Source: Psammoneis japonica (lineage: Eukaryota). From it: 20,000 bases of DNA. Below, piece by piece: positions 1-20,000 of this stretch (its first letter is position 1; the number at the start of each line of letters is the position of its first letter). The position numbers were made by a program, and so were the translations under genes. Under the pieces are notes generated by a model. The model had not been told where the DNA came from and searched no databases. It saw only the letters and a list, made by a program, of their open reading frames with translations. The stretch is from the NCBI GenBank assembly GCA_008632985.1, contig QPGO01000201.1, positions 118,919-138,918 on the forward strand, written 5' to 3'.

Positions 1-321
1 TCTTTCAAGAACGACAACAGCAACAGTCGTTGGATGGTTTTTAACGCTCCCACCTCTCCCACCCTCTGGAGGCCCTTGCCGTCCAGCTTTGGGTTTGGGA
101 GACGCCTTTCCCAGGGCCAGTAAAGCCATCTCCACTCCTGCTTCCATTCGTGGTCCTACATTTGCAAGTTTGCTAGTTTACTGTTTCTAAAATCTCGATG
201 CATCGGATAAACCAAAACGAGAAAAGCGGCGTAACGCGCGCCGGCCGGCTGCAGAAAAACTTGTCCGAAGAAATTGCTGCAGGTTTGCTAACCACCTCTA
301 CTGTTGGGGGAAATGATGATG

Positions 322-342
322 CTCACATCTCACATCTCACAT
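322..342 (+). repeat. Short tandem repeat (CTCACAT)x3
   Basis: Three perfect 7-mers read directly upstream of the exonuclease gene. Confidence 0.8.
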
Positions 343-458
343 CATATTAATATATACCGGTACAATAAAACCACACATCCCATCGAAACCACAGAGCATT
401 CAGTGGAAGTGCTGATGCCAGTGGTAGTGCTGATAGGCTTGTCTTTCTGTGTAATGTC

Positions 459-1481
459 ATGACAGACTTGCGGTGTCTTTCCAAGAAGTGTCTCGGTTGG
501 AGAAGGAGGATTCTTCTTGCTTTCATCAGCCTTGTTGTGAGTTCCGCCTTTGAACGAAGACTTGCATTGCGGCCCATGAAACCCATTCTTCATAACAAGA
601 ATATCAACAACAAAAAGCACTGCCAAGAAATCATGGCAGTGTGTACCGATGATCCACGAGCAGTCGAACGATGGCTGAATCGAAATCTCCGGGAAAATTA
701 TGTTGGATTTGATCTCGAGGTGAGTCCAGTTAGTCTTTTTAATAGCTTGTTTACAGAAAATCTAAAGTATGCATGCATTGTCTACTAGTCCGTCCCCGAT
801 CTCCCTTGGAAGTCATACAAGTACACTGGTCCCGCAACGATGCAGCTTGCTACGGTAGATTCTGCCATTGTCATTGTGATTGCCGATTCCTTCACTGGTC
901 CGAATCGCAAGGTCTTGCCACTCTTGGGAGACTTGCTAGCGGATGAATCACTCTTGAAAACAGGTGTCGGAATTCATGGAGACATGGTGGAACTCCATCA
1001 ATGGCAGCCAGCCTATTTTGACTCGATTCATGGCAGATTTGATATGGGTGGTATCGGAGGTATCAATCCAGGACATCAACAATCTTTGAAACGGCTTAGT
1101 GAAGATGTTTTGCATGTGGAATTGTTCAAATCCAGAAAGATTGCCCTAAGCAATTGGGCACGGAGTCGCTTGACGGATCAGCAATTGAATTATGCGGCGC
1201 GAGATGCCTGGGCAGCGGCGGCCATTGTTCATGAAATATTATCCAAGGGAATACGCTCCAGTGACGAAATAGCAGATTGGATCCAAGAACATGAGATCCC
1301 CATTGATGAATTTATGAGAAGATCCATGGAACGCAAGGAATGCCGACTCCGTTACAAGCAAATCAAGCGTTTGGAAGAGTTTCAGCAAGAGGCTGAGGAA
1401 TTGTTCCAAAAAATGAGTCAGCTTGCTCCACCACGGCCAATGGTGATTGAATATAAGAAAGACAAAGACGACAAGCAGTGA
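459..1481 (+). CDS. DnaQ/DEDDy 3'-5' exonuclease, WRN-exo/EXD2-like; two exons join(459..719,789..1481)
   Basis: Intron 720-788 (GTGAGT...CTAG) joins the two ORFs in frame. This gives ExoI VGFDLE, QLAT, ExoII GVGIHGD, SLKRL, SNW and ExoIII YAARDA. The N-terminal hydrophobic stretch ends in VSSA-F. Confidence 0.85.
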
Positions 1482-2144
1482 CGATATTCTGTGTCCGACA
1501 ATAACTACTGTCTATTCCGCGAAATCATGGCTGAAGGAATGCCAATTCTTGGCTCGAGAAACGTCGAGCATGTACTTTGTGGGAAAGATTGCGTACTTCT
1601 GCTGAATTTCCCAGCTGCAATGATCACCTTCCGTTGACTCGTATAGTTCAGTTGGTTATTCCTAAGCCCCGATGGTCTACTATTGGGAGGTGGATGTGAC
1701 TGAAAAGTGAATGCGGACAACAATTGAGAATTGAGAGACATGAAGAAGCTGCAGTGAGACCGTGGGAGGACCAAACGAAGTTGTCTGGTCACAGACAAGG
1801 CGAAGCACTCCACGCATGTTGCAAATCTTCATTGAGGCGGACCCAAAGAGGCGGTTCGTGGCCAGGAGCTCTAAACAGTGAAAGTGAGCGTCAATGTGTA
1901 TGTATATATTGAAGCCAGCTTTCCTTCATTTTTTGGACCTCGCTTATCATTATTTGTTGTTTTTATTACATGGTGGTCTGAATATTTGAACCCTTCCTCT
2001 CTAGAAGTAGACAATAGACGAATCTGTGACGTCGGGGGATAAAGAAAAGTTAGACCCTAGATGTACAGTAAGCGGCAGAGCACGCACTTTTCAACTACAA
2101 CTGTTGTATTGTTCGCATAAAGAAGAAGTATGCATCAGTCGAAA

Positions 2145-2951
2145 CTAGTACTGCCCGGTCGGTTTCCTCATGGCCAATCTTCTCAATTCATCCACGCTGG
2201 GTATATTTCCGTCATCATCGGTTAGTCTTCCCGTCTGACGATAATCCGTGACGGCAATACCCATTTCCGAAACAGCCAGCATGGCCCGGTCTCTATCTTG
2301 CCGCTCAATGGCTTTTCCAAAGACACCGCATTGTGTTTCATAAGCTTTGCAGTCGGCCATCATTTGCTTGGCGTACGAATTGCTCATGCCAAGGCCTTGT
2401 CCGTCCAAACTCGATACGTATAGTTTCATTGGCAAAATGGCATTGTCTGCCGTCTTGTAAAATTCCGATACCCCTTCCCAATTGCCATCGTCAATCATGG
2501 GTGGAACAACTGTGATGGTGTTGCTCACTTTTTGAATCCGAGGGAGATAACGCTTTTTGGCTGTGGGATAGTAATACGCTGTTGATTGATTGGAAAAAAG
2601 ATGGATACGGCATGAGTGACTCGAAACAAATCAAGACCTTTAGATTTTTTGAATGAGAAAAGAAATGGAAAACGTACATGCTCGCAGAGTCGGGTCGATT
2701 CCTTTATCTCCTTTTTGTCCCTTGGCAATCACAACGGTGGAGGACTGGTCCTTTTGTACAATTTTGTTGGGATCCGCACCAAATTCATCCAACAAACCCG
2801 CCTGTGCTGCACTCGGAGCCGCCGCAGTAGCTGCCGCAGCAGTCGCCACGGATTGAAGGAGGCTTCGTCGGTCCATGGAGCCTGGGACCAACGCCACAGA
2901 CGAGGCCACAAACATGGATGCCACAATCGTAGAAGTCAAAACAAGTTTCAT
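2145..2951 (-). CDS. Nucleus-encoded plastid thylakoid-lumen protein of unknown function (235 aa); exons complement(2678..2951) and complement(2145..2578)
   Basis: Signal peptide MKLVLTSTIVASMFVASSVA, then twin-Arg DRRSLL, an Ala-rich h-region and an AQA cleavage site (Tat lumen signal). A 99-nt GTACG...CAG intron (2579-2677) joins in frame: ...PTLRAS-YYYPTAKKRYLPRIQKV... Confidence 0.75.
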
Positions 2952-3295
2952 GGCTTTGCGCTCTTCTTCTTTTAAGTTGAAATGGAGATGAACAAAAGGA
3001 TTTGTGACATCCAATGCTCGCAGATGTTCTGTCGACAACGCACCACGTCGATTGCATTGGCCGCTTGCGTTTTCTTCTGCTGTTATTGTTTTGTGAGAAA
3101 GGTGAGGGGTGACGTGGCTCCATCCGACCGCGCGAGATCGCGCATGCCACAGACGACGGCTCTGAATGGAGGAGTGGATGCATGGACAGACCGTGTTGGA
3201 GGGAGTTTCTGAATTTTCGAAAATTGTTCGGAAGCCACCAGCCACTCAACATGACGTTGAAGGCTCACAAATAATATAATGGCTGACATGGATAC

Positions 3296-3526
3296 AGTCA
3301 CGACTCAACGTCATTCTGGTCGCATCTCACGACTGCAACCCAGACTCAGATTTTCTCTTCGAAACAATTGGCTCATCACAAAATCGATTCAAACAGAAGC
3401 AACGACATTCGTCATAATTTCTAGACAACGACTTTCAACAAGCGTCTGTTTACCTCTGTCGCTGTTCACATTGCTGCCAACCTCCGAGGTCTTGCCCATC
3501 CCACTCAGCTGCAGGGCTGCATCTCG
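3296..3526 (+). repeat. 5' LTR
   Basis: Direct repeat of 10293-10523 at offset 6997. By-eye alignment gives 11 mismatches, all transitions, and no indels. Confidence 0.93.
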
Positions 3527-3528
3527 AC

Positions 3529-3542
3529 TGGTTGCAGAGCCC
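3529..3542 (+). promoter_or_regulatory. Primer-binding site, resembling the complement of the initiator tRNA-Met 3' end
   Basis: TGGTTGCAGAGCCC lies 2 nt after the LTR. It has one mismatch to the iMet-type PBS TGGTAGCAGAG. Confidence 0.7.
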
Positions 3543-3691
3543 AATTTGTGCGTTGACGAGAGCTCCTGACCGAGTCATCGTCACGGACGCTTTCGGTTTT
3601 TGATTTTGAAGCAAACCCGGGAAATAGCTGAGTCTCTCTCGCTTCTCTCGTCTTCACTCTAACAAGAACCTCCCATGCTGCACTCTCTGTC

Positions 3692-6187
3692 ATGGCTGCC
3701 ATCGATCCAGATGTTCTGGCGAAGGCGTTTGCCGATGCAATGGCCGCCAACGCCGCGGCGACCGCTCCTCCGGCTCCAACCAAGCCGTTACGTGGTGGAA
3801 TTCACCCAACCCACGGGGTTTACATTGGTGGTTCCAAACTCAACAACAACTGCGAACAATCCAATGATAGAACCTGCCGGCTCGCCTCTCAGCGCCGTCA
3901 TCCCAAGGCTCTCGACTCGATAGAACGATCTCTCCGCGATCAACAAGCTTCCGCAATGACTTCCAAGTTCAACGGTCGACTTGAGATTTCAGATGGTCCC
4001 ATCAACGAGCTTGACAAGGACCATTTCGTCAAGACTGTTCGAGATCTGGTGGAAGCCCACGGTCAGCAGACGTTCTGCCATGTCAAGGACAGCGACGACA
4101 AGGTTCAATGTGTCTTCGACCATCTTCACGAGTTTACTGTGACCGATCTCGTGAACGAGTGCACGGTTGGGAAAGCAGCTGCCGATGATGCCAAGTACGA
4201 CGAGATCAAGCTCGACGACATCGGGCTCTCTCAACTTCTCGTTCACTCAAGAATCACCAATGCCTTTCGCGAGAAAATCGAGACCAAGTTCAACCATCTT
4301 TCGGACTGCCAAGACTGCCCTGGATCTGTTCCATTCATGATGGCTCTCGATGCTTGCAATGCTGGTGCTCTGACGGATGTTGAGACGGCTGAGAAGCAGC
4401 TAGAAGACCTCAGTTTGGTTGACTGTCCCAGCGAGGATTGCACGGACTTTGCTGCCGAAGCTCTTCGCATCGTGAAAATCATGCAGACCGACTGCGCGCT
4501 TCCGGCGAACACAAGCTCCAAGCTGCTCCACAAGATCTCCTCTGCGTCCTCTGAGTGCTTCAATCGCCGAGTCTACAACAAGCTCAACGACGTCAAGGCC
4601 ATGGAACGCAAGCACCGCCTCAAGAATCCTGCTGACATCGTGTCCGACAGCGATCACAGAACGCTCGGACCGGTCGGCATCATTGCGTGGATTCAAGAGC
4701 AACACAACGAACTCGTGAAGGACAGGGAATGGCCTGCATTGGCAGCCAAGCTACCCGAGAGTAATCTTTCGACTACGGATGACCCTGTGAAGACGAAGCA
4801 CTGTCATGGTTGCGGTCTCGAGGGGCACACCAAGAAGACGTGTCCGAAGTGCAACGCCAAACCGCCGCGCGACGATCCTCCTCCCAATCCGCCGCCTGCA
4901 GACGACCCTTCCAGGAAGAAGAGGCGACCCATCGCTGCCTGGCGCACTAAATTTGACGGAGAAACGAAGAAGGATAAGAATGGCAAGGAATGGAAGTGGT
5001 GTGCCACGTGCAAGGCGAAGGGTGCCGACAAACCTGGAATCTGCCAGAAGCACTCTACCGCGGAACATGCCGACGACCGCAGGCAACCTCCCAAGGAGAC
5101 CCCAGCAGGGAATTTGTCTTCCGTTGCTGATCCGGACAGTGGCGTGCCCATGGGTCCGCCCGCTCAGACTACCAAGGAACCAGAGGGAGACGAATCCGAC
5201 CCCAACGAGTTGGTTTTCACGGGAATGTGGTGCGCGGCTACGGATCCCGTTGCCGACCCGGATTTCTGTTCCGCCCCTGTCACTGCTGCAATTATTGTCA
5301 CTCCGGCTTCCGAGAGGGAGAGCGACACAGTCGTTAGCACTGAGGTGGTTTGCATCGAAACGAGCCCACCTGTGCTCACCTCAGTCGTGGATCCAGTCGT
5401 GTCTCCCATCGTGGTTGAGACTGTCACTCCCGAAGACGCCGATGACTTCTGCGAATGCTCCGACGCTTTCTCTACCTTTGAAAACGAACCACCGGCTATT
5501 GAGTTGTTTCCGGCCTCGAAGCTGTGCTCTGTCGAGCATCCGGATGAGTTCTTTGACGCTCCCGCACATTTGACGGATGTGCTGTCAGACGACACCAAGT
5601 TAGATCTCATCCTTGAACACGACGTACACTTTGAAGACGCATGCTACGACTTGCCTCCGTGTGTTACGTATCGTGGCTTCGATTTCTACGATCCAGAGGT
5701 CCTGGATGCGGATGATTGTCACGAGGACGTCGAAGACGAGCCCACTTCGCGTCGCTCACTCTTGGGTCGAGTCAAGCCATTCATACTCTGGCTCGCCGCC
5801 ATGTTTTGGGAAACGGCACTGCATCTTTGCTTTGCTCCGATCCCATGTATCCCTCGAGCTCTACGCCGCCAGCGCAAACTCCCAACTTTGCACGGGTTTC
5901 CAGCCTCCTGGATGGTCCTGTCCGTTGCAGTGATGGCATGGTCAGCAGTTTACGCCGGTCAACAGCCCGAGTGTCCATTCTCGAACGTGCCAAGTCGTTT
6001 TTCGACCGCCAGCTCTCAAGTCTACCACATTGTGGAAGAGCTAGATGACCGGATAGTGTCAGATACGGGGTCACTGTTCGAATGTCACAGGATCAAAGGC
6101 ACGCAAGTGCTCACCGAGTTTGTCGCGCGCCATCCGTCACACGCACTGAGCACTCGTCTCAAGGCCTGCTGGGAGAGCCAGAAGTAG
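3692..6187 (+). pseudogene. gag: Retrotransposon Gag with zinc knuckles plus a long acidic/hydrophobic linker
   Basis: CX2CX4HX4C knuckle CHGCGLEGHTKKTC (4802-4843) and a second WKWCxxC...H....H motif. It is the first long ORF after the PBS and is strikingly Cys/His-rich and Tyr-poor. Confidence 0.8.
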
Positions 6188-7476
6188 CTGAACGGTCTGA
6201 TGCGATAGACGAATCAGCCTTCTTTGACACCCATGAGGAACTGGAACCTCTCGACGACCAGAAGCATTTCTTTGACGCTCTTGAGGACTTCAGCCCGGAT
6301 TTCTTCCGGTTTGACGAGCTCTGTCTGCCGCATCACATCGTGGACACTGCCCATTTTCAAGATCCTGTGGAACTGTTGGAGGAAGCAAGTGTTAGACCAG
6401 TCGTCTATGACACCTCCACCATCCAACTGCTCACCGGACAATCACAAGCCGACCTCCTTGCATCCGATCCGCAGGCACTCATCGGTCTGTCGGACGAGGC
6501 TCTCACGGTCGTCATGGACACTGGTGCCACGTTAGCCATCACCCCCGATGAAGATGATTTTACGGGGCCTGTGACTGTTCCCAAGAAACCCTTGCAGATC
6601 AATGGGATTGCCAACGGTCTTGCCATCCAGGGTGCCGGTCCGGTTGCGTGGGTGTTCACAACGCCGAGTGGGGCTGCCATCCAACTGAACACCATGGCAT
6701 GCTACGTCCCTGGAGCCCGTCAGCGCCTGCCATCGCCTCAACGCCTCTTCAACGAAGAGAAGGGGGTACGTGGGAAGTGTGAGGGCGATGAAACCACTTT
6801 CCGTTTACAAATTGACGGGATGGGCAAGTTGGTCGTGCCATGTCATCCATCAAGCCACTCACCCATTGCGTCGATGACCAAGGGCGCATCTGCCGCTCCT
6901 CAAGTGAACCTTCAGATCCTTATCGAGGAGAATCAAAACCTCACGGCAGGCCAAAAGCTTCTTCTCGAAATGCACGCCCGTTTTGGCCATTTGAACTTTG
7001 GTCGCGTCCAAGCACTTCTCCGCGCAGTTCCGTTCCTTTCGAACCGTTTCAAGTCCGCAGCGAAGTGTGACCACCCAAGATGCGAGGCATGCGAACATGC
7101 TAAAGGTCACAGACGCTCTCTTGGATCTACTCACAAGTCGACAGTCCCTGAACGCGACGGGGCCCTTCGAGCTGACCATCTTCGACCGGGTCAGGCTGTC
7201 AGCGTTGATCATTTTGAGTCGCGCCTTTTAGGCCGCACCTTCGACTCTTGTGGCAAAGCCACGTCCAAGCAATTCAAGGGCGGTTGTGTCTTTGTCGACC
7301 ACGCCTCTGGCTATGTCCAGGTCGAGCACCAACTGGGTTTCTCCGCTGTTGAGACGATGCGCGCGAAGCAAGCGTTTGAGAAACATGCTTTGGACCACGG
7401 GGTCATCGTCCAAGAATTTCTTACCGACAGTGGCGCTTTCAAGGCCAACGCTTTTGCACAACATGCGAGAACATGA
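6082..7476 (+). pseudogene. pol: Pol part 1: aspartic protease, integrase zinc finger and start of the integrase core
   Basis: Protease VVMDTGATLAIT; HHCC finger HARFGH...CEAC; core VSVDHF, FVDHASG and LTDSGAF. Frame changes near 7460-7476. Confidence 0.88.
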
Positions 7477-9780
7477 ACAACGTCTCCGTTTTTGTGGAAC
7501 CAACGCCCATCATCAGAACGGCGTCGCAGAGCAGGGCATCCGCGGCATCTCCAACATGGCGAGAGCGATGTTGCTTCATGCATCAATCCACTGGAAGGGG
7601 GGAATTGACAGCTCCCTGTGGCCCATGGCAGTTTCTTGTGCCACGCACATCTACAATGTCACCCCAAATTCCAAAGGACATTGCCCAGCGGACATTTTCA
7701 CCGGTTCGACAGTGCCAAGACATCGGTTGCGCGACATTCACACATGGGGATGTCCAGCGCACGCACTTGACCCGACCCTCGCTTCCGGGAAGAAGCTCCC
7801 GCGTTGGGAGCCTCGCACTCGTCGCGCTTTGTTCGTGGGACTCAGTGCCATCCATTCCAGTGAGGTTCCTTTGGTCCTCAATCTTCAAACTGGAAGTGTC
7901 GCACCTCAGTGTCATGTGGTCTTTGACGATCTCTTCACTGCCGCACCATCAATCGAGAGGGAGACGGATCCACCTGATCACTGGGAACACTTGTGCCTCA
8001 ACCAATCGACATGCATCCCTCTGGAGAAGGATCAGGCAGTTCATTTACACGATGAGTGGCTTGCCCCTCCAGAGCGTCAACGTAAAGAACGAGAACTAGC
8101 CAGAGCAACACGCATTCGCGGGCATTTTGAGCCTGCTCCATCGATTGCTGTGCCGGATTCACCCACTTCTCGCGACGACGTCACCGATCGAGTCGCACCT
8201 GCGACTCAGCAGCCAACGCCACCAGTCCCACCTGCGACTCAAACTCCTGCAGACTCTACGGACTCTACGCCAATTCAGCCACCTGAACCTCAAGACAGCA
8301 ACGGACTTCCGCCACCCGAAGCGCCGACGGAACCAACAGCTCCTCCCCCAGTCGAGACACCTCCCATGACGAATCCAGAGGGAGCACCAGGGCTGCGACG
8401 GTCTTCACGGTCAACCAAGGGACAGTTCAACTCCACCAAGTTTGTAGATGAGGTCTGCTTCAGCTCCGTCGAGGAAATGCCGCTGCCGATCGGACACGAG
8501 GCTCAACTGGCGTATCTGGCGACTCTCGAGACGGATTTGGACAGTGGCGCCATCAATGTCGGCGATCCACGAGCCTGCGCAGCTAGTGAGAAAACCAAGG
8601 ACCCTGACATGCCTTCATTGCACAATGCTCTGAAAGGTCCGGACGCCGACGAATGGATTGAGGCGATGAAAATTGAAGTCAACGCACTCACACATCGTCG
8701 AGCCTGGAAAGCAGTCGAGCGTCAGCCGCGTGTGAATGTACTTCCAGGCACATGGGCACTAAAGCTCAAGAGACTCCCAGATGGAACCCCTCTCAAGCAC
8801 AAGGCCCGATGCTGCGTCCGCGGTGATTTGCAGAAAGAAGGAGTCGACTGCTTCGAAACCCATGCGCCGGTTGTGCAATGGTCCAGCACCCGACTCATGC
8901 TCACTGCGGCATTAAAGGAGGGATGGACTGCACGACAGGTGGACTGCACCACAGCCTTTTGCCAAGCTGACATCGCCGAGGAAGTTCACACAACACCGCC
9001 GAAGGGATTTGCGCCAAGGTCGGGACTCAATGTGGTTCTCAAACTTTTGAAAGGACTACACGGCCTAAAACAGTCTCCCAAGGGCTTCTACGAGAAGTCA
9101 CGAGCTGGTTTAACCGAGCGCGGATGGGTGCCTTCAGCCACAGATCCCTGTTTGTATTTCAAAGAGGGCATGATGTGTGTGGTGCACGTCGACGACACCG
9201 TTTTTGCTGGAGCTTCAGCTGAAGCTCTAGAAGCCGAAATTCGCAAGTTAGGAGTCTCCGACGACGAACATCGCCACGCATTTGAACTTAGAGACGAAGG
9301 AGAAGTCGGCAACTTTCTCGGTGTCAAGATCGAAAAGCTCTCCGAGGGTCGATTTCTACTCACTCAACCCGGTCTAATTGACAAGGTCCTGCACACCGCA
9401 CAGATGCAGGATTGCAATGGAGCATCTGCTCCAGCTCTACCTGCGGCTGTTGGTGCCGACACGGACGGCCTGCCTTTTGATGAACCCTGCGATTGTCGCT
9501 CAGTTGTTGGAATGTTGATGCACTTGGCAGCGAACAGCCGGCCAGACATTGCACATGCCACACATCAAGTGGCTCGATTCTCGTTTGCACCCCGAGCGTC
9601 CCACGCTGCTGCAGTGAAGCGGATGCTCCGATGCCTCAAAGCAACTGCTGCTGAAGGTCTCATTCTCAAGCCTGCGCAAGATCATCGAGTTGATTGTTGC
9701 GTCGATTCTGACTTCGCGGGGTTGTTTGGTGTGGAAGATGGTCAAGACCCAGTTTCTGTCAAGTCCAGGACTGGATCCTG
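7460..9780 (+). pseudogene. pol: Pol part 2: integrase C-terminal core and reverse transcriptase
   Basis: AHHQNGVAE (catalytic E), WGCP, PQxHVVFDD; RT motifs KAR.CVRGD.Q, QVD...AF, LHGLKQSP, DPCL, HVDD (for YVDD, 9185-9196) and SRPDIA; start of RNase H DSDFAG. Confidence 0.9.
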
Positions 9781-10271
9781 TCTGCTGCGCCGGCTGCCCG
9801 CTTGTCTGGGTGTCCAAGCTGCAGACTCTTGCAGCATTGTCGACTGTGGAAGCGGAATGTGTCGCACTTTCTCAAGCCATGCGCGATCTCATCCCCATTC
9901 GTGAAGTTCTCAAGGAGCTCAACCACCACGCACTCGGAAAGTCTGACCGCCAAAACCCTATCACGACTCACTCCAAGGCTTTTGAGCTCGCAACCCAAGG
10001 CACCGATGACTCGCCTGTAGAGCAGAATGTCCTGCCTGCGTCCGTTGTGTACGAAGATAACTCCGCGTGCCTCAAGTTCGCATGCATGCCCAAGTTGTCT
10101 CCGCGAACCAAACACATCGGTATCCCGCACCACTGGTTTAGGACTAAAGTCGAACAATTGGAGATCGACATCCAACCTGTCAGCACTCTAGAGCAACTGG
10201 CCGATCAGTTCACGAAGGGACTGCGGACCGATGCGTTCCGTGCGGCTAGAAAGGCTCTCATGGGCTGGTGA
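9770..10271 (+). pseudogene. pol: Pol part 3: copia-type RNase H
   Basis: GCPLVWVSKLQT, LSTVEAE, VYEDNSAC, RTKHI, QLADQFTKGL, ending ...LMGW-stop. Confidence 0.9.
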
Positions 10272-10283
10272 GCTCTCTCGGTT

Positions 10284-10292
10284 GAGAGGGAG
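10284..10292 (+). promoter_or_regulatory. Polypurine tract (plus-strand primer)
   Basis: GAGAGGGAG immediately before the 3' LTR. Confidence 0.85.
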
Positions 10293-10523
10293 AGTCACGA
10301 CTCAACGTCATTCTGGTCGCATCTCACGACTGCAACCCAGACTCAGATTTTCTCTTCGAAACAATTAGCTCATCACAAAATCGATTCAAACAGAAGCAAC
10401 GACATTCGTCACAATTTCTAGACAACGACTTTCAACAAGCGTCTGTTTGCCTCTGTCGCTGTTCACATTGCTGCCAACCTCCGAGGTCTCATCCATCCTG
10501 CTCAGCTGTGGGACTGCATCTCG
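10293..10523 (+). repeat. 3' LTR
   Basis: Direct repeat of 3296-3526. Homology ends after ...GCATCTCG. Confidence 0.93.
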
Positions 10524-11153
10524 TCCAATGCGAAGCTCGCCTTGGCGGCAGAAAAGGTGGCGGTCGGGTTGGGAGCACAAACCAAGTGCATCAATCTTGG
10601 ATCTCACGAGCTGCCCCTCTACAATCAAGATGACGAGGCGGACAAGGGGATGCCATCCAACGCTGTGAAACTCAAGGAGGAGTTGTCATCAGCAGATGGA
10701 TGGATCATTGCTGGTCCCGAGCACAACGGATCCATTGTGCCCCTTGTTGTCAACGCATTTACGTGGTGCAGCCGTGGCGACCCAGAAGGATCGCCCATGT
10801 GCGCCACATTTCATGGAAAGTCTGCAACAGTTCTCAGTGCGTCTCCTGGCGCCATGGGAGGCATGAGGTCGTTGAATCCTCATCGTCAGTTGTTGCAAAA
10901 CTTGGGAGTGAACGTGTTGCCCGCATCGGTTGCTGCAGGAGGCGCCTTCAATGCCTTTGATGACACTGGAGCCTTGACGGATTCACGGCACAAATCCATG
11001 CTTGAGGCCGCAGTCAGTGATCTTTGTTGCCAAACGAGAGACAAAGCGAACCGCGAAGCAACGTGTGATTTAATCCGTGCCAGCACGGTGGGAGAGTGCG
11101 GAAATGTCGACGTGGCTCAACAGTGGTTTTTGCCAATGCAAGCATCACAGTAG
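10524..11153 (+). pseudogene. NADPH-dependent FMN reductase (flavodoxin-like, ChrR/SsuE family), 5'-truncated by the LTR and hypermutated
   Basis: SNAKLA, LPLYNQD, ADGWIIAGPEHNGS (family P-E-Y-N), and SASPGAMGGMRS. The N-terminal GSxR phosphate-binding loop and a start ATG are missing at the LTR junction. Confidence 0.85.
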
Positions 11154-11229
11154 ATTCAATGTTGAATCATCATCCTGCCGATGGACGGGTTCACACACAA
11201 CTGCATTTTCGACGCAACGAAGAGCACCA

Positions 11230-11249
11230 CTCTCTCTCTCTCTCTCTCT
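11230..11249 (+). repeat. (CT)10 microsatellite
   Basis: Direct reading. Confidence 0.9.
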
Positions 11250-11802
11250 GTCAAGCGTGTTTGATCTCTCGAATTTTTCGGCTCTTACCCACCAATGAGG
11301 AGGGGGAAACGCGTCTCGCACAAGCAACATTGTGATCCCAGGAAGAAAGCTGAGAGTCACAGCTGCTGTCAGGGTCTCTGGAACTTCGATGAGTTGGATC
11401 CGCGACAACTGCCGCAACAGAGGAACACCGGCAAGAGAGTGGAAAATCTGTCTGTGTGCACAATTTCCATCCGAGGCAATTGCGACTAATTTTTTTGAAA
11501 TTTCAACACAATGTCAATGAATGCATGTCTGCAACAATGCGTCATCGGCGGTGACGACAGAAGCTCGAGCGATGTGCGTGCGATGTTGTGATGACGATCC
11601 TCATTCCTCATCATGGCACTGTTTGTGTCGGCGTGCCACGCAATGCAAACAACCCACGCCACAACCATCAACAGACATTGCCATGCGGGATCACACCCTG
11701 GCATGTGTCCTTCAGCCTGAAGCCTTCAGTGCGTTGCCGACGCCGACTGCCCATTGATTTGCCCACTCTTGGGCGTTCGTTGGGGGCTCTCTGACAGATG
11801 CA

Positions 11803-14038
11803 ATGGTGATGATTGCGCGGCTGATGGTTGTCGCCTTTGTTTGCGTTAAAGCAATTCTTGGCTCCAAATGCAGCGGTTGCGAAGATCGTCAGGCATGAAA
11901 CGCATTCTCTGCTTTGGAAGAAGTTGCGGTGCAAGGGCGTTTCGCAATGCATGAGTTCTTTTTTTGTCACGCAAGTGAAGATCACTGCAAGGGTTCGTCC
12001 ACTTTCCAATTTCGCACATGCCTCACATTCTCCACCTCTCCCGCTTCCAACACAGCAAAGGCATTGCTCCAAGAACTGTCGACAACTTGGACACGGCAAG
12101 AAGAAGGGTGTTAAAAAAGGAAAGTTTACGAATGTAGCGAGGAAACGAGGGAAAAGGAGTGAAACGCCATCCGCAGCCCCCTCGAGTTCTCCAAGCGGCA
12201 AGCCATCCCAAGAACCGTCCAGTGTGCCATCCAGGTCACCCAGTTCTGCTCCAAGTGGTGCTCCCAGCATTTCTCCAAGTAAGAGCCCGTCGGCAGCACC
12301 CTCTAGCATGCCCAGTGAATCGCCTTCCGAATCGCCTTCCGAATCGCCAAGCGCCACACCGAGTGATTCTCCGAGTGAAACCCCGTCAGACATTCCTTCA
12401 AACATGCCAAGCGCATCGCCGTCCCAAAAACCAAGCAATGCCCCGAGTGGCGCTCCCAGCAGCGCTCCAAGCGACGCCCCGTCGGATGCACCTTCGAAAA
12501 TACCGAGTAGATCGCCAAGCTGTGCGCCGAGTAGAACTCCAAGTGAAACTCCGTCGGATGCACCTTCAAACATGCCGAGCAAATCGCCGTCCCAAACACC
12601 AAGCAATGCGCCAAGTAGTGTGCCAAGTAAACGCCCAAGTGAAACACCATCGGAATTTCCTTCAGGCATGCCGAGCACATCGCCGTCCCAAAAACCAAGC
12701 ATTCTCCCAAGCAGTGCTCCCAGTGGCGCTCCAAGTGAAACCCCGTCGAACGTGCCTTCAAACATTCCGAGTGCGTCACCGTCCCAAATGCCAAGTGATG
12801 CCCCAAGCAGTGCTCCCAGTGAGTTTCCGAGTGAAAATCCATTGGAGTTACCTTCCAGCGTGCCGAGTAGATTGCCAAGCTCTGTTCCCAGCACTGCTCC
12901 AAGTGGAACCCCATCGGATGCACATGCCATCAAAACAAGTTCATCGCCGTCCGAAACACCAAACAGCTCCCCAACGCCGCCTTCTTCACCGGCAGGTCCC
13001 ACAGTTCCTTCGACTCCACCATCAGATGCTCCTTCATCAGGCCCGGTGGCTGGCCCAACACCTCCTCCATCGAGTTCGCCATCCGGTGCACCATCATCAG
13101 GCCCGGTGGCTGGCCCCACACCCCCTCCAACAGCGACACCATCGGATGCTCCTTCATCAGGCCCGGTGGCTGGCCCAACACCTCCTCCATCGAGTTCGCC
13201 ATCCAGTGCACCATCATCAGGCCCGGTGGCTGGCCCGACATCCCCTCCAACAGCGACACCATCGGATGCTCCTTCATCAGGCCCGGTGGCTGGCCCCACA
13301 CCTCCTCCATCGAGTTCGCCATCCGGTGCACCATCATCAGGCCCGGTGGCTAGTCCCACACCCCCTCCAACAGCGACACCATCGGATGCTCCTTCATCAG
13401 GCCCGGTGGCTGGCCCCACACCTCCTCCATCGAGTTCGCCATCCGGTGCACCATCATCAGGCCCGGTGGCTAGTCCCACACCCCCTCCAACAGCGACACC
13501 ATCGGATGCTCCTTCATCAGGCCCGGTGGCTGGCCCAACACCTCCTCCATCGAGTTCGCCATCCAGTGCACCATCATCAGGCCCGGTGGCTAGTCCCACA
13601 CCCCCTCCCACAGCGACACCATCGGATGCGCCTTCATCAGGCCCGGTGGCTGGCCCCACACCTCCTCCATCGAGTTCACCATCTGGTGCACCATCATCAG
13701 GCCCGGTGGCTAGTCCCACAGCGACACCATCGGACACCCCTTCATCAGGCCCGGTGGCTGGCCCCACACCTCCTCCATCGAGTTCGCCATCCGGTGCACC
13801 ATCATCAGGCCCGGTGGCTGGCCCCACACCTCCTCCATCGACTTCACCATCCTCTGGTCCAACAGAGCCATCAACAGCACCTGACAGTGTTCCGTCAACA
13901 TCTCCACCCGGCTCTCCGTCCTCGGGTCCTGCAGCTCCGTCAATGGGCCCCGCAGCACCGACGTTTCCAACAGTCTCGGGTCCGACAGCTCCGTCAGCAC
14001 CCGCACCCCCACCGACTCAAATCTTCCGTAGAAAGTGA
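11803..14038 (+). CDS. Secreted Pro/Ser/Thr-rich mucin/extensin-like protein with RXL site and Lys-rich patch; 5' exon uncertain and possibly pseudogenised
   Basis: Continuous frame 12056-14038: RQL-GHGKKKGVKKGK, then PSxxPS repeats and 40-aa repeats. A signal-peptide-like MVMIARLMVVAFVCVKAILG starts at 11803, with a putative intron 11971-12055 and an in-frame TGA at 11896. Confidence 0.65.
12160..12920 (+). repeat. Degenerate 12-nt (PSxx) coding repeat with four higher-order PSETPS...SPSQ blocks
   Basis: Translation shows PSETPSDIPSNMPSASPSQ, PSETPSDAPSNMPSKSPSQ, PSETPSEFPSGMPSTSPSQ and PSETPSNVPSNIPSASPSQ. Confidence 0.85.
13021..13840 (+). repeat. Near-perfect coding tandem array, 120-nt unit built of two related 60-nt halves (~7 units)
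   Basis: CATCAGGCCCGGTGGCT recurs every 60 nt. Units start at 13021, 13141, 13261, 13381, 13501 and 13621, with one 12-nt deletion near 13720. Confidence 0.95.
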
Positions 14039-14186
14039 TTGTGAAGCCCGTGTGCGTTGTATCTTGAACGACACTGCGCACTTCAGCAATTCAGCGTCTT
14101 TGCAATACCTAAATCTTCCGTAGGTGAGGCTGCGTGCGTTGTACCTTAGACGGTACTGCGCACTTAAACAATTCATCGTCTTTGCA
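14019..14186 (+). repeat. Degenerate direct repeat (14019-14104 and 14111-14186) overlapping the stop codon and 3' UTR
   Basis: Both copies read AAATCTTCCGTAG...GTGCGTTGTA...ACTGCGCACTT...CAATTCA.CGTCTTTGCA. Confidence 0.8.
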
Positions 14187-14286
14187 CGGCATTGGAAATG
14201 GGTGGGGAAACAATAGAAAATGATCGGTGACTGAGAAGTACAGCAGTGCACTAAACAGAAACGACTAGGCGTATAAAACATGTTTA

Positions 14287-15363
14287 TTATTTCTTCGTAG
14301 GAGGTGTGTATTCCCTCTCAGGGTTCTCTCTTTCAGTTCAGGGTCAAGCTTCCAGGCGTTGCTCTCAACACCGTTCATATTGTATACAAAGTGCTCCATT
14401 CTACGAAATGCGCCTGTTTGATCAAGACGTCATTGCACGCCCCGCTGACAATGCAATAGTTCCCATCGTAGGGTGCCTTGTGGTGCAATGCATGAGGTTT
14501 CCGTCCAATTATAACGCCCGCGTCTTGAAGCCAATTTACCCATTGCGGCACCTCACTCTTGTCATGTGCGACCACTTGTGAAATNTCCTGAGAAAGAATT
14601 TCCAGAGAGCAAAACACGGCCAAGAAGAAAGTAACTGTTGGTCCGCTAAGAAAAGAAATGAGAGCCATTGTGGGTACGCCGAAGGGGACGCACAGTTTGT
14701 ACACGTTATTGCAAAACTCGCGTTCTGTAATTGTCCATGGAGCCGAGTGATGACCTTGAAATGCAGCAATGATATTTCCCATGATTGGAGTACGGCCATT
14801 GCCGTAGTTGTCGACCGACCAATGCAACACACCCGAGCCAAAATCTGCAAGCAACCAACTTGATACGGCAAGCGCTAATGCCTGAGTGCTTGTCGTTGCC
14901 AGGTCGCCACCATTGCTTGAGTACAATTCCTGCAATGCAGCTGCAGCTATGGCCCCGTTTCCCAAGAATGTTCCAAGCACCATGGCAACTTGATAAGGTT
15001 GTGTCTCCAGCGTGTCTCCCTCGACGACAACTGAAGCTACCTTTCCCTTTGGCCGTTCGATACCAGATCCCTCTAATCCAAAAACGAATCCATCGTCAAG
15101 ATACGTTTTCGATTGTGTCTCGGGAACTGATACATCTTGTTCTGACATGACGCTTACAGCATTCAGTGATGTAGAGGACTGGGAGTTTAGAGCCTTCGCG
15201 TTGCTATTCAATCTTGGCTCGTTGGCATTCATTGAAAGGCGACTCTTGCTTGTGATTCGCTTCGATGATGAAAAGCTGACTCGTCGTTGTGTGGAAGCTG
15301 TAAACTTTCGACATTACATGAAAGCAACAGCAATACGGAGCAAGCGAGAGAAGGAATCTTCAT
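14287..15363 (-). CDS. FAD4: Plastid fatty-acid desaturase 4-like (delta3-trans; TMEM189/Kua domain); several apparent 1-nt assembly frameshifts
   Basis: ADFGSGVLHWSVDNYG, FQGHH, FHKWSH, HALHHKAPYDGNYCIVSG. Signal peptide MKIPSLACSVLLLLSCNVES is followed after a shift by FTASTQRRVSF, a transit peptide. The C-terminus FRRMEHFVYNMNGVESNAWKLD is in a shifted frame. Confidence 0.85.
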
Positions 15364-16377
15364 GGTTCTTGAATGAGGTGTGGAGTAGTGAGTGAAGGGA
15401 AGAAAAAATGAAACGCGTTGCAAGAAAGACCTCACAAAGAATTTATGTGTAAATATGCTTCCAAAACAAAATGAACAAGAGTGAATATCACCACGTGTGA
15501 ATGAAGTGGTGTGAACGTAGTGGCGAGTACAAAACATCATCGACCGCAAAACAACAAAGAAATGTGAGTCATCCGCATCAACTCGAAATTTGAAAACGAC
15601 GTGGCGAATTCCATAAGTAATTTGCCTTCGGATTACGTCATTCACGCTGAGATGTATTCAAAAACATATGTTCATAAGGATTTATAATAAAGCCACGTGT
15701 GTCCGTCACTGGCGACACGCCGAAGCAAAGCTTGCTACTGCCCTCACAAATTCGCGGCACTCCGCACGAGCCAAAAAAAATGATGGGACGCTGTGGAATG
15801 AACTTGCCGAAAAGATCAAGATGATGAAACGAAACGATAGGTGCACGTGTGTCGATGATGTAGGTCTCCAATGCAGGAGGTGACATCATGTGATTCACTC
15901 GCTTCCTATCATGCTTTGAAGCGGGCTGAAACCCTTCATTGCTTTACAGGGGTATTTTGAGAGAGCTTGTTCGAACTTCGGTTCTGTGCGGCATGGATTA
16001 AACTATTCGGTTTTCTGCGAGCGAACTGTGTAAAGACAAATATTAATAACTTATACGAAAACGATCAACCTACTATATGATGCAGCTAGCATAAGTTAAT
16101 CCAGCGCTCGTCACCAAACCAGTTGTTGTATTCTAACAAACCAAATTGCAGTAGCAAGATTGAATAGTAATAAAACGACATGATATTCACTATTCTAAGG
16201 CTCGAAACAGTGATTGTAAACATGTACAATGCTAAATAAGTTACTGGGAATACTGAAAGACACAACAAATCTACTTTTTCTCGTTCATCACGACGCTTCG
16301 ACTTGACGAACCGTGTGGAACGATGAATTGTGTACAATCCCAACTAGGATACCTGGAATGGAACGCGCTCCACTCGT

Positions 16378-17265
16378 TTAGATGTTTTCCTTGTCCAAGT
16401 CGTCAAAGTATGGGTGGTTCAACGAGTCCTTGGCCGTGATGCGCTCGTTGGGGTTGTACGCGAGGAACTTCTCCAACAAGGCGAGCCCAAGGCTATCCAG
16501 ATTGTCTGTTACCGATGGAGAAAACTGTGACTTGTACCAACGAGGAAAGGCAGAGTTCCAATCCGGTAGCTGCGTGACACCGGGCCAGACTTGTTCGTTA
16601 GGCGTGCCGAGCTGACGAAAGATTTTGTAGAGCTGATCAATTTCTGAATCACCAGGGAACAGAGCACGCTTGGTGACCATTTCGACAAAGATGGTGCCGA
16701 GAGCCCACACGTCAGCGGGTGGAGCATAAGTCTGTGATCCAAGAAGAATTTCAGGAGGGCGATACCACAACGTAACCACCTCGTGGGTAAGCGGACGGAT
16801 CGGCGGGCAGAAAGCACGAGCCAGTCCAAAATCAGCCAGCTTCAACCTTCCATCCCTGGAAACGAGCAGATTCTGCGGTTTGAGATCCCGATGCATGACA
16901 CCGCGTGCGTGACAAAAGGCGAGACCCCGGCAGCACTGGAACAGGTACGACTTGACGAGAATGGCTGAAGCTGATCATTGCAAGACTCCATGTACTTTTT
17001 CAAATCACGGTCGAGAAACTCAAACACGAGGTACAGCTTTCCGTCAGATTGCACGCAATCCTTAAGCTCGACGATATTCTCGTGGCTAAGCTCTCTCAAG
17101 AGACTAATTTCACGCAAGCCGTCGGCGGANATCTTCCACTTCGAGTCGGATCCTCTTGAGAGCAACAATCTCATCCGTCTGACGATCGCGGGCTTTGTAC
17201 ACGACGCCATAAGTACCCTCGCCGAGGTTAGAACCGGGCTTTTCAATCTTCTGATACCTGTACAT
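16378..17265 (-). CDS. CDKA: Cyclin-dependent kinase, CDK1/CDKA type (probably PSTALRE/CDKA2-like); frameshifts near an N
   Basis: RYQKIEK...[68 protein letters not shown] and HPYF. The cyclin-binding helix is corrupted at N 17130 but reads T-A-L-R-E when one base is restored. Confidence 0.93.
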
Positions 17266-17414
17266 GCCGAGAGTCGATAGAAGTTAGAGGGGTTGTGAAT
17301 AGAGAGTTGTTTTTGCCATTGGCTTGTCCGCTGATATTGCAAAAAATTGGGAAACGGATAGGGCAGGCTAGCTACAGGCTTCTCAGTACATTTCTACGGC
17401 GAACGTTATTTTCA

Positions 17415-17430
17415 TTCAAATTCCCGCGAA
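17415..17430 (-). promoter_or_regulatory. Candidate E2F site plus CHR-like element upstream of the CDK
   Basis: Minus strand reads TTCGCGGGAATTTGAA about 150 nt upstream of the ATG. Motif match only. Confidence 0.4.
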
Positions 17431-17965
17431 CACCAAACGGGATTTTTACACGTCCGTGAAAGACATACCGAGCTCTACGATGAGCCTTTGGACAATGCTG
17501 TCAGAGACTCCGTCGTCTCGTTCTGCCCCGTTATCTCACCAAAAAACAGCACAACAACCAAAGTCTCGTAAATTAGACAATAGCACATCCGATTCGATGG
17601 TGCTTACCTTTCCATCGTGAAGGCTTGGGTCTTGAAAACGAACGACAACAACACAACAAATTGTTGACGCTGTTGATGTGCAAAGAGTGAAAATGGCGGT
17701 GCCGACAATCTCGGCGCGTCTGTACGTATGTAGAATCGTACAGGTTCAGTAACACAACGGAATCTCCTTTGTATTCTACCTGCATTATAGATATGTAGGT
17801 CTACAGGTTTTTATTCTCATGAATATTTAAGGATATTAAAGTCTTTATATGATTAATGCCATCTAAGATCCCCGGCTCATTTTTTCGCTCCCGATGCGAA
17901 GCAACTTCAACAACAGCCACACAGAACCAACCGATCGGCTTATTGAATCAATCTCTGATGAAGAA

Positions 17966-20000
17966 ATGATACGCCAAGGATGCAGACTGTCGACGAGAGC
18001 TATCGGTAGCGGGAAATGGACAGTTGGACCGTCATGTTGTTTGAGCCTTCAAAAATCAGAGACATGGCTACAACAACAAGAACGTAGGTGCTGTGCGATA
18101 TTCCCGTCAAGAAAATCACCTGCCACAAGGCTGTTTCAACGTAATTCAGTTGCACCAAGAGGAGGTCTTTTCTCAATTGATGGGTTACACAAGCCATCCG
18201 ACTTTGTGGCTCTGGCAACAGATGCTAAATCGGTATGTGACGGGCTGCGTTCCTCCTTGACGAGTTTGGAGGCCATTACGTCTAAAGAACACGCGTCTGA
18301 AACTTTAAAGAGACTGGACAATGTCAGCAAGACTGTATGCAATGTCATTGATGCGGCCGAATTATGTCGATCCGTCCATTCTTCTGTAGCATGGCGGGAA
18401 GCGTCGTCCAAGGCTTTTGCAATCATGAGTGATTACATTGCATTGTTAAACTCCGACACACATTTGTACCGTGCGTTATCCATGGTTACAAATTCGGATT
18501 ACTTTCCCCAGTTATCTCAAGAAGAGCAACGATTTGCAATTCTACTAAAGGCGGAATTTGAACGTGATGGAATACACTTGCCGGATGAAGAACGAAACAA
18601 AGTACGAACATTGCAAAACCATGTAACTCAATTGGAAACGCTCTTTACCGACAACATTACGCATTCAAGAAAATACTTTGATGTGGACGCTGCATGGGTT
18701 GAAGAAATTATACCGCGGCACATTTTGGAAGCGCACGTTCCACAATCAAACAAGGANNNNNNNNNNNNNNNNNNNNNNNNNNNNNNNNNNNNNNNNNNNN
18801 NNNNNNNNNNNNNNNNNNNNNNNNNNNNNNNNNNNNNNNNNNNNNNNNNNNNNNNNNNNNNNNNNNNNNNNNNNNNNNNNNNNNNNNNNNNNNNNNNNNN
18901 NNNNNNNNNNNNNNNNNNNNNNNNNNNNNNNNNNNNNNNNNNNNNNNNNNNNNNNNNNNNNNNNNNNNNNNNNNNNNNNNNNNNNNNNNNNNNNNNNNNN
19001 NNNNNNNNNNNNNNNNNNNNNNNNNNNNNNNNNNNNNNNNNNNNNNNNNNNNNNNNNNNNNNNNNNNNNNNNNNNNNNNNNNNNNNNNNNNNNNNNNNNN
19101 NNNNNNNNNNNNNNNNNNNNNNNNNNNNNNNNNNNNNNNNNNNNNNNNNNNNNNNNNNNNNNNNNNNNNNNNNNNNNNNNNNNNNNNNNNNNNNNNNNNN
19201 NNNNNNNNNNNNNNNNNNNNNNNNNTTGTTTGGAATATCAATGAAAGATAGTATGGACGATGAGGAGAAAATGGGATGTCGGAGATGATGGCAGTCATCT
19301 TGGTGTAAGGTTCGCAAGTTTGTCTTTCATGACGAGAACCGTCGACCGTTGGGTACAATGTATTTGGATCTTCACCCACGAGAAGGCAAGTACGGGCACG
19401 CAGCACACTTTACTGTTCGATGTGGCTGCGTTATTGGAGGAGGACCGAGTGAGCGACGCGGAGATGAGGAGTACCAGCTACCTATTGTTGCTCTTGTATG
19501 CAACATGTCGTCTCTCATCAAGCTCAATTCTAAGTCATTCTGAGGTCGAAAACTGTTCCATGAGTTTGGCCATGCATTACATTCCCTGCTGTCACGGACA
19601 ACCTTCCAGCACCTATCTGGCATCGTGGTGCCATGGACTTTGTCGAAACGCCATCGCACCTGTTCGAACAATACGCATGGGACCCAACGTTTCTCAAGGT
19701 TTTTGCAAGACACCATCACAGTGGTGAGCCAATACCGGACGACTTGATACACAAATTGGTTCAATCTAGGAACGAGTTTCGTTCCATTGATATACAAAAT
19801 CAAATTATTGTATGCACTTTTCGACAGACCATATTTGGAATACCGGACCTTCCAGCCAAGTACTACGCAAGTTCTTTGCAAAGTATCACAAGATCTTTGG
19901 TGTCCCATACGCGGAAGGCACTCACTGGCATTCACGCTTTGGGCATTTGGTCACGTATGGTGCTGGACTTATGGATATCTCTATGCTCAGGTGTTTGCAG
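17966..20000 (+). CDS. MIPEP: Mitochondrial intermediate peptidase (M3A metallopeptidase, MIP/Oct1); gapped, frameshifted in assembly, continues beyond window
   Basis: Arg/Ser-rich presequence MIRQGCRLSTRA; LDNVSKTVCNVIDAAE; EFERDGIHL; GTMYLDLHPREGKYGHAAHFTVRCG; zinc motif HEFGH (19559-19573); DFVETPSHLFE; HSRFGHLVTYGAG. Confidence 0.92.
18757..19225. other. Assembly gap (N run)
   Basis: Direct reading. Confidence 1.

Follow-up and report, generated by a model that had tools for sequence, protein, structure and literature searches.

The window analysed in this study, a single locus of 20,000 nt, was found to contain an LTR retrotransposon together with adjoining single-copy DNA, and the coordinates of the features are collected in Table 1. 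By its sequence, the element is a degenerate, many-copy Ty1/copia retrotransposon (CoDi-like) of a diatom; we found an LTR at either end and a polypurine tract, and the coding regions run in the order gag, protease, integrase, RT, RNase H. The window also contained single N's and one gap of 469 N's.

Table 1. Features of the window (O/E, observed/expected ratio)
Feature	Position	Strand	Basis or remark
TpA-depleted domain	2713..14101	.	change-point fit; right border somewhere 12346-14101
Left flank, TA-depleted (putative spill-over)	2713..3295	.	TA O/E 0.29 over 2601-3295
5' LTR	3296..3526	+	direct repeat of 231 nt, 95% identity with 10293-10523
Putative primer-binding site	3529..3540	+	read from sequence, by likeness
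gag-like ORF with zinc knuckle (P0001)	3632..6187	+	tblastn 3779-6127 to distant gag-pol
pol (protease, integrase, RT, RNase H)	6214..10268	+	Pfam and tblastn
Polypurine tract	10284..10292	+	read from sequence, abuts 3' LTR
3' LTR	10293..10523	+	direct repeat of 3296-3526
NADPH-dependent FMN reductase pseudogene (host)	10521..11153	+	Pfam FMN_red (PF03358), E=8.5e-24
Spacer, 1.2 kb, flank-level depth	11154..12346	.	most TA-depleted part, TA O/E 0.12
Tandem array, 96-nt and 60/120-nt units	12347..14024	+	Pfam PT repeat, E=1.3e-11

The pol region was spread over three frames, with shifts near 7433-7470 and 9780-9793, and in-frame stops were absent across 475, 890 and 217 codons. Pfam revealed gag_pre-integrs, SH3_retrovirus and RVT_2 (E=1.4e-33) in this region; the homologues were approximately 55% identical, and the tblastn matches were collinear with full-length relatives. 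The gag-like ORF contained 0.9% Tyr and 3.9% Cys and had a TA O/E of 0.28; the protein search returned three distant relatives of this ORF, with no sister copies among the matches. The short sequence downstream of the 5' LTR is a putative primer-binding site by its resemblance to tRNA-iMet primer sites; at one of its dinucleotides this element has CA, whereas two other copies have TG and a third has TA. A target-site duplication was looked for around the element and was not found, and tblastn revealed no further copia fragments elsewhere in the window.

On the left side of the element, neither a copia protein match nor a Pfam match was obtained in the depleted flank, so TE homology was undetected there. 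We compared the window with a public run, X1, which may represent another strain, another haplotype or a paralogue. One X1 contig spanned positions 2001-3209 and differed at 1 of the 1209 bases, and the left-flank bins up to 3020 showed a single, flank-level depth of 57. On the right side, the FMN-reductase sequence began exactly at the LTR end (tblastn start 10521), was devoid of approximately 31 N-terminal residues and had lost its stop codon; tblastn found the N-terminus nowhere else in the window. The sequence showed 63-65% identity to diatom homologues and a TA O/E of 0.12, and conserved motifs were altered from PEYNG to PEHNG, from MYATF to MCATF and from GEYG to GECG. Judged from these features, it is a remnant and not a working member of PF03358. 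The spacer that follows was polymorphic relative to X1 at TA-derived sites, and the tandem array codes for a Pro/Ser/Thr-rich repeat on the plus strand.

TpA was scarce in and around the element, as the first-pass annotation had reported from hand counts that proved exact (3 TA in 11161-12060 and 9 in 16021-16080). The borders of the depleted domain were defined by a two-change-point fit (log-likelihood -1434.6 vs -1518.6 for no change), which gave a TpA O/E of 0.21 inside and 0.55-0.61 in the flanks; over 2701-14024, 121 TA were observed and 569 were expected (O/E 0.21). The 1-kb windows along the stretch agreed with this picture, with TpA O/E values of 0.08-0.36 over 2501-14000 and 0.44-0.71 in the N-free flanks, and a T was followed by A in 122 of 2470 cases inside the domain vs 349 of 2123 outside. 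CpG was plentiful, as had also been claimed: its O/E was 0.63-1.06 in 1-kb windows along the stretch, where TG/CA reached approximately 1.0-1.8, and 0.90 within the domain, with no depletion. The corresponding domain values were 1.29 for TG and 1.32 for CA. Counted per kb and strand, the stop triplets TAA and TAG dropped from 8-11 in the flanks to 2.4 and 3.8 in the domain, while TGA remained steady (19 vs 20). The scarcity of these stops explains why numerous long ORFs are present in all six frames.

The first-pass annotation had described the depletion as transposon-centred and confined to the repeat neighbourhood. Confinement was upheld within this one locus: the intact genes just beyond the domain showed a TpA O/E of 0.41-0.60 and 2.6-3.5% Tyr. 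The centring was not upheld. The domain extended approximately 0.6 kb leftward and at least 1.8 kb rightward of the element; given this asymmetry, and a right end made up of the natively TA-poor array, "transposon-centred" is a loose description. The array unit is natively almost TA-free, so the depletion at 12347-14024 cannot be attributed to the process discussed below; the units also varied too little to be informative.

The direction of change was evident from conserved residues. Among the 370 Pol columns conserved at ≥80% in 33 homologues, Tyr was retained at 2 of 15 positions vs 285 of 355 for the other residues (Fisher p=1.2e-7), with Cys at six of the Tyr positions and His at five. The peptide motifs quoted in the first-pass annotation, with Cys or His for Tyr and replacements at Leu, Ile and Val positions, were all recovered (19/19, plus strand, 6724-10125). 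Each of 120 homologues had at most two Cys/His at 14 conserved Tyr columns, compared with 10 of 12 in this element. Single-step replacements in Pol were TA to TG or TA to CA in 22 of 45 cases. In the FMN-reductase remnant, Tyr was similarly retained at 1 of 5 conserved positions, the others reading Cys or His, whereas 115 of the 127 conserved positions occupied by other amino acids were kept (p=7e-4), and six of the eight replacements were TpA-type. Eighty related copia loci from metagenomes had TA O/E values of 0.40-0.88 (median 0.62), compared with 0.20 in this element, and 41 of them had a CpG O/E below 0.5. Unpolarised single differences comprised 19 of TA vs TG/CA (3 between the LTRs and 16 against X1) and 1 of CG vs TG/CA; the ancestral dinucleotide was therefore TA rather than CpG. 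At the 49 polarised sites, the outcome on the coding strand was TG in 27 and CA in 22, with no strand runs of either outcome (runs test z=0.22). A single A[A>G] event was present among the polarised changes, ApA being no hotspot, and the polarised changes contained no excess of T to C at TpC. Outside TpA, the transitions in Pol and in the genuine reductase sequence went in both directions (about 6 vs 4-5 on our reading), so a general GC drive is absent.

The two LTRs differed at 11 of 231 bases, all of them transitions and nine of TA/TG/CA type, including three TA vs TG or CA and three TG/CA doublets; without the TA-type sites, the divergence was 2/231. Between the window and X1, the right flank (10936-12109) contained 30 differing bases, 26 of which were TA/TG/CA-type: 16 window CA/TG where X1 had TA, and 5 CA/TG doublets. 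The other 4 differences were of different kinds. There was no site in this interval at which the window retained TA and X1 did not, in a comparison that passes a filter dropping contigs, so that the window's version may still exist in X1. Transversions accounted for 2 of these 30 differences and 0 of the 11 between the LTRs. A total of 3017 X1 contigs matched the stretch at ≥80% likeness, with 502 variable places (430 transitions and 72 transversions), and copies differed in outcome at one and the same TA. At nine places in the element all matching X1 contigs differed from the window, and only one of these was TpA-type; ordinary mutations in other contexts occur alongside in the element. Because the LTRs differ at TA-type sites, the host flanks are also mutated and the right flank differs from X1, we infer that the change took place on chromosomal DNA after integration rather than on RNA or cDNA. 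The Tyr polarity, the LTR differences and the absence of TA poverty in the relatives also bear out the earlier proposal of one process that turns TpA into TpG or CpA on both strands, opposite to RIP.

The target looks like 5'-TAY-3' (A to G), which equals RTA (T to C) on the opposite strand. Protein-derived sites are biased to TAY (Tyr being TAY), and the motif was defined mainly from 21 X1-defined sites free of coding bias. In this set, 14 of the 16 asymmetric sites fit TAY/RTA (binomial p=0.002), and YTAR was absent. The 49 polarised sites consisted of 19 RTAY, 18 YTAY, 11 RTAR and 1 YTAR, and the 48 surviving TAs of the same stretch consisted of 21 YTAR, 15 YTAY, 7 RTAR and 5 RTAY. The domain-wide product count (RCAR+YTGY)/(RTGR+YCAY) was 1.16-1.21 vs 1.13 in the flanks, with no clear excess.

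A TpA-specific T:A to C:G hypermutation of chromosomal DNA has very probably acted after integration on the copia element and the adjoining single-copy DNA. Such a process would have eliminated TA dinucleotides to an extent of about two thirds to nine tenths, at the expense of Tyr codons and of the stops TAA and TAG. Each event would alter a single base of the pair, with the strand picked site by site; RTAY would be altered on either strand, YTAY would become TG, RTAR would become CA and YTAR would mostly be spared. It would still have been active after the divergence of the two sampled copies of the locus, and it may be aimed at repeats or silent chromatin and inactivate transposons, like RIP in fungi. 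A more far-reaching reading is quite conceivable: a natural enzyme system of this diatom would edit A:T to G:C in chromosomal dsDNA at 5'-TAY-3', would be directed to transposons and the DNA around them, and would be active to this day as a "reverse RIP". If the process is real, the favoured though tentative chemistry is that of a DNA adenine deaminase, also a candidate of the first-pass annotation, which would turn adenine into hypoxanthine; thymine oxidation at TpA comes next and appears somewhat doubtful.

In the strongest alternative, itself rather unlikely, the same in-situ process attacks thymine: in silent repeats, a TET/JBP-type dioxygenase would oxidise the T of TpA, first to 5hmU and further to 5fU, and mispairing of the oxidised base with G would fix T to C. 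TpA is self-complementary, so the sequence cannot separate A to G from T to C, and the half-site rule is equally readable as R-T-A. 5-Formyluracil is mutagenic, but 5hmU itself pairs with A, and we know of no thymine-oxidising enzyme or oxidised base in diatoms. Dinoflagellates, which have TET/JBP homologues, provide a precedent, as their 5hmU preferentially takes the place of T within TA and TC, is concentrated on repeats and silences transposons (PMC11572971, in the available part of its text). However, dinoflagellates are alveolates, their 5hmU is an epigenetic mark for which that part of the text reports no T to C hypermutation, and TpC is also a target, whereas a T to C excess at TpC is absent here.

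A sequencing or assembly artefact, in which TpA of silent DNA carries a modified base (5fU, 5hmU or 6mA) that is miscalled as C or G, is highly improbable. Modified bases do give systematic miscalls on some platforms, and X1 may be the assembly's own data set and would then not be independent. Nevertheless, X1 contigs at a word depth of 46-57 reproduced the depleted left flank as well as the FMN-reductase remnant, the latter with 2 differences; the window and X1 are each clean where they differ, and five TG-vs-CA doublets are impossible from misreading TA in one data set. The N's and the gap suggest a scaffolded assembly, not a raw long-read consensus.

More improbable still is a scheme in which an ADAR- or ADAT-like enzyme edits the transcript, either ahead of reverse transcription or in the course of it, and the edited copies then integrate. 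RNA adenosine deaminases convert A to G next to a 5' U/T, a preference shared by ADAR, TadA, ADAT2/3 and fungal mRNA editing; the natural TadA site, U-A-C, fits T-A-Y, and copies do differ in outcome at one TA. In contrast to single-strand editing limited to the element, both TG and CA occur on the coding strand (27:22), the LTRs of a single insertion differ at TA-derived sites, and host DNA outside the transcript (FMN-reductase remnant, spacer and left flank) is mutated at least as strongly. ADAR and ADAT act on RNA, whereas chromosomal host DNA is changed here on both strands. The favoured 3' neighbour of A is a purine in ADAR and fungal editing (G in the case of ADAR) and a pyrimidine here.

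The least probable explanation does without any dedicated process and calls on the native composition or codon bias of a foreign element, the usual decay of a pseudogene, GC-biased gene conversion, or error-prone repair of the Pol-eta type at WA: GC is indeed higher in the element (0.55) than in the flanks (0.46), with TA loss explaining only about 2 points of the rise (about 210 sites in 11.3 kb), and some Ile, Phe, Lys and Asn shifted towards Ala, Pro and Arg, but conserved, catalytically placed Tyr cannot natively be Cys/His, 80 of 80 relatives have a TA O/E of at least 0.40, and transversions are rare (72/502, 0/11 in the LTRs and 2/30 against X1). The relatives and the Tyr replacements speak against native composition, and the bidirectional transitions outside TpA speak against GC-biased gene conversion. 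Pol eta synthesis at WA, which the first-pass annotation had offered as a candidate, fits poorly, with ApA no hotspot and transversions nearly absent. APOBEC-type cDNA editing was rejected, as it leaves G to A or C to T clusters and the polarised changes go from A/T to G/C at TpA. 5mC decay at CpG would share the TG and CA products and the TG/CA doublets between copies, and is the pattern in 41 of the 80 related copia loci; it is ruled out here, since CpG is intact in the domain and TA is the dinucleotide lost.

Among known systems, RIP of Neurospora and other ascomycetes (RID/DIM-2, CpA to TpA) shares with the present pattern the restriction to transitions at one dinucleotide on both strands, the probable action on integrated repeated DNA with leakage into adjoining single-copy DNA, the compositional domain with wrecked reading frames, and the inflation of LTR divergence. 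The observations at this one locus are a many-copy element (the 3017 X1 contigs) and mutated single-copy flanks. The RIP signature itself, an excess of TpA with loss of CpA/TpG, was not found; TpA was 0.21, TG 1.29 and CA 1.32, and Tyr became Cys/His. RIP changes C:G to T:A at CpA, whereas T:A changes to C:G at TpA here, which is opposite in direction and base; RIP makes stop codons, whereas here they are destroyed and GC is raised. Unlike single-round RIP or APOBEC clusters, strand-coherent runs are absent. The host is a diatom, and a cytosine methyltransferase-like enzyme is incapable of T:A to C:G chemistry. Diatom DNMT4 is related to RID and, in the available text of PMC9998398, is of unknown function; it would give C to T, unlike the change here. 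For Rhizoctonia, the available portion of PMC7884421 describes ordinary RIP indices, and that of PMC5889660 makes no mention of diatoms. The literature searched on the pattern contained no description of TpA to TpG/CpA hypermutation, in line with the first-pass annotation, which knew of no pathway with this spectrum.

For the reading of such loci, dating by LTR divergence would overstate the age about five-fold here (11 vs 2 differences in 231 bases), spurious long ORFs result in each of the six frames from the loss of TAA/TAG, and host genes beside elements can be destroyed as by-catch, as with the FMN-reductase remnant. Hypermutation directed at repeats is known essentially from fungi, and there always as C to T. 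If true, T:A to C:G hypermutation of repeats in a diatom would be a second, chemically independent invention, and the strategy would have arisen more than once with different chemistry. It would also imply a DNA adenine deaminase of natural origin, the first of its kind, or else an activity that converts thymine to the same effect; a natural DNA adenine deaminase with a defined TAY motif would be of interest to enzymologists and to makers of editing tools.

The Ty1/copia element of the window and the DNA around it were found to be strongly depleted in TpA, with an observed/expected ratio (O/E) of 0.21 over 2701-14024, whereas the left and right flanks had values of 0.55 and 0.61, respectively. 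Over the same interval, the CpG O/E was 0.90 and that of TG/CA was approximately 1.3. A change-point fit placed the borders of this domain at about 2713 and 14101, and a T was followed by an A in 122 of 2470 cases inside it versus 349 of 2123 outside. The intact genes just beyond the domain showed TpA O/E values of 0.41-0.60 and tyrosine contents of 2.6-3.5%; the corresponding values were 0.12 and 0.5% for the FMN-reductase remnant and 0.19 and 0.4% for the Pol ORF. The tandem array, which is natively almost free of TA, is uninformative on the depletion either way, and the secure extent is therefore 2713-12346. TAA and TAG were approximately three-fold fewer in the domain, with no drop in TGA, and the loss of these two stop codons accounts for long ORFs in all six frames. 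Owing to the same scarcity, three overlapping ORFs of 661-782 codons run across the tandem array on both strands (11668-14123), among which a Pfam family (PT repeat) was matched only by the plus-strand frame at 11825-14038. The first-pass annotation had proposed, from the sequence alone, a "reverse-RIP" process turning TpA into TpG or CpA; its TA counts were exact on recount, as were all 19 of its peptide motifs.

Features of the window and their coordinates
Feature	Position	Strand
3'-5' exonuclease gene	789-1481	
Left flank, without TE homology	~2713-3295	
Ty1/copia element	3296-10523	
LTRs of the copia element (231 nt each, 95% identity)	3296-3526 and 10293-10523	
Host FMN-reductase remnant	10521-11153	
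Spacer	11154-12346	
Tandem array (96-nt and 60/120-nt units) coding for a Pro/Ser/Thr-rich repeat	12347-14024	
Lipid desaturase gene	14375-15313	(-)
Protein kinase gene	16378-17393	(-)
M3 peptidase gene	from 19564	

The window is eukaryotic, and its genes have their nearest named relatives in diatoms: Fragilaria crotonensis for the copia Pol (approximately 55% identity) and Cylindrotheca closterium, whose FMN reductases share 63-65% identity with the remnant. An assembly gap of 469 N occupies 18757-19225, and single N's are present at 14585 and 17130. The copia element contains a gag-like ORF and a pol region that is split over three frames and includes gag_pre-integrase, integrase SH3 and RVT_2 domains; its 3' LTR is preceded by a polypurine tract. 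The exact end of this LTR is also where the FMN-reductase remnant begins (10521-10527). The remnant lacks approximately 31 N-terminal residues; the missing codons were not found elsewhere in the window, including beyond the other side of the element. Since no target-site duplication was visible (3291-3295 versus 10521-10527), a rearrangement of the locus following insertion is probable, and recombination between copies is one way in which it could have arisen.

The direction of change was read from an alignment of the Pol ORF and 33 homologues; the columns scored were the 370 with at least 80% conservation. Overall, 287 of the 370 residues were kept, in contrast to only 2 of 15 tyrosines (Fisher p=1.2e-7), with six of the losses leading to Cys and five to His. 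A codon-level comparison of the 344 columns upstream of the last frame change revealed 65 differing residues, comprising 22 TpA-type single steps (14 TA to TG and 8 TA to CA), 23 other single steps and 20 multi-step changes. At 14 conserved tyrosine columns, Cys or His occurred at most twice in each of 120 homologues but at 10 of 12 positions in the window element. The Pol of the window contained 0.4% Tyr and 3.1% Cys, compared with 3.0 +/- 0.3% and 1.6 +/- 0.2% in homologues. Transitions other than the TpA type in Pol and the true part of the reductase, counted by reading, ran in both directions (about 6 versus 4-5), and a general drive to GC is thus absent. The Pol-coding DNA of all 80 of 80 related copia loci from metagenomes showed TpA O/E values of 0.40-0.88 (median 0.62), versus 0.20 for the window element. 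In 41 of these 80 loci, the CpG O/E was below 0.5 (median 0.48) with TpA normal, whereas the window element showed no CpG loss. The related elements mostly show classical CpG decay, and the host of the window is unlike its relatives in the mode by which its elements decay.

Three lines of evidence, namely the LTR pair, host DNA and a second sampled copy, point to conversion on chromosomal DNA. The two LTRs of one insertion are identical at integration. In the present pair, 11 of 231 bases differed and all 11 were transitions, consisting of three TA versus TG or CA, three TG-versus-CA doublets and two others. The LTR divergence is 4.8% in total and only 0.9% without TA-type sites; therefore, conventional dating from the LTRs would make the insertion appear much older than it is. 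In host DNA, the true part of the reductase remnant kept 1 of 5 conserved tyrosines versus 115 of 127 other conserved residues (p=7e-4), and six of its eight replacements were TpA-type; PEYNG had become PEHNG, and the stop codon was lost. The left flank and the spacer, each covered by single contigs of the public sequencing run X1 at flank-level depth, were both TpA-depleted. X1 and the window differed at one of 1209 bases in the left flank, at two positions in the reductase remnant and at 30 bases within 10936-12109; a missing X1 contig does not prove that a version is absent from the run. Among these 30 bases, 16 were CA or TG in the window and TA in X1, five were CA/TG doublets and four were other changes; none was TA in the window against a converted state in X1. 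The right-flank copy in X1, a strain, haplotype or paralogue, is thus partly converted and the window copy almost fully, so the process continued after their divergence. The TA-type divergence over 11260-12200, which amounts to 3%, may be allelic. A (CT)n microsatellite lies at 11231-11250, where the X1 contigs appear to be cut. Taken alone, the TG/CA doublets could have originated from CpG, but single differences within the LTR pair and against X1 involved TA 19 times and CG once, and CpG was not depleted.

At the level of the family, 3017 X1 contigs matched the stretch at 80% likeness or more, and the summed word depth of the copia element was far above that of the flanks. The 502 variable places comprised 430 transitions and 72 transversions, with directions about equal relative to the window copy. 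One TA of the putative primer-binding site was CA in the window copy, TG in two other copies and TA in one. By contrast, at the nine places where all aligned X1 contigs disagreed with the window, only one change was TpA-type, in a list biased against sites hit repeatedly; ordinary mutations are also present in the element.

The target motif was examined at 21 sites defined by X1 only, which are free of coding bias. RTAR yielded CA nine times and TG twice, YTAY yielded TG five times and CA never, RTAY gave both outcomes (3 and 2), and YTAR occurred at none of the 21 sites. A rule in which A changes to G in TAY, equivalent to T to C in RTA on the opposite strand, fitted 14 of 16 asymmetric sites (p=0.002). 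The 49 polarised sites were distributed as RTAY 19, YTAY 18, RTAR 11 and YTAR 1, the protein-derived part favouring TAY by construction; the 48 TAs surviving in 7232-12346 were YTAR 21, YTAY 15, RTAR 7 and RTAY 5. Relative to the flanks, depletion was strongest for RTAY (odds ratio 0.09) and weakest for YTAR (0.39). Counted domain-wide, the products predicted by the rule showed no clear excess. The TG and CA outcomes alternated randomly along the sites (z=0.22); therefore, either each site has its strand chosen independently or runs were blurred by many rounds.

These results reveal a context-specific, recent T:A to C:G conversion acting in situ on both strands. As the candidate chemistry, we favour an enzyme that deaminates adenine in DNA, because the product pairs as G and because the known tRNA A34 deaminases invariably target U33-A34; TadA acts on U-A-C. 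According to a 2026 review, a DNA adenine deaminase has not been found naturally (PMC13109818). The chief rival chemistry would be thymine oxidation at TpA, catalysed by a TET/JBP-type enzyme; it has a precedent in the 5hmU marking of dinoflagellates, where TA and TC are preferred, repeats are marked and transposons are silenced (PMC11572971). Poor agreement with the data was seen for RNA editing, a sequencing or assembly artefact, native composition, CpG decay, Pol eta and biased gene conversion. Like RIP, the process is repeat-associated, dinucleotide-specific, limited to transitions and leaks into flanks; however, its base and direction are opposite, and it therefore lacks the defining feature of RIP. 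Diatom DNMT4, described as a RID relative without known function (PMC9998398), could yield only C to T, unlike the process in the window. A full-text literature search, with most subscription journals outside it, returned no description of TpA to TpG/CpA hypermutation, an absence that is not proof. The TpA depletion is real, and the core of the first-pass reading is supported by the depletion itself, the replacement of Tyr by Cys or His and the LTR and flank evidence, drawn from one locus and contig-level family data. Within this window, the conversion was confined to the element and the DNA near it. The process may be aimed at repeats or silent chromatin, and it would inactivate transposons.

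Follow-up and report, generated by a model that had tools for sequence, protein, structure and literature searches.

The DNA analysed here, a single stretch of 20,000 nucleotides referred to as the window, includes a Ty1/copia retrotransposon, now dead, that extends from 3296 to about 10527 and has both of its long terminal repeats (LTRs); the features discussed below are collected in Table 1. A repeat search combined with MAFFT alignment identified one pair of direct repeats (3296-3526 and 10293-10523), each 231 nt in length, offset by 6997 and 95% identical. Self-BLAST detected no further repeats of the LTR-pair kind in the 20,000-nt window, and the possibility that a second copy lies upstream of the 5' LTR, in tandem or nested, was dropped, as self-BLAST returned the LTR pair only. 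Contigs that derive from other copies in a sequencing run diverge from the element at 3296 and 3530, so that the LTR of the family probably reaches 3530. Beyond the aligned repeat, a script-based comparison showed that three of the last four bases differ between the two LTRs (3527 A/T, 3529-30 TG/CA).

The element exhibits two of the features by which Ty1/copia retrotransposons are recognized, namely an RVT_2 domain located downstream of the integrase and direct LTRs accompanied by a PBS-like stretch and a polypurine tract. We take the TGG-led stretch that follows the 5' LTR to resemble the tRNA-iMet PBS of copia. A Pfam search identified RVT_2 with E=1.4e-33, preceded by gag_pre-integrs and SH3_retrovirus, and the pol region is interrupted by two frameshifts. 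The top protein matches are diatom copia polyproteins, including those of Fragilaria crotonensis and Nitzschia inconspicua, with up to 54% identity; by homology, these matches indicate a genome similar to that of a pennate diatom.

The element belongs to a large family, given that word depth sums to about 13,000 on the LTR compared with 57 on the unique left flank, which corresponds to a roughly 200-fold repeat. Searches of metagenomes with LTR patterns gave 0 matches. No exact 5-bp target-site duplication was found when 12 x 16 combinations of boundaries were compared; at most, 3 of 5 positions were identical. Because a target-site duplication is lacking, the flanks are not contiguous and the end of the 3' LTR is mismatched, origin of the two LTRs in the same insertion is an assumption of what follows; one deletion at the right-hand junction would account at once for the absent duplication, the clipped 3' LTR end and the truncated gene next to it.

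Table 1. Coordinates of the element, of its variable LTR sites and of the neighbouring genes in the window. Site entries compare the 5' LTR (LTR5) with the 3' LTR; family depth refers to contigs from other copies.
Feature	Position	Strand	Remarks
TA-depleted domain, approximate	2751-14000	.	TA o/e 0.0-0.4
5' LTR	3296-3530	+	repeat aligned to 3526; family boundary ~3530
One-sided site	3369-3370		TG in LTR5, TA at 10366-67; A at 3370 in 30% of family depth
One-sided site	3415-3416		TA in LTR5, CA at 10412-13; TA probably ancestral
One-sided site	3451-3452		TA in LTR5, TG at 10448-49; G at 3452 in 50% of family depth
Reciprocal site A	3493-3494		TG in LTR5, CA at 10490-91; another copy (X2 contig) has TA
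Non-TpA transition	3495		C private to LTR5; T in 99.6% of family depth, hence T>C
Reciprocal site B	3502-3503		CA in LTR5, TG at 10499-500; another copy (X2 contig) has TA
Reciprocal site C	3512-3513		CA in LTR5, TG at 10509-10; X2 contig and family majority have CA
Non-TpA transition	3516		G private to LTR5; A in 98% of family depth, hence A>G
PBS-like TGG-led stretch	3529-3540	+	directly 3' of the 5' LTR; read from sequence
gag-side ORF, 831 aa	3692-6187	+	no match in Pfam search
pol (pre-integrase/integrase SH3/RVT_2)	6268-10266	+	three frames: 6268-7471, 7433-9791, 9774-10266
Polypurine tract, 11 purines	10284-10294	+	abuts the 3' LTR; read from sequence
3' LTR	10293-10523	+	last 4 bases (10524-10527) unlike the 5' LTR end
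NADPH-dependent FMN reductase gene fragment, host	10521-11153	+	adjoins the 3' LTR; without ~30 N-terminal codons
Lipid desaturase gene, control	14283-15355	-	just beyond the TA-poor domain; conserved Tyr kept 3/3

Differences between the two LTRs

Comparison of the LTRs by script yielded 11 differences, given here as the base in the 5' LTR followed by that in the 3' LTR: 3370 G/A, 3415 T/C, 3452 A/G, 3493 T/C, 3494 G/A, 3495 C/T, 3502 C/T, 3503 A/G, 3512 C/T, 3513 A/G and 3516 G/A. All 11 are transitions (P=0.012 at a 2:1 transition:transversion ratio), exactly as an earlier note on this DNA had reported, and the dinucleotide readings of that note, with TA against TG or CA at three sites and TG against CA at three others, match the script's listing. 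The former sites are termed one-sided and the latter reciprocal. Toggles between TA and TG or CA make up 9 of the 11 observed differences, compared with 45 of the 231 single transitions that are possible (P=1.5e-5).

The differences are unevenly placed. They include four adjacent pairs (P=5e-4 for random sites), and eight of the 11 fall within the last 34 nt of the LTR (P=2e-5 under uniform placement). Of the inferred TA sites, hits affected 3 of 8 in the first (5') two thirds of the LTRs and 12 of 12 in the last (3') third (P=0.004). In addition, both LTRs share TG at 3463-64, CA at 3469-70 and TG at 3475-76, positions at which other copies have TA. These three sites are candidates for double hits on the same strand; if they are such, there would be three same-strand and three opposite-strand double hits, as expected for hits that are blind to strand.

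Base composition of the element and its surroundings

The element is strongly depleted of TA, with an o/e of 0.24 (88 TAs in 7228 nt) compared with 0.50 and 0.62 in the flanks further out. For CpG the o/e is 0.96, which indicates no depletion, and CpA and TpG together have an o/e of 1.25. Correspondingly, TAA and TAG triplets, counted in six frames, occur at 14.2 per kb in the element versus 33.6 and 37.2 outside it, which is 2.4-2.6 times lower, whereas TGA is unchanged (39.1 versus 40.4 and 40.2). TAs in CTA and TAG contexts are largely spared in the element.

The TA-poor domain is wider than the element, although its limits are approximate. To the right of about 12300 lies a P/S/T-rich tandem repeat, which may be TA-poor by composition, so that the extent of the mutated domain on this side is established to about 12300; in a Pfam search, the matches of the ORFs at 11668-14123 were all either weak or of repeat type. 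On the left, four TAs persist at 3272-3294, immediately beside the 5' LTR, and their survival suggests that the left flank has not been visibly hit. The ORF at 2640-3245 on the minus strand of this flank gave no homolog at E<=1e-5 and no Pfam match.

Direction of mutation at conserved protein positions

The changes in pol were polarised by tblastn with 120 copia homologs, using the columns in which at least 20 homologs were present with at least 70% agreement (n=391). Tyr was conserved in 15 columns and was kept in none of them, having been replaced by His (CAY) in seven, by Cys (TGY) in six and by Phe in two. One of the lost residues, at which the element reads L-H-G-L-K-Q, is Tyr in 104 of 105 homologs. 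Conserved His, by comparison, was kept in 12 of 13 columns (the other being Phe), conserved Cys in all 8 and conserved Arg in 27 of 28 (the other being Gln). The asymmetry between changes from Tyr to His or Cys and changes in the opposite direction is pronounced (Fisher P=4.5e-8).

Altogether, 54 columns had changed. TpA>TpG accounted for 12-13 of these and TpA>CpA for 11, and other AT>GC transitions were seen in four; RIP-type changes from CpA or TpG to TpA numbered 0, as did other GC>AT transitions, and a single CpG>CpA change occurred at a conserved Arg. Transversions (15) and multi-step changes (10) were also present. Single-step transitions at conserved pol columns thus comprise 27-28 of AT>GC and one of GC>AT. 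TpA-type changes constitute 23-24 of the 27-28 AT>GC transitions, with a strand split of approximately 12:11 (12-13 to TpG, 11 to CpA). These column classes indicate that the process runs from TA to TG or CA and does so equally on both strands.

Damage to an adjoining host gene

Diatom proteins, from Cylindrotheca closterium and Seminavis robusta, are among the FMN reductase homologs of the gene fragment that adjoins the 3' LTR, and the closest matches of the fragment are 64-66% identical. The N-terminus of the gene was looked for in the left flank and was not found there. We examined 103 conserved columns of this protein against 66 homologs. Five columns contain conserved Tyr, of which one is kept, two have become His (CAC) and two Cys (TGC), the altered codons being located at 10605, 10722, 10800 and 11097; at one of these positions Tyr is present in every one of 63 homologs (63/63). 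The TA o/e of the fragment is 0.08.

The lipid desaturase gene served as a control, with 150 homologs and 72 conserved columns, and the loss of Tyr in the domain differs from that in the control (Fisher P=0.002). The TA-poor domain is local, in that TA o/e is low from about 2750 to 14000 and the desaturase retains its conserved Tyr, yet the adjoining host gene fragment has been hit. Tyr>His/Cys damage to host DNA outside the LTRs, together with the near-equal use of the two strands in pol, argues for action on chromosomal DNA and not for editing of RNA or cDNA. The earlier note's placing of the process on chromosomal DNA is thereby supported, since the FMN reductase gene has lost four of its five conserved Tyr and the desaturase gene has kept three of three.

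Ancestral state of the reciprocal sites

Other copies of the element were sought in three sequencing runs of the same sample (X1, X2 and X3), whose contigs were aligned to 3000-4200 at 80% likeness; 479, 1 and 0 contigs aligned, respectively. X1 is a DNA run in which 58% of the words sampled from 3000-10800 occur, and it may be the data behind the assembly, hence not independent of the assembly. X2 and X3 contain hardly any of the stretch; this should not be taken to mean that it is absent. The outgroup states reported here rest on short contigs rather than full copies, and on the best 40 of 216 variants in X1.

The single X2 contig covers 3446-3530 and then enters other sequence. It differs from the 5' LTR at 3464, 3476, 3494, 3495, 3502 and 3516, each time by G>A or C>T, so that it reads TA at site A, TA at site B and CA at site C. 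In X1, A at 3494 (site A) occurs in 18 contigs and T at 3502 (site B) in 12. Neither C at 3493 nor G at 3503 is among the best 40 of the 216 X1 variants, and the same holds for T at 3512 and G at 3513 and for any supported family variant at 3415. From this we infer that the variant states at 3415, 3493, 3503, 3512 and 3513 are probably rare, the weakest variant among those 40 having a depth of 517 and 3 contigs. A well-supported CG state at the reciprocal sites is likewise absent from these 40. At the three sites where three states occur (3463-64, 4047-48 and 4160-61), the G>A share is never below the T>C share, which identifies the third state as TA and not CG.

The site classes within the LTR pair lead in the same direction. 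Under TA ancestry, there is one site at which both LTRs have TA (within CTAG at 3421-24) in addition to the three one-sided and three reciprocal sites. The model fits with a per-copy hit probability of p=0.74, for which 0.65, 3.7 and 2.65 sites are expected, and this value agrees with the loss seen in pol. The outgroup copy shows TA to be ancestral at sites A and B, and TA ancestry at site C is favoured by the rates.

The earlier note had proposed that TA was ancestral at the reciprocal sites and was hit on opposite strands, a proposal that gains support from the conserved proteins, the CpG o/e, the site classes and the X2 contig. Its suggested check against other LTR copies came out as anticipated at sites A and B, which have TA, and otherwise at site C, which has CA; the CG pattern that it had named as contrary evidence was not found in the contigs aligned. 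The frequencies within the family are lopsided, with TG at 73% and TA at 27% of depth at site A, and CA at 56% and TA at 44% at site B. Independent hits would give TG and CA at 1:1, so that the mutated states have probably been inherited in part by subfamilies.

Systematic A>G miscalling was considered as a source of the private bases of the 5' LTR and appears unlikely, as these bases are found at single-copy depth (59 at 3495 versus 57 in the unique flank), a depth taken from exact-word contigs of X1, which may be the assembly's own data.

Alternative origins of the LTR differences

CpG decay classically yields a reciprocal pair of TG and CA, and such a pair is two steps away from CG, as many as from TA. 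The pairs could accordingly descend from ancestral CpGs hit on opposite strands, either by deamination of 5mC or by a RIP-like process that prefers CpG, and changes of this type do occur in the element: four sites in 3531-4200 (3549, 3865, 3991 and 3994) have TG or CA here and CG in 84-97% of family depth, and the CpG>CpA change in pol affects a conserved Arg. These amount to at most 4 of 56 CpGs in 3531-4200, too infrequent a change to account for three double hits within the LTR. If CG were ancestral, there would be 16 candidate CpGs in the LTR, of which 13 are intact in both copies, three are reciprocal and none is one-sided; that six hits should fall as three complete pairs has P=6e-4, and the configuration as a whole has P=1.9e-5 at the best-fitting rate. 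The expected depletion of CpG is absent, one-sided CpG losses number 0 of the 16 candidate LTR sites, and among the changed pol columns one of 54 is of CpG type versus 23-24 of TpA type. Sites A and B, moreover, read TA instead of CG in the X2 copy, and the 40 X1 variants considered included neither C at 3493 nor G at 3503. The caveat of the earlier note, that TG/CA pairs could derive from CG by 5mC deamination, is thus disfavoured; a CpG origin is close to refuted at sites A and B, and we regard it as very improbable overall. An initial reading of the DNA as a fungal genome subject to RIP or 5mC decay, with CG ancestral, had been dropped on the grounds of composition, protein polarisation and the diatom matches.

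It is also conceivable that the two LTRs have different origins, through recombination between two family members or through an assembly join, and that their differences are partly inherited subfamily variants. Consistent with this are the lack of a target-site duplication at every boundary tested, the flanks that do not continue into one another (the first ~30 codons of the FMN reductase gene being missing from the left flank), the divergent last 4 bases of the 3' LTR, the large size of the family and the fact that four of the 11 differing sites (3370, 3452, 3494 and 3502) are common polymorphisms of the family, at 27-50% of depth. The LTRs agree, however, at six other well-supported polymorphic sites (3436, 3460, 3463-64, 3469, 3476 and 3505), a coincidence with a probability of about 0.055 if two copies are drawn at random, and a deletion at the right junction accounts for the junction anomalies. 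We judge separate origins to be improbable, and even if they were true, the direction and TpA specificity would stand and the damage in the host flank would still signify chromosomal action. Changes made before integration, by A-to-I RNA editing of the ADAR type on double-stranded RNA or by deamination of the cDNA while it is being reverse-transcribed, in the manner of APOBEC on retroviruses, are in our estimation the least probable origin, scarcely to be credited. If editing took place in the course of reverse transcription, it might leave the two LTRs unequal. The 5' U preference of ADAR would match the TpA context, according to the portions drawn on of a recent preprint (Mettrop et al., bioRxiv 10.64898/2026.01.13.699255). 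Against this origin, editing of a single strand would produce one type of change only, and 12 TpA>TpG stand beside 11 TpA>CpA; the FMN reductase gene, which lies outside the LTR-bounded sequence, is equally damaged; and a copy in which 15 of 15 conserved pol Tyr were lost could not support its own transposition.

A probable TpA-directed process and its closest parallels

We are fairly confident that the LTRs record hypermutation of chromosomal DNA from TpA to TpG or CpA, occurring after integration, symmetric with respect to strand and affecting both the element and the host DNA adjoining it. The data demonstrate the direction of change, its TpA specificity, its strand symmetry and the fact that host DNA was damaged as well, and they indicate that the changes are limited to a local domain. 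The sequence of events would be as follows. After integration, A:T would have been rewritten to G:C almost only at TpA, in the chromosomal copy of the element and in the host DNA for 0.6 kb or more beyond its right end, a hit on the A of the top strand yielding TpG and a hit on the A of the bottom strand yielding CpA. About three quarters of the TA steps would have been converted in each LTR independently. A hit in one LTR would leave TA opposed to TG or CA, hits in both LTRs on opposite strands would leave TG opposed to CA, and hits in both on the same strand would be invisible. The chemistry may be that suggested for Bigelowiella natans, in which a targeted deaminase converts adenine in DNA to inosine, and the domain might be selected through repeat, chromatin or small-RNA guidance.

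The signature observed here is the same as the TpA hypermutation of B. natans, which is the closest known case. In that chlorarachniophyte, mutation-accumulation lines revealed A>G/T>C hypermutation at TpA only, in integrated DNA of giant viruses and virophages, at a de novo rate that exceeds the genomic baseline about 1000-fold; RT domains are enriched among TpA-depleted CDS, and an ADAT2-like adenine deaminase is proposed by its authors as the likely agent, in the portions drawn on here (Mettrop et al., bioRxiv 10.64898/2026.01.13.699255). Two features of this type were found in the present element, namely the near-exclusive occurrence of AT>GC transitions and their location at TpA steps. 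The likeness extends to nearly exclusive A>G/T>C change restricted to TpA, with TpG or CpA according to strand, and to long-term depletion of TpA with a gain in CpA and TpG. In B. natans the changes are local to foreign DNA; the domain here is local too, but takes in a host gene fragment next to the element. The two cases differ in host, since ours appears to be a diatom-like stramenopile, and in target, which here is an LTR retrotransposon together with adjoining host DNA. Hits are also near saturation here, at about 75% of TAs per LTR and 13 of 15 conserved Tyr. Sparing of CTA and TAG, seen in the present element, is not described in the portions of the preprint drawn on, and the CpA+TpG o/e of the element (1.25) is lower than the per-window cut-off of 1.52 given there for B. 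natans. Finally, the rate in B. natans comes from mutation-accumulation lines, whereas the process here is known from its historical footprint alone.

More distant parallels can be drawn. RIP, in ascomycete fungi, converts C to T, chiefly CpA to TpA, and thereby enriches TA and stop codons. Like the process described here, it is a dinucleotide-specific transition hypermutation of repeated or mobile chromosomal DNA that acts on both strands, can leak into adjoining DNA and inflates apparent age. Its chemistry and direction are nevertheless opposite, given that RIP-type changes number 0 of 54 here, TA is depleted and TAA/TAG stops have been erased. CpG decay in methylated transposons likewise generates TG/CA pairs and LTR divergence by transitions only; unlike such transposons, the present element has a CpG o/e near unity (0.96) and its 13 remaining LTR CpGs are all (13/13) intact in both copies. 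Editing by APOBEC or ADAR is also a deaminase-type hypermutation of retroelements with a preference for the neighbouring base, but it affects one strand before integration, in contrast to the involvement here of both strands and of host flank DNA. The comparison with RIP has been drawn as well for B. natans, in the portions of that study drawn on (Mettrop et al., bioRxiv 10.64898/2026.01.13.699255). A full-text literature search found no report of a TpA hypermutation signature in diatoms; the SPLASH preprint, considered as a possible diatom report, was set aside, as 'hypermutation' refers only to antibodies in the portions of it that were drawn on.

Consequences for dating and annotation

If the reading of these LTRs as a record of TpA hypermutation is correct, TpA-directed A>G hypermutation is not confined to one chlorarachniophyte and extends to retrotransposons of diatoms, a major group of phytoplankton. 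The LTR pair adds to what a scan of composition can provide, because its two copies would have started alike and been hit independently, and it yields a per-site probability of about 0.74 together with the use of each strand. The element and its flank also offer a defined substrate and a context rule, the sparing of CTA and TAG, for a search for the enzyme.

We hold evenly balanced a broader proposal, according to which diatoms would possess a chromosomal mutator for genome defence that deaminates adenine at TpA on both strands. Its action would be seeded by a retrotransposon, would spread from there to one side for hundreds to thousands of bases into host genes, would largely spare CTA and TAG and would erase Tyr codons as well as TAA and TAG. 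Such an activity would be either common to the SAR lineages, and hence shared with Rhizaria, or convergent. Under this proposal, erasure of Tyr would kill proteins while erasure of stops would leave dead elements with long open frames, and both LTR dating and ORF-based annotation would be systematically distorted in genomes of this kind.

If the TpA reading holds, the long ORFs of such elements are artefacts that arise from the erasure of TAA and TAG stops. As the earlier note had anticipated, dating by LTR divergence is inflated as well: the raw divergence of 11/231 (4.8%) falls to 2/231 (0.9%) without the TA-type sites, so that ages of the element obtained from LTR divergence would be too high by about five-fold or more. 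Both of the non-TA-type LTR changes that are left after this masking are also AT>GC.

Reciprocal alternatives among other copies of the element

For the element, a dead Ty1/copia retrotransposon, we used the summed depth of contigs from other copies of the family, aligned over 3000-4200. Among these copies, TG and CA occur as linked alternatives at 3533-34, 4036-37 and 4109-10, where T>C and G>A are equal in both depth and contig counts, and no TG-CA intermediate is supported at any of these three sites in the family copies. These alternatives are the reciprocity of the LTR pair, repeated across copies. At 3549, 3865, 3991 and 3994 the element copy reads TG or CA where 84-97% of the family depth is CG, a difference that reflects either some CpG-type change in the element copy or a distinction between subfamilies.

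Context and distribution of the changes

Surviving TAs in the element (3296-10526) are richer in CTA/TAG contexts than TAs outside it (57 of 88 versus 107 of 307 in 1-2500 and 14001-18700 combined; P=7e-7), and none of the 88 lies in an ATAT context. The only TA retained by both LTRs is held by the CTAG at 3421-24. Together, these observations suggest that the mutator, the process proposed to turn TpA into TpG or CpA on either strand of chromosomal DNA, obeys a context rule. Where the ancestral LTR dinucleotide is read as TA, 3/8 sites were hit in the 5' two thirds and 12/12 in the 3' third, counting both LTRs (3296-3530 and 10293-10523). Both LTRs thus show an internal gradient of hits that rises toward the 3' third.

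TAA and TAG stops are approximately 2.5 times rarer in 3296-10526 and 11668-14123 than outside these intervals, and the frequency of TGA is unchanged. Overlapping long ORFs occur there on both strands and in multiple frames, and are no evidence of genes.

Selected open reading frames in the window
Feature	Coordinates	Strand
831-aa ORF, gag position	3692-6187	
Long overlapping ORF (example)	4806-5573	
Long overlapping ORF (example)	7473-8099	
Long overlapping ORF (example)	11668-13827	(-)
Long overlapping ORF (example)	11828-14038	(+)

Flanks and right junction

The left flank looks untouched, because four TAs in ATA contexts persist at 3272-3294, no more than 25 nt from the 5' LTR, whereas the right flank is hit. 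Either the mutator spread asymmetrically or the junction formed later. The right junction has likely been altered by deletion or rearrangement: the host NADPH-dependent FMN reductase gene (10521-11153) begins at its own codon ~31, directly at the end of the 3' LTR, and its 5' part was not found in the left flank (3200-3295). The last 4 bases of the 3' LTR do not match the 5' LTR, and no target-site duplication was found around the element.

Other features of the window

The window contains 471 Ns, comprising single Ns at 14585 and 17130 and a run of 469 at 18757-19225; composition figures for 18000-20000, which includes this run, are unreliable. Coding tandem repeats at 12317-13852 are P/S/T-rich and match the PT repeat; their periods are 96 and 60/120 nt, and their TA scarcity is possibly due to composition alone. 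At 831 aa, the ORF in the gag position exceeds the usual length of a copia gag by an uncommon margin, and a Pfam search with a threshold as loose as E 0.1 gave no match to it.

Follow-up and report, generated by a model that had tools for sequence, protein, structure and literature searches.

Results

Organization of the locus

The window (the whole 20,000-nt stretch of DNA that was analysed) contains a Copia-type LTR retrotransposon whose LTRs, at 3296–3526 and 10293–10523, form a 231-nt direct repeat that is 95% identical. The annotated parts of the locus are:

2601–3295 (no strand): left flank, weakly TA-poor, with exon 1 and the upstream region of a neighbouring gene
2951 down to ~2670 (minus strand): exon 1 of that gene, whose product has an RR-type signal peptide
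3296–3526 (plus strand): 5' LTR, Copia-type, a 231-nt repeat, followed by a PBS-like TGG... at ~3529
3527–10292 (plus strand): element interior, a dead hypermutated copy with gag-pre-integrase and RVT_2 (~8702–9439) regions (Pfam PF13976, PF07727)
10293–10523 (plus strand): 3' LTR, differing from the 5' LTR at 11 sites
10524–11117 (plus strand): hypermutated remnant of an FMN reductase gene (FMN_red, PF03358), cut short by the LTR on its 5' side and of single-copy depth
11118–11126 (plus strand): CAA CAG TGG at the place of the homologues' stop, each codon one transition from TAA/TAG (or TGA)
11151–11153 (plus strand): present stop TAG, 11 codons past the family's usual end
11154–11950 (no strand): non-coding spacer, the most TA-depleted stretch of the window, with a haplotype-specific mutated patch at ~11319–11625
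11951–14038 (plus strand): Pro/Ser-rich tandem-repeat ORF, co-oriented with the element and TA-poor up to a sharp edge at 14029
14375–15232: lipid desaturase gene, a neighbouring gene

The named relatives of the FMN_red remnant and of the lipid desaturase gene are all diatoms (57–70% identity). No Rfam family reached its gathering score anywhere in the window.

We found no target-site duplication under any plausible LTR end; the 5-nt sequences that border the LTR pair on its outer sides differ. To the left lies another gene than FMN_red, oriented on the opposite strand. The two flanks do not fit together as one insertion site, and the present arrangement did not arise by insertion alone; the sequence that first stood on the left is gone, or was swapped by recombination between copies.

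TA depletion in the element and its right flank

The first-pass annotation had counted only four TA dinucleotides in 10501–11160. The count is exact (10620, 10760, 11071 and 11151) and compares with 34.7 expected from base composition. Observed/expected (o/e) values for the segments, with P values against the unaffected background, are:

Unaffected parts of the window: TA 347/588, o/e 0.59; CA+TG o/e 1.19–1.35 by part
Left flank, 2601–3295: TA 13/44.8, o/e 0.29; CA+TG o/e 1.29; P = 0.003
Element, 3296–10523: TA 88/369, o/e 0.24; CA+TG o/e 1.25; P = 1.3e-23
FMN_red remnant, 10524–11153: TA 4/32.8, o/e 0.12; CA+TG o/e 1.53; Poisson P = 2.8e-5
Spacer, 11154–11950: TA 3/47.2, o/e 0.06; CA+TG o/e 1.52; P = 3e-9

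The lowest count among 10,000 mononucleotide shuffles of 10524–11153 was 16 TA, and the lowest TA o/e among 63 background windows of 630 nt was 0.40. Of five host ORFs of the window that were tested, four have TA o/e values of 0.39–0.56 and one, exon 1 in the weakly depleted left flank, has 0.32. The spacer is hit harder than the FMN_red remnant (0.06 versus 0.12). AT, CG, AA and TT steps are not depleted in the block, where CG o/e is 0.82–0.98 versus 0.82–1.08 outside. Deamination of 5-methylcytosine at CpG is excluded because the CpG content is normal.

TA dinucleotides that survive in 3296–12300 are richer in a 5' C or 3' G (35% versus 18%) and poorer in a 5' A or 3' T (11% versus 29%; chi-square P = 4e-9), a hint, from sets that differ in composition, that ATA/TAT is the preferred target. 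From a metagenome scan with the FMN_red alignment, 80 loci were kept, all 34–46% identical and many of them GC-rich; these loci, 30 of the 80 having been examined, are unsuitable as a baseline for TA.

A truncated FMN reductase gene abuts the 3' LTR

The reading frame that follows the 3' LTR had been described as a host gene for an FMN reductase. The family identity stands. The frame matches the Pfam family FMN_red (PF03358) with 84.4 bits against a cut-off of 24 (E = 8e-24), over residues 27–168 and profile positions 14–150 of 152. A homologue search returned 87 proteins with E ≤ 1e-5, the best 64% identical; those with a name belong to the diatom Cylindrotheca closterium or to MMETSP transcriptomes. 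The gene itself is not intact, its 5' part being cut off at the LTR. Searches with eight homologues (tblastn) placed the homology at 10521–11123, starting at 10521–10524 in the last bases of the LTR, and at no second place in the window. The first 20–55 residues of these homologues, including the SGSxRxGS loop, had no counterpart anywhere in the window in the same searches; the 5' part was also sought on the other side of the element and not found, and there is no in-frame ATG at the start of the remnant. The 5' truncation of the gene thus coincides exactly with the LTR edge: the 3' LTR abuts codon ~31, and the first ~30 residues are missing. This copy is a dead, 5'-truncated remnant and no working host gene.

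Compared with the diatom branch of the family, the remnant is 54–65% identical to ~30 diatom-type homologues from residue ~31 to the end. It differs from them in having neither the N-terminal FMN-phosphate loop, nor a start codon, nor the usual stop, in reading PEHN for PEYN, and in the loss of three more Tyr that are invariant or near-invariant (≥93%).

The reading frame opens at 10443 and stops at the TAG at 11151–11153. PEHN (CCC GAG CAC AAC, 10716–10727) and the motifs GSHEL, PMCAT, GECG and TKCIN, all read from the letters in the first pass, are present in this frame. The Cys of TKCIN falls in a variable hydrophobic column of the homologues and cannot be polarised. That the frame is open proves nothing, because the process cannot create TAA or TAG and erases those that exist; the long overlapping ORFs on both strands at 11.7–14.1 kb follow from the same loss of TAA and TAG.

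The protein family polarises the changes

We aligned the remnant with 30 of the 87 homologues (P0002–P0034 minus P0021, P0025 and P0027, which had lower query coverage). Five columns hold Tyr in 93–100% of the 30 homologues. The window keeps Tyr only at position 60, whose codon contains one of the four surviving TA, and has His at 55 and 94 and Cys at 120 and 219. Y94, Y120 and Y219 are invariant (30/30 homologues) and Y55 is present in 27/29. Tyr, His and Cys number 1, 5 and 7 in the aligned part of the window; each of the 30 homologues has 4–10 Tyr and 1–4 Cys.

Eleven conserved columns have a window residue that is absent from every aligned homologue. Seven of these (T30A, Y55H, S91G, Y94H, Y120C, V165A and Y219C) revert to the consensus by one transition, and every one of these reversions restores a TA, either within the codon or across a codon boundary; all seven polarised changes are thus A>G or T>C. 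The other four (T99V, L102V, F195C and H214S) have no single-transition reversion; Tyr occurs in the F195C column in five homologues.

The 3' end of the frame reads GTC GAC GTG GCT CAA CAG TGG (11106–11126). The homologues have 0–4 residues after the VDVA column in 29 of 30 cases and 8 in the remaining one; the window has 11. This run-on, with CAA CAG TGG directly after VDVA, agrees with the proposal of the first-pass annotation that an original TAA or TAG had been converted to sense. None of the 30 aligned homologues, which are intact, carries the same His and Cys residues or the C-terminal extension.

The LTR pair dates the changes to after integration

The two LTRs of a retrotransposon are copies of one template at integration. 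Here they differ at 11 sites, all of them transitions, nine of which lie in six TA-derived dinucleotides. Three of these steps are TA in one LTR and CA or TG in the other. In the other three, CA in one copy faces TG in its partner; the simplest account is that the same ancestral TA was hit independently in each. The LTRs share only one surviving TA. By our own arithmetic, which allows for unseen hits in the same direction and uses small numbers, about three quarters of the LTR TA sites were lost per LTR after integration, versus two other differences in 231 nt. The ratio, drawn from very small numbers, suggests a mutation rate two orders of magnitude above background.

The element interior carries the same kind of damage. 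At 12 columns of the RT/RNase H region in which Tyr is conserved, the window has no Tyr, five His, six Cys and one Ser, and HVDD replaces YVDD at 9185; none of 120 homologues comes close to a comparable loss of Tyr in this region. Conserved Tyr codons are lost to His or Cys at 11/12 positions in the RT/RNase H region and at 4/5 in FMN_red: the mutation load in the flank equals the load in the element. The coding frame of the element changes at least three times, and other copies carry +1 at 6179/6180, +2 at 7460 and +1 at 9776–9780. These other copies differ from the window copy by transitions at 430 places and by transversions at 72. A metagenome scan with patterns from the RT region, which held the mutated residues, gave 52 pattern matches, none of them confirmed.

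A second haplotype differs in place

One public run contains 72% of the sampled words of 10524–12300. We compared its contigs with the window over 2000–12300 and refer to them as the second haplotype (X1), a single sample, which could represent a strain instead of the second allele and could also be the one from which the window was assembled. No RNA run containing the stretch was found among the public runs screened. The X1 contig is identical to the window over 2000–3209 except at 2109.

Summed contig depth, which is not a copy number, is 57 in the left flank, 3173–7175 in the element interior and 46–65 over 10600–12300. High repetition is thus a property of the element family and not of the FMN_red remnant or the spacer. 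We rejected the possibility that the flanking segment is itself a multicopy repeat captured by the element: its summed depth matches that of the unique left flank, and that of the element is ~100x higher.

X1 and the window differ at 30 listed sites in 10862–12300, and 28 of the 30 differences are transitions. TA-derived steps, at which TA, CA and TG alternate, account for 26 of them. X1 has TA where the window has CA (9) or TG (7) at 16 sites, and 10 sites form five steps that are CA in one haplotype and TG in the other. The remaining four (10983, 11439, 11515 and 12109) are other changes. Besides the 30 homologues, X1 polarises one coding change: at 10936 it reads GTA (Val), as do 20 of the 30 homologues, where the window reads GCA. 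The TA counts of the two haplotypes, those of X1 for the two sub-stretches of 11260–12300 being our own tally from the listed sites, are:

10862–11219: window 2, X1 3, expected 21
11260–12300: window 7, X1 22, expected 60.5
11260–11700: window 2, X1 15, expected 27
11701–12300: window 5, X1 7, expected 33

The surplus of TA in X1 lies mostly in 11260–11700, where X1 is near the background ratio; both haplotypes are depleted in 10862–11219 and in 11701–12300. Because the surplus is confined in this way, the window haplotype carries an extra mutated patch of ~300–400 nt. This pattern suggests bursts that cover a few hundred bases, although gene conversion in X1 would give the same picture. At non-coding sites with TA in one haplotype, the window is mutated in 15 of 15 cases and X1 in none; five steps are mutated in both. 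Independent mutation at equal rates does not predict this skew, which points to patchy bursts or gene conversion.

Extent, asymmetry and strand

The changes reach at least 1.6 kb past the 3' LTR in single-copy DNA, and haplotype evidence takes the affected zone to at least 12097, where the window has CA and X1 has TA. Beyond ~12300 the composition of the Pro/Ser-rich repeat could by itself explain the lack of TA and is not separable from hypermutation. TA density returns to normal abruptly at 14029, within 10 nt of the stop codon of the repeat ORF. Just beyond this edge, only 2 of the 11 differences in a 60-nt repeat pair (14045–14186) lie at TA steps. The repeat units at 13017–13616, considered as an internal clock, were uninformative, their variable columns being mixed in type.

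In the window haplotype the depletion does not decay over 1.4 kb of the right flank, which is at least as depleted as the element. The term leakage, used in the first-pass annotation, therefore understates the effect. The left flank is only weakly depleted, and 4 of its 13 TA survive in the 25 nt next to the 5' LTR, which is not what symmetric spreading would leave. It is possible that the left junction is secondary, that the promoter of the neighbouring gene forms a boundary, or that a directional effect follows read-through transcription from the 3' LTR.

We saw no clear strand bias and no clear strand-coordinated runs. T>C and A>G are about even in FMN_red, the spacer has 9 versus 7, and the RT region has 5 His versus 6 Cys. 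By our own count, 16 spacer and FMN_red sites fall into 7 runs, versus ~9 expected.

Discussion

Relation to known systems

Our literature search found one report that matches this signature and none of a TpA signature in diatoms; one further hit, PMC9258296, is unrelated in the passages compared. The matching report (Mettrop et al., 2026; bioRxiv 10.64898/2026.01.13.699255) deals with Bigelowiella natans, where NCLDV and virophage sequences integrated in the genome undergo TpA-restricted hypermutation. In mutation-accumulation lines of that alga, two integrated viral regions mutate ~1000-fold faster than the remaining genome; 230 of 231 mutations in the viral regions are A>G or T>C, reported on TpA, and the hypermutation occurs in some lines only (bioRxiv 10.64898/2026.01.13.699255). 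TpA-poor coding sequences of B. natans are enriched in reverse transcriptase and DDE domains, and an ADAT2-like DNA adenine deaminase is put forward as a prediction (bioRxiv 10.64898/2026.01.13.699255).

Common to both cases are a near-restriction of the changes to A>G and T>C at TpA, with TpG or CpA as products, a loss of TpA that goes with a gain of CpA+TpG, a regional block that is kilobases long, and an occurrence in bursts, seen there in some lines and here as a haplotype-specific patch. The FMN_red remnant (0.12, 1.53) and the spacer (0.06, 1.52) lie within the B. natans cut-offs (TpA 0.43, CpA+TpG 1.52; bioRxiv 10.64898/2026.01.13.699255), whereas the element as a whole gives 0.24 for TA but only 1.25 for CA+TG. 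The cases differ in lineage, B. natans being a rhizarian and the present locus, by the diatom relatives of two of its genes, stramenopile. They also differ in target, which here is a high-copy LTR retrotransposon together with adjacent single-copy host DNA, and in depth, the depletion being far deeper here (0.06–0.24 versus 0.45 for the NCLDV region). No identifiable host gene is shown as destroyed beside the target in the main-text account of B. natans. The present locus is a new case of a phenomenon that a single report, of 2026, had described, and both its lineage and its type of target are new.

The closest functional analogue is fungal RIP. In ascomycetes RIP converts C to T at CpA, which makes TpA, and it can leak into unique flanks. 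Both processes ruin repeats by dinucleotide-specific transitions at the DNA level, can strike single-copy neighbours and leave a diagnostic skew. The direction is opposite, TpA being destroyed here (A:T>G:C) so that GC content rises; there is no sign at this locus of a link to meiosis or repeat pairing, and the flank is hit as hard as the repeat. RIP itself, as C>T at CpA with an excess of TpA, was rejected, TA being lost here and CA+TG gained.

ADAR and APOBEC3 enzymes act on RNA or cDNA intermediates, within the retrotranscribed unit, and APOBEC enzymes leave G>A and C>T. They share with the present case clustered transitions of deaminase type on selfish elements. The changes here differ in lying outside the LTR, in postdating integration and in differing between haplotypes in place, and the G>A and C>T pattern of APOBEC is not seen. 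The first three of these features exclude editing of retro-intermediates of either type.

Probable TpA-specific mutation of chromosomal DNA

We conclude with good confidence that TpA-specific mutation of chromosomal DNA acted over a block consisting of a dead Copia copy and the single-copy DNA downstream of it, and turned TA into TG or CA. The dinucleotide signature, its polarity, its timing after integration and the difference between haplotypes are direct observations. The first-pass annotation had argued for a regional mutator that is not tied to reverse transcription, and three independent lines, the changes in FMN_red outside the LTR, the divergence of the LTRs and the in-place haplotype differences, bear it out.

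Each TA would have become TG or CA according to the strand on which A>G took place. What is left of the FMN_red gene, its 3' two-thirds, then lost its stop and about four fifths of its Tyr codons, which turned into His or Cys codons, and the spacer behind it lost nearly all its TA. The enzyme would most plausibly be an adenine deaminase acting on DNA. Deaminases of the tRNA type (ADAT2/TadA) naturally deaminate the A after U33, which would fit the TpA preference.

Spreading from the element, by heterochromatin or otherwise, may underlie the extent of the block. A silencing mark that spreads out from the repeat may have set the block apart, a candidate that we hold tentatively, at slightly less than an even chance. 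Read-through transcription from the 3' LTR to the next terminator, near 14.04 kb, is an unlikelier way for the block to have been marked, although still one to be reckoned with.

Alternative explanations

The block could have been marked independently of the element, for instance as an older silenced island in which the element landed or beside which it was rearranged. The missing target-site duplication and the absent 5' part of FMN_red do indicate junctions made by rearrangement or by recombination between copies, the flank is depleted at least as much as the element, with no gradient, and the hypermutated NCLDV region of B. natans is described as single-copy, so that repetition is not required. 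However, the depleted block has at its centre a retrotransposon whose family reaches ~100-fold summed depth. The loss of Tyr is alike inside and outside the element and matches the loss in the LTR pair, which suggests the same period of exposure, and the FMN_red homologues are ordinary diatom genes, not foreign DNA. We regard independent marking as improbable.

It is very unlikely that ordinary decay of a pseudogene, together with a general avoidance of TA in the genome or the gene family, produced the pattern. TA is under-represented across the window, with a background o/e of 0.59, and some high-GC bacterial homologues of FMN_red have TA o/e values of 0.1–0.3 (30 of 80 loci examined); but 630-nt background windows stay at 0.40 or above and host ORFs at 0.32–0.56, and the most depleted stretch is the non-coding spacer. 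Neutral decay would neither restrict changes to transitions at TA, nor strike four of five invariant Tyr, nor leave CA versus TG at the same step between haplotypes or LTRs.

We give equally little credence to ADAR-like A-to-I editing of RNA from the element, read-through RNA with the flank included, with RNA-templated repair or reverse transcription (3' transduction) as the route to fixation. ADAR, too, gives A>G and favours a 5' U, as is also discussed for B. natans (bioRxiv 10.64898/2026.01.13.699255), and the flank that is strongly affected is the one behind the 3' LTR, in sense orientation. Against this, the FMN_red remnant is outside the LTRs and at single-copy depth, the LTRs have diverged from each other at TA, the second haplotype differs in place, and the restriction to TpA is much stricter than is known for ADAR hyper-editing. 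In addition, ADARs are not known outside metazoans.

A sequencing or assembly artefact, such as systematic miscalls at modified bases, can be dismissed almost entirely: nothing speaks positively for it beyond the presence of the stretch in only one public run, possibly the source sample, whereas independently assembled contigs match the window over 10600–11219 apart from two listed sites and give the other haplotype further on, the changes are coherent by codon (Tyr to His or Cys), and the two LTRs are hit at different sites.

Implications

The locus has internal controls of its own: two LTRs that were once identical, two haplotypes and a protein family with invariant Tyr. Together these fix polarity and timing without an experiment.

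We put forward, as a possibility somewhat short of an even bet, that diatoms defend their genomes with a mutator that mirrors fungal RIP: TpA-restricted adenine deamination of DNA would be recruited to retrotransposons, would remove almost every TA together with Tyr codons and TAA/TAG stops, would come in bursts that each cover a few hundred bases and still differ between haplotypes, and would run on for kilobases into unique DNA. The identical signature in a chlorarachniophyte would make it an old system common to SAR lineages. If this is true, the mutator would kill or reshape host genes and would give rise, in algal genomes, to islands that are rich in GC and ORFs and poor in stops.

If the process is general, RIP-like defence would exist outside fungi and run in the opposite chemical direction, and insertions would carry a measurable collateral cost to host genes. 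Annotators would meet spurious long ORFs in all frames, as at 11.7–14.1 kb, where TAA and TAG have vanished. An enzyme that deaminates adenine in eukaryotic DNA could then be sought in a group for which genetic tools exist.

Frameshifts and primer-binding-site variation in the element

Comparison of the dead Copia-type retrotransposon in the window with other copies of its family revealed extra bases in those copies at three places: one at 6179–6180, two at 7460 and one at 9776–9780. The coding frame of the window's element shifts at each of these places, and this copy therefore carries three frameshifting deletions in addition to its point mutations.

In the primer-binding-site region (3529–3545) the same comparison showed a single variable step, which reads ..TGCAGA.. 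in the window and ..TGTGGA.. or ..TGTAGA.. in the other copies. This is again the TA/CA/TG alternation that marks TpA hypermutation, here within a functionally critical site.

Flanks of the element and edge of the TA-poor block

The features considered outside the element are as follows (window coordinates).

2670–2951, minus strand: exon 1 of the neighbouring gene, coding for an RR-motif signal or transit peptide
Within 11668–14123, plus strand: Pro/Ser-rich repeat ORF, one of an overlapping set
Within 11668–14123, minus strand: Gly/Leu-rich repeat ORF, one of the same set
14045–14104 and 14127–14186: 60-nt direct repeat (82% identical), lying just beyond the point where the TA-poor block ends sharply on the right

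Exon 1 lies approximately 345 nt from the 5' LTR, inside a mildly TA-poor zone, and looks intact; its PsaN-like Pfam match is weak (E = 0.0099) and below threshold. To the right of the FMN reductase remnant, three or four ORFs of 420–736 residues overlap one another, using different frames and both strands. Because TAA and TAG are almost missing there, these open frames are no evidence of genes.

The inner copy of the direct repeat contains one TA and the outer copy four. TA/CA/TG alternations account for just 2 of the 11 differences between the copies. The window also contains single Ns at 14585 and 17130 and a 469-N gap (18757–19225), and the assembly is therefore a scaffolded draft.

Sequence context of the remaining TA

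Among the TA dinucleotides left in 3296–12300, CTA/TAG contexts are over-represented and ATA/TAT contexts under-represented when compared with the window outside this stretch (chi-square P = 4e-9). The bias could stem from a target preference that extends beyond the TA step, or from nothing more than differing composition.
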